A program made the position numbers and the translations under genes. The notes beneath the pieces were generated by a model. It saw only the letters and a list, made by a program, of their open reading frames with translations, had not been told where the DNA came from and did not search any database. A DNA stretch of 64,000 nucleotides, taken from assembly GCF_056746865.1 (NCBI RefSeq), contig NZ_CM163382.1; one strand, given 5' to 3'. Positions 1 through 64,000 of this stretch are shown one piece after another; positions within the stretch are counted from its first letter, which is position 1, and every line of letters starts with the position of its first letter.

Positions 1-962
1 AATCCCCTTTGTGGCGGCTATTGCTGCCACTCTCCTGGTTGTATGGCCTGGTGAGTGGCGCGATCCGTCTTTGCTATAAACTAAAACTGAAGCGCGCCTG
101 GCGTGCCCCCGTACCGGTTGTCGTGGTTGGTAATCTCACCGCAGGCGGCAATGGAAAAACCCCGGTCGTTGTCTGGCTGGTGGAACAGCTGCAACAGCGC
201 GGTATTCGCGTGGGGGTAGTATCGCGGGGATATGGTGGTAAGGCTGAATCTTATCCGCTGTTATTGTCGGCAGATACCACCACAGCACAGGCGGGTGATG
301 AACCTGTGTTGATTTATCAACGCACTGGCGCGCCCGTTGCGGTTTCTCCCGTGCGTTCTGATGCGGTAAAAGCCATTCTGGCGCAACACCCTGATGTGCA
401 GATCATCGTAACCGACGACGGTTTACAGCATTACCGTCTGGCGCGTGATGTGGAAATTGTCGTTGTTGATGGTGTGCGTCGCTTTGGCAATGGCTGGTGG
501 TTGCCGGCGGGGCCAATGCGTGAGCGAGCGGGGCGCTTAAAGTCGGTTGATGCGGTAATCGTCAACGGCGGTGTCCCACGCAGCGGTGAAATCCCCATGC
601 ATCTGCTGCCGGGTCAGGCGGTGAATTTACGTACCGGTATGCGTTGTGACGTTGCTCAGCTTGAACATGTAGTGGCGATGGCGGGGATTGGACATCCGCC
701 GCGCTTTTTTGCCACGCTGAAGATGTGCGGCGTACAACCGGAAAAATGTGTACCGCTGGCCGATCATCAGTCTTTGAATCATGCGGATGTCAGCGCGTTG
801 GTAAGCGCCGGGCAAACGCTGGTAATGACTGAAAAAGATGCGGTGAAATGCCGGGCCTTTGCAGAAGAAAATTGGTGGTATTTGCCTGTAGACGCACAGC
901 TTTCAGGTGATGAACCAGCGAAACTGCTTGCGCAACTAACCTCGCTGGCTTCTGGCAACTAG
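1..962 (+). CDS. lpxK: Tetraacyldisaccharide 4'-kinase (lipid A biosynthesis), 5' end cut by window edge
   Basis: ORF 9..962 translation contains the P-loop [12 protein letters not shown] and matches LpxK as I recall it; the reading frame is open back to the window start, so the true N-terminus lies upstream. Confidence 0.9.
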
Positions 963-998
963 TTACGCCGCGGCAGCGTTCGATTGATGGAGTCATGA

Positions 999-2231
999 AT
1001 GTCGCTGCCGCACCTCTCTCTTGCTGATGCGCGTAATCTTCACCTCGCCGCGCAAGGCCTGTTAAACAAACCCCGCCGTCGAGCGTCGTTGGAGGATATT
1101 CCGGCAACGATCTCCCGAATGTCCTTGCTGCAAATCGATACCATTAATATTGTTGCCCGTAGTCCATATCTGGTGCTTTTCAGTCGTCTGGGAAATTATC
1201 CTGCCCAGTGGCTGGATGAGTCTCTGGCGCGTGGCGAATTAATGGAATACTGGGCGCATGAAGCCTGCTTTATGCCGCGTAGCGACTTTCGTCTTATTCG
1301 CCACCGCATGCTGGCACCTGAAAAAATGGGCTGGAAATACAAAGACGCCTGGATGCAGGAACATGAGGCGGAAATTGCACAGTTAATTCAGCATATTCAT
1401 GATAAGGGGCCGGTACGTTCAGCCGATTTTGAGCATCCTCGTAAAGGTGCAAGCGGCTGGTGGGAATGGAAGCCGCATAAACGGCATCTGGAAGGTTTAT
1501 TTACTGCCGGAAAGGTGATGGTGATTGAACGGCGCAACTTCCAGCGCGTTTATGATTTAACCCACCGAGTCATGCCTGACTGGGATGATGAGCGCGATCT
1601 CGTTTCGCAAACAGAAGCAGAAATCATCATGCTGGATAACAGTGCGCGTAGCCTGGGAATATTCCGCGAACAGTGGCTGGCAGATTACTATCGGCTGAAA
1701 CGTCCGGCACTGGCGGCGTGGCGCGAAGCGAGGGCTGAACAGCAGCAAATCATTGCTGTGCATGTTGAAAAATTGGGCAATCTTTGGCTGCATGCTGATT
1801 TGCTGCCGCTACTCGAGCGTGCGCTGGCCGGAAAGCTCACTGCAACGCACAGCGCGGTACTTTCGCCTTTTGATCCTGTTGTCTGGGATCGCAAACGCGC
1901 AGAGCAGCTTTTTGATTTTAGCTACCGGCTGGAGTGCTATACCCCAGCGCCGAAACGCCAGTATGGCTATTTTGTTCTGCCGTTATTACATCGTGGGCAA
2001 TTAGTTGGGCGAATGGATGCCAAAATGCATCGCCAGACAGGCATCCTTGAAGTTATCTCTCTGTGGTTACAGGAAGGCATTAAACCAACGACAACGCTGC
2101 AAAAAGGGTTACGTCAGGCGATTACTGATTTCGCTAACTGGCAGCAGGCAACGCGGGTGACATTAGGACGCTGCCCGCAAGGCCTCTTTACTGATTGCCG
2201 CACCGGCTGGGAAATAGACCCCGTCGCATAA
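999..2231 (+). CDS. ycaQ: Winged-helix DNA glycosylase YcaQ (interstrand-crosslink repair family)
   Basis: 410-aa ORF in the conserved lpxK-ycaQ-ycaR-kdsB arrangement; sequence recognised as YcaQ. Confidence 0.85.
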   Translation: MSLPHLSLADARNLHLAAQGLLNKPRRRASLEDIPATISRMSLLQIDTINIVARSPYLVLFSRLGNYPAQWLDESLARGELMEYWAHEACFMPRSDFRLIRHRMLAPEKMGWKYKDAWMQEHEAEIAQLIQHIHDKGPVRSADFEHPRKGASGWWEWKPHKRHLEGLFTAGKVMVIERRNFQRVYDLTHRVMPDWDDERDLVSQTEAEIIMLDNSARSLGIFREQWLADYYRLKRPALAAWREARAEQQQIIAVHVEKLGNLWLHADLLPLLERALAGKLTATHSAVLSPFDPVVWDRKRAEQLFDFSYRLECYTPAPKRQYGYFVLPLLHRGQLVGRMDAKMHRQTGILEVISLWLQEGIKPTTTLQKGLRQAITDFANWQQATRVTLGRCPQGLFTDCRTGWEIDPVA

Positions 2232-2282
2232 ATGATTATGATAAGATTTATGCATTCATAACCCGATCCATCTGGAGGAACT

Positions 2283-3208
<926 letters not shown>

Positions 3209-3361
3209 TTTCACTTCACGACACTCCAGCCAATTTTGGGAGGAGTGTCGTACCGTTACGATTTTCCTCAATTTTTCTTTTCAACAATTGATCTCATTCA
3301 GGTGACATCTTTTATATTGGCGCTCATTATGAAAGCAGTAGCTTTTATGAGGGTAATCTGA

Positions 3362-4255
3362 ATGGAACAGCTGCGTGCCGAATTAAGCCATTTACTGGGC
3401 GAAAAACTCAGTCGTATTGAGTGCGTCAATGAAAAAGCGGATACGGCGTTGTGGGCTTTGTATGACAGCCAGGGAAACCCAATGCCGTTAATGGCAAGAA
3501 GCTTTAGTACGCCCGGAAAAGCCCGACAACTGGCATGGAAAACCACCATGCTGGCAAGAAGTGGGACTGTCCGTATGCCGATTATTTATGGTGTGATGAC
3601 GCATGAAGAACACCCTGGCCCCGATGTCCTGCTACTGGAGCGGATGCGTGGTGTTTCGGTGGAGGCACCAGCCCGAACACCAGAACGCTGGGAACAGCTT
3701 AAAGATCAAATCGTTGAAGCCTTACTGGCCTGGCACCGTCAGGACAGTCGCGGTTGCGTCGGCGCGGTCGACAATACTCAGGAAAATTTCTGGCCCTCAT
3801 GGTACCGGCAACATGTTGAAGTGCTATGGACCACGCTCAATCAGTTCAATAACACCGGTCTAACGATGCAGGATAAGCGGATCCTGTTTCGTACTCGCGA
3901 ATGTCTCCCGGCATTATTTGAAGGCTTTAACGACAATTGTGTGCTGATTCACGGTAACTTCTGTTTACGCAGCATGCTGAAAGATTCGCGCAGCGATCAG
4001 TTACTGGCGATGGTCGGGCCGGGACTAATGCTTTGGGCACCGCGAGAATATGAACTGTTCCGACTAATGGATAATTCTCTGGCGGAAGATTTGCTCTGGA
4101 GTTACCTGCAACGCGCGCCAGTGGCGGAGTCGTTCATCTGGCGGCGTTGGTTGTATGTGTTATGGGATGAAGTTGCGCAACTGGTTAATACCGGACGATT
4201 TAGTCGGCGCAACTTCGATCTGGCATCAAAATCACTCTTGCCGTGGCTCGCCTGA
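3362..4255 (+). CDS. ycbJ: Conserved protein YcbJ (phosphotransferase/kinase-like fold)
   Basis: 297-aa ORF at the conserved position between kdsB and elyC. Confidence 0.8.
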   Translation: MEQLRAELSHLLGEKLSRIECVNEKADTALWALYDSQGNPMPLMARSFSTPGKARQLAWKTTMLARSGTVRMPIIYGVMTHEEHPGPDVLLLERMRGVSVEAPARTPERWEQLKDQIVEALLAWHRQDSRGCVGAVDNTQENFWPSWYRQHVEVLWTTLNQFNNTGLTMQDKRILFRTRECLPALFEGFNDNCVLIHGNFCLRSMLKDSRSDQLLAMVGPGLMLWAPREYELFRLMDNSLAEDLLWSYLQRAPVAESFIWRRWLYVLWDEVAQLVNTGRFSRRNFDLASKSLLPWLA

Positions 4256-5011
4256 CGAACCTTTTAGCCACTGCCAGATGCGGCCAAGCGTTTCATAGCC
4301 AACACGATCGCTATGCATCAACCAAACCGGAGAAGGGATTGCCCGTTCCCACGGATTAAGCGGCGAGTCGATGGCCAACTGATTCGCCGGGGCTGGCAGC
4401 GGATTTAGCCCTTCCTGCTGAAAAAAGATCATCGCCCGCGGCAGATGTGATGCGGAGGTCACCAGCAGGAAAGGGGCGTCACCAATCGCCTGTTTCACTG
4501 CCGCAGCTTCTTCTTCGGTATCTTTTGGCAAATCCAGGGTGATAATTTGCTCGCGCGGCACGCCCAGCGATTGCGCAACTCGGGCACCTACTTCCGCTGT
4601 ACTCACCGTATTGGTTTTTGCTACGCCTCCCGTGAAGATCAGTTTTGATCCCGGATTTTCGCGCCATAAGCGAATACCTTCATTCAGGCGGGGCAGACTG
4701 TTATTGATTAAATTCGAGCTTGGTGCCCACTGCGGGTTCCAGGTATAACCACCTCCGAGCACCACGATATAGTCCACTTTTTGCGAATTATTCCATGTCG
4801 GATAGGTGCTTTCGATGGGACGCAGCAGGCGGTCGGCTACCGGTTGCAAACTCAATAACAAGAGCGCCAGCCACCCAATGCTAATAAAAATCTTCCCGGT
4901 TTTTTGAAAACGGCTAAACCACAGCAGCGCCAGGCCAGCGCCAATAATCAACAACATCAGCGGAAGTGGCAGCAACATATTGCCAATCACTTTTTTCAGT
5001 GTAAAAAGCAT
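4232..5011 (-). CDS. elyC: Envelope biogenesis factor ElyC (DUF218 protein)
   Basis: 259-aa ORF with N-terminal transmembrane segment; its 3' end overlaps the ycbJ 3' end by 24 nt (convergent). Confidence 0.85.
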   Translation of the reverse strand: MLFTLKKVIGNMLLPLPLMLLIIGAGLALLWFSRFQKTGKIFISIGWLALLLLSLQPVADRLLRPIESTYPTWNNSQKVDYIVVLGGGYTWNPQWAPSSNLINNSLPRLNEGIRLWRENPGSKLIFTGGVAKTNTVSTAEVGARVAQSLGVPREQIITLDLPKDTEEEAAAVKQAIGDAPFLLVTSASHLPRAMIFFQQEGLNPLPAPANQLAIDSPLNPWERAIPSPVWLMHSDRVGYETLGRIWQWLKGSSGEPRQE

Positions 5012-5146
5012 CCTTTCTGGTTCCTTTTTTAACCATATAGCAAGGGATCGCCAGCGATATTACACCAGACGGGTTCATTCTCGCCGTGGCTGTGACAAAA
5101 TAGCGTCTTTATCAGAAAACGTCTTAGCCAACCGGTGGAGAAAGCA

Positions 5147-5932
5147 ATGCAGGATCGCAATTTTGATGATATTGCGGAAAAGTTTTCCCGTAACATTTAC
5201 GGCACCACCAAAGGGCAGCTTCGACAGGCTATTCTGTGGCAGGATCTCGATCGCGTGCTGGCGGAAATGGGCCCGCAAAAACTGCGTGTGCTGGATGCTG
5301 GCGGTGGAGAAGGGCAGACCGCAATCAAAATGGCTGAGCGCGGGCATCAGGTCATTTTATGCGATCTTTCTGCGCAGATGATCGACCGCGCAAAACAGGC
5401 GGCAGAAGCAAAAGGTGTGAGCGACAACATGCAATTTATACATTGCGCCGCTCAGGATGTTGCTTCGCATTTGGAAACGCCCGTTGATCTGATATTGTTC
5501 CATGCGGTGCTCGAGTGGGTGGCCGATCCCCGCAGCGTATTACAGACCCTGTGGTCAGTGTTGCGTCCAGGCGGTGTGTTGTCGTTAATGTTCTACAATG
5601 CGCACGGCTTGCTGATGCATAACATGGTCGCCGGGAATTTTGATTACGTGCAGGCGGGAATGCCGAAAAAGAAAAAACGGACGCTTTCGCCAGATTATCC
5701 ACGCGACCCGGCGCAGGTTTATCTGTGGCTGGAAGAAGCTGGTTGGCAAATTATGGGTAAGACAGGCGTTCGCGTGTTTCATGATTATCTGCGCGAGAAG
5801 CACCAGCAGCGCGACTGCTATGAAGCATTACTTGAATTAGAAACGCGTTATTGCCGTCAGGAACCGTATATTACCCTGGGGCGTTATATTCATGTCACCG
5901 CGCGCAAACCGCAGAGCAAGGATAAAGTATGA
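5147..5932 (+). CDS. cmoM: tRNA 5-carboxymethoxyuridine methyltransferase (SAM-dependent, formerly SmtA)
   Basis: Track ORF 5135..5932; start moved to MQDRNFDD with GGAG 8 nt upstream; SAM-binding motif VLDAGGGEG present. Confidence 0.85.
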
Positions 5933-7251
5933 GTGAATTTTCCCAGACAGTCCCCGAACTGGTTGCCTGGGCCAGAAAAAATGACTTCTCCATCTCGCTG
6001 CCGGTAGACCGACTCTCTTTTCTGCTGGCGGTTGCCACGCTGAACGGCGAGCGTCTGGATGGTGAGATGAGTGAAGGCGAGCTGGTGGATGCATTCCGCC
6101 ATGTGAGTGATGCGTTTGAGCAAACCAGCGAAACCATCGGCGTGCGCGCCAACAACGCGATCAACGACATGGTGCGTCAACGTCTGCTGAACCGCTTTAC
6201 CAGCGAGCAGGCGGAAGGGAACGCAATTTACCGTCTGACGCCGCTCGGCATTGGCATCACTGACTATTACATTCGTCAGCGCGAGTTTTCTACGCTGCGC
6301 CTTTCTATGCAATTGTCGATTGTGGCGGGTGAGCTCAAACGCGCAGCAGATGCCGCCGAAGAGGGCGGTGATGAATTTCACTGGCACCGTAATGTTTATG
6401 CGCCACTGAAATATTCGGTAGCAGAAATTTTCGACAGTATCGACCTGACGCAACGTCTGATGGATGAACAGCAGCAGCAGGTGAAGGATGATATCGCCCA
6501 GTTGTTGAACAAAGACTGGCGGGCGGCGATTTCCAGCTGTGAATTGTTGCTTTCAGAAACTTCCGGCACGCTGCGTGAATTGCAGGATACGCTGGAAGCG
6601 GCAGGCGATAAATTGCAGGCCAACCTGTTACGCATTCAGGATGCGACGATGACCCATGACGATCTGCATTTTGTCGATCGTCTGGTATTCGATCTGCAGA
6701 GCAAACTTGACCGTATTATCAGCTGGGGCCAGCAATCCATCGATTTGTGGATTGGCTACGACCGCCACGTACACAAATTTATTCGTACTGCGATCGATAT
6801 GGATAAAAACCGCGTCTTTGCTCAGCGGTTACGTCAGTCGGTACAAACCTATTTTGATGAGCCGTGGGCGCTAACTTATGCCAATGCCGATCGTCTGCTG
6901 GATATGCGTGACGAAGAGATGGCTCTGCGCGATGAAGAAGTGACAGGAGAACTTCCTGAGGATCTGGAGTACGAAGAGTTTAACGAGATCCGCGAACAGC
7001 TGGCGGCGATCATTGAAGAACAACTTGCCGTGTACAAAACCAGACAAGTGCCGCTGGATCTTGGTCTGGTGGTACGCGAATATCTGTCACAGTATCCGCG
7101 TGCACGTCACTTTGACGTTGCGCGCATTGTTATTGATCAGGCGGTACGTCTTGGCGTAGCGCAAGCAGATTTCACCGGACTGCCAGCGAAATGGCAGCCG
7201 ATTAATGATTACGGAGCCAAGGTACAGGCGCATGTCATCGACAAATATTGA
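5929..7251 (+). CDS. mukF: Chromosome partition protein MukF (condensin kleisin)
   Basis: 440-aa ORF beginning [22 protein letters not shown]; start overlaps the cmoM stop (ATGA). Confidence 0.95.
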
Positions 7252-7936
7252 ACAAGTGATGCCGGTTAAGCTGGCGCAGGCGCTGGCGAATCCGTTATTT
7301 CCGGCGCTGGACAGCGCCTTACGTTCAGGCCGCCATATTGGCCTCGACGAACTGGATAATCATGCATTCCTGATGGATTTTCAGGAATATCTGGAAGAGT
7401 TTTACGCGCGTTATAACGTTGAGCTTATTCGTGCACCGGAAGGGTTCTTCTATTTACGCCCACGTTCCACCACTCTTATCCCGCGTTCCGTCTTGTCGGA
7501 ACTGGATATGATGGTCGGGAAAATCCTCTGTTATCTCTATCTCAGCCCGGAACGGCTGGCGAACGAGGGGATTTTCACCCAGCAGGAACTGTACGACGAA
7601 CTGCTCACCCTGGCCGATGAAGCGAAACTGCTGAAACTGGTGAACAACCGTTCAACCGGTTCAGACGTTGACCGCCAGAAGTTGCAGGAAAAAGTACGTT
7701 CTTCGCTCAACCGTCTGCGTCGTTTGGGTATGGTGTGGTTTATGGGCCACGACAGCAGCAAGTTCCGCATTACCGAATCGGTGTTCCGCTTCGGAGCCGA
7801 TGTGCGTGCTGGCGACGATCCCCGTGAAGCACAGCGTCGCCTGATTCGTGATGGCGAAGCAATGCCGATTGAAAATCATCTGCAACTCAACGATGAAACC
7901 GAAGAGAGTCAGCCAGATAGCGGAGAGGAAGAATAA
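7232..7936 (+). CDS. mukE: Chromosome partition protein MukE
   Basis: Track ORF 7205..7936; start placed at the internal Met ([14 protein letters not shown]) giving 234 aa; overlaps the mukF 3' end, with 7205 as the alternative start. Confidence 0.9.
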
Positions 7937-10900
7937 TGATTGAACGCGGTAAATTTCGCTCACTGACGCTGATTAACTGGAACGGCTTTTTTGCCCGAAC
8001 TTTTGACCTCGATGAGCTGGTTACGACGCTCTCCGGCGGTAACGGGGCGGGTAAATCCACCACAATGGCGGCGTTCGTTACGGCGCTGATCCCCGACCTG
8101 ACCCTGCTGCATTTCCGTAACACCACGGAAGCCGGGGCCACCAGCGGTTCGCGCGATAAAGGTCTGCACGGTAAGCTGAAAGCGGGTGTCTGTTATTCGA
8201 TGCTCGACACCATTAACTCGCGCCACCAGCGTGTGGTGGTCGGTGTGCGTCTGCAACAGGTTGCCGGACGCGATCGTAAAGTCGATATCAAACCGTTTGC
8301 CATTCAGGGCCTGCCGATGTCGGTGCTGCCGACGCAGCTGGTGACCGAAACCCTCAACGAACGCCAGGCGCGTGTACTGCCGCTGAACGAGCTGAAAGAC
8401 AAGCTCGAGGCGATGGAAGGCGTGCAGTTTAAGCAGTTCAACTCCATTACCGATTACCACTCGCTGATGTTCGATCTGGGCATCATCGCGCGTCGTCTGC
8501 GCTCAGCGTCTGACCGTAGCAAATTCTATCGTCTGATCGAAGCTTCGCTGTACGGCGGGATCTCCAGCGCCATTACGCGCTCTCTGCGCGACTACCTGTT
8601 GCCGGAAAACAGCGGCGTGCGGAAAGCGTTCCAGGACATGGAAGCGGCGCTGCGCGAAAACCGCATGACGCTGGAAGCGATTCGTGTCACCCAGTCGGAC
8701 CGTGACCTGTTTAAGCATCTGATCAGCGAAGCCACCAACTACGTGGCGGCGGACTACATGCGTCACGCCAACGAGCGCCGTGTCCATCTCGACAAAGCCC
8801 TGGAATTTCGTCGCGAGCTACACACTTCGCGTCAGCAACTGGCGGCTGAGCAGTACAAACACGTCGATATGGCGCGTGAGCTGGCAGAGCACAACGGTGC
8901 CGAAGGCGATCTGGAAGCAGATTATCAGGCGGCCAGCGATCACCTGAACCTGGTGCAAACCGCACTGCGTCAGCAGGAGAAGATCGAACGTTACGAAGCG
9001 GATCTCGATGAGCTGCAGATCCGTCTGGAAGAGCAAAACGAAGTGGTGGCAGAAGCCATCGAACGCCAGGAAGAGAACGAGGCTCGTGCGGAAGCTGCCG
9101 AACTGGAAGTGGACGAGCTGAAAAGCCAGCTTGCTGACTATCAGCAGGCGCTGGACGTCCAGCAAACGCGCGCGATCCAGTATAACCAGGCGGTTGCTGC
9201 GCTTAATCGTGCCAAAGAACTGTGCCATCTGCCGGACTTAACCGCCGACAGCGCCGCCGAATGGCTGGAAACCTTCCAGGCGAAAGAGCTGGAAGCGACT
9301 GAAAAAATGCTCTCTCTTGAGCAGAAAATGAGCATGGCGCAAACCGCGCACAGCCAGTTTGAGCAGGCTTATCAGCTGGTGGTGGCAATCAACGGCCCGC
9401 TGGCGCGTAACGAGGCGTGGGATGTCGCTCGCGAACTGCTGCGCGAAGGGGTCGATCAGCGTCACCTGGCAGAGCAGGTTCAACCGTTGCGGATGCGCTT
9501 AAGCGAACTGGAACAGCGTCTGCGCGAGCAGCAAGAAGCCGAACGCCTGCTGGCAGATTTCTGCAAACGTCAGGGCAAGAATTTTGATATTGATGAACTG
9601 GAAGCTCTGCATCAGGAGCTGGAAGCGCGCATTGCCTCTCTTTCCGATAGCGTGTCTAACGCCCGCGAAGAGCGTATGGCACTGCGTCAGGAGCAGGAAC
9701 AGCTGCAGTCTCGCATTCAGAGTTTGATGCAGCGTGCGCCGGTTTGGCTGGCTGCGCAAAACAGTCTCAACCAGTTGAGCGAACAGTGCGGCGAAGAGTT
9801 CTCCTCCAGCCAGGACGTCACCGAATATCTGCAACAGTTGCTGGAGCGTGAGCGCGAGGCGATTGTTGAACGCGATGAAGTAGGCGCGCGCAAAAACGCC
9901 GTCGATGAAGAGATCGAACGTTTAAGCCAGCCAGGTGGTTCTGAAGACCAGCGTTTGAATGCGCTGGCGGAGCGTTTTGGCGGCGTGCTGCTGTCAGAAA
10001 TTTATGACGACGTTAGCCTGGAAGATGCGCCGTACTTCTCGGCGCTGTATGGCCCGTCACGCCACGCCATTGTGGTGCCAGATCTGTCACAGGTAACCGA
10101 ACACCTGGAAGGCTTGACCGATTGCCCGGAAGATCTCTATCTGATCGAAGGGGATCCGCAGTCATTCGATGACAGCGTGTTCAGCGTTGATGAGCTGGAA
10201 AAAGCGGTAGTGGTGAAAATCGCCGATCGTCAGTGGCGTTATTCACGTTTCCCGGAAGTGCCGCTGTTTGGACGCGCGGCGCGCGAAAGCCGCATCGAAA
10301 GCCTCCATGCCGAGCGTGAAGTGCTTTCCGAACGCTTCGCCACGCTCTCCTTTGATGTACAGAAAACCCAGCGTCTGCATCAGGCGTTCAGCCGCTTTAT
10401 CGGTAGTCATCTGGCGGTGGCGTTTGAGTCTGACCCGGAAGCAGAAATCCGTCAACTGAACAGCCGTCGCGTCGAACTGGAGCGGGCGCTGAGTAATCAT
10501 GAAAATGATAACCAGCAGCAGCGTATTCAATTTGAGCAGGCGAAAGAGGGCGTTACGGCGCTGAACCGCATTCTGCCGCGTCTCAACCTGTTGGCTGATG
10601 ACAGCCTGGCAGATCGCGTCGATGAAATCCGCGAACGTCTGGATGAAGCCCAGGAAGCCGCGCGTTTTGTTCAGCAGTTCGGTAATCAACTGGCGAAACT
10701 GGAACCGATCGTTTCGGTATTGCAGAGTGACCCGGAACAGTTCGAACAGTTAAAAGAAGATTACGCGTACTCTCAGCAGATGCAGCGCGATGCCCGTCAG
10801 CAGGCGTTTGCCCTGACGGAAGTGGTGCAGCGTCGTGCGCACTTTAGCTACTCTGACTCTGCAGAAATGCTTAGCGGTAACAGCGATCTCAACGAAAAAC

Positions 10901-12396
10901 TGCGTGAACGTCTGGAACAGGCGGAAGCGGAGCGTACCCGCGCGCGTGAAGCGTTGCGCGGACACGCAGCGCAGTTGAGTCAGTACAACCAGGTGCTGGC
11001 TTCGCTGAAAAGTTCTTACGACACCAAAAAAGAGCTACTCAATGATCTGCAACGTGAATTGCAGGATATCGGCGTGCGAGCTGATAGCGGGGCAGAAGAG
11101 CGGGCGCGTATTCGCCGTGACGAGCTGCACGCGCAACTGAGCAATAACCGTTCACGCCGCAATCAACTGGAAAAAGCGCTTACCTTCTGCGAAGCAGAGA
11201 TGGACAACCTGACCCGCAAACTGCGCAAGCTGGAGCGGGATTACTTTGAGATGCGCGAGCAGGTAGTGACCGCGAAAGCGGGCTGGTGTGCAGTCATGCG
11301 CATGGTGAAAGATAACGGCGTTGAGCGCCGCTTACACCGTCGTGAGCTGGCTTATCTCTCCGCTGATGATTTGCGTTCCATGTCGGATAAGGCGTTAGGT
11401 GCGCTGCGTCTGGCAGTGGCAGATAACGAACATCTGCGCGATGTGCTGCGCATGTCGGAAGATCCAAAACGTCCGGAACGTAAAATTCAGTTCTTCGTGG
11501 CGGTTTATCAGCATCTGCGTGAACGTATTCGTCAGGATATTATTCGTACCGATGATCCGGTGGAAGCTATCGAACAGATGGAGATCGAACTTAGCCGTCT
11601 GACCGAAGAGTTAACCTCCCGTGAACAGAAACTGGCGATCAGTTCCCGCAGCGTGGCGAACATTATTCGCAAAACCATTCAGCGCGAACAGAACCGTATC
11701 CGTATGCTCAACCAGGGTTTGCAGAACGTATCGTTTGGTCAGGTGAACAGCGTACGTCTGAACGTGAACGTGCGTGAAACGCACGCCATGCTGCTGGATG
11801 TGCTCTCTGAACAGCACGAGCAGCATCAGGATCTGTTTAACAGCAACCGTCTGACCTTCTCGGAAGCGCTGGCGAAATTGTATCAACGTCTTAATCCGCA
11901 GATTGATATGGGGCAGCGCACGCCGCAGACCATTGGCGAAGAACTGCTGGATTACCGCAACTATCTGGAAATGGAAGTTGAGGTTAACCGTGGTTCTGAT
12001 GGTTGGCTGCGCGCAGAGTCTGGTGCATTGTCGACCGGTGAGGCGATTGGTACCGGTATGTCGATTCTGGTGATGGTGGTACAAAGCTGGGAAGATGAAT
12101 CTCGCCGCCTGCGCGGTAAAGATATCTCTCCTTGCCGCCTGCTGTTCCTCGATGAAGCCGCGCGACTGGACGCCCGTTCTATCGCCACGCTGTTTGAATT
12201 GTGTGAACGTTTGCAAATGCAGCTCATCATCGCAGCGCCGGAAAATATCAGTCCGGAAAAAGGCACCACCTATAAACTGGTACGTAAAGTCTTCCAGAAT
12301 ACCGAACACGTTCACGTCGTCGGCCTGCGAGGATTTGCGCCGCAACTCCCTGAAACGCTTCCAGGAAGTGACGAAGCGCCTTCCCAGGCGAGTTAA
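7936..12396 (+). CDS. mukB: Chromosome partition protein MukB (SMC-like condensin ATPase)
   Basis: 1486-aa ORF with N-terminal Walker [10 protein letters not shown], long coiled-coil region and C-terminal LLFLDEA motif; start overlaps the mukE stop. Confidence 0.97.
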
Positions 12397-12400
12397 AATG

Positions 12401-12430
12401 AAGGCGGCAGCAATGCCGCCTTTTCTTTTT
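12401..12430 (+). terminator. Rho-independent terminator after mukB
   Basis: Stem aaggcggca / tgccgcctt followed by ttttcttttt immediately after the mukB stop. Confidence 0.7.
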
Positions 12431-12656
12431 CCGAAAACTCCGTTTCTGCACTAAAAAAGTGGCACATTACGGCGCGCTTTTCTTTAAACTTCTTTACATT
12501 AGGTTATGTAAAAACGTATCGGCGTTTATATACTGAAGATAAGCCTGATGAGTAACAGGCTTGCTCGTCATACTTTCGTGAGTATTGGCGTTGTACAGGC
12601 AAGTCGTAAAATAACAGCCTGGCTATTCAGAGTATGATAAAAACAGGGGGCAAGGG

Positions 12657-14504
12657 ATGTTGCTTAATATGATGTGTGGTCGTCGGCTGTCGGCAATCAG
12701 TTTGTGCCTGGCCGTAACATTCGCTCCACTGTTCAATGCGCAGGCCGATGAGCCTGAAGTAATCCCTGGCGACAGCCCGGTGGCTGTCAGTGAACAGGGC
12801 GAGGCACTGCCGCAGGCGCAAGCCACGGCAATAATGGCGGGGATCCAGCCATTGCCTGAAGGTGCGGCAGAAAAAGCCCGCACGCAAATCGAATCTCAAT
12901 TACCCGCAGGTTACAAGCCGGTTTATCTTAACCAGCTTCAACTGTTGTATGCCGCACGCGATATGCAACCCATGTGGGAAAACCGTGATGCTGTTAAAGC
13001 CTTCCAGCAACAGCTGGCAGAGGTGGCGATTGCCGGTTTCCAGCCGCAGTTTAATAAATGGGTAGAGTTACTGACCGATCCTGGTGTTAACGGGATGGCA
13101 CGCGACGTCGTGCTCTCTGATGCGATGATGGGCTATCTCCATTTCATTGCAAATATTCCGGTCAAAGGCACTCGCTGGCTATATAGCAGTAAACCTTATG
13201 CGCTTGCAACGCCGCCGCTTTCGGTGATTAACCAATGGCAGCTGGCGCTGGATAAAGGTCAATTGCCGACGTTTGTTGCAGGACTGGCACCGCAGCATCC
13301 GCAATATGCGGCGATGCATGAATCGTTACTGGCCTTACTCAGTGACACCAAACCGTGGCCTCAACTGACCGGTAAAGCAACGTTGCGCCCAGGGCAGTGG
13401 AGTAACGACGTAGCGGCGTTGCGCGAAATATTGCAACGCACAGGCATGTTGGACGGGGGGCCGAAAATTACTCTACCTGGCGATGACACGCCAACTGACA
13501 CGGTAGTCAGCCCATCCGCTGTTACTGTTGAAACAGCAGAAACTAAGCCGATGGACAAGCAAACGACGTCTCGTAGTAAACCTGCGCCTGCCGTTCGTGC
13601 CGCCTACGATAATGAACTGGTGGAAGCCGTTAAACGTTTTCAGGCATGGCAAGGATTGGGAGCAGATGGCGCTATTGGCCCGGCAACGCGTGACTGGTTA
13701 AACGTAACGCCCGCCCAGCGTGCTGGCGTGTTGGCACTCAACATCCAGCGATTGCGCTTGCTGCCAACAGAGCTTTCTACCGGGATCATGGTTAACATTC
13801 CAGCCTATTCGCTGGTCTACTATCAGAACGGCAATCAGGTACTGGATTCGCGAGTCATTGTCGGTCGCCCCGATCGCAAAACGCCGATGATGAGCAGTGC
13901 ACTTAACAACGTAGTGGTAAACCCGCCGTGGAACGTACCACCAACTCTGGCACGCAAAGATATTCTGCCGAAAGTGCGCAACGATCCGGGATACCTCGAA
14001 AGCCATGGCTATACGGTGATGCGCGGCTGGAACAGCAGAGAAGCGATTGACCCATGGCAGGTTGACTGGTCTACAATCACGGCCTCGAATTTACCGTTCC
14101 GCTTCCAGCAGGCTCCAGGCCCACGGAACTCGCTGGGGCGCTATAAATTCAATATGCCGAGTTCAGAGGCCATTTATTTGCATGACACGCCGAACCACAA
14201 TCTGTTCAAGCGTGATACACGCGCATTGAGCTCAGGCTGTGTACGAGTGAATAAAGCTTCCGATCTGGCGAATATGCTGTTGCAGGATGCAGGATGGAAT
14301 GACAAACGTATTTCTGATGCGCTGAAGCAAGGCGATACGCGTTACGTCAATATTCGGCAGTCGATTCCGGTGAATCTCTACTACCTGACGGCCTTTGTTG
14401 GTGCAGATGGTCGTACCCAGTATCGTACAGATATTTACAATTATGATCTACCTGCGCGATCCAGCTCGCAAATCGTATCGAAAGCGGAACAATTAATCAG
14501 GTAA
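12657..14504 (+). CDS. ldtD: L,D-transpeptidase LdtD (YcbB)
   Basis: 615-aa ORF with signal peptide and the YkuD-type catalytic region (HDTPNHNLF...SSGCVRV). Confidence 0.9.
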
Positions 14505-14684
14505 ATGAAGCAGTTCGGGGAAATCAGTTGTCGTAATAATTAGCATGATCGGGGGCGATTCTCTGCAGCCCCCGTCACTGCTGGGGTTGAGTCATCTTGA
14601 CGTCTGCTTTACGGGCGGTTAAGGTGCCTCTTGTGCGCCAGAAGTGCATATAAACGATAACATTGACCTGTAGACTTGATTATC

Positions 14685-15233
14685 ATGGACAAATTCGACG
14701 CTAATCGCCGCAAACTGCTGGCGCTTGGTGGCGTTGCACTCGGTGCCGCCATCCTGCCGACTCCTGCGTTTGCAACACTCTCTACCCCACGCCCGCGCAT
14801 TTTGACACTCAATAATCTTCATACCGGAGAGTCAATCAAAGCGGAGTTTTTCGATGGCAGAGGCTATATTCAGGAAGAATTGGCAAAACTTAACCATTTT
14901 TTCCGCGATTACCGCGCGAACAAAATAAAGTCCATCGACCCAGGATTATTCGATCAGTTGTATCGCCTGCAAGGGTTATTAGGTACCCGCAAACCGGTGC
15001 AACTCATTTCCGGTTATCGTTCCATTGATACCAACAATGAACTACGCGCCCGCAGCCGTGGAGTAGCGAAGAAAAGCTATCACACGAAAGGGCAGGCGAT
15101 GGATTTCCATATTGAAGGTATCGCGTTAAGCAATATTCGCAAAGCCGCGTTATCTATGCGCGCAGGTGGTGTAGGATATTACCCACGTAGTAACTTTGTG
15201 CATATTGATACCGGGCCAGCACGGCACTGGTAG
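14685..15233 (+). CDS. mepK: Peptidoglycan L,D-endopeptidase MepK (YcbK), Tat-secreted
   Basis: Track ORF 14676..15233; start moved to MDKFDANRRKLL (182 aa) with a twin-arginine signal. Confidence 0.85.
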   Translation: MDKFDANRRKLLALGGVALGAAILPTPAFATLSTPRPRILTLNNLHTGESIKAEFFDGRGYIQEELAKLNHFFRDYRANKIKSIDPGLFDQLYRLQGLLGTRKPVQLISGYRSIDTNNELRARSRGVAKKSYHTKGQAMDFHIEGIALSNIRKAALSMRAGGVGYYPRSNFVHIDTGPARHW

Positions 15234-15259
15234 CAATTGCTTAACGAAACAGGGGCAGT

Positions 15260-15907
15260 ATGAACTATCGTATTATTCCGGTCACCGCATTCTCCCAGAA
15301 CTGTTCATTGATCTGGTGTGAACAAACCCGCTTGGCCGCACTGGTCGATCCTGGCGGCGATGCGGAAAAAATCAAACAGGAAGTTGACGCCAGCGGCCTG
15401 ACACTGATGCAGATCCTGCTGACGCATGGTCATCTGGACCACGTTGGTGCAGCGGCGGAACTGGCGCAACATTACGGCGTGCCGGTTTTTGGCCCGGAAA
15501 AAGAAGATGAGTTCTGGCTGCAAGGCTTGCCTGCGCAAAGTCGTATGTTTGGTCTGGAAGAGTGCCAGCCGCTGACGCCGGATCGTTGGCTGAACGAAGG
15601 CGATACCATCAGCATAGGGAATGTGGCTTTACAGGTGTTACATTGCCCTGGGCATACGCCGGGTCATGTCGTGTTTTTTGATGATCGGGCAAAGCTGCTG
15701 ATTTCTGGCGACGTTATTTTCAAAGGCGGAGTAGGGCGCAGTGACTTCCCGCGTGGCGATCATAATCAACTGATTTCTTCAATCAAAGATAAGTTGCTGC
15801 CACTGGGGGATGACGTGACATTTATTCCGGGTCACGGACCATTATCCACACTTGGTTATGAGCGTCTGCATAATCCCTTCCTGCAAGACGAAATGCCCGT
15901 CTGGTAA
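15260..15907 (+). CDS. gloC: Metallo-beta-lactamase-fold hydrolase (glyoxalase II-like) YcbL/GloC
   Basis: 215-aa ORF with the HxHxDH metal-binding motif (THGHLDHVG). Confidence 0.85.
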
Positions 15908-15914
15908 AGGCGCA

Positions 15915-15952
15915 TAAAAAAGCCCGCTTTTTAAGCGGGCTTCATTGTTTTT
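15915..15952. terminator. Bidirectional rho-independent terminator between gloC and aspC
   Basis: Stem agcccgctt / aagcgggct flanked by an A-run upstream and a T-run downstream, between two convergent genes. Confidence 0.7.
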
Positions 15953-15957
15953 AACGC

Positions 15958-17148
15958 TTACAGCACTGCCACAATCGCTTCGCACAGCGGAGCCATGTTA
16001 TCTGGTGTCATCCCGGCTACGTTCACACGACCAGAAGCAACAGCATACACGCCAAACTCTTCGCGCAGACGCAGCACTTGTTCTTTTGTCAGACCACTGA
16101 AGGAGAACATGCCGTTCTGTTTGATGATAAAGCTGAAGTCGCGGTTTGCGCCTTTTTCCTGCAGCGTATTGACGAACAACTGACGCATACGCTGAATACG
16201 CTGGCGCATATCAGTCAGCTCTTGTTCCCAAATCGCACGTAACGCATCGTTGCTCAGGATGGTGGCAACAACAGAAGCGCCGTGTGCTGGTGGGTTAGAG
16301 TAGTTAGCGCGAATCGCCGCTTTCATTTGGCTGAATGCGCGATCAACGGTTTCACTGTCAGCAGCAACCAGAGTACAAGCGCCAACACGCTCGTTGTACA
16401 GGCCAAAGTTTTTAGAGTAGGAACTGGCAACAATCAGCTCTTTATGCATAGCCGCGAAAGCGCGCAGTCCTTCAGCATCTTCTTCCAGACCACGGGCAAA
16501 CCCCTGGTAAGCGAAGTCAAACAGCGGTAACCAGCCTTTCTCAACGGAAAGTTGTGCCAGTGTCTGCCATTGTTCCAGCGTAGGGTCGATACCGGTTGGG
16601 TTATGGCAGCAGCCATGGAACAGCACTACGTCGCCAGCCTGAGCTTCGTTCAGGCTGTTAATCAGTGCATCGAAGTCAAGGGTGTGATTTTCCGCATCAT
16701 AATAAGCGTATTCACGAACTTCCAGACCTGCAGAGTTAAAGACGCTCTTATGGTTCGGCCAGCTTGGGTTGCTCACCCACACACGCTTAACGCTGGTATT
16801 TTTTGCCAGGAAATCGGCAGCCACGCGTAGTGCGCCAGTGCCACCCGGAGTCTGTGCCGTGCGAGCACGTTTGTCATTGATCAGGGCGCTACCTTTACCA
16901 AACAGCAGTTCCTGAGTGCAGCGACCAAATTCAGGGATGCCGTCAATGCCGAGGTAATTTTTGGTGGTTTCATTTTCGAGCAGATACTGTTCAGCTTTTT
17001 TCACGCTGGTCAGTACCGGGGTTTTGCCCGTCTCATCTTTATAGACACCAATCCCGAGGTTAATTTTGCCGGGACGTTCATCGGCACGAAACAGATCGGC
17101 CAGGCCCAGAATCGGGTCGGCAGGAGCGGCGGTAATGTTCTCAAACAT
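15958..17148 (-). CDS. aspC: Aspartate aminotransferase
   Basis: 396-aa ORF beginning [36 protein letters not shown], the classic AspC N-terminus. Confidence 0.97.
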
Positions 17149-17276
17149 GACGAGGTTCCATTATGGTTACAGAAGGGAAGTCCGCTATCAGGGTAACGGG
17201 AGATTTACAAAATTCCAACTATTACTGATGAAAACGCAGGCTGTTTTTGCAAGACGTGAGATTGCTCTGGAAGGCA

Positions 17277-17308
17277 TAAAAAAAACAGGACCAAAGTCCT
17301 GTTTTTTC
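17277..17308 (-). terminator. Rho-independent terminator of ompF
   Basis: Stem acaggac / gtcctgt with flanking A/T runs directly downstream of the ompF stop on the minus strand. Confidence 0.75.
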
Positions 17309-17332
17309 GGCATTTAACAAAGAGGTGTGCTA

Positions 17333-18421
17333 TTAGAACTGGTAAACGATACCCACAGCTACGGTGTCGTCAGAACCTACGCCCAGTTTGTTGTCAGAAT
17401 CGATCTGGTTGATGATGTAGTCAACATAGGTGGACATGTTTTTGTTGAAGTAGTAGGTTGCGCCCACTTCAAAGTAGTTCACCAGATCAACATCACCGAT
17501 ACCTTCTACGTCTTTCGCTTTAGATTTGGTGTAAGCGATGGACGGACGCAGACCGAAATCGAACTGGTATTGCGCAACTAACAGAACGTCTTGCGTTTTG
17601 TTGGCGAAGCCGCTGATGTTTGTAAATTTATTAGTGATCGGCGTAGCGTTACGGGTTTCACCGTAGTTCGCTGCCAGGTAGATGTTGTTCGCGTCATACT
17701 TCAGACCAGTAGCCCACTGTTCAGCTTTTTTACCGTTGCCAAGAGGTTGAGCTTCTTGCAGGTTGGTACGGTCAGCGGCGCCATAAGCACCAACGATACC
17801 AAAGCCTTCGTATTCGTAGCTGATAGAACCGCCAACACCGTCGCCGTTAGAGCGGCGTGCAGTGTCACGCTCGTTTTTACCCAGGTACTGAACAGCGAAG
17901 TTCAGGCCATCAACCAGACCAAAGAAGTTGGAGTTACGATAGGTAGCAACGCCGCCAACACGACCAACGAAGAAGTCATCGCTGTATGCAGTATCACCAC
18001 CAAATTCTGGCAGCATATCGGTGTAACCCAGTGCGTCATAAACCACACCGTAGTTACGGCCGTAATCGAAAGAACCAACGTCAGCGTATTTAAGACCCGC
18101 GAATGCCAGACGCGTTTTGTTACCAGTTTGAGCGTCAGCGCCTTCAGAGTTGTTACCCTGGAAGTTATATTCCCACTGACCATAACCGGTCAGATCGGAA
18201 TTGATTTGAGTTTCCCCTTTAAAACCAAGACGGGCATAGGTCATGTCGCCATTGCCACCGTAACTGTTTTCACCGTTACCCTTGGAGAAATAATGCAGAC
18301 CGACAGCTTTACCGTACAGATCTACTTTGTTGCCATCTTTGTTATAGATTTCTGCAGCGTTTGCAGTACCTGCTACTAACAGAGCAGGGACGATCACTGC
18401 CAGAATATTGCGCTTCATCAT
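17333..18421 (-). CDS. ompF: Outer membrane porin F
   Basis: 362-aa ORF beginning [38 protein letters not shown] and ending in the C-terminal Phe beta-barrel signature. Confidence 0.97.
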
Positions 18422-18569
18422 TATTTATTACCCTCATGGTTTTTTTTATGACACCTGCCACTGCCGTCAATAAGTTCTGTCAATAAAAATTTACGGAACT
18501 ATTGATGAGAGTTTGGTGTCTTTATGTGTCTGCAGGCATCTTTCCATTCAAACTAACGTTTCGCTACCG

Positions 18570-18640
18570 TGAAAGTGCTACATAGATAAAGATTTGGTTT
18601 CAAAAAGAAAAAATATGTAACTAAAAGTAAAAATTAAGGA
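18570..18640 (-). promoter_or_regulatory. ompF promoter-proximal OmpR-binding region (F1-F3 sites)
   Basis: AT-rich block about 150-220 bp upstream of the ompF start matching the OmpR-box region as I recall it; coordinates approximate. Confidence 0.55.
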
Positions 18641-18981
18641 ACTTTGTGAACACCGTCATATTTCCATAGAGGCGTGATGATATTTACAGCAATTTTTATC
18701 TATTTATATGATTTCCTTATATTTAAATTAACTAAACGGAAATTTTGTTTCTGATGGAAACTTTATCGACCTGGCACAAAATCCTCTTTCAGACATCCAG
18801 AATGCCAAAAAATAGTATGAAAATTGTGCTATCAGCTAAGAAAAAACTAATCCGCAATAAGAATGCGGGTTATTTTTTGTGCGTAAATGTTGCAATGTAA
18901 TATTCCGTAACAGGATGATCGTTATGGCGGGGTTGCAAATAGATTGCTTGACTTAACAAACAGATAACTTGACAGAAAGGA

Positions 18982-19010
18982 TAAAAAAAGAGCCAGCGGG
19001 TGCTGGCTCT
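18982..19010 (-). terminator. Rho-independent terminator of asnS
   Basis: Stem agagccagc / gctggctct preceded by an A-run on the plus strand (T-run on the minus strand) just downstream of the asnS stop. Confidence 0.75.
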
Positions 19011-19023
19011 TGAAGACGCTAAA

Positions 19024-20424
19024 TTAGAAGCTGGCGTTACGCGGAGTACGTGGGAACGGAATCACATCACGCACGTTTTGCACACCAGTTACGTAAGCAA
19101 TCAGGCGTTCAAAACCAAGACCGAAACCGGAATGCGGAACAGTACCGTAGCGACGCAGATCGCGATACCACCAGTAATCTTCTTTATTCAGGCCCATTTC
19201 CAGCATACGCTCGTCCAGCACGTCCAGACGTTCTTCACGCTGGGAGCCACCAATGATCTCACCGATGCCCGGAGCCAGAACGTCCATAGCCGCAACGGTT
19301 TTACCGTCTTCGTTAAGGCGCATATAGAACGCTTTAATATCTTTCGGATAGTTTTTAACCACTACCGGTGCTTTAAAGTGTTCTTCCGCCAGATAACGCT
19401 CATGCTCAGAAGAGAGATCAACGCCCCAGTAAACTGGGTTTTCAAACTTCCTGCCGCAGTTTTCGAGAATAGTCACTGCGTCGGTGTAATCCACCTGCGC
19501 AAAATCGGCTTCAATGAAGCGTTCCAGACGTGAAACGGCATCTTTATCTACGCGTTCAGCGAAGAATTTCATGTCGTCAGCGCGTTCTTCGAGAACCGCT
19601 TTGAAGACATATTTCAGCATGGCTTCAGCCAGACCCGCGATATCGTTCAGGTTAGCAAACGCCACTTCCGGCTCCAGCATCCAGAATTCCGCCAGGTGAC
19701 GGCTGGTGTTGGAGTTTTCAGCACGGAAAGTCGGGCCGAAGGTATAAATTTTGGACAATGCGCAAGCGTAGGTTTCGCCGTTCAACTGGCCAGATACGGT
19801 CAGGAAAGACTCTTTACCAAAGAAGTCTTTGTCGAAATCCACTTTGCCCTGATCGTTACGCGGCAGGTTTTCCAGATCCAGCGTAGAAACGCGGAACATT
19901 TCGCCAGCCCCTTCGGTATCAGACGCAGTAATCAGTGGCGTTGAAACCCAGAAGAATCCCTGCTCGTTAAAGAAGCGATGCAGCGCCTGCGCCAGCGTAT
20001 GGCGAACGCGCGCGACGGCACCAATCAGGTTTGTGCGCGGACGCAGGTGAGCGACTTCACGCAGATACTCAATGCTGTGGCGTTTTGCCGCCATCGGGTA
20101 AGTGTCTGGATCTTCAACCCAACCAGCAACTTCAACCTTGCTGGCCTGAATTTCAAATTGTTGCCCCTGGCCCGGCGATGCCACGACTTTACCCGTCACA
20201 ATGACCGAGCAACCGGTGGTCAGACGCAGGACGTCTTCATTGTAATTGGGCAGAGAATTATTGATGACAGCCTGTACAGGATCAAAGCAGGAACCGTCAT
20301 AAACGGCGAGGAAGGAGATGCCAGCTTTTGAATCTCGGCGGGTACGTACCCATCCGCGCACGGTGACTTCGCTGTCAACGGCTACGCGGCCCTGGAGTAC
20401 GTCGGCTACAGGCACAACGCTCAT
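19024..20424 (-). CDS. asnS: Asparagine--tRNA ligase
   Basis: Track ORF 19024..20469; start moved to the internal Met [14 protein letters not shown] giving 466 aa; class II aaRS motifs present. Confidence 0.95.
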
Positions 20425-20559
20425 AATATTCTCTCTGTTAATAGTCGGAAAAAATAAACACTTGTCCACCCGTAAATGGGGGGATACCTATGTTACCTGG
20501 CATCTGCAATCAGACAAGCAGAATTCGCAAATGCAGCGAAAGATTTCGGAATTAAAGGT

Positions 20560-20584
20560 AAAAAAAGGGAGCCGATTAGCTCCC
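20560..20584 (-). terminator. Rho-independent terminator of pncB
   Basis: Stem gggagc / gctccc preceded by an A-run on the plus strand, directly downstream of the pncB stop. Confidence 0.7.
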
Positions 20585-20592
20585 TGATGATA

Positions 20593-21795
20593 TTAACTGG
20601 CTTTTTTAATATGCGGAAGGTCGAACGCTTTGCGCAGCGCCCGAACAAACGCTTTATCGTGGCAGATAGTTTTGCCAGGGCTGTCAGAAAGTTTCGCCAC
20701 CGGTTTACCGTTACACTCTACCAACTTAATGACAATATTCAGGGGTTTTACCTGGGGGATATCGCAGGTCAGGCGAGTCCCAATACCAAAACTTAATTGC
20801 ACGCGGGAAGAGAAGTGGCGGTATAGCTCAACCGCTTTGCGTAAATCCAGATTGTCAGAGAAAACCAGCGTTTTACTCTGTGGATCAATTCCCAGCTTCT
20901 CATAATGTGCAATGGCTTTTTCACCCCATTCAACCGGGTCGCCGGAGTCATGACGCAGGCCCTGATAGCGACTGGCGAACTCGACACCGAAATCACGCAG
21001 GAAAGCATCCATAGTGATGCAGTCGGTTAATGCAATGCCAAGTTGGTCGGGATATTCTTCCAGCCAGGCAGCAAGTGCAGCTCGCTGGCTGTTGGCAAGA
21101 TCCGGACTGATTTGCTGATGCGCCTGGAACCATTCGTGTGCTTGTGTTCCCATTGGCGTGAGGGAAAGCCGACGCGCCAGATCGTAGTTGCTGGTGCCCA
21201 CGAACCAGGATTCCTGTTGCAGACGTTTCACGATGGTTTCTTGTACTTCACGAGAAAAACGTCGGCGGGTGCCAAAATCCATCAGATGGAAGCGCGACAT
21301 ATCAAGACCGGCGGTTAATGCCGAGAAATCGGCTAATTTGCTTTCCAGCGTGTCGAGGGCTTGCGCAACGTCGGCCTGCGGTGAGCGATAGCGATGTACC
21401 ATTTCACTGATAACCGCCAGCAAAGGAACTTCCCAGAGGATGACTTCACGCCACGGGCCGCTTAAACGAATATCCAGCTTGCCATTATCGTTGGACACGG
21501 TGACTTGTTCCGGGTTAAAGCGGAACTCGCGTAGCCAGTTAAGATAGTCGGCCTTAAAGAAAGGCAGGGCTGAGAGCCATTGATATTCATCATCCTGCAG
21601 GCGCAGGTGCTGCATCGCCTGAACCTGTTCACGAATAGCATCGGCATAAATACCCAGCAGATCGTCACCTCGGCAACGAAACTCCGCCGCGACATGCACA
21701 TCGTAATAGTGATGAAACACGGCTTGCTGCATATGCAACTTATAAGCATCTGTATCCAGCAACGAGTGCAGAACAGGAGAAGCGAATTGTGTCAT
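20593..21795 (-). CDS. pncB: Nicotinate phosphoribosyltransferase
   Basis: Track ORF 20593..21843; start moved to [24 protein letters not shown] giving 400 aa. Confidence 0.95.
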
Positions 21796-21825
21796 AGGTG
21801 CGCAGTAGCGTCCTCGTACAGGAGC

Positions 21826-21842
21826 GTTTAGTACAATAAACA
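21826..21842 (-). promoter_or_regulatory. Candidate NadR operator upstream of pncB
   Basis: Sequence gtttagtacaataaaca, a TGTTTA...TAAACA-type inverted repeat about 30-50 bp upstream of the pncB start. Confidence 0.5.
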
Positions 21843-22060
21843 TCTTCAGGAACTGCTGGAGTATACCTTGTTTCGCAATTTATTGAACCCCGATCACACC
21901 ATATGCCACCTTTCTGGTCGATGGCATTACGCGGTGTATGTTATAAAAATGTAGCAATAAAGGCGTTTGTACCTGAAAAGATGAAGATTCTGCATAGCGC
22001 GATTTACGCAACAGGAATAGACTGAACACCAGACTCTATCAAAGATGCTAAAGGTTATTT

Positions 22061-24673
22061 ATGACTCAACAGCCACAAGCCAAATACCGTCACGATTATC
22101 GTGCGCCGGATTACCAGATTACTGATATTGACTTGACCTTTGACCTGGACGCGCAAAAGACGGTCGTTACCGCGGTCAGCCAGGCTGTCCGTCATGGTGC
22201 ATCAGATGCTCCGCTTCGTCTTGATGGCGAAGATCTTAAACTGGTTTCTGTTCATATTAATGATGAGCCGTGGACCGCCTGGAAAGAAGAAGAGGGCGCA
22301 CTGGTCATCAGTAATTTGCCGGAGCGTTTTACGCTTAAGATCGTTAATGAAATTAGCCCGGCGACGAATACCGCGCTGGAAGGGCTTTATCAGTCAGGCG
22401 ATGCGCTTTGCACTCAGTGTGAAGCCGAAGGTTTCCGCCATATTACGTATTATCTTGACCGCCCGGACGTACTGGCGCGTTTTACCACCAAAATTATTGC
22501 CGATAAAACCAAATATCCCTTCCTGCTTTCCAACGGTAACCGCGTTGCGCAAGGCGAACTGGAAAACGGACGTCACTGGGTACAGTGGCAGGACCCGTTC
22601 CCGAAACCGTGCTACCTGTTTGCGCTGGTTGCAGGCGACTTCGACGTGCTGCGCGACACCTTCACCACGCGTTCTGGTCGCGAAGTGGCGCTGGAGCTGT
22701 ACGTCGATCGCGGCAACCTCGACCGCGCGCCGTGGGCGATGACCTCGCTGAAAAACTCCATGAAATGGGATGAAGAACGCTTCGGCCTGGAGTATGACCT
22801 CGACATCTATATGATCGTCGCGGTGGATTTCTTCAATATGGGCGCAATGGAGAATAAAGGTCTGAATATCTTTAACTCCAAATATGTGCTGGCCCGTACC
22901 GACACCGCCACCGATAAAGATTACCTCGATATTGAGCGTGTTATCGGCCATGAATATTTCCATAACTGGACCGGTAACCGAGTGACCTGCCGCGACTGGT
23001 TCCAGCTCAGCCTGAAAGAAGGTTTAACCGTGTTCCGCGATCAGGAATTCAGCTCTGACCTTGGTTCCCGCGCGGTAAACCGTATCAACAACGTGCGCAC
23101 CATGCGCGGATTGCAGTTTGCGGAAGACGCCAGCCCGATGGCGCACCCGATCCGCCCGGATATGGTCATTGAGATGAACAACTTCTACACCCTGACCGTT
23201 TACGAGAAGGGCGCGGAAGTGATTCGCATGATCCACACCCTGCTGGGCGAAGAAAACTTCCAGAAAGGGATGCAGCTCTATTTCGAGCGCCATGATGGCA
23301 GCGCGGCAACCTGCGACGACTTTGTGCAGGCGATGGAAGATGCGTCGAATGTCGATCTCTCTCATTTCCGCCGTTGGTACAGCCAGTCCGGTACGCCGGT
23401 TGTGACCGTCAAAGACGACTATAATCCGGAAACTGAGCAGTACACCCTGACCATCAGCCAGCGTACGCCTGCTACGCCGGATCAGGCAGAAAAACAGCCG
23501 CTGCATATTCCGTTTGCCATCGAACTGTATGACAACGAAGGCAAAGTGATCCCGTTGCAAAAAGGCGGTCATCCGGTGAATTCGGTGCTGAACGTCACCC
23601 AGGCGGAACAGACCTTTGTCTTTGATAATGTCTACTTTCAGCCGGTGCCTGCGCTGCTGTGCGAATTCTCTGCGCCAGTGAAACTGGAATATAAGTGGAG
23701 CGATCAGCAACTGACCTTCCTGATGCGTCATGCGCGTAATGATTTCTCCCGCTGGGATGCGGCGCAAAGCCTGCTGGCAACCTACATCAAGCTGAACGTC
23801 GCGCGTCATCAGCAAGGTCAGCCGCTGTCTCTGCCGGTGCATGTGGCTGATGCTTTCCGCGCGGTACTGCTTGATGAGAAGATTGATCCGGCACTGGCGG
23901 CAGAAATCCTGACGCTGCCTTCCGTCAATGAAATGGCAGAACTGTTCGATATCATCGACCCGATTGCTATTGCTGAAGTACGCGAAGCACTCACTCGTAC
24001 TCTGGCGACTGAACTGGCGGATGAGCTACTGGCTATTTACAACGCGAATTACCAGAGCGAGTACCGTGTTGAGCATGAAGATATTGCAAAACGCACTCTG
24101 CGTAATGCCTGCCTGCGCTTCCTTGCTTTTGGTGAAACGCATCTGGCTGACGTGCTGGTGAGCAAGCAATACCATGAAGCAAACAATATGACCGATGCGC
24201 TGGCAGCGCTTTCTGCAGCGGTTGCTGCACAGCTGCCTTGCCGTGACGCGCTGATGCAGGAGTACGACGACAAGTGGCATCAGGATGGTCTGGTGATGGA
24301 TAAATGGTTTATCCTGCAAGCCACCAGCCCGGCGGCGAATGTGCTGGAGACGGTGCGTGGCCTGTTGCAGCATCGCTCATTTACCATGAGCAACCCGAAC
24401 CGTATTCGTTCGTTGATTGGTGCGTTTGCGGGCAGCAACCCGGCAGCGTTCCATGCCGAAGATGGCAGCGGTTACCAGTTCCTGGTGGAAATGCTTACCG
24501 ACCTCAACAGCCGTAACCCGCAGGTGGCTTCACGCCTGATTGAGCCGCTGATTCGCCTGAAACGTTACGATGCTAAACGTCAGGAGAAAATGCGCGCGGC
24601 GCTGGAGCAGTTGAAAGGGCTGGAAAATCTCTCTGGCGATCTGTACGAGAAGATAACTAAAGCACTGGCTTGA
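22061..24673 (+). CDS. pepN: Aminopeptidase N (M1 zinc metallopeptidase)
   Basis: 870-aa ORF with GAMEN and the HEYFHNWTGNRVT zinc-binding (HExxH) motif. Confidence 0.97.
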   Translation: MTQQPQAKYRHDYRAPDYQITDIDLTFDLDAQKTVVTAVSQAVRHGASDAPLRLDGEDLKLVSVHINDEPWTAWKEEEGALVISNLPERFTLKIVNEISPATNTALEGLYQSGDALCTQCEAEGFRHITYYLDRPDVLARFTTKIIADKTKYPFLLSNGNRVAQGELENGRHWVQWQDPFPKPCYLFALVAGDFDVLRDTFTTRSGREVALELYVDRGNLDRAPWAMTSLKNSMKWDEERFGLEYDLDIYMIVAVDFFNMGAMENKGLNIFNSKYVLARTDTATDKDYLDIERVIGHEYFHNWTGNRVTCRDWFQLSLKEGLTVFRDQEFSSDLGSRAVNRINNVRTMRGLQFAEDASPMAHPIRPDMVIEMNNFYTLTVYEKGAEVIRMIHTLLGEENFQKGMQLYFERHDGSAATCDDFVQAMEDASNVDLSHFRRWYSQSGTPVVTVKDDYNPETEQYTLTISQRTPATPDQAEKQPLHIPFAIELYDNEGKVIPLQKGGHPVNSVLNVTQAEQTFVFDNVYFQPVPALLCEFSAPVKLEYKWSDQQLTFLMRHARNDFSRWDAAQSLLATYIKLNVARHQQGQPLSLPVHVADAFRAVLLDEKIDPALAAEILTLPSVNEMAELFDIIDPIAIAEVREALTRTLATELADELLAIYNANYQSEYRVEHEDIAKRTLRNACLRFLAFGETHLADVLVSKQYHEANNMTDALAALSAAVAAQLPCRDALMQEYDDKWHQDGLVMDKWFILQATSPAANVLETVRGLLQHRSFTMSNPNRIRSLIGAFAGSNPAAFHAEDGSGYQFLVEMLTDLNSRNPQVASRLIEPLIRLKRYDAKRQEKMRAALEQLKGLENLSGDLYEKITKALA

Positions 24674-24690
24674 TACTTTTGAGCCAAAAT

Positions 24691-24709
24691 GCCTGATGCG
24701 ACGCTTGAC
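24691..24709. repeat. Left half of a REP palindromic unit split by the IS insertion (last 4 bp, tgac, are the left copy of the target duplication)
   Basis: gcctgatgcgacgcttgac directly abuts the IS left end; the complementary half gcgtcttatcaggcctac follows the IS right end. Confidence 0.85.
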
Positions 24710-38020: not shown

Positions 38021-39274
38021 ATGTGCGAACATCATCATGCCGCGAAGCACATCCTGTGCTCGCAGTGTGACATGCTGGTGGCGTTACCGCGCCTTGAGCA
38101 TGGTCAGAAAGCGGCATGTCCCCGGTGTGGCACAACGTTAACCGTGGCGTGGGATGCCCCTCGGCAGCGTCCCACCGCCTATGCGTTGGCTGCACTGTTC
38201 ATGCTGTTGCTGTCCAACTTGTTTCCTTTTGTGAATATGAACGTTGCGGGAGTCACCAGTGAAATTACATTACTGGAAATTCCCGGCGTGCTTTTTTCTG
38301 AGGACTACGCCAGCCTCGGCACCTTTTTCCTGTTGTTTGTGCAACTGGTTCCCGCGTTTTGTCTGATAACCATTCTGTTACTGGTGAATCGCGCGGAATT
38401 ACCGGTCCGTTTAAAAGAGCAACTGGCACGAGTGCTTTTTCAACTCAAAACCTGGGGAATGGCGGAGATTTTCCTCGCGGGTGTGCTGGTCAGTTTCGTT
38501 AAACTGATGGCCTACGGCAGCATTGGTGTCGGCAGTAGCTTTCTCCCCTGGTGTTTATTTTGTGTCCTGCAACTGCGCGCCTTTCAGTGCGTTGATCGTC
38601 GCTGGTTGTGGGACGATATCGCCCCGATGCCAGCACTGCGCCAGCCGCTAAAACCTGGCGTCACGGGGATACGTCAGGGGTTACGTTCGTGCTCCTGTTG
38701 TACGGCAATCCTTCCTGCTGATGAACCCGTATGCCCGCGCTGTGGTACTAAAGGGTACGTTCGGCGTAGAAACAGCCTGCAATGGACACTCGCGCTGCTT
38801 GTAACGTCCATCATGCTGTATCTTCCGGCTAATATTTTGCCCATCATGGTGACGGATTTATTAGGTTCGAAGATGCCATCGACGATTCTCGCTGGGGTCA
38901 TCCTGTTATGGAGCGAAGGATCTTATCCCGTCGCTGCGGTTATCTTTCTGGCCAGTATTATGGTGCCAACGTTAAAGATGATCGCCATAGCGTGGCTGTG
39001 CTGGGATGCCAAAGGGCATGGCAAGCGCGACAGTGAAAGAATGCATTTGATTTATGAAGTTGTTGAGTTTGTAGGCCGCTGGTCGATGATTGACGTTTTC
39101 GTTATCGCGGTGCTCTCGGCGCTGGTGCGTATGGGAGGTTTAATGAGTATTTATCCGGCAATGGGTGCATTAATGTTTGCTTTAGTCGTCATAATGACAA
39201 TGTTTTCTGCTATGACGTTTGACCCGCGTTTGTCGTGGGATCGTCAACCTGAATCAGAGCATGAGGAGTCCTGA
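38021..39274 (+). CDS. pqiA: Paraquat-inducible intermembrane transport protein PqiA
   Basis: 417-aa ORF with N-terminal CxxC zinc-ribbon pairs and multiple transmembrane segments. Confidence 0.93.
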   Translation: MCEHHHAAKHILCSQCDMLVALPRLEHGQKAACPRCGTTLTVAWDAPRQRPTAYALAALFMLLLSNLFPFVNMNVAGVTSEITLLEIPGVLFSEDYASLGTFFLLFVQLVPAFCLITILLLVNRAELPVRLKEQLARVLFQLKTWGMAEIFLAGVLVSFVKLMAYGSIGVGSSFLPWCLFCVLQLRAFQCVDRRWLWDDIAPMPALRQPLKPGVTGIRQGLRSCSCCTAILPADEPVCPRCGTKGYVRRRNSLQWTLALLVTSIMLYLPANILPIMVTDLLGSKMPSTILAGVILLWSEGSYPVAAVIFLASIMVPTLKMIAIAWLCWDAKGHGKRDSERMHLIYEVVEFVGRWSMIDVFVIAVLSALVRMGGLMSIYPAMGALMFALVVIMTMFSAMTFDPRLSWDRQPESEHEES

Positions 39275-39278
39275 CAGT

Positions 39279-40919
39279 ATGGAATCTAATAATGGGGAAG
39301 CCAAAATCCAGAAAGTGAAGAACTGGTCTCCCGTGTGGATATTTCCTATCGTCACGGCGCTCATTGGGGCCTGGGTTCTTTTTTATCATTACAGCCATCA
39401 GGGACCGGAAGTGACCCTGATCACCGCGAATGCGGAAGGAATTGAAGGTGGCAAAACCACCATTAAAAGCCGTAGCGTTGACGTCGGCGTGGTTGAAAGC
39501 GCCACACTGGCTGATGATTTGACGCACGTTGAAATCAAAGCGCGGCTGAATTCCGGTATGGAAAAATTGCTGCATAAAGATACCGTCTTTTGGGTGGTGA
39601 AACCGCAGATTGGTCGAGAAGGGATTAGCGGCCTGGGAACGCTGCTGTCTGGGGTTTATATCGAACTGCAGCCAGGCGCGAAAGGCAGCAAAATGGATAA
39701 ATACGATTTGCTGGACTCGCCACCGTTGGCTCCGCCTGATGCGAAAGGTATCCGTGTGATTCTCGATAGCAAAAAAGCCGGGCAGCTCTCGCCAGGAGAT
39801 CCCGTGCTGTTCCGTGGCTATCGGGTAGGTTCGGTTGAAACCAGCACCTTCGATACGCAAAAACGCAATATCAGCTATCAACTGTTCATCAATGCACCTT
39901 ATGACCGACTGGTGACCAGCAATGTTCGTTTCTGGAAAGATAGTGGCATTGCGGTTGATTTGACGTCAGCGGGAATGCGTGTGGAGATGGGCTCATTGAC
40001 AACGCTGCTGAGTGGCGGTGTCAGCTTTGATGTGCCGGAAGGTCTGGATTTAGGGCAGCCAGTGGCACCGAAAACAGCTTTCGTTTTGTATGATGATCAG
40101 AAGAGCATTCAGGATTCGTTGTACACCGATCACATTGATTATCTGATGTTCTTTAAAGATTCGGTACGCGGTCTGCAACCGGGAGCTCCGGTAGAATTCC
40201 GGGGTATTCGCCTGGGTACCGTAAGCAAAGTGCCATTCTTTGCGCCGAATATGCGTCAGACATTTAACGATGATTACCGTATTCCGGTACTGATTCGTAT
40301 CGAGCCAGAGCGGCTGAAAATGCAGCTTGGCGAAAATGCGGATGTTGTTGAGCACCTTGGCGAATTGTTGAAACGTGGTTTACGCGGATCGCTGAAAACC
40401 GGAAACCTGGTCACTGGCGCACTGTATGTTGATCTCGATTTCTATCCAAATACGCCTGCAATAACCGGTATTCGTGAATTTAATGGTTATCAGATTATCC
40501 CGACCGTTAGCGGCGGTCTGGCGCAAATCCAGCAACGACTGATGGAAGCGTTGGATAAGATCAACAAACTGCCATTGAATCCGATGATTGAACAGGCAAC
40601 CAGTACGCTTTCTGAAAGTCAGCGCACAATGAAAAACCTGCAAACGACGCTGGATAGCATGAACAAGATCCTCGCCAGCCAGTCGATGCAGCAGTTACCG
40701 ACGGATATGCAGTCAACGTTGCGTGAATTGAATCGCAGTATGCAGGGCTTCCAGCCTGGCTCCGCAGCCTACAACAAGATGGTGGCGGATATGCAGCGAC
40801 TTGATCAGGTGTTGCGAGAACTGCAACCGGTGCTGAAAACGCTCAACGAGAAGAGTAACGCGCTGGTATTTGAAGCGAAGGACAAAAAAGATCCAGAGCC
40901 GAAGAGGGCGAAACAATGA
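39279..40919 (+). CDS. pqiB: Paraquat-inducible MCE-domain protein PqiB
   Basis: Track ORF 39219..40919; start moved to MESNNGEAKIQKVKNWSPVWIF giving 546 aa. Confidence 0.93.
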   Translation: MESNNGEAKIQKVKNWSPVWIFPIVTALIGAWVLFYHYSHQGPEVTLITANAEGIEGGKTTIKSRSVDVGVVESATLADDLTHVEIKARLNSGMEKLLHKDTVFWVVKPQIGREGISGLGTLLSGVYIELQPGAKGSKMDKYDLLDSPPLAPPDAKGIRVILDSKKAGQLSPGDPVLFRGYRVGSVETSTFDTQKRNISYQLFINAPYDRLVTSNVRFWKDSGIAVDLTSAGMRVEMGSLTTLLSGGVSFDVPEGLDLGQPVAPKTAFVLYDDQKSIQDSLYTDHIDYLMFFKDSVRGLQPGAPVEFRGIRLGTVSKVPFFAPNMRQTFNDDYRIPVLIRIEPERLKMQLGENADVVEHLGELLKRGLRGSLKTGNLVTGALYVDLDFYPNTPAITGIREFNGYQIIPTVSGGLAQIQQRLMEALDKINKLPLNPMIEQATSTLSESQRTMKNLQTTLDSMNKILASQSMQQLPTDMQSTLRELNRSMQGFQPGSAAYNKMVADMQRLDQVLRELQPVLKTLNEKSNALVFEAKDKKDPEPKRAKQ

Positions 40920-41479
40920 AAAAGTGGCTAGTGACGATTGCAGCACTGTGGCTGGCCGGATGCAGCTCCGGCGAAATTAATAAAAACTATTACCAGTTAC
41001 CTGTGGTGCAGAGCGGTACACAAAGTACCGCCAGCCAGGGTAATCGCCTGTTATGGGTAGAGCAGGTCGCTGTTCCTGACTATCTGGCGGGGAATGGTGT
41101 GGTTTATCAAACCAGTGATGTGAAGTATGTGATTGCCAACAACAACTTGTGGGCCAGCCCGTTGGATCAACAGTTGCGCAACACTCTGGTTGCCAACCTG
41201 AGCACGCAACTGCCCGGCTGGGTGGTTGCCTCCCAGCCTCTGGGAAGCGCCCAGGATACGCTCAATGTTACCGTAACGGAGTTTAACGGGCGATATGATG
41301 GCAAGGTCATTGTCAGTGGTGAGTGGCTGTTGAACCACCAGGGACAACTGATCAAACGTCCGTTCCGTCTGGAAGGGGTGCAAACTCAGGATGGTTACGA
41401 TGAAATGGTTAAAGTGCTGGCCAGTGTCTGGAGTCAGGAAGCCGCTTCTATTGCGCAAGAGATAAAGCGTCTACCGTAA
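40916..41479 (+). CDS. pqiC: Lipoprotein PqiC (YmbA)
   Basis: 187-aa ORF with lipobox LAGCSS; start overlaps the pqiB stop (ATGA). Confidence 0.9.
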   Translation: MKKWLVTIAALWLAGCSSGEINKNYYQLPVVQSGTQSTASQGNRLLWVEQVAVPDYLAGNGVVYQTSDVKYVIANNNLWASPLDQQLRNTLVANLSTQLPGWVVASQPLGSAQDTLNVTVTEFNGRYDGKVIVSGEWLLNHQGQLIKRPFRLEGVQTQDGYDEMVKVLASVWSQEAASIAQEIKRLP

Positions 41480-41734
41480 TCATAAAGATTTGTAAATATA
41501 ACCGTCTCCGGTATGTTGCCTGAGGCGGTTTTTTTGTTTCTAAGGTGCGGAAAAAGTTGTTCCTCTTCACATTTTTTGTACAACTGACATGCCCGTGTAG
41601 CTCACAAATATGACAGTGGCGTGAATTTTGCGCATTGACGGCAGTTATGATTCGCGGTATTGCTTAACTGTGATTGCACATTTAGTAATCACTGTTTTCT
41701 TTTCCACCAGAAACCAGTATGAGGGAAACGAGGC

Positions 41735-41902
41735 ATGAAGAGACAAAAACGAGATCGCCTGGAACGGGCACATCAACGTGGTTATCAGGCCGGCATCGCC
41801 GGACGCTCAAAAGAAATGTGTCCCTATCAGACGCTGAATCAAAGGTCACAATGGCTGGGAGGCTGGCGAGAAGCCATGGCGGACAGGGTAGTAATGGCCT
41901 GA
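41735..41902 (+). CDS. rmf: Ribosome modulation factor (55 aa); too short to appear in the supplied ORF track
   Basis: ATG at 41735 translates to MKRQKRDRLERAHQRGYQAGIAGRSKEMCPYQTLNQRSQWLGGWREAMADRVVMA with stop at 41900-41902; GAGG RBS upstream. Confidence 0.9.
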   Translation: MKRQKRDRLERAHQRGYQAGIAGRSKEMCPYQTLNQRSQWLGGWREAMADRVVMA

Positions 41903-41914
41903 TTCTGTCTCTTT

Positions 41915-41951
41915 AAAAAGAAACCTCCGCATTGCGGAGGTTTCGCCTTTT
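41915..41951. terminator. Bidirectional rho-independent terminator between rmf and fabA
   Basis: Stem aaacctccgc / gcggaggttt flanked by an A-run upstream and a T-run downstream, between convergent genes. Confidence 0.75.
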
Positions 41952-41971
41952 GATACTCTGTCTGATTATAA

Positions 41972-42490
41972 TCAGAAGGCAGACGTATCCTGGAACAGAC
42001 CGACTTTCAGGTCGCTGGCGGTATAGATCAGACGACCATCAACCAGCACTTCGCCATCCGCCAGGCCCATAATCAGACGACGGTTAACAATGCGTTTAAA
42101 GTGAATACGGTAGGTCACTTTTTTCGCTGTCGGCAGTACCTGACCAGTGAATTTCACTTCGCCAACGCCCAGCGCGCGGCCTTTACCTTCGCCGCCCAGC
42201 CAGCCGAGGTAGAACCCTACCAGCTGCCACATTGCGTCCAGGCCCAGACATCCTGGCATAACCGGATCACCAATGAAGTGGCATCCGAAGAACCACAGAT
42301 CCGGATTGATATCCAGTTCTGCTTCAACATACCCTTTGTCGAAGTTACCACCCGTTTCGGTCATTTTGACCACACGGTCCATCATCAGCATGTTCGGTGC
42401 TGGCAATTGCGGACCTTTAGCGCCAAACAGTTCACCGCGACCAGAGGCAAGAAGGTCTTCTTTTGTATAGGATTCGCGTTTATCTACCAT
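41972..42490 (-). CDS. fabA: 3-hydroxydecanoyl-ACP dehydratase/isomerase
   Basis: Track ORF 41972..42688 over-extended; start moved to [23 protein letters not shown] giving 172 aa. Confidence 0.95.
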
Positions 42491-42558
42491 GTTCTCTGTA
42501 AGCCTTATTTTATTGAAGCACGCAGGATAGCTAACACGTGTACGCTGAACAAGTCCGA

Positions 42559-44319
42559 TCAGTTCGGAATAAACCAGTTCAGCCAACGTAATGGCCATGG
42601 AAAACGGTGACGTCCTTCCTGTTGCGATGCTTGCGCGATACGTTCCTGGATGGTTTGCATCAGCGTCGTTTGGCCTTCGCCATCCCACACCAGATTTAAT
42701 AATAACGGCAGTGCGTCAGTCACATCGTCTACTGCCCAGATGGTGAATTTGCCTTCTTCTACCGCTTTCACCAGTTCACTGTGAAGACTTAAATGGCGAA
42801 TGTTAGCAGTGGGGATAATGACACCTTGTTTCCCAGTTAACTCACGTTGCTGGCAAATAGCAAAGAAGCCTTCGATTTTCTCATTTAAACCACCGACCGG
42901 CTGGGCACGACCGAACTGATCGACTGAACCTGTGATAGCGATACTCTGATTCACCGGCACATCGGCGAGGGCGCTTATCAGGGCGCAGAGTTCAGCCATC
43001 GAGGCACTATCGCCATCCACTTCACTGTATGACTGCTCAAATGTCAGCGATGCTGAGAAGGGGATCTGTTGCTCAAGCTGTAGTTCCGACATCAGGAACG
43101 CCTGCATGATCATCATCCCTTTCGCATGGATATTGCCGCCAAGCTCCGCTTTGCGTTCGATGTCGGTGAATTCACCATCGCCAATATGCACAACGCAGCT
43201 AATGCGAGAAGGTTCGCCAAAAGCGCGTGGATGACCCGGAAATTCAATGACCGAAAGGGCGTTAATTTGCCCGATGCGTTCGCCTTCGGTTTCAATCAGG
43301 ATTTGCTCCTGAAGAATCTCATCCTGCATGCGTTCAGCGAGGAAACCTTCGCGCCATTCACGCTGCTGTAGCATTAAGTTTAGCTGCTCGCCGGAGAAGG
43401 TGTCGCCATCACACAGGGAGGCGACCTCTTTACACTGGCGGAGGATCCACTGCGGGCTAAGCGGAAGTGTTTCTTGTTCACCGGTGTAGCGTGCTGCTTC
43501 GCGGATAAGCACCGGCCAGGCATCCGCTCCCGGTGCAGGTAAGTGATTATGTCTGGCGGTAAATGTCACCCAGCGACACCACTGGCTTACTGACTCCGCA
43601 TCGACAATCTGCAGAGTATCTTCAAATTCGCTATAAATAGCCTGCTCTGAAAGCTCTGGCTCCATCTCCTGGAAATCAGCCAATGATTCGCGTTCGCCTA
43701 CCAGAATGACTTTCAGCTTCAATGGCATCGAAGGCACAGAGACGGGGAGAGGGCGCGACTCATCAAACGCAACCCAGTCAAAACGCCCGCGGTTAACGAT
43801 ATTTTTCAGCCGCATCCACAGCAGAGGTTGCGCCAGCAGTGTACGCAAAGAGATGATGAGAATACCGCCATTTGCCTGATGCACCAGACCTGGCTGCAGG
43901 GTAATGTCGCCATTAAACTGGCGCAGGCAGCCAAAGAGTTGCTCCGCTTCTACCCAGTCGGCAGCGACAACTTGCGTTAAAGTCGCAAAATTATCATCTG
44001 CACTCACTGTGTTACGTAAGCGGATGGTGTGCCCGGAAACCTCATAGTGACCGCCCACCAGTTGGCCTGCATCGCTTTGTAGCGCACGCGCGGCATCGGC
44101 AATAAGATTCAGATACTCAGACTCTTCCGGGGCCTTCGCCAGCATAAAAGAGGAGGATGCTCGCGTATGCAGCAACTGCTCCAGCGCAAATTGCAGTCGC
44201 GGTTGAGTATCACTGAATAAAGGATCGTTTTCGTCAATCAAATGTGGCTGAGCAAATATTTCCTGATAGCTATCGGTATCAGGAACCAGGTCACGCCATG
44301 CAAGTTTCGTAATGGTCAA
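42559..44319 (-). CDS. ycbZ: Lon-like protease homolog YcbZ
   Basis: 586-aa ORF at the conserved position between fabA and matP, with a C-terminal Lon-protease-like region. Confidence 0.85.
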
Positions 44320-44504
44320 AGTTGATGTTTTTTAGTCTGTTGTCAAAGCCGCGATTATACCGTAACCGGCACTGCAGCACACGTAGAAAGCACCGACAAT
44401 ACTCCTGGCATGGGCGTTAAAGCTCACAGGATGGAGATTCTTTTCTTCACTGGCCTAAAAAGCTGATATTCTGTAAAGAGTTACACGGTAACATTGAGAT
44501 CGCT

Positions 44505-44957
44505 ATGAAATATCAACAACTTGAAAATCTTGAAAGCGGTTGGAAATGGAAGTATCTGGTGAAGAAGCATCGCGAAGGGGAGTTAATCACCCGTTACATA
44601 GAAGCCAGTGCCGCCCAGGAAGCCGTCGATGTGTTGCTCTCGCTGGAAAATGAACCCGTGCTGGTAAATGGCTGGATTGACAAGCATATGAATCCGGAAC
44701 TGGTCAATCGCATGAAGCAGACCATTCGGGCCAGACGAAAGCGCCATTTTAATGCGGAACACCAGCATACGCGCAAAAAATCGATCGATCTGGAATTTAT
44801 TGTCTGGCAACGTCTGGCTGGTCTTGCGCAGCGTCGCGGTAAAACGCTTTCTGAAACGATTGTTCAGCTGATTGAAGATGCGGAAAACAAAGAGAAATAC
44901 GCGAATAAAATGTCTTCTTTGAAGCAGGATCTGCAGGCATTGCTGGGTAAGGAATAA
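44505..44957 (+). CDS. matP: Macrodomain Ter protein MatP
   Basis: 150-aa ORF beginning [31 protein letters not shown]. Confidence 0.93.
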
Positions 44958-44989
44958 CTGACGAAAGTCAGTTCAATTTTCTAAAGACG

Positions 44990-45019
44990 AAAAAAAACCC
45001 CGCAGCAGCGGGGTTTTTT
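44990..45019. terminator. Bidirectional rho-independent terminator between matP and ompA
   Basis: Perfect stem aaccccgc / gcggggtt with an A8 run upstream and a T6 run downstream. Confidence 0.85.
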
Positions 45020-45032
45020 ACCAGACGAGAAC

Positions 45033-46073
45033 TTAAGCCTGCGGCTGAGTTACAACGTCTTTGATGCCTTTAACTTCGATCTCTACGCGACGATCCGGAG
45101 CCAGGCAGTCGATCAGTGCAGCACGCTGTTTCACGTTGTCACAGGTGTTGCCAGTAACCGGGTTGGATTCGCCCATACCACGTGCGGAGATCTTGTCTGC
45201 CGGGATACCTTTGGAGATCAGGTAATCAACAACAGACTGAGCACGGCGCTCGGACAGACCCTGGTTGTAAGCGTCAGAACCGATGCGGTCAGTGTAACCC
45301 AGAACAACTACGGAACCGTCTTTCGGATCCAGGTTGCTCAGCTGGCTGTACAGCTGATCCAGAGCAGCCTGACCTTCCGGTTTCAGGGTTGCTTTGTTGA
45401 AGGTGAACAGAACGTCAGACTTCAGAGTGAAGTGCTTGGTCTGTACTTCCGGTGCCGGAGCTGGAGCCGGAGCAACTACTGGAGCTGCTTCGCCCTGACC
45501 GAAACGGTAGGAAACACCCAGGCTCAGCATGCCGTTGTCCGGACGAGTACCGATGGTGTGTGCGTCACCGATGTTGTTGGTCCACTGGTATTCCAGACGG
45601 GTAGCGATTTCAGGAGTGATCGCATACTCAACACCGCCAGCGAAGACCGGAGAAACGCCGGTGTCATGGTTTTTACCATAAACGTTGGATTTAGTGTCTG
45701 CACGCCATACCATACCACCCAGACGAGTGTATACGTCCAGATCGTCAGTGATTGGGTAACCCAGTTTAGCGGTCAGCTGAACGCCCTGAGCTTTATATGC
45801 ACCGTTTTCAACGCTGCCTTTGTATGGCATACGACCTAACCAGTCATAACCCATTTCAAAGCCAACATACGGGTTAACCTGGTAACCACCAAAAGCACCA
45901 GCGCCCAGTTGGTTTTCATGGGTCGGACCATTGTTGTTGATGAAACCAGTGTCATGGTACTGGGACCAGCCCAGTTTAGCACCAGTGTACCAGGTGTTAT
46001 CTTTCGGAGCGGCCTGCGCTACGGTAGCGAAACCAGCCAGTGCCACTGCAATCGCGATAGCTGTCTTTTTCAT
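45033..46073 (-). CDS. ompA: Outer membrane protein A
   Basis: Track ORF 45033..46160; start moved to [29 protein letters not shown] giving 346 aa; APAPAPAP hinge and OmpA-like C-terminal domain. Confidence 0.97.
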
Positions 46074-46428
46074 TTTTTGCGCCTCGTTATCATCCAAAAT
46101 ACGCCATGAATATCTCCAACGAGATAACACGGTTAAATCCTTCACCGGGGATCTGCTCAATATTAACTCTACCGATATCTTCGGCTTATGCCGAGCACCC
46201 CTGGCGATGTAAAGTCTACAACGTAGTTGAAAACTTACAAGTGTGAACTCCGTCAGGCATATGAAAAAAAAGTCTTGTATAAGGTACGTTTAATCTTTTT
46301 TGTCAGCGACAATTTACAGAAGAAAATCGCGGAAACCGCTTCAGACAAGCCTCCGCAAGGAAAATTAGTCACGACTGAAAGCATTGGCTGGGCGACAAAA
46401 AAAGTTCCAGGATTAATCCTAAATTTAC

Positions 46429-46938
46429 TTAATGATACAAATTAGAGTGAATTTTTAGCCCGGAAAGTTGTCTCGTGGCGTGAGAGGATGCACTTACCGG
46501 ACGCATAATAAACCCCATAGCGTTACCTTCATTTGCCGCATCAACAAGTTCAGCATGCTCTTCTTCAGTCAAATCATCTGCCAACCAACCGATCACCACG
46601 CTGTAATTGCCCGTGCGTAAAGCGCGAACCATTGACTCCACGGTGTGGCAAGGGGAGAGCTGGCTAATCTGCATTACTTTCGTTAAGGGTAGCCCAGATG
46701 CCTGAACCCATTCGCGACTCAGTTTTTGTTGCGGTGTTAACCAGAGTTGCCAGCGCGATTGCTGACCGAGTTGCTGTAACAATGGCAACAGTAGAAGTTG
46801 CGTCATCATGGGCTGATCTTCGCGATAGACAACTTCACTGATAAGCCCGGCTGTAGTGTTTTCCGTAGAGACACGCGCAATTTTACTTGCTGCGGATGAG
46901 AACGACGAAGAACGATGTGCATAGCCTGAAGTGTACAT
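46429..46938 (-). CDS. sulA: SOS cell-division inhibitor SulA
   Basis: Track ORF 46429..46944; start at [15 protein letters not shown] giving 169 aa. Confidence 0.95.
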
Positions 46939-46960
46939 AATCAATCCAGCCCCTGTGAGT

Positions 46961-46980
46961 TACTGTATGGATGTACAGTA
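46961..46980 (-). promoter_or_regulatory. LexA operator (SOS box) of sulA
   Basis: tactgtatggatgtacagta is a perfect CTGT-N8-ACAG palindrome about 25 bp upstream of the sulA start. Confidence 0.9.
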
Positions 46981-47156
46981 CATCCAGTGACAACAAAGAT
47001 CAACCCTATTTTCGGAAAGAGCCTCGCAAATTTTGTCGTTGGTGACGGGAAAACATAAATTAATCTTGCCCCTTAAGAATAAGTTGCCTATTTTCGTAGT
47101 TAACGGATCCGTTAATGTGAATCATTCTTTTATGTTATGATTTTAAAAGGAATTTT

Positions 47157-47786
47157 ATGAAAAGCCTCTCCTATAAGCGGATCTATAAATCACAAGAATA
47201 CCTGGCAACGTTGGGCACAATTGAATACCGATCATTGTTTGGTAGTTACAGCCTGACCGTTGACGACACGGTGTTTGCGATGGTTTCTGATGGTGAGTTG
47301 TATCTTCGGGCTTGTGAGCAAAGTGCACAGTACTGTGTAAAACATCCGCCTGTTTGGCTGACATATAAAAAGTGTGGCCGATCCGTTACCCTCAATTACT
47401 ATCGGGTTGATGAAAGTCTATGGCGAAATCAACTGAAGCTGGTGCGTCTGTCGAAATATTCTCTCGATGCAGCGCTGAAAGAGAAAAGCACGCGCAATAC
47501 CCGGGAAAGACTGAAAGATTTGCCCAATATGTCTTTTCATCTGGAAGCGATTCTCGGGGAGGTGGGGATTAAGGATGTACGGGCGTTACGTATACTTGGG
47601 GCAAAAATGTGTTGGTTGCGACTGCGGCAGCAAAACAGTCTGGTGACAGAAAAGATTCTGTTTATGCTTGAAGGGGCCATTATCGGCATTCATGAAGCTG
47701 CGCTCCCGGTGGCACGCCGCCAGGAGCTTGCAGAATGGGCTGACTCTCTTACGCCGAAACAGGAGTTTCCTGCGGAACTTGAGTAA
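47157..47786 (+). CDS. sxy: Competence regulator Sxy/TfoX
   Basis: 209-aa ORF beginning MKSLSYKRIYKSQEYLATLGTIEYRSLFGSYSL. Confidence 0.9.
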   Translation: MKSLSYKRIYKSQEYLATLGTIEYRSLFGSYSLTVDDTVFAMVSDGELYLRACEQSAQYCVKHPPVWLTYKKCGRSVTLNYYRVDESLWRNQLKLVRLSKYSLDAALKEKSTRNTRERLKDLPNMSFHLEAILGEVGIKDVRALRILGAKMCWLRLRQQNSLVTEKILFMLEGAIIGIHEAALPVARRQELAEWADSLTPKQEFPAELE

Positions 47787-49902
47787 TCTGGCGTTGCAGA
47801 CGACCAATCTCTGGCAGTAATGCAATCAATAACCCAACTTGTTGTACGACCAGAGGTTCTTTGCTGTCTGCCCGAGGTTCAAGTTGCTGCATCCGCTGTT
47901 TCAGGCCAGCTAATGCCTGATTGACGCGTTCTTCATCAGCAGGTTGATGATGTAGCGCGTCATCAACATAGCAAACGGCGTCATCAAGAAACGCCAGAAT
48001 TTCAGGATTAGTTAACTGCTCCCGGTGAGCACCGAGGGCTGAGATATAGCTGGTAAACGTATGGTTAAGGCACAGCAACCGAAACGCGGCTTCGCGAATT
48101 TGCGGGGTAACGTTCGGTTCGCTGGACATATTTGATACCACCGACGCCAGTTCAGCATCACGGTTGTGTGCATCGCGGCGGGCAATACGATACGCCAGAC
48201 GGTTATCACGCCCCTGATGGTATTGCTCCAGTATGGCATCGAGATACCGACAGTTGGCCTCTGTGGCGCGTTCGAGCATGCGCGGCAGATTGCGAAACTT
48301 CCAGTCAGGCCAGATGTAGCTCACCGCCGCCCACGCAATGGCACAACCAATCAGCGTATCGATTACGCGAGGTAACGCCACTTCAAAACCTTCACCCAAC
48401 AAGTTAAAACAAAGTAGCACCAAAAGTGTGATGAACATCGTTGCATGGGCGTATTGCACGTTACGGAAGGCAAAAAAGAGCACGCCGGTAATAACCAGTA
48501 GCACCAGTTGCCCTTCCAGTGACGGTACAAACCACAGCACAGGAATGCCAATGGCGATACCTACCAGCGTACCAATAATCCTTAACTTCAGGCGGTGGCG
48601 CGTGGCGTTATAGTTTGGCTGGCAGACAAACAAACTTGTCAGCAAGATCCAATACCCGTGATGCATTCCGGTTATCTGAATGATGGCGTAGCCGAAGCAC
48701 AACACCAGCGACATTCTTACCGCATGACGGAAGAGGGCGGATTCCGGCGTGAAGTGACGGCTAAGACGCAGCCAGATATCACTCAATCCGTGCGGGCTGT
48801 CATCAGCGAGCTCATTTTCGTCATTATTATGGGGCAGTGCCTGGGCCTGTTCTGATTCAATTGTTGCCAGTTGGGCATCAATGGCGCGTAAATTGTTCAG
48901 CAAAAATCCCAGTGTTTTGAGTAAATCGGCAGGTGCGCCGTTATCGCGCATCCGCTCCAGCGCAGCATCAATATGCGTAAAAGCGCGCTCGAAATGCGGA
49001 TCATGTTGATAAGGCTGACGCAGCAAAATACAGCGTGACAGTTGCTGGCACGCCTGGCCCTGCATCGACATCAGCCGCTGAAAACGGAACAGCACGTCGC
49101 TGTGGCGAAAATGTTCACGCAATGTTTGATACTGAATATGAGAAGAGCTGGCACGCTCGTGAATATCCTGCGCGACAAAGTAATAATGCAGCGTGCGACG
49201 CGTTCCCCGTTGACCACGATCGCCACGTAAGCGGGTCAGCAGCGAGAGTTTCGTCTGATTCAATGTCGCCATCAGCTGACCGTTGGCGAGAGCCAAATCG
49301 TACAGCGGTGCCTGGCTTTCATCTTCAATATCAGGATCAAACATGCGTGACTTGAGCTCAAGGTAACGCGCCAGTTGTTCATAGCAACGCGCCAGGTTGT
49401 CCTGCAGCGGGCGGACCGGGAACAGTAGATGACCAATAAGTGTCAGGACGTTGTACCAGACGGCACCGGCCAGCAGATACATCGGCTGCTGATACCAGTG
49501 CTCATACAGTGACGTCCCCAACATAGTGTAAATGGCGATCAGTAACGCACCGAAGGCAATTGTTGCATAGCGTTGACCCAGACCGCCGAGCAAAATGAAG
49601 CCGCTGGTAGAGAGCGTTAAGCCAATTGCAAATAGCCAGGGCCAGGGAAACAGCAATTCTACTGAGGCCGAGGCGATAAAAAAGCAGAACAGCGTAATGA
49701 TGAGGTTACGCAAACGTCCCGCCAGCCGGTCATCGAGATCGGTCAGCGCCGCTGCCACCATCCCCAGCGTCAGCGGAATCGTCAGTTTTACATCACCCAG
49801 CCACCACGGAAACGCTGTGGTTCCACAAAGCGCAATAAAAATACGCGCGTAATACAGCCAGGCGCTGTTCCAGGTATAGCGTTTGAGCAAAGGACTTAGC
49901 AT
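47749..49902 (-). CDS. yccS: Inner membrane protein YccS (FUSC-like family)
   Basis: Track ORF 47749..49911; multiple transmembrane segments; its 3' end overlaps the sxy 3' end by 38 nt (convergent). Confidence 0.85.
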   Translation of the reverse strand: MLSPLLKRYTWNSAWLYYARIFIALCGTTAFPWWLGDVKLTIPLTLGMVAAALTDLDDRLAGRLRNLIITLFCFFIASASVELLFPWPWLFAIGLTLSTSGFILLGGLGQRYATIAFGALLIAIYTMLGTSLYEHWYQQPMYLLAGAVWYNVLTLIGHLLFPVRPLQDNLARCYEQLARYLELKSRMFDPDIEDESQAPLYDLALANGQLMATLNQTKLSLLTRLRGDRGQRGTRRTLHYYFVAQDIHERASSSHIQYQTLREHFRHSDVLFRFQRLMSMQGQACQQLSRCILLRQPYQHDPHFERAFTHIDAALERMRDNGAPADLLKTLGFLLNNLRAIDAQLATIESEQAQALPHNNDENELADDSPHGLSDIWLRLSRHFTPESALFRHAVRMSLVLCFGYAIIQITGMHHGYWILLTSLFVCQPNYNATRHRLKLRIIGTLVGIAIGIPVLWFVPSLEGQLVLLVITGVLFFAFRNVQYAHATMFITLLVLLCFNLLGEGFEVALPRVIDTLIGCAIAWAAVSYIWPDWKFRNLPRMLERATEANCRYLDAILEQYHQGRDNRLAYRIARRDAHNRDAELASVVSNMSSEPNVTPQIREAAFRLLCLNHTFTSYISALGAHREQLTNPEILAFLDDAVCYVDDALHHQPADEERVNQALAGLKQRMQQLEPRADSKEPLVVQQVGLLIALLPEIGRLQRQITQVPQETPVSA

Positions 49903-49920
49903 AAAGGCCATATTAGTGGA

Positions 49921-50367
49921 TTATTCAAAACGACGACGTGCATTGGCTTCACGCGCAGCTTGCGCTGTTTCTACCGATACCACGCGACGACCGACCGGCC
50001 ATAGTGCGATAGCGGCAATTTTAAAGTTCGCAATGCCGACAGGAATGCCAATGATGGAAATACATTGTGCGATGCCCGTTGCAATGTGCATCAGGCATAA
50101 CCACCAGCCAAAGAAAATCAGCCAGAAAATATTCAATACCGTACCGCCAGTATTCAGCAGCACATTTTTGCCAGCCGGGTTCAGTTCATCGACATGAATA
50201 GCTTCATTGCCATAAGGCACCAGAGACAGTTTAGTGATCTCCCAGCAGGATCGTGTCAGCGGTAAGGTAAAAATCAGCACAATACTGACCAGAGTCGCCA
50301 ACAGCCAGCCCAGAGTGGTGGCAAATCCGCCAAGCACAAAGTTCAGAATGTTCAAAACGGTACGCAT
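49921..50367 (-). CDS. yccF: Inner membrane protein YccF
   Basis: 148-aa hydrophobic ORF at the conserved position between yccS and helD. Confidence 0.85.
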   Translation of the reverse strand: MRTVLNILNFVLGGFATTLGWLLATLVSIVLIFTLPLTRSCWEITKLSLVPYGNEAIHVDELNPAGKNVLLNTGGTVLNIFWLIFFGWWLCLMHIATGIAQCISIIGIPVGIANFKIAAIALWPVGRRVVSVETAQAAREANARRRFE

Positions 50368-50489
50368 AAAACCTCGCTTTACTGTGGTTTTCAGTAATGG
50401 GCGGCAATTGTAACGTTTTTTTGGGCTGGAGCACGTTTTCTCTGACGGTTACACTGATAAGAAATCATTTCGTGTGGATCTACAGAGTC

Positions 50490-52544
50490 ATGGAACTGAA
50501 AGCGACAACGCTTGGAAAACGTCTGGCACAGCACCCTTACGATCGGGCGGTGATCCTCAATGCCGGGATTAAAGTCTCCGGTGATCGCCACGAATACCTT
50601 ATTCCTTTCAATCAATTACTGGCGATTCACTGTAAGCGCGGTCTGGTATGGGGCGAGCTGGAATTTGTACTGCCGGACGAAAAAGTGGTGCGTCTGCACG
50701 GCACCGAATGGGGCGAGACGCAGCGTTTTTACCATCATCTTGATGCTCACTGGCGGCGGTGGAGTGGCGAGATGAGCGAAATTGCGTCTGGTGTTTTACT
50801 CCAGCAACTGGATTTGATTGCCACGCGCACTGGAGAAAATAAATGGCTGACGCGTGAGCAAACCTCTGGCATTCAGCAACAAATCCGCCAGGCTTTGTCG
50901 GCGTTGCCGTTGCCGGTTAACCGACTGGAAGAATTCGATAACTGCCGTGAGGCGTGGCGTAAATGTCAGGCCTGGTTGAAAGATATTGAAAGCGCTCGGT
51001 TGCAGCATAACCAGGCGTATACAGAAGCCATGCTTACCGAGTATGCAGATTTTTTCCGCCAGGTCGAGTCTTCACCGCTGAATCCGGCGCAGGCCCGGGC
51101 AGTCGTTAATGGCGAGCATTCTCTGTTAGTGCTGGCTGGTGCAGGAAGCGGAAAAACGTCGGTGCTGGTGGCCCGTGCAGGCTGGTTGCTGGCGCGTGGT
51201 GAAGCGTCCCCTGAGCAAATTTTATTGCTGGCGTTTGGTCGCAAAGCCGCTGAAGAGATGGACGAGCGTATTCGCGAACGGCTACATACCGAAGACATTA
51301 CCGCACGCACGTTTCATGCGCTGGCGCTGCATATTATTCAGCAGGGCAGCAAAAAAGTTCCGATAGTCAGCAAACTGGAAAATGATACCGCTGCCCGTCA
51401 TGAACTCTTTATTGCTGAGTGGCGCAAGCAATGCAGCGAAAAGAAAGCGCAGGCGAAGGGCTGGCGGCAATGGCTGACGGAAGAAATGCAGTGGTCAGTG
51501 CCAGAAGGTAACTTCTGGGATGATGAAAAATTACAGCGTCGTCTTGCCTCACGCCTCGATCGTTGGGTAAGTCTGATGCGGATGCACGGTGGCGCACAGG
51601 CAGAAATGATTGCCAGTGCACCCGAAGAGATTCGCGATCTGTTCAGTAAACGTATCAAGTTGATGGCCCCGTTATTAAAAGCCTGGAAAGGTGCGCTGAA
51701 GGCAGAAAACGCTGTCGATTTTTCGGGCCTTATTCACCAGGCGATTGTGATTCTGGAGAAAGGTCGCTTTATCAGCCCGTGGAAGCATATTCTGGTTGAT
51801 GAATTTCAGGATATCTCGCCGCAGCGCGCAGCGTTGTTAGCGGCATTACGCAAGCAAAACAGTCAGACGACGTTGTTCGCCGTTGGTGATGACTGGCAGG
51901 CGATTTATCGCTTCAGCGGTGCGCAAATGTCGCTCACCACCGCTTTCCATGAAAACTTTGGTGAAGGCGATCGCTGCGATTTAGACACGACTTACCGTTT
52001 TAACAGTCGTATCGGTGAGGTGGCAAACCGGTTTATTCAGCAGAACCCAGGCCAGCTGAAAAAGCCGCTAAACAGCTTAACCAATGGAGACAAAAAAGCC
52101 GTCACGTTATTGGATGAGAGCCATCTTGACGCTTTGCTGGATAAGCTCTCTGGTTATGCCAAACCGGAAGAGCGCATTCTGATCCTGGCGCGTTACCATC
52201 ACATGAGGCCTGCCAGCCTGGAAAAAGCGGCAACACGCTGGCCGAAGTTGCAAATCGACTTTATGACCATTCATGCCAGCAAAGGGCAACAGGCGGATTA
52301 CGTCATCATCGTTGGCTTGCAGGAGGGAAGTGATGGTTTTCCGGCTGCGGCGCGGGAGTCGATTATGGAAGAGGCGCTACTGCCACCGGTTGAGGATTTC
52401 CCGGACGCTGAAGAACGGCGGTTAATGTACGTGGCGCTGACCCGGGCACGCCATCGGGTATGGGCACTGTTTAACAAAGAGAATCCCTCTCCCTTTGTGG
52501 AAATACTGAAAAATCTGGATGTGCCGGTGGCGAGAAAACCGTAA
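50490..52544 (+). CDS. helD: DNA helicase IV (UvrD-like superfamily 1 helicase)
   Basis: Track ORF 50397..52544; start moved to MELKATTLGKRLAQHPYDR giving 684 aa; Walker A GAGSGKTS. Confidence 0.93.
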   Translation: MELKATTLGKRLAQHPYDRAVILNAGIKVSGDRHEYLIPFNQLLAIHCKRGLVWGELEFVLPDEKVVRLHGTEWGETQRFYHHLDAHWRRWSGEMSEIASGVLLQQLDLIATRTGENKWLTREQTSGIQQQIRQALSALPLPVNRLEEFDNCREAWRKCQAWLKDIESARLQHNQAYTEAMLTEYADFFRQVESSPLNPAQARAVVNGEHSLLVLAGAGSGKTSVLVARAGWLLARGEASPEQILLLAFGRKAAEEMDERIRERLHTEDITARTFHALALHIIQQGSKKVPIVSKLENDTAARHELFIAEWRKQCSEKKAQAKGWRQWLTEEMQWSVPEGNFWDDEKLQRRLASRLDRWVSLMRMHGGAQAEMIASAPEEIRDLFSKRIKLMAPLLKAWKGALKAENAVDFSGLIHQAIVILEKGRFISPWKHILVDEFQDISPQRAALLAALRKQNSQTTLFAVGDDWQAIYRFSGAQMSLTTAFHENFGEGDRCDLDTTYRFNSRIGEVANRFIQQNPGQLKKPLNSLTNGDKKAVTLLDESHLDALLDKLSGYAKPEERILILARYHHMRPASLEKAATRWPKLQIDFMTIHASKGQQADYVIIVGLQEGSDGFPAAARESIMEEALLPPVEDFPDAEERRLMYVALTRARHRVWALFNKENPSPFVEILKNLDVPVARKP

Positions 52545-52575
52545 GAAACAGGTGGCGTTTGCCACCTGTGCAATA

Positions 52576-53034
52576 TTACTTCAGACGGTCCGCGAGATAA
52601 CGCTGATAATCGGGGATCAGAATATCGACCGCGTCGTTGAAATGCGGCGACTGGATAATGAAGTCTGCCGTTGCCACGTTGGTGGCGACCGGAATGTTCC
52701 ATACCGTCGCCAGACGCAGCAAGGCTTTCACGTCAGGATCGTGCGGAACGGCATTTAGTGGGTCCCAGAAGAAAATCAATACATCAATTTTCCCTTCTGA
52801 GATCAATGCGCCAACCTGCTGGTCACCCCCCATTGGGCCACTCAACATCGCGTTGACGTTCATGCTGGTTGCACGGGAAATCAAGTTACCGGTAGTGCCT
52901 GTTGCATACAGTACGTGTTGTTCCAGTAACGGTTGATGTCGTTCCACCCAGCTCATCAGCATTTGTTTGCAGTGATCGTGTGCCACCAGCGCAATATGTT
53001 TCCGCGCAGGTAAAGTGCGTGTCGTCAGTTCCAT
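52576..53034 (-). CDS. mgsA: Methylglyoxal synthase
   Basis: Track ORF 52576..53043; start at [23 protein letters not shown] giving 152 aa. Confidence 0.95.
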
Positions 53035-53129
53035 AATGTACATCCGTAGTTAACTTTCCTACAGATTACTGTAAGCACTTATCGCTGCAAGAGAAAGACC
53101 GAAAAAGCCTGCGCACAGGCACAAAAATC

Positions 53130-53792
53130 TCAGGAAGATGGTTGTTTTTCCGCCCATTGCAGGAAAGTATTTCGCGTTTGTGGGTCAGCCAGTTTAAACC
53201 AATACTTCAGCCGTTGTTCTGTGAGCACCTGAGACTGCGGTGGAATAGCATCCAGCTCGGAAACACCCGAAAGCAGCGTACTGTCATCTGCCATCATCGT
53301 GGCAAATTGCGGTAGTGAAGCGCGTTTCGCGGATTTGTTATAGCGTTCAACCTCGACCTCATAATCAATCGTTTTTGCCGTTGAGGTAATGGCGAGAATA
53401 TCCAGCTTTACCGGAATCGGCGTCGCATCGCCATCCAACAATTCAAGGCGCGGCGCGGCATCAAAATGGTTAGCTTCCCGCTCATTCTCCAGACGAGGCA
53501 GGCGAAAATTGACCTGGTTGATGAGCTGGGTATTAAAACTGACCACCAGCGGTGGGGAGATATACAGCCGTTCTTCACTATTGGAAAGATGAATCGTCTT
53601 CTCAACGCGAAACACTAACTGATGCGGTCCATTATCCAGTTCAATGCTGTCCGCACCGCGCAGCAGAGAGCTGGAAACCTTTTTACCGTCGAGTACCAGA
53701 AGATCGACATCGGTTGAAAGCCGCAGCGTGGTGGCAAAAACGGATACCGGCAAACATAATGCAATCAAGGTGGTCACGATGCCGGTTTTCAT
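53130..53792 (-). CDS. yccT: Secreted protein YccT (DUF2057)
   Basis: 220-aa ORF with N-terminal signal peptide at the conserved position next to mgsA. Confidence 0.85.
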
Positions 53793-53964
53793 AGGTAGCT
53801 CCTGTCAAAAGACCGCCCGAATAATAATGTGTCAAAATTTTTCTTTAATCATACTTACTAACATATAGACATATTTCCCGCTTTTGCTCTCATTCATTCG
53901 TATTAGCTGCATGGTTGGCATGTCGGCTTTGTCGTACACTTTGTTAAACAGTCTGGAGGAAATA

Positions 53965-54378
53965 ATGAAAGAAACCGATATTGCAGGCATTTTAACGTCC
54001 ACTCACACCATTGCGCTGGTGGGGGCAAGCGACAAACCCGATCGTCCCAGCTATCGCGTGATGAAATATCTACTCGACCAGGGGTATCACGTCATTCCGG
54101 TTTCACCAAAAGTTGCCGGCAAAACGCTGCTGGGCCAGCAGGGGTATGGCACGCTGGCAGAAGTTCCGGAAAAAGTCGATATGGTCGATGTTTTCCGGAA
54201 TTCAGAAGCGGCGTGGGGCGTGGCGCAGGAAGCGATCGCCATTGGCGCGAAAACCCTCTGGATGCAACTGGGGGTGATTAATGAGCAGGCGGCAGTACTG
54301 GCACGGGATGCCGGGTTAAATGTGGTGATGGATCGCTGCCCGGCTATTGAGATCCCTCGCCTGGGCCTGGCCAAATAA
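53965..54378 (+). CDS. yccU: CoA-binding protein YccU
   Basis: Track ORF 53884..54378; start moved to [30 protein letters not shown] giving 137 aa; GGAG RBS upstream. Confidence 0.85.
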
Positions 54379-54415
54379 AAAATCCCCGGAAGGCCAAAAC
54401 CTTCCGGGGATTTGT
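54376..54415. terminator. Bidirectional rho-independent terminator between yccU and hspQ
   Basis: Long stem aatccccggaagg / ccttccggggatt with A-run and T-run flanks between convergent genes. Confidence 0.8.
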
Positions 54416-54422
54416 TCAGGGA

Positions 54423-54797
<375 letters not shown>

Positions 54798-55988
54798 TTA
54801 CATGACGCGACAGGCAAACCCTTTCAGATATAGCCCTTCCGGATAGGTAGCGATCACCGGATGATCGGCTGCCTGACGGAACTGCTCTATAAATTGTACA
54901 TCACGACCGGCATCAATTGCGGCATCCGCGATGATTTTCTGAAATAAATCGCTGGTCATCAGACCGGAACAGGAGAAAGTCAGGAGAACTCCACCTTCAT
55001 TCAGCAACTGAATCGCCAGCATGTTGATGTCTTTATAGCCACGACATGCGCCCATCAACTGGCTTTTATTCTCAACAAACTTCGGCGGGTCCATCACGAT
55101 AACGTCAAATTTTTCACCGCGATCGCGATAAGTACGCATCAATTTAAAGACATCATCACGGACAAACTCAGCCTTGCTCAGATCCAGTTTGTTCAGCTCA
55201 ACGTTCTGCCGTGCAATATCCAGGGCTTCCTGGGAGGTATCAACGCTGACAACCTGGCTGCAACCGCCCATCAGTGCCGATACGGCGAAACCACCGGTAT
55301 AGGAGAAACAGTTCAGTACGCGTTTATTTTCAACGTAGCGGCGGGTAGCCAGGCGGCTATCACGCTGATCTAGGTAGTAGCCCGTTTTGTGTCCGTGCTG
55401 AATATCCACCAGCAGCTTCATGCCGTGTTCTTCAATCGGCAGCAGGGCAGGCGGCAACTCGCCGGTGACGGGGCCCTGGGTCAGCTCCATCCCTTCTTTT
55501 TTACGTACCGCAACATCGCTGCGATCGTAAATCGCACATTCCGGGTACAGCGTTTGCAGGGCGCTAATTAATGCCGCGCGCTGATATTCTGCGCCAGCAC
55601 TCAGTAGTTGCAGCACCAGAAAATTACCGAAACGATCGATAGTAATACCCGGCAGGCCATCAGATTCTCCGGCGATTAAACGATAGCTGTCGAGGCCATC
55701 TTTTTGCGCCAGCCAGTCACGCCATTTTTGCGCTTGTTGCAAACGGCGGGTAAAAAAAGCAATGTCGATAGATTCATTCGGGTCAAACGTCCAGACGCGC
55801 GCCCGGATTTGCGAAGCTGGCGAATAAGCGCCGCGTGCTAACCATTTTCCCTGATGATCAACAATATCGATGGTTTCCCCGAGGCTGGCTTTACCTTCCA
55901 TGCGGGCAACGGCCCCGGAAAAGATCCACGGATGGCGACGAAGTAATGATTTTTCGCGCCCTTTGGCTAACACTAAACGTACACTCAT
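54798..55988 (-). CDS. rlmI: 23S rRNA m5C1962 methyltransferase
   Basis: 396-aa ORF with PUA and SAM-methyltransferase regions. Confidence 0.9.
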
Positions 55989-56082
55989 AATTTACTTTTC
56001 TGTCGATGCAAAGAAATGGGCGTCATTGTCCGGAGTTTTCCATGGATTTGCAACGCGTCCATTAAGGATAAGGAGAGCAGCA

Positions 56083-56361
56083 ATGTCGAAAGTCTGCATA
56101 ATTGCCTGGGTTTACGGGCGAGTTCAGGGCGTTGGATTTCGCTATACCACGCAGTACGAAGCGAAAAAACTAGGATTAGCCGGGTACGCCAAAAATCTTG
56201 ACGATGGCAGCGTGGAAGTGGTTGCCTGCGGTGAAGAAGGGCAGGTAGAAAAATTAATGCAGTGGTTAAAGAGTGGCGGCCCGCGTTCTGCGCGTGTAGA
56301 ACGGGTGCTCAGCGAGCCGCATCATCCCTCGGGGGAATTAACCGATTTTCGTATCCATTAA
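56083..56361 (+). CDS. yccX: Acylphosphatase
   Basis: ATG at 56083 with AGGAGAG RBS; 92 aa with the acylphosphatase signature VxGxVQGVxFR ([12 protein letters not shown]); the track ORF 55870..56361 over-extends. Confidence 0.9.
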
Positions 56362-56687
56362 ATACATTTTACCGGTTTTGGCAGGCCAGCAATTTTGGTG
56401 GCTTGCTTAGCCGGACCTTTCGGAAACAGTCGGTATAAATAGCGGCTGTTACCTTTTTCTTCACCAAATTTATTCGCCATCGCTTTTACCAGCATACGAA
56501 TCGCCGGAGAAGTATTGAATTCCAGATAGAAATCACGCACAAAACGCACCACTTCCCAGTGTTCTGGCGACAGCGAAATCCCTTCGTTCTCTGCAATCAC
56601 CACTGCCAGCGGCTCACTCCACTGGCTGCTTTCTTTGAGATAGCCTTCGGTATCCGTTTCTATCTCTTTACCTTCGAAGATCAGCAT
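56358..56687 (-). CDS. tusE: Sulfurtransferase TusE (DsrC-like)
   Basis: Track ORF 56358..56744; start moved to [17 protein letters not shown] giving 109 aa; C-terminal ...PKPVKCI; 4-nt convergent overlap with yccX. Confidence 0.9.
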
Positions 56688-56777
56688 AATTATTACTACC
56701 TTAATCAGACTGGCGGCAGTGTAACAAAAAACAAAGCCCCGCATAAAGCGAGGCTCGGTAAGTAACCCTGGGCGAGA

Positions 56778-57437
56778 TTAATCGCGGCTGGCGAAGCCCA
56801 GAATGCTCAGCAGGCTGACGAAGATGTTGTACAGCGAAACATACAGGCTAACTGTGGCACGAATATAGTTCGTTTCACCGCCATGAATGATGTTGCTGGT
56901 TTCAAACAAAATAGCGCCAGAGGAGATCAGAATGAAGACCGCGCTGATCGCCAGATGCAGAGCAGGCAGTTGCAGGAAGATATTAGCAACCATACCAATC
57001 AGCACCACCACAATACCCGCCATCAGCATACCGCCGAGGAACGACATATCTTTGCGGGTGGTCAGCACATACGCAGAGCAGCAGAAGAACACCAACGCCG
57101 TTCCGCCCAGTGCCATAGCGATTACGTCACCCATTCCGGCGGACAGGTAGGTGTTCAGAATTGGTCCGAGGATATATCCCAGAAAACCGGTAAAGGCGAA
57201 TGCGGAGATAATCCCGGTCGGCTTATTCGCCGTTTTATAGGTCAGGAACATCAAACCATACATACCCACCAGCGTCAGAATCAGACCCGGAGATGGCAGC
57301 ATCAGCACCGTACTGGCAGTTGCGGTAATCGCCGAAAAGGCCAGCGTCAGGCTCAGCAGAAAATAGGTATTACGCAGCACCTTATGGGTGCTAAGCAGCG
57401 ATGTACGGTCATGTGAAGAACTAACAATACGATCCAT
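56778..57437 (-). CDS. yccA: Bax-inhibitor-1 family inner membrane protein YccA (FtsH modulator)
   Basis: 219-aa ORF with seven predicted hydrophobic segments. Confidence 0.9.
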
Positions 57438-57604
57438 TGAGTCACTCTCTATGACAGATGTAATTAATTAAGCAGCATAATGATAATGCGTAAGGGCACC
57501 CAGAAGTTTTACCCATCTTTACGCATTTGATCTGGAACAGGTTTAACAGCGGATTATCAGGTCATTAAGCAAATATAACGCCCTGAGAATTTCGACAGGC
57601 AAAA

Positions 57605-57640
57605 GAAAAAGGGGTTAGCAGTTAGCTAACCCCTTATCTT
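57605..57640 (-). terminator. Rho-independent terminator of serT
   Basis: Stem ggggttagc / gctaacccc with an A-run on the plus strand (T-run on the minus strand) directly 3' of the tRNA. Confidence 0.7.
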
Positions 57641-57643
57641 ATT

Positions 57644-57731
57644 TGGCGGAAGCGCAGAGATTCGAACTCTGGAACCCTTTCGGGTCGCCGGTTTTCAAGA
57701 CCGGTGCCTTCAACCGCTCGGCCACACTTCC
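57644..57731 (-). tRNA. serT: tRNA-Ser (UGA anticodon), 88 nt with long variable arm
   Basis: Reverse complement reads GGAAGUGUGGCCGAGCGGUUGAAGGCACCGGUCUUGAAAACCGGCGACCCGAAAGGGUUCCAGAGUUCGAAUCUCUGCGCUUCCGCCA, with an encoded CCA end. Confidence 0.93.
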
Positions 57732-58157
57732 GGAATGACGCGCACTATAAACATCCCGATGCGGCGTGTAAACCCCTAATTTGTTTGTTTGCCTGAAAAA
57801 CAGCCAAAAGTGCATTGATAGCGTGAAATAACAGCAGATTGATCATTTCATCACCATGAATTCCTTCTCTTTTACTCGTTTAGCAACCGGCTAAACATCC
57901 CCACTGCCCGGCAAAAAGAAAAATAGGTCCATTTTTATCGCTAAAAGATAAATCCACACAGTTTGTATTGTTTTGTGCAAAAGTTTCACTACGCTTTATT
58001 AACATTACTTTCTGGCGACGTGCGCCAGTGCAGAAGGATGAGCTTTCGTTTTCAGCATCTCACGTGAAGCGATGGTTTGCCTTGCTACAGGGACGTCGCT
58101 TGCCGACCATAAGCGCCCGGTGTCCTGCCGGTGTCGCAAGGAGAAGAGACGTGCGAT

Positions 58158-59276
58158 ATGAATAACGAGGAAACATTTTACCAGGCCATGCGGCGTCAGG
58201 GCGTTACCCGGCGCAGCTTTCTCAAATATTGTAGTCTGGCTGCCACGTCGCTGGGATTAGGCGCGGGAATGGCACCAAAGATTGCCTGGGCGCTGGAGAA
58301 CAAACCGCGCATTCCGGTGGTATGGATCCACGGTCTGGAATGCACCTGCTGTACCGAATCTTTTATCCGCTCCGCTCACCCGCTGGCAAAGGACGTCATC
58401 CTTTCCCTGATTTCCCTCGATTACGACGATACTTTGATGGCTGCCGCCGGAACCCAGGCGGAAGAAGTCTTTGAAGACATCATCACGCAATACAATGGCA
58501 AATATATCCTCGCAGTAGAAGGTAATCCGCCGCTGGGCGAGCAGGGGATGTTCTGTATCAGCAGCGGTCGACCGTTTATTGAGAAACTCAAACGTGCCGC
58601 TGCCGGAGCCAGCGCGATTATCGCCTGGGGAACCTGCGCGTCCTGGGGCTGCGTGCAGGCCGCGCGACCCAATCCGACGCAGGCAACGCCTATCGACAAA
58701 GTCATCACCGACAAACCTATTATCAAAGTACCTGGCTGCCCGCCGATCCCGGATGTGATGAGCGCCATCATTACTTACATGGTGACCTTTGATCGCTTGC
58801 CAGATGTCGACAGAATGGGCCGTCCGTTGATGTTCTATGGTCAGCGAATCCACGATAAATGCTATCGCCGCGCTCACTTCGACGCCGGAGAGTTCGTCCA
58901 GAGTTGGGATGATGACGCTGCCCGCAAAGGTTACTGCCTGTACAAAATGGGCTGCAAAGGGCCTACCACCTATAACGCCTGTTCCTCCACACGCTGGAAC
59001 GATGGCGTTTCCTTCCCGATCCAGTCAGGTCACGGCTGCCTGGGTTGTGCGGAAAATGGTTTCTGGGATCGCGGTTCGTTCTACAGCCGCGTGGTAGATA
59101 TTCCACAAATGGGTACTCATTCCACCGCCGACACCGTCGGTTTAACCGCGCTTGGCGTGGTGGCAGCGGCTGTTGGTGTGCACGCAGTCGCCAGCGCCGT
59201 TGACCAGCGCAGACGTCATAACCAGCAACCTACAGAAACCGAACATCAGCCAGGCAATGAGGATAAACAGGCATGA
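58158..59276 (+). CDS. hyaA: Hydrogenase 1 small subunit (Tat signal)
   Basis: Track ORF 58131..59276; start at [25 protein letters not shown] (twin-arginine motif) giving 372 aa. Confidence 0.95.

Positions 59277-64000: not shown

Follow-up and report, generated by a model that had tools for sequence, protein, structure and literature searches.

Forty-one published CpxR sites have been compiled and every one of them is a direct repeat (PMC9600279, Table S1), the characteristic feature being two GTAAA-like pentamers with a spacer of 5 nt, sometimes 6 nt. The standard CpxR-activated promoter is that of cpxP, where the box (GTAAAACAACGTAAA) is a direct repeat on the strand opposite to that of the gene and so appears as TTTAC-N5-TTTAC on the coding strand. 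In K-12 the cpxP arrangement is TTTAC-gttgt-TTTAC, then 30 nt, then a -10-like TAAACT, and it is from this -10 only that the cpxP start is inferred. A second listed cpxP site lies over the -35, and the regulatory region is common with the divergent cpxRA operon. Two other sites that merit comparison, those of ompC (GTAAAGAAGGGTAAA) and yccA (GTAAAGATGGGTAAA), belong to the De Wulf 2002 set and are given here as PMC9600279 Table S1 lists them.

Is ldtD (ycbB) one of the genes so regulated? That it is Cpx-induced, as the original prediction had it, is borne out by several lines of published work. RegulonDB includes it in the CpxR regulon, it has been termed a CpxR-induced gene, the defects that come with Cpx over-activation are suppressed when it is deleted, and on Cpx activation the YcbB protein goes up 4.7-fold. 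An ldtD promoter-lacZ fusion shows up to 8-fold induction on LptC depletion, an outer-membrane stress, and in a ΔrpoS background ldtD expression is unaffected. Bernal-Cabas et al. 2015 reportedly saw CpxR~P bind DNA upstream of ldtD, ygaU and slt, by EMSA and without a footprint. In a CpxR ChIP-exo study under ethanol stress, ldtD was missing both from the direct targets and from that study's CpxR iModulon; peaks in that experiment lay 5' of no more than 16 operons, and its direct targets also lacked degP, spy and dsbA. Reviews and Cpx papers confirm the regulation of ldtD and give no site, a Reg-seq preprint makes no mention of the gene, and neither a footprint nor a point mutation of the bases considered below was found in the literature. 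The Cpx regulation of ldtD is, then, ordinary and essentially known, and what is refined here is the operator assignment. As the 3-3 peptidoglycan cross-links made by LdtD serve PBP bypass and the survival of outer-membrane assembly defects in E. coli, the bases that couple its gene to stress matter for work on beta-lactam tolerance.

A direct repeat in the mukB–ldtD intergenic region

The window, i.e. the whole 64-kb stretch of DNA analysed, contains the E. coli mukB–ldtD region, gene identities being by megablast. The mukB ORF occupies 7936-12396, and the coding sequence of the regulated gene, ldtD, is on the plus strand at 12657..14504 (615 aa, with its ATG at 12657). The intergenic region of 260 nt is AT-rich and differs by one base from that of K-12 MG1655, window position p corresponding to NC_000913.3 position p + 968,390. 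Just after mukB a terminator scan finds an intrinsic terminator (12400..12433, plus strand), a GC-rich hairpin and then a T run, whose hairpin is kept in relatives; it separates ldtD from mukFEB transcription. An Rfam search of 12380-12720 gave no match below E = 0.07 and none near the gathering score.

A search for the direct repeat GTAAA-N5-GTAAA, with one mismatch allowed, yields a candidate CpxR operator on the bottom strand, GTAAA-GAAGT-TTAAA (GTAAAGAAGTTTAAA, 12483..12497), which matches at 9/10 positions. Read from 12497→12483, it has the two GTAAA-like pentamers at the 5-nt spacing of the published sites. However appealing such a match may look, box-like matches with one mismatch or fewer occur in 6% of shuffles of this AT-rich intergenic region, so that the case rests on conservation and context and not on the match alone.

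For scoring, a log-odds matrix was built from the PMC9600279 Table S1 sites minus the ldtD entry and those for yccA and ompF1, two sites of the window itself. The box scores 14.93 bits with it, the third highest value among 127,972 window positions on both strands. It would rank about 17th of the 41 known sites, whose range is 2.4-19.6 bits, and so falls at about the median of sites with experimental support. The known yccA, ompF and fabA sites were recovered by the same scan and thereby serve as internal positive controls: the perfect yccA site (57508-57522, minus strand), the two ompF sites (18617-18631 and 18897-18911, plus strand, the first of them one base away from the K-12 sequence as listed) and the fabA site (42748-42762, minus strand) are all published, and all are among the top matches. 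The box was already in a 2022 genome-wide matrix screen, as an untested matrix match only, the supplement giving its 15-mer a score of 14.79 at ldtD position -160 and the overlapping ATAACCTAATGTAAA a score of 7.25 (PMC9600279). By eye the box fits none of the consensus sequences for ArcA, PhoP, the marbox or the UP element.

How does the ldtD box compare with the described ones? Its orientation is like that at cpxP, and on the coding strand TTTAA-acttc-TTTAC is followed by 31 nt and then TATACT, so that orientation and spacing are essentially the same at the two promoters, both of which are induced by Cpx activation. The ldtD box is a less complete match, 9/10 and 14.9 bits as against the 10/10 and 19.6 bits of the cpxP box. 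With the ompC site it is identical at 13/15 positions, the GAAG of the spacer included. The second half-sites of ompC and yccA start with the consensus G, whereas that of ldtD starts with T and in its orthologues with T, C or A, the consensus G being found in none of them. The yccA box differs further in being on its own gene's strand and nearer to the start codon, the distance from its centre to the ATG being 78 nt.

The promoter and its start

Cappable-seq plus-strand starts relevant to ldtD are, in U00096.2 coordinates, 980154 (score 80.0), 980121 (5.1) and 980232 (4.0). Once shifted by 777 bp, taken as the offset from one MG1655 sequence version to the other, these positions convert to window 12541 for the main start and to 12508 and 12619 for the minor ones. 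In SMRT-Cappable-seq the starts for b0925 are 980930 and 980897, apparently in version-3 zero-based coordinates, and the offset is thereby supported. With two 5'-end datasets putting the main ldtD start at the A at 12541 (plus strand), the box spans -58 to -44 and is centred at -51; for the Cpx dependence of the gene downstream of it we rely on the literature. As the score of 80 was recorded without any known Cpx induction, the promoter has basal activity.

The -10 hexamer, TATACT (12529..12534, plus strand, -12 to -7), is 7 nt upstream of the mapped start and so is properly spaced from the 5' triphosphate end for a sigma-70 promoter; in four Citrobacter loci (L003, L009, L023 and L031) it is TATAAT. 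The putative -35 region is weak. It is ATGTAA (12506..12511, plus strand, -35 to -30), with 3/6 of TTGACA and a 17-bp spacer; its counterpart in relatives is TAGGCA, one base upstream, with a 4/6 match and an 18-bp spacer. It is because of this weak -35 that TATACT was missed by a consensus promoter scan. Activator-dependent promoters typically combine, as here, a good -10 and a poor -35 with a response-regulator site immediately upstream. The promoters that the scan did propose, with -10 sequences at 12607-12612 and 12633-12638, were rejected as the main promoter: both are absent in the genera with short leaders, and that at 12607-12612 agrees only with a minor start, of score 4.0 vs 80. That minor start, 12619, fits the scan-predicted TTGGCG-N16-TAAAAT.

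Taking the evidence together, we put at about three in four the probability that the bottom-strand direct repeat 12497→12483 is the functional CpxR box of the ldtD promoter, centred at -51. CpxR would then, we infer, occupy exactly 12483-12497, and 12541 would be the Cpx-responsive start. On envelope stress, phosphorylated CpxR would bind the direct repeat as a head-to-tail dimer, in the manner of OmpR/PhoB-family regulators, and the bound protein would recruit RNA polymerase to a sigma-70 promoter that is otherwise limited by its -35. Transcription of ldtD would rise, possibly with read-through into mepK-gloC. What the present analysis contributes is a well-supported assignment of the operator to a conserved box that spans -58 to -44 from a mapped start.

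Conservation and the inverted repeat

The species-representative genomes with LdtD provided, in one scan, 34 loci, with the promoter region included in 32. These and the window give 33 sequences, 32 of them distinct, from Escherichia, Salmonella, Citrobacter, Enterobacter, Klebsiella indica, Atlantibacter, Intestinirhabdus and one further Enterobacteriaceae genome. The box scores 12.8-15.3 bits in every one of the 33 orthologous promoters, which represent seven genera, and in all 33 loci its distance from TATACT is ungapped and constant. Mean column conservation is 0.96 in the box vs 0.58 in the upstream flank. When 15 diverse upstream regions were aligned by MAFFT without anchors (mean column identity 44%), just three islands proved invariant across the 15 taxa. 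The first is 12481-12499, the box and two bases either side of it; the second, 12525-12534 together with 12541-12542, is the -10 and the start site; and the third is the Shine-Dalgarno/ATG.

A conserved block at -60 to -40, with 73% A+T, is where an A/T-rich UP element would usually be, contacted by the alpha subunits of RNA polymerase, and its CpxR-like pentamers would then be coincidental. We find this scarcely credible. The invariant C at 12482, 12492 and 12497 (G on the bottom strand) fits base-specific recognition, the match to the UP-element consensus is poor by inspection, and the block, which lies 5' of a Cpx-induced gene, has a CpxR matrix score on a par with those of accepted sites.

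Is CpxR the only regulator to be thought of? Overlapping the box there is a weaker bottom-strand match, ATAAC-CTAAT-GTAAA (12493..12507, 6.9-7.2 bits, and 7.25 in the PMC9600279 supplement), through which the array would gain a third in-phase pentamer, at -38 to -34. The tandem pentamers ATAAC-N5-GTAAA-N5-TTAAA might accordingly be bound by OmpR or RstA, instead of CpxR or together with it. The 12493-12507 match agrees with the CpxR site ompF1 (GTAACCAAAAGTAAA) at 12/15 positions. That site is presumably the reverse complement of the OmpR F1 site, from which it follows that CpxR and OmpR recognise very similar DNA. For RstA, TACATTAGGTTATG matches 9/12 specified positions of the consensus box TACATNTNGTTACA. 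However, the third pentamer behaves quite differently from the CpxR-type pair, which is kept in all orthologues: the additional match has about 7 bits in roughly half of them and less than 3 bits in the rest, where it is lost. Moreover, the documented inducers of ldtD are Cpx-type stresses, and in papers that name both ldtD and OmpR the titles and opening parts of abstracts point to no OmpR regulation of ldtD. A role for OmpR or RstA at these pentamers is thus very doubtful, and CpxR at the direct repeat remains the preferred reading.

The original prediction had singled out not this repeat but an inverted one, TTTAC and GTAAA about 10 bp apart and about 150 bp 5' of ldtD, and had placed it at 12493-12513. 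The pair is indeed in the sequence, as TTTAC-N10-GTAAA; the start of the element was given correctly and its end one base too far, the 20-mer TTTACATTAGGTTATGTAAA being at 12493-12512, or 164-145 nt 5' of the ldtD ATG. It is also longer than was noted, as it is a perfect palindrome with 7-nt arms, TTTACAT-TAGGTT-ATGTAAA (no strand is assigned), the arms at 12493-12499 and 12506-12512 being separated by the spacer TAGGTT. TTTAC-N10-GTAAA has 1 occurrence in the 64-kb window vs 0.02 expected. When the intergenic region is shuffled with dinucleotides preserved, though, a perfect inverted repeat with arms of 7 bp or more and a 0-12 nt spacer turns up in 20% of cases, and 4.6% of the shuffles have two exact GTAAA pentamers, in whatever orientation, at a spacing of 3-12 nt. 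Since shuffling often yields similar repeats, the inverted repeat, though real, is not statistically remarkable alone.

The left arm, TTTACAT, is invariant across orthologues. Its pentamer is the first, promoter-proximal pentamer of the bottom-strand box, and the partner pentamer, TTAAA, is 10 bp further upstream, beyond the coordinates originally proposed. Of the 32 distinct orthologous promoters, 6 carry GTAAA in the right arm and almost all the rest carry GCAAA. The full arm ATGTAAA, and with it the full palindrome, is seen in no more than E. coli and two closely related Escherichia loci, L001 and L028; in E. albertii the arm is AGGTAAA and in most other genera AGGCAAA, which leaves 5/7 symmetry. 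A palindromic operator for a symmetric dimeric regulator is not borne out, the symmetry across orthologues being lost in the right arm. Taken to open a top-strand box (GTAAAAACGTATCGG), the right pentamer gives 4.4-4.6 bits, and that reading was rejected. The right pentamer, 12508-12512, is at -33 to -29 and so inside the -35 region. The minor start at 12508 (score 5.1) is the G of this pentamer.

Could the inverted pair TTTAC-N10-GTAAA itself be the CpxR operator, with one monomer per arm, head-to-head? Neither of its pentamers has a mismatch, and the window contains no second such pair. The right-arm position is kept as G(T/C)AAA in most relatives, and in the footprinted boxes of fabA and fabB GCAAA is accepted as a half-site. 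Nevertheless we regard such an operator as unlikely. The inverted pair lacks the direct-repeat arrangement that all 41 compiled CpxR sites share, and the usual arrangement is recovered when the left pentamer is taken with TTAAA on its other side, the better partner for it. The right pentamer is low-scoring and, as GTAAA, poorly conserved, the palindrome being confined to E. coli, L001 and L028; what conservation its position does show is explained by the -35 region in which it lies. An equally good inverted repeat, furthermore, is had in one of five shuffles. The flagged inverted repeat is a by-product, its left arm being half of the CpxR box and its right arm an Escherichia-specific form of the -35. 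The original prediction located the operator correctly, as its element overlaps a very probable one, and described its structure wrongly. In the mechanism favoured above, the right pentamer would be an Escherichia-specific -35 variant that is dispensable for the box.

In Escherichia two substitutions, AGGCAAA→ATGTAAA, made of the -35 region a perfect inverted copy of a CpxR half-site. One hypothetical consequence, to which we give a very slim chance, is a brake: at very high CpxR~P levels, the GTAAA at -33 to -29 might take up a further CpxR~P molecule over the -35, which would set a ceiling on ldtD expression. A ceiling of this sort would be in keeping with the toxicity that LdtD is reported to have when Cpx is over-activated, and this is the only reading that gives the inverted arrangement itself a function.

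The mukB-internal site, the leader and downstream genes

A 'known' ldtD CpxR site, GCAACTCCCTGAAAC, is given in PMC9600279 Table S1, where it is attributed to Bernal-Cabas 2015. It concerns the same gene, regulator and regulatory claim as the box but different DNA, since it lies within the mukB coding sequence (12342..12356, plus strand). At about -199 to -185 it is upstream of the mukB terminator and 141 bp further upstream than the box. Its score of 5.0-5.4 bits places it 39th among the 41 compiled sites, and its homologous 15-mers in 27 loci score from -17 to +5 bits, with a mean of -7.2, and so show no constraint beyond coding.

Might this nonetheless be the functional site, and the intergenic box incidental? 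Besides the listing itself, there is in its favour that the paper credited for it is said to report CpxR~P binding to the ldtD upstream region. That would be a very improbable state of affairs, given a low-scoring and unconserved sequence about 190 bp upstream of the start and beyond the mukB terminator. The loci in which the surroundings have changed also argue against it. In C. sedlakii (L009) there is no upstream match to the mukB C-terminus, and in Salmonella (L004 and L006) and L031 the mukB-ldtD gap is longer, yet in all of these the distance from box to -10 is still the same. GCAACTCCCTGAAAC is probably not a functional ldtD site, and its listing may be a curation error or else a weak site chosen in the original paper. 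If the Table S1 attribution is accurate, the conserved intergenic box is a much better operator candidate. To doubt the compiled mukB-internal site is a correction at the level of curation, not a discovery.

The ldtD mRNA starts directly with a hairpin. In the minimum-free-energy fold it is at 12542..12561 (plus strand), with 12542-12547 paired to 12556-12561, and it has one covarying pair across genera, UA in 12, CG in 6 and UG in 6 sequences. A 5'-terminal stem of this kind could protect against 5'-end-dependent decay. The fold of the leader as a whole is not significant (z = -1.47). Leader length is 116 nt in E. coli vs roughly 45-50 nt in the short-leader genera, of which K. indica and Enterobacter ENT03 are examples. 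In long-leader species CUCGUCAUACU can pair with AGUAUGA just 5' of the Shine-Dalgarno sequence.

The SMRT-Cappable-seq supplement has a read-through unit b0925|b0926|b0927 from the ldtD start, i.e. ldtD-mepK-gloC, from 12541 to about 15900, and so the Cpx-responsive promoter may also drive mepK, annotated in K-12 as a peptidoglycan L,D-endopeptidase. Located 73 nt 5' of mepK is a CpxR-like match whose spacer is 6 nt long, GTAAAGCAGACGTCAA (14597-14612, minus strand); it was scored 15.5 in the PMC9600279 supplement, and its GTAAA half varies among orthologues. The conserved parts near it are TTGACG and GTTAAGGT, which resemble a sigma-70 -35 and -10, and the 14597-14612 match is probably core promoter rather than a CpxR site. 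Two other matches in the window with high CpxR matrix scores are GTAAAGGCGCATAAA (15904-15918, plus strand, 13.2 bits), at the end of gloC (ycbL), and GTAAAGTCGCGCAAA (27887-27901, minus strand, 15.0 bits), which is within the ssuD/ssuC coding region and probably due to chance.

Follow-up and report, generated by a model that had tools for sequence, protein, structure and literature searches.

Control of the porin gene ompF is the textbook paradigm of a two-component system, and on that score the region analyzed here teaches nothing new. Four OmpR sites have been described at ompF: F1, F2 and F3 activate transcription, and a weak distal site, F4, lies about 260 bp upstream and represses through looping (PMC3050692, PMC1489923). 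In the published model, high osmolarity leads to F4 occupancy, looping and repression (PMC3050692, PMC1489923, PMC543474). F4 has been reported to be absent in Yersinia (PMC3050692), and a static bend at the ompF promoter has been published (Mizuno 1987). Tiling arrays have also detected a transcript from the opposite strand between ompF and asnS, the C0240 of Tjaden et al., which Stead et al. called a putative small ORF and which changes in RNase mutants (PMC3082872).

The ompF-asnS spacer in this strain and across Enterobacterales

The window, by which we mean the whole 64,000-nucleotide stretch analyzed, has the gene order gloC-aspC-ompF-asnS-pncB-pepN. The ompF gene (17333-18421) and the asnS gene (19024-20424) both lie on the - strand, and the spacer between them occupies exactly 18422-19023, or 602 bp. 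The window is collinear with the genome of Escherichia coli CFSAN061770 at 99.998% identity, and 5424 of 5426 complete E. coli genomes carry the segment. In K-12 MG1655, the spacer is also 602 bp long and lies at 986983-987584 (window positions equal U00096.3 coordinates minus 968,561), and it differs from the spacer analyzed here at 12 positions (mean column identity of 99% over 641 alignment columns). Ten E. coli sequences showed 43 variable positions across the 602 bp, a level of variation that fits the use of this spacer as a source-tracking marker (PMC5007776).

The initial annotation had described an AT-rich intergenic region of about 600 bp that forms the largest noncoding, nonrepeat stretch in the window, and the composition and gap sizes bear this out. 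The G+C content of the spacer is 34.2%, compared with 51.8% for the window as a whole and about 42% on average for the 22 other gaps that are 100 bp or longer, and a 200-bp window gave a local minimum of 28.5% at 18600-18799. By the RefSeq annotation of CFSAN061770, the spacer is the largest gap, followed by the tRNA-Ser/hyaA (426 bp) and ompA/sulA (355 bp) gaps. The sole tandem-repeat call within it was a weak two-copy, 21-bp array in the A-rich F1-F2 stretch. No Rfam family reached its threshold in the spacer; a subthreshold AbsR28 match on the asnS terminator scored 22 bits against a threshold of 50. Elsewhere in the window, an IS1397 copy (IS3 family) lies between pepN and ssuB at about 24760-26110, according to the annotation of the matching genome, and is adjoined by an Rfam match to the REP-derived naRNA4 at 26191-26269. 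A PyrD leader (Rfam, 97.9 bits), an ordinary known element, lies at 30720-30793 upstream of pyrD.

We retrieved the locus from many Enterobacterales by a scan with AsnS and scored conservation per 10 bp on an alignment of 14 sequences from 12 genera. A porin gene followed asnS in nearly all of the retrieved loci. The conserved parts of the spacer were the leader, the -10 and -35 elements, F1-F3, the F4 half-sites, the stem of the asnS terminator, and the segments at -132 to -103 (which holds a CRP-like box), -202 to -163, -272 to -263 and -302 to -293. A further conserved segment, at -382 to -323, spans F4, an A-run and a palindrome. The stretch from F4 to the terminator (18912-18980) was the least conserved of the spacer, at 0.34-0.6. 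In Enterobacteriaceae (loci L003-L013), asnS and the porin gene are separated by about 600 bp, compared with about 300 bp in Erwinia, Pantoea, Pectobacterium, Brenneria, Serratia and Yersinia (loci L014-L024 and L072), in agreement with the report that Yersinia lacks F4. This difference in length suggests that the distal 300 bp, where F4, the palindrome and the conserved blocks lie, are an Enterobacteriaceae feature added at the level of the family. In Superficieibacter electus (L025:4899-5690), the spacer reaches about 790 bp through an insertion of about 190 bp directly after asnS, which contains REP-like GC-rich palindromes and a duplicated terminator-like hairpin.

The synteny, the 12 differences from K-12 and the conserved blocks in 12 genera uphold the assignment of this interval as the ompF regulatory region. 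It is almost certainly the classical osmoregulated ompF control region of an E. coli strain close to CFSAN061770. That region is already known, and the initial annotation recognized it correctly. The control elements and hairpins that we located are as follows, with positions relative to the ompF start of transcription where these are negative.

18422-18531, - strand: ompF 5' UTR of 110 nt, identical to K-12, whose SD/AUG region is the MicF target
18538-18566, - strand: ompF core promoter, with -10 AAAGAT at 18543-18538, a 17-bp spacer and -35 TAGCGA at 18566-18561, identical to K-12
18570-18631, - strand: OmpR sites F1 (18631-18612), F2 (18611-18592) and F3 (about 18591/18589-18570), at -100 to -39, by homology to the footprinted K-12 sites
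18583, - strand: substitution in F3, T to A in the ompF sense, at -52, private to this strain among those sampled
18645-18660, no strand assigned: CRP-like box TGTGAACACCGTCATA, centered at -121.5, with one mismatch to TGTGA-N6-TCACA
18694-18733, no strand assigned: best-conserved distal block, ending in TTAAATATAAGGAAATCATATAAATAG, at -202 to -163, with conservation of up to 0.9 in 12 genera
18803-18794, no strand assigned: conserved block ATTCTGGATG, at -272 to -263, with conservation of 0.72 versus 0.45-0.6 in its flanks
18833-18824, no strand assigned: conserved block GATAGCACAA, at -302 to -293, with conservation of 0.80 versus 0.45-0.6 in its flanks
18841-18878, no strand assigned: palindromic hairpin with arms at 18848-18856 and 18864-18872 and A6/T6 flanks, resembling a bidirectional terminator
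18881-18911, - strand: distal OmpR site F4, at -380 to -350, identical to K-12
18980-19011, - strand: intrinsic terminator of asnS, with its stem at 19011-18988, a U7 tract and a 3' end mapped at 18980

Promoter, OmpR sites and conserved blocks

Conservation in the 14-sequence alignment peaked in the ompF leader (0.82-1.0). We take the length of the leader to be the established value of 110 nt, which together with the conserved -10 element places the start of transcription at 18531. MicF has perfect complementarity to two blocks around the ompF SD/AUG, of 11 and 9 nt: its nucleotides 18-28 match GGUAAUAAAUA and its nucleotides 1-9 match UAAUGAUGA. The core promoter block showed conservation of 0.85-0.99 in the 12 genera. 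Transcript maps of K-12 contain three further ends in this part of the locus. A + strand Cappable-seq start (score, 22.9) lies at window position 18530, one base from the ompF start on the opposite strand and without a convincing -10 element; it either marks divergent initiation or is an artefact of the high abundance of ompF mRNA. Two - strand 3' ends from Term-seq, one in the leader 68 nt before the ORF (window 18489; K-12 987050) and one 12 nt into the ompF ORF (window 18409; K-12 986970), suggest that ompF mRNA is terminated prematurely or processed.

Proximal OmpR sites had been expected near 18570-18640, and with the site definitions of PMC1489923 and PMC3050692, F1-F3 map by homology to positions inside that interval. 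The three tandem 20-bp sites and the weak F4 site about 260 bp upstream are thus all present by homology, and the GTTACA, TTTCTTTTTG and TGTAGCAC sequences of the F1-F3 region are kept across genera. Two substitutions relative to K-12 lie within F1-F3, at 18622 in F1 and at 18583 in F3. The other base was found at 18583 in all nine other E. coli sequences sampled and in all 12 aligned sequences from other genera or species. Among 5426 complete genomes, short-query BLAST found the exact 70-bp F1-F3 haplotype in three, namely CFSAN061770 and isolates from a duck and a chicken; this count is valid for exact matches, and low-complexity masking hides near matches. Since the substitution falls on an otherwise invariant F3 position, regulation in this strain may differ quantitatively from that in K-12. 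A rare F3 substitution of this kind could change the amount of OmpF and, through it, permeability to antibiotics.

We take the exact limits of F4 to be those established by Huang, Schieberl and Igo in 1994. Its pattern, GTTAC-N5-ATT(A/T)C, was retained in most of the Enterobacteriaceae sequences. The initial annotation had placed a distal OmpR site in an AT-rich block at 18840-18900; the last 20 bp of that block do fall in F4, but F4 itself extends over 18881-18911 and the block consists mostly of the palindromic hairpin.

Scans with OmpR and IHF matrices, which had been proposed as the way to check the region, did not discriminate. An OmpR matrix built from the ompC sites C1-C3, whose sequences we verified in K-12, scored at most 9.0 in the spacer, and shuffled sequences reached maxima of 7.9 +/- 1.6 (P = 0.23); F2 ranked 5th and F1 ranked 8th, and F3 and F4 were outside the top 15. 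The spacer has one match to the IHF consensus with at most one mismatch (18587-18599), and the count of such matches across the 64-kb window was at chance. The CRP consensus likewise occurred at chance in the window, with three matches found and 2.0 expected. Because the OmpR, IHF and CRP scans were all at chance, the support for these sites comes from homology and conservation. For the CRP-like box, conservation is what gives the match any weight as a candidate site: its block scored 0.82-0.91, and none of the 14 sequences from 12 genera varies in the TCACA half. IHF is a candidate factor for the best-conserved distal block (18694-18733), and its consensus fits that block poorly. The 10.5-bp phasing of AA/TT in the spacer modestly exceeded that of shuffled sequences (P of about 0.02-0.035), which is consistent with the published static bend. 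In the distal conserved blocks we also observed GATAGCAC, a sequence similar to the TGTAGCAC core of F3. A 17-nt direct repeat, CAAATAGATTGCTTGAC at 18936-18952 and CAAACAGATAACTTGAC at 18957-18973, lies between F4 and the asnS terminator, with its copies spaced at 21 bp; it is retained in Escherichia albertii only.

Hairpins, reading frames and transcription from the opposite strand

No stable hairpin had been noted in the spacer, and we found two. The asnS terminator is the primary asnS terminus in the TRS data (K-12 987541, window 18980; ratio of about 0.99), and its stem is kept across genera, with variation in the outer stem and loop. The second hairpin is the palindrome at 18848-18872, which folds with -13.7 kcal/mol on the + strand and -9.3 kcal/mol on the - strand in this strain and which in K-12 is a perfect 10-bp palindrome with -19.7 (about -20) kcal/mol on either strand. 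Neither K-12 Term-seq nor TRS lists a 3' end at the palindrome on either strand. Covariation of the palindrome did not exceed that of shuffled alignments (73.5% of cells paired, with 150 of 500 shuffles as high; 11 sequences), and changes in its right arm within E. coli (18865 and 18867) are uncompensated. Its best-conserved part is the loop plus one arm, which suggests a constraint at the level of DNA rather than an RNA stem. These observations argue against a role of the palindrome as an RNA structure or as support for an sRNA. A function as a second asnS terminator is unnecessary, the first being about 99% efficient, and the T-run on the - strand is poorly conserved.

On the + strand, opposite to ompF and asnS, we located the following features.

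18683-18712, + strand: sigma-70-like promoter TTTACA-18-TATGAT from a promoter scan, apparently inactive
18745-18900, + strand: 51-amino-acid ORF that begins with TTG, lacks both an SD and a mapped transcription start ahead of it, and crosses the palindrome
18896-18910, + strand: promoter in F4, TG-T-AATATT / TAATAT (18898-18903), with a start at 18910
18910-19083, + strand: small RNA that runs antisense to the asnS 3' end, about 102 nt long if it stops at 19011 and about 174 nt long if it stops at 19083
18924-18956, + strand: 10-codon ORF MAGLQIDCLT (13 codons from an ATG at 18915), with AGGA 8 nt upstream and located just after the mapped start

Cappable-seq of K-12 lists a + strand start at U00096.2 position 986694, which corresponds to window 18910, with a score of 74.5, about twice that of the start assigned to pepN. 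The conversion from U00096.2 to U00096.3 uses an offset of +777 here, which we checked on the pepN-assigned start, then found 7 to 8 nt after TACAAT. The start at 18910 lies within F4, 7 nt after a TAATAT that is preceded by TG. This -10 element is invariant in the 10 E. coli sequences and in E. albertii and reads GAAAT or GAAAC in other genera, and the promoter appears, from this comparison, to be confined to Escherichia. Two + strand 3' ends lie downstream, one at the base of the asnS terminator hairpin (K-12 987572, window 19011; TRS, labelled ompF.asnS.IGR) and one antisense to asnS (K-12 987644, window 19083; Term-seq). On the + strand, the sequence after the hairpin at 18988-19011 is GAAGACG rather than a U-tract, so that the end at 19011 looks like exonuclease trimming of a read-through RNA that reaches 19083. 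The fold of the + strand RNA gave a z-score of -3.2, with most of the signal coming from the shared terminator hairpin.

Three kinds of public data, each obtained in K-12, therefore support the existence of an RNA of about 100 to 170 nt, which is probably the C0240 transcript. The RefSeq annotation of K-12 has no feature in the ompF-asnS spacer, and we found no functional characterization of an opposite-strand RNA from this spacer in the searchable literature. Judged against what is expected of an sRNA gene, the RNA has its own start in the K-12 data; a U-tailed terminator, conservation beyond the genus and membership in an RNA family were not found. The initial annotation had named transcript data revealing an independent gene in the interval as evidence that would count against it. 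Such data exist in part, as the start at 18910 and the ends at 19011 and 19083. Most likely the RNA is a by-product of the AT-rich F4 core, which serves as an extended -10 promoter.

We weighed this reading against the possibility that the distal third of the spacer is a functional gene. By analogy with micF-ompC, a promoter embedded in F4 and under the control of OmpR-P would produce the C0240 RNA, which would act as a cis-antisense RNA on the asnS 3' end or as a trans-acting sRNA. The strength of the start at 18910, the two 3' ends, the altered array signal in RNase mutants, the fold z-score (with the reservation about the terminator hairpin) and the invariant -10 element in Escherichia are what such a gene would predict. 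However, the body of the RNA (18912-18980) coincides with the least conserved part of the spacer, the promoter is missing outside Escherichia, the + strand carries no U-tract and the 19011 end looks trimmed, and there is no Rfam match, K-12 RefSeq annotation or characterization in the searchable literature, all of which makes a functional gene unlikely. Slightly less probable still is a function of the F4 promoter itself, either as the source of an RNA antisense to the asnS 3' end that OmpR-P would switch or through competition between RNA polymerase and OmpR-P at F4 in ompF repression.

Two other readings concern the rest of the spacer. The palindrome could be the terminator of a + strand sRNA of about 160 nt (18719 to 18880) that starts from the 18683-18712 promoter, is divergent from ompF and lies between F1-F3 and F4. 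The promoter fits 10 of 12 consensus positions, the hairpin with its T6 tract is terminator-like (-13.7 to -19.7 kcal/mol), and the + strand T-run, a TATGA(T/A) element and two internal blocks are conserved across genera. Its -35 element is not conserved, though, and the transcript maps contradict it: Cappable-seq lists no + strand start in U00096.2 986373-986625, where the start would be expected at about 986503, and the hairpin has no 3' end (three K-12 datasets, covering few growth conditions, so that a stress-induced RNA may have escaped them). The helix shows no covariation, the arm changes within E. coli are uncompensated, conservation is centered on the loop and one arm as for a DNA site, and the whole predicted RNA folds no better than shuffled sequences (z = -1.2). 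We therefore rejected this sRNA model on the K-12 start and 3'-end data, the lack of covariation and the fold z-score, and we regard the existence of such an sRNA as very improbable. A convincing promoter and terminator pair (18683-18712 and 18848-18878) contradicted by the transcript-end maps and by the lack of covariation is a caution on the use of motif matches. The least probable reading, which we hardly credit, is that the spacer encodes a small protein, through either the 51-amino-acid ORF or the 10- or 13-codon ORF (18915/18924-18956). These ORFs are present, a partly similar reading frame occurs in Escherichia, Citrobacter, Phytobacter and Leclercia, and the "putative small ORF" label of C0240 points the same way. 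The initial annotation saw no ORF with a plausible RBS, a statement that does not hold for the 10-codon ORF, whose AGGA is well spaced. Conservation nevertheless led us to judge both frames noncoding. The 51-amino-acid ORF, with its TTG start, runs through the hairpin, is cut to 42 amino acids in K-12 and is closed or frameshifted in Kluyvera, Superficieibacter and Enterobacter sp. BIGb0383. The 10-codon ORF is stopped in O157:H7 (TGC to TGA at 18947), carries an Ala-to-Val change in MS69-1 and has no ATG in E. albertii. A 61-amino-acid hypothetical protein is annotated in the CFT073 ompF locus map, with its exact position unstated in the Figure 1 legend (PMC1489923); it is probably an overannotation, like the 51-amino-acid ORF here.

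Proposed mechanism and comparison with known systems

The identities and positions of the elements, their conservation in 12 genera and the modest A/T phasing were read directly from this locus and its alignment. Read from asnS to ompF on the - strand, the order is the asnS terminator, about 70 poorly conserved bases, F4, the palindrome flanked by A/T tracts and the conserved blocks, followed by the CRP-like box, F1-F3 (-100 to -39), a weak sigma-70 promoter and the 110-nt leader that pairs with MicF. OmpR-P would bind and loop this DNA as the literature describes for the homologous region. At low OmpR-P levels, F1-F2(-F3) would be occupied and RNA polymerase recruited. At high OmpR-P levels, F4 would be occupied as well, the curved AT-rich spacer of about 260 bp would loop, and ompF would be turned off, with MicF pairing at the SD/AUG adding translational repression. 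Superimposed on this arrangement, the Escherichia-specific + strand promoter within F4 would yield a small RNA antisense into the asnS 3' end. In the K-12 data F4 thus coincides with an active promoter on the opposite strand, and this strong start is absent from the textbook looping model.

Among the related systems, micF-ompC offers the likeness of a small RNA transcribed away from a porin gene, out of its OmpR-bound upstream region. The difference is that micF is conserved, belongs to an Rfam family, ends in a U-tailed terminator and acts on a known target, features that are all missing from the + strand RNA here. The locus also resembles convergent or bidirectional terminators, in that the asnS hairpin marks a + strand 3' end at its base as well, but this hairpin has no U-tract on the + strand side. 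The ompF regions of Yersinia, Erwinia, Pectobacterium, Serratia and Photorhabdus have the asnS-porin synteny, F1-F3, the promoter and the leader in common with E. coli and differ in having a spacer of only about 300 bp without F4.

The closest described system is the ompF region of K-12. Compared with it, 3 of the 12 substitutions in this strain lie in or beside F1 and F3, one of them being the rare change at 18583 (-52), and the internal palindrome contains an imperfection that reads as a U-G pair on the + strand and as an A-C mismatch on the - strand. The locus and the 602-bp length are shared, and F4, the core promoter and the 5' UTR are identical in the two strains.

Follow-up and report, generated by a model that had tools for sequence, protein, structure and literature searches.

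The known ribosome modulation factor gene rmf falls below a 60-residue ORF cutoff in 64 kb of Escherichia coli DNA

Introduction

Ribosome modulation factor (Rmf) of Escherichia coli K-12 is described as binding the 30S subunit at the place where the Shine-Dalgarno (SD) sequence of an mRNA pairs with 16S rRNA, by which it would block initiation (PMC10746276). The same protein is described as joining two 70S ribosomes into a 90S dimer, which HPF would turn into the inactive 100S form in stationary phase (PMC10746276). Dimerization of 70S ribosomes and induction in stationary phase via ppGpp are known for the K-12 protein (PMC10746276, PMC7509114), and may be expected of the identical protein described here. 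Moreover, rmf mRNA is said to be stabilized in stationary phase (Aiso 2005, as cited in PMC7509114), and many transcription factors act on the rmf promoter (PMC6134199).

Here we follow up a sequence-only reading of a 64-kb window, by which we mean the whole stretch of E. coli DNA that was analyzed. We conclude, with little room left for doubt, that positions 41735..41902 of the window are E. coli rmf, that the absence of this gene from the accompanying track of open reading frames (ORFs) is an artefact of a length cutoff, and that, as far as our tests reach, the intergenic DNA of the window holds no other conserved protein-coding small ORF.

Results

Genomic setting of the window

The window is collinear with the genome of E. 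coli 118UI (NZ_CP032515.1, positions 1119251-1183250) and differs from it by only four mismatches across its full length; the annotation of 118UI therefore transfers to it base for base. Its genes are arranged in the order lpxK ... mukFEB ... ompF-asnS-pncB-pepN ... ssuEADCB-pyrD ... pqiABC-rmf-fabA ... ompA-sulA ... serT-hyaABCDEF-appC. When positions 41400-42300 were compared by megablast with 5426 complete E. coli genomes, 5425 had a match, in several cases at 100% identity, and the synteny pqiABC-rmf-fabA is found in 118UI, in K-12 and in contigs from Citrobacter, Enterobacter and Klebsiella.

Several other features of the region were recorded along the way. Between pepN and ssuB, at 24761-26109, the window carries an IS3-family IS1397 transposase with a programmed frameshift, where K-12 has 42 bp, and an Rfam match to the REP-derived naRNA4 adjoins this element at 26191-26269. 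In the ssuE/pyrD spacer (30552-30787) the 7-kb elfADCG-ycbUVF fimbrial operon of K-12 and BL21 is absent from the window. The Rfam PyrD_leader match in the same part of the window is intact at 30720-30793, and is an RNA element rather than a peptide leader.

Two observations concern Citrobacter sp. FP75. Its stored fabA call (contig L085, 19780-20406; contig L087, 17809-18435) is 208 amino acids long and overlaps ycbZ, whereas fabA elsewhere encodes 172 amino acids, and the longer call probably has an over-extended start. In the same strain (contig L089, 16051-21203), genes with phage-type Pfam domains (Phage_lysozyme, HP1_ORF34) directly follow aspC, which suggests a prophage; they break the gloC-mepK-ldtD synteny found in E. 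coli, Enterobacter and Klebsiella.

Identity of the 55-residue protein

The plus-strand ORF at 41735..41902 runs from an ATG to a TGA, with 55 codons plus the stop, and its product is a basic protein of 55 amino acids. All 55 residues are identical to the chain named 'Ribosome modulation factor' in Protein Data Bank (PDB) entries 6H4N (chain v), 6H58 and 9IOT, and to the first 55 of the 61 residues of Rmf in 4V8G. The translation scores 79.6 bits against the Pfam family RMF (PF04957; cutoff 27.9, E = 1.7e-22) and 92.1 bits against the NCBIfam equivalog NF011162 (cutoff 40). The gene is annotated at the equivalent position by PGAP in 118UI and as b0953 (NP_415473.1) in K-12, and the stored gene calls of public Citrobacter, Enterobacter and Klebsiella contigs include a 55-residue gene with an RMF domain. 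Ordinary gene finders find rmf; only the length cutoff loses it.

Selection on the reading frame was assessed in 80 Enterobacterales rmf loci, drawn from one genome per species. All 80 have an unbroken ORF that begins with ATG, and in 78 it is 55 codons long. Mean pairwise differences at codon positions 1, 2 and 3 are 0.135, 0.065 and 0.368, a third-position bias of the kind that purifying selection on the protein would leave. PDB identity, family models, annotation, synteny and purifying selection thus agree with the earlier assignment of the 55-residue ribosome modulation factor to 41735-41902.

Nothing was found that argues against this identity, and only two features of the gene are mildly unusual. 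One is a 7-nt gap between two estimates of the transcription start, which is taken up with the promoter below. The other is codon usage: rmf has a codon log-odds score of -0.14 per codon, whereas the native genes that were scored lie between +0.09 and +0.52, and the only other negative score among the genes scored belongs to the frameshifted IS1397 transposase. Rare arginine codons (AGA, AGG, CGA or CGG) account for six of its nine arginine codons. A coding filter based on composition or codon usage would reject rmf, and with the positive control failing in this way codon-usage log-odds were dropped as a coding test.

A wrong-frame ORF in place of rmf

The ORF lister has a default minimum of 60 amino acids. 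At this setting its list over 41480-41971 contains a single entry, 41719..41916 on the plus strand, and rmf is not listed. The claim that rmf is missing from the track through its size is borne out at the 60-residue cutoff, and the absence is purely an artefact of that cutoff. What the claim had left out is that a 65-residue ORF in the wrong frame is listed where rmf should be. At this locus, a length-filtered track misleads as well as omits.

Could the listed ORF be the real gene? Its ATG precedes the rmf start codon by 16 nt and belongs to a different frame, it is the sole ORF of 60 amino acids or more at the locus, and its ATG is invariant in 38 species. However, that ATG is conserved because it sits inside the invariant SD block described below. 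Moreover, the ORF has no Pfam match, scores -0.43 per codon in codon usage, and stays open across this span in just 32 of the 80 loci, the others having stops scattered over many positions. Its cross-species variation peaks at the second codon position rather than the third, a periodicity derived from the rmf frame, and in the published ribosome-profiling rows consulted (see below) the rmf ATG has an initiation peak whereas none is assigned to the ATG at 41719. The 65-residue ORF is refuted as a gene for practical purposes and is best treated as a decoy.

A gene on the opposite strand can be set aside with similar assurance. The minus-strand ORF 41682..41849 starts with GTG and has the same length as rmf, 55 amino acids, but it is intact in only 9 of the 80 orthologous loci and has no annotation in 118UI or K-12. 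Its second codon position falls on the wobble position of rmf, so that its periodicity is wrong and again derived from the rmf frame. We give an overlapping antisense gene virtually no chance.

A third ORF at the locus, 41628..41738, begins with TTG, encodes 36 amino acids and has a stop that overlaps the rmf start codon (ATGA). It was rejected: just 8 of 42 loci keep the frame whole, and the TTG forms part of the -35 hexamer, upstream of where transcription begins.

Sequences that flank the rmf coding region

The translation initiation region of rmf, ATGAGGGAAACGAGGC at 41719..41734 on the plus strand, includes GAGGG at 41721-41725, which sits 9 nt before the ATG and is likely the SD sequence, and a second GAGG at 41730-41733. 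The duplex predicted with the anti-SD sequence has an energy of -6.7 kcal/mol; the median of the annotated genes in the window is -6.1. Across 38 aligned Enterobacteriaceae sequences, none of the 19 bases of ATGAGGGAAACGAGGC-ATG varies.

Further upstream, TTGACG (41635-41640) is invariant in the alignment and is separated from TATTGC or TATTCG (41658-41663) by a spacer of 17 nt that varies freely. This pattern of conservation makes it plausible that 41635..41663 on the plus strand is a sigma-70 promoter of rmf with these hexamers as its -35 and -10 elements; a consensus promoter scan gave no promoter-like site anywhere in 41400-42050. The conserved hexamers would start transcription near 41670. 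A single RpoD promoter has been reported for rmf with its start at -58 from the ATG, or about position 41677 (PMC6134199), 7 nt downstream of the start that the hexamers predict.

The leader that would follow has two conserved features of its own. A terminator-like scan picked out an 8-bp stem-loop at 41670..41692 (plus strand), at or near the 5′ end of the mRNA, in which 97.7% of cells are paired over 38 sequences (slid controls, 16-71%) and three of the eight pairs have compensatory changes. It runs into a pyrimidine-rich tract, CTGTTTTCTTTTCCACCAGA at 41691..41710 on the same strand, whose alignment columns are invariant or nearly so. The fold of the whole leader is no better than that of shuffled sequences (z = -0.37), and no Rfam family reaches its gathering score in the leader. 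The rmf genes of Pseudomonas bear a leader described in Rfam as the 'rmf RNA motif'.

Judged by its alignment, the rmf leader appears more constrained than translation alone would require. The 19-nt block contains two motifs that resemble an SD sequence, together with an ATG upstream and out of frame. A tentative and rather doubtful explanation is that this block, the stem-loop and the pyrimidine tract act as a post-transcriptional switch, linking the stability of the mRNA to the access of ribosomes. UUUCC might, for instance, pair with GGGAA and mask the SD sequence during growth, and a switch of this kind might underlie the stabilization of rmf mRNA in stationary phase.

Downstream of the gene, a scan of both strands found an intrinsic terminator hairpin at 41920-41944. 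Its GC-rich stem of 11 bp is followed by TTTT on the plus strand and by TTTTT on the minus strand, and with a terminator signal in both directions the hairpin therefore also serves the convergent fabA gene. The consensus fold has an energy of -19.8 kcal/mol, and compensatory double changes affect 4 of its 11 pairs (39 sequences). The ribosome binding site and the terminator that had been ascribed to rmf from the sequence are thus both present: the former consists of GAGGG and GAGG with the duplex energy given above, and the latter is held in common with fabA. With these elements rmf is a monocistronic unit, flanked by pqiC and the convergent fabA; it has a promoter of its own, a leader of some 58-65 nt, an SD sequence and a bidirectional terminator in common with fabA.

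A survey of small ORFs in the intergenic DNA

The intergenic DNA of the window amounts to 5931 bp in 41 intervals. Our scan covered ORFs of 10-59 amino acids that start in this DNA, and ORFs of fewer than 10 codons or nested within genes lie outside its scope. It yielded 280 start/stop combinations that represent 170 distinct ORFs. A ribosome-binding-site (RBS) filter calibrated on the annotated genes of the window was passed by 17 of the 170, compared with 16.1±4.1 in dinucleotide-preserving shuffles, 46% of which reach 17. The intergenic DNA of the window has no excess of RBS-positive small ORFs over chance, and the RBS filter alone was dropped as a test.

Homology searches gave a similar picture. 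None of the 98 small ORFs of 20 amino acids or more matches a Pfam family, and the only NCBIfam matches among them are four marginal ones to single members (E = 0.003-0.009), none of which is credible across 98 queries; the Rmf control matches strongly in both searches. Curated annotation of the equivalent stretch of K-12 has no other coding sequence under 60 amino acids and no small RNA; there, ycaR has exactly 60 amino acids and serT is the only RNA gene. At the gathering threshold, Rfam matches in the window are confined to the PyrD leader, the REP-like naRNA4 beside the insertion sequence, and a tRNA-Ser.

Raw tblastn conservation of the small-ORF peptides proved misleading because promoters and 5′ untranslated regions (UTRs) are conserved as DNA and match in several frames and on both strands. 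It was necessary to ask whether start, stop and frame are all kept, and to add codon-position statistics. Within 10 kb on either side of rmf, 53 small ORFs were compared across the 80 Enterobacterales loci. The rmf control is intact in 76 of 78 ungapped matches and varies most at position 3, and no other small ORF in this interval combines integrity with a coding pattern among the 80 loci.

For the rest of the window, loci were extended by exact-protein look-ups in Citrobacter, Enterobacter and Klebsiella and the same test was repeated, and no small ORF with a coding signature was found in these genera. The serT/hyaA and hyaF/appC spacers fall outside this cross-genus comparison, since none of the three genera has hya beside yccA/tusE. 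Towards the left end, some parts were compared with only one or two genera, the far-left spacers with Enterobacter alone.

Candidates rejected on alignment

Several ORFs looked promising at some stage of the survey. Two short minus-strand ORFs, one of 14 amino acids directly upstream of ompA (46216..46260) and one of 15 directly upstream of fabA (42505..42552), are intact across loci, and in both the variation at position 3 does not exceed that at the first two positions. They presumably appear intact through lying in promoter regions that barely vary. Two ORFs with strong RBSs, 20490..20555 on the plus strand and 57745..57846 on the minus strand, are not conserved beyond Citrobacter or have lost their start.

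Three apparent survivors of the cross-genus test, located upstream of aspC, in the ompF 5′ UTR and upstream of pepN, were checked by alignment. The TTG of the 25-residue ORF upstream of aspC falls in a conserved TTGGAA/TTGGCA element, which we infer to be the -35 hexamer of aspC. The 20-residue TTG ORF in the ompF 5′ UTR, a region that we take to be the target of MicF, has no SD sequence and is interrupted in Klebsiella by an indel and a stop.

The ORF upstream of pepN (21981..22025, plus strand) has 14 codons and lies 36 nt upstream of pepN. It is the leading candidate for a functional small ORF, either a small protein or a regulatory upstream ORF (uORF), hidden in the intergenic DNA of the window; the other named cases are 17163..17228, 18677..18754 and an ORF that starts at 33635. 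In favor of the pepN ORF, its start, stop and length are kept in E. coli, Citrobacter, Enterobacter and Klebsiella. However, all eight sites that vary among the four genera lie in codons whose amino acid changes. Additional pepN upstream regions were taken from metagenomes, where 84 unique sequences could be aligned. Among these, the ATG is kept in 68 and the start is lost in 13 (three carry TTG), TGG replaces the stop in 37, and only 42 sequences are intact. Differences at the three codon positions in the metagenomic set are 0.187, 0.143 and 0.143. With such losses of start and stop the 14-codon ORF was rejected as a gene. It lies instead in a block of non-coding DNA, GAAAAGATGAAsATTCTGCrTrGCG...GCAACAGGAATAGACTG, which is conserved across Enterobacterales and is probably a pepN promoter or operator.

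Comparison with ribosome profiling

Published initiation profiling was consulted in Table S1 of Stringer et al., a Ribo-RET reanalysis of growing E. coli BL21, in the plus-strand rows that correspond to this region. At the peak threshold of 0.5 RPM used in that work, the rmf ATG has an initiation peak of 16.4 RPM and ycaR one of 252 RPM. Four intergenic peaks in the same rows fall on ORFs of at least 10 amino acids and map to window positions 17163, 18677, 21981 and 33635. The main text of Weaver 2019 names no gene of the window.

These peaks provide the remaining support for small ORFs hidden in the window, and they are weak: 0.79 RPM at 17163, which also passes the RBS filter, 0.79 RPM at 18677, 1.43 RPM at 21981 in the pepN ORF, and 1.75 RPM at 33635. 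They barely exceed the threshold, and the overall false discovery rate reported by Stringer et al. is 11.7%, with the authors concluding that most such ORFs are not under selection. None of the four Ribo-RET-positive ORFs is conserved across genera: outside E. coli, the start or the stop of 17163..17228 and of 18677..18754 is lost in other genera, and the ORF from 33635 lies in a repeated insert specific to E. coli. Against hidden ORFs in general, the count of RBS-positive candidates equals that expected by chance, and there are no family matches. We therefore consider it improbable that other functional small ORFs are present in the intergenic DNA of the window.

No candidate in the window shows what would mark a leader peptide, a uORF or a small protein, namely integrity across genera together with synonymous-biased change, or a match to a curated small-protein family, although a test of conservation would miss a regulatory uORF that acts regardless of the peptide it encodes. 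The statement in the sequence-only reading that no other convincing small gene could be seen by eye holds under this systematic scan. Its wider suggestion, that further genes of fewer than 60 amino acids might be invisible in the same way, does not survive here: the small-ORF scan finds nothing conserved in the window. Hidden genes of this size are a real possibility in principle, and within the limits of these tests the category is empty in this window.

The profiling rows also contain strong signals inside genes. Within pqiC, an ATG-TGA 'start-stop' at 41127-41132 has a BL21 Ribo-RET peak of 40 RPM, stronger than that of rmf. At the 3′ end of pqiA (39131-39274), in-frame internal starts have peaks of 12.7, 7.1 and 6.8 RPM in BL21 and would give C-terminal membrane fragments of 47, 43 and 33 amino acids. 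The sequences of the pqiC start-stop and of the pqiA internal starts are both present in the window.

A separate observation concerns the ycbX/rlmKL spacer (33621-33863). Its length is 243 bp in E. coli, compared with some 98 bp in Citrobacter, Enterobacter and Klebsiella. The median number of places at which part of this spacer is found in an E. coli genome is two, and roughly 1235 genomes do not cover it in full. The additional DNA looks like a small repeated insert. It carries the ORF with the weak peak of 1.75 RPM noted above, which encodes 72 amino acids in BL21.

Discussion

The ORF at 41735..41902 is the already known E. coli rmf, a textbook gene for which standard pipelines give the right annotation. 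The finding has no biological weight of its own, and its value is methodological. A track with a fixed minimum of 60 amino acids drops a real gene that is essential to hibernation, and displays a wrong-frame 65-residue decoy in its place. Nothing but homology and cross-species conservation told the single genuine small gene apart from 170 ORFs due to chance.

Among proteins that act in the same process, HPF and RaiA (YfiA) also silence ribosomes in stationary phase. They are unrelated to Rmf, bind a different site on the 30S subunit and are not encoded in the window. For proteins with the Rmf/CrpP fold (NCBIfam NF041886, NF033696 and NF041887), a fold-level subfamily model is common to them and to the window protein, which scores 51 bits against it. 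The CrpP-specific and phage-specific NCBIfam models give Rmf scores below their cutoffs (19.8 versus 55 and 24.1 versus 40, respectively), and these family scores argue that the protein is the ribosome factor proper rather than a CrpP or phage type.

Vibrio-type Rmf (PDB 2JRM) belongs to the same family and length class, has the same basic character, and matches the window protein over residues 1-50 (E = 4e-19). The C-terminus of the Vibrio-type and other gammaproteobacterial members of PF04957 diverges from that of the window protein.

The closest system is the K-12 gene itself. The product of b0953 is the identical 55-residue protein, with nothing of substance different, and the K-12 locus has the same neighbors, with pqiC upstream and the convergent fabA downstream. 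The differences lie in the surrounding background, where the window has the IS1397 insertion and is without the elf operon. At rmf itself, K-12 and the window have an upstream spacer of 255 bp in common, and their terminators are arranged alike.
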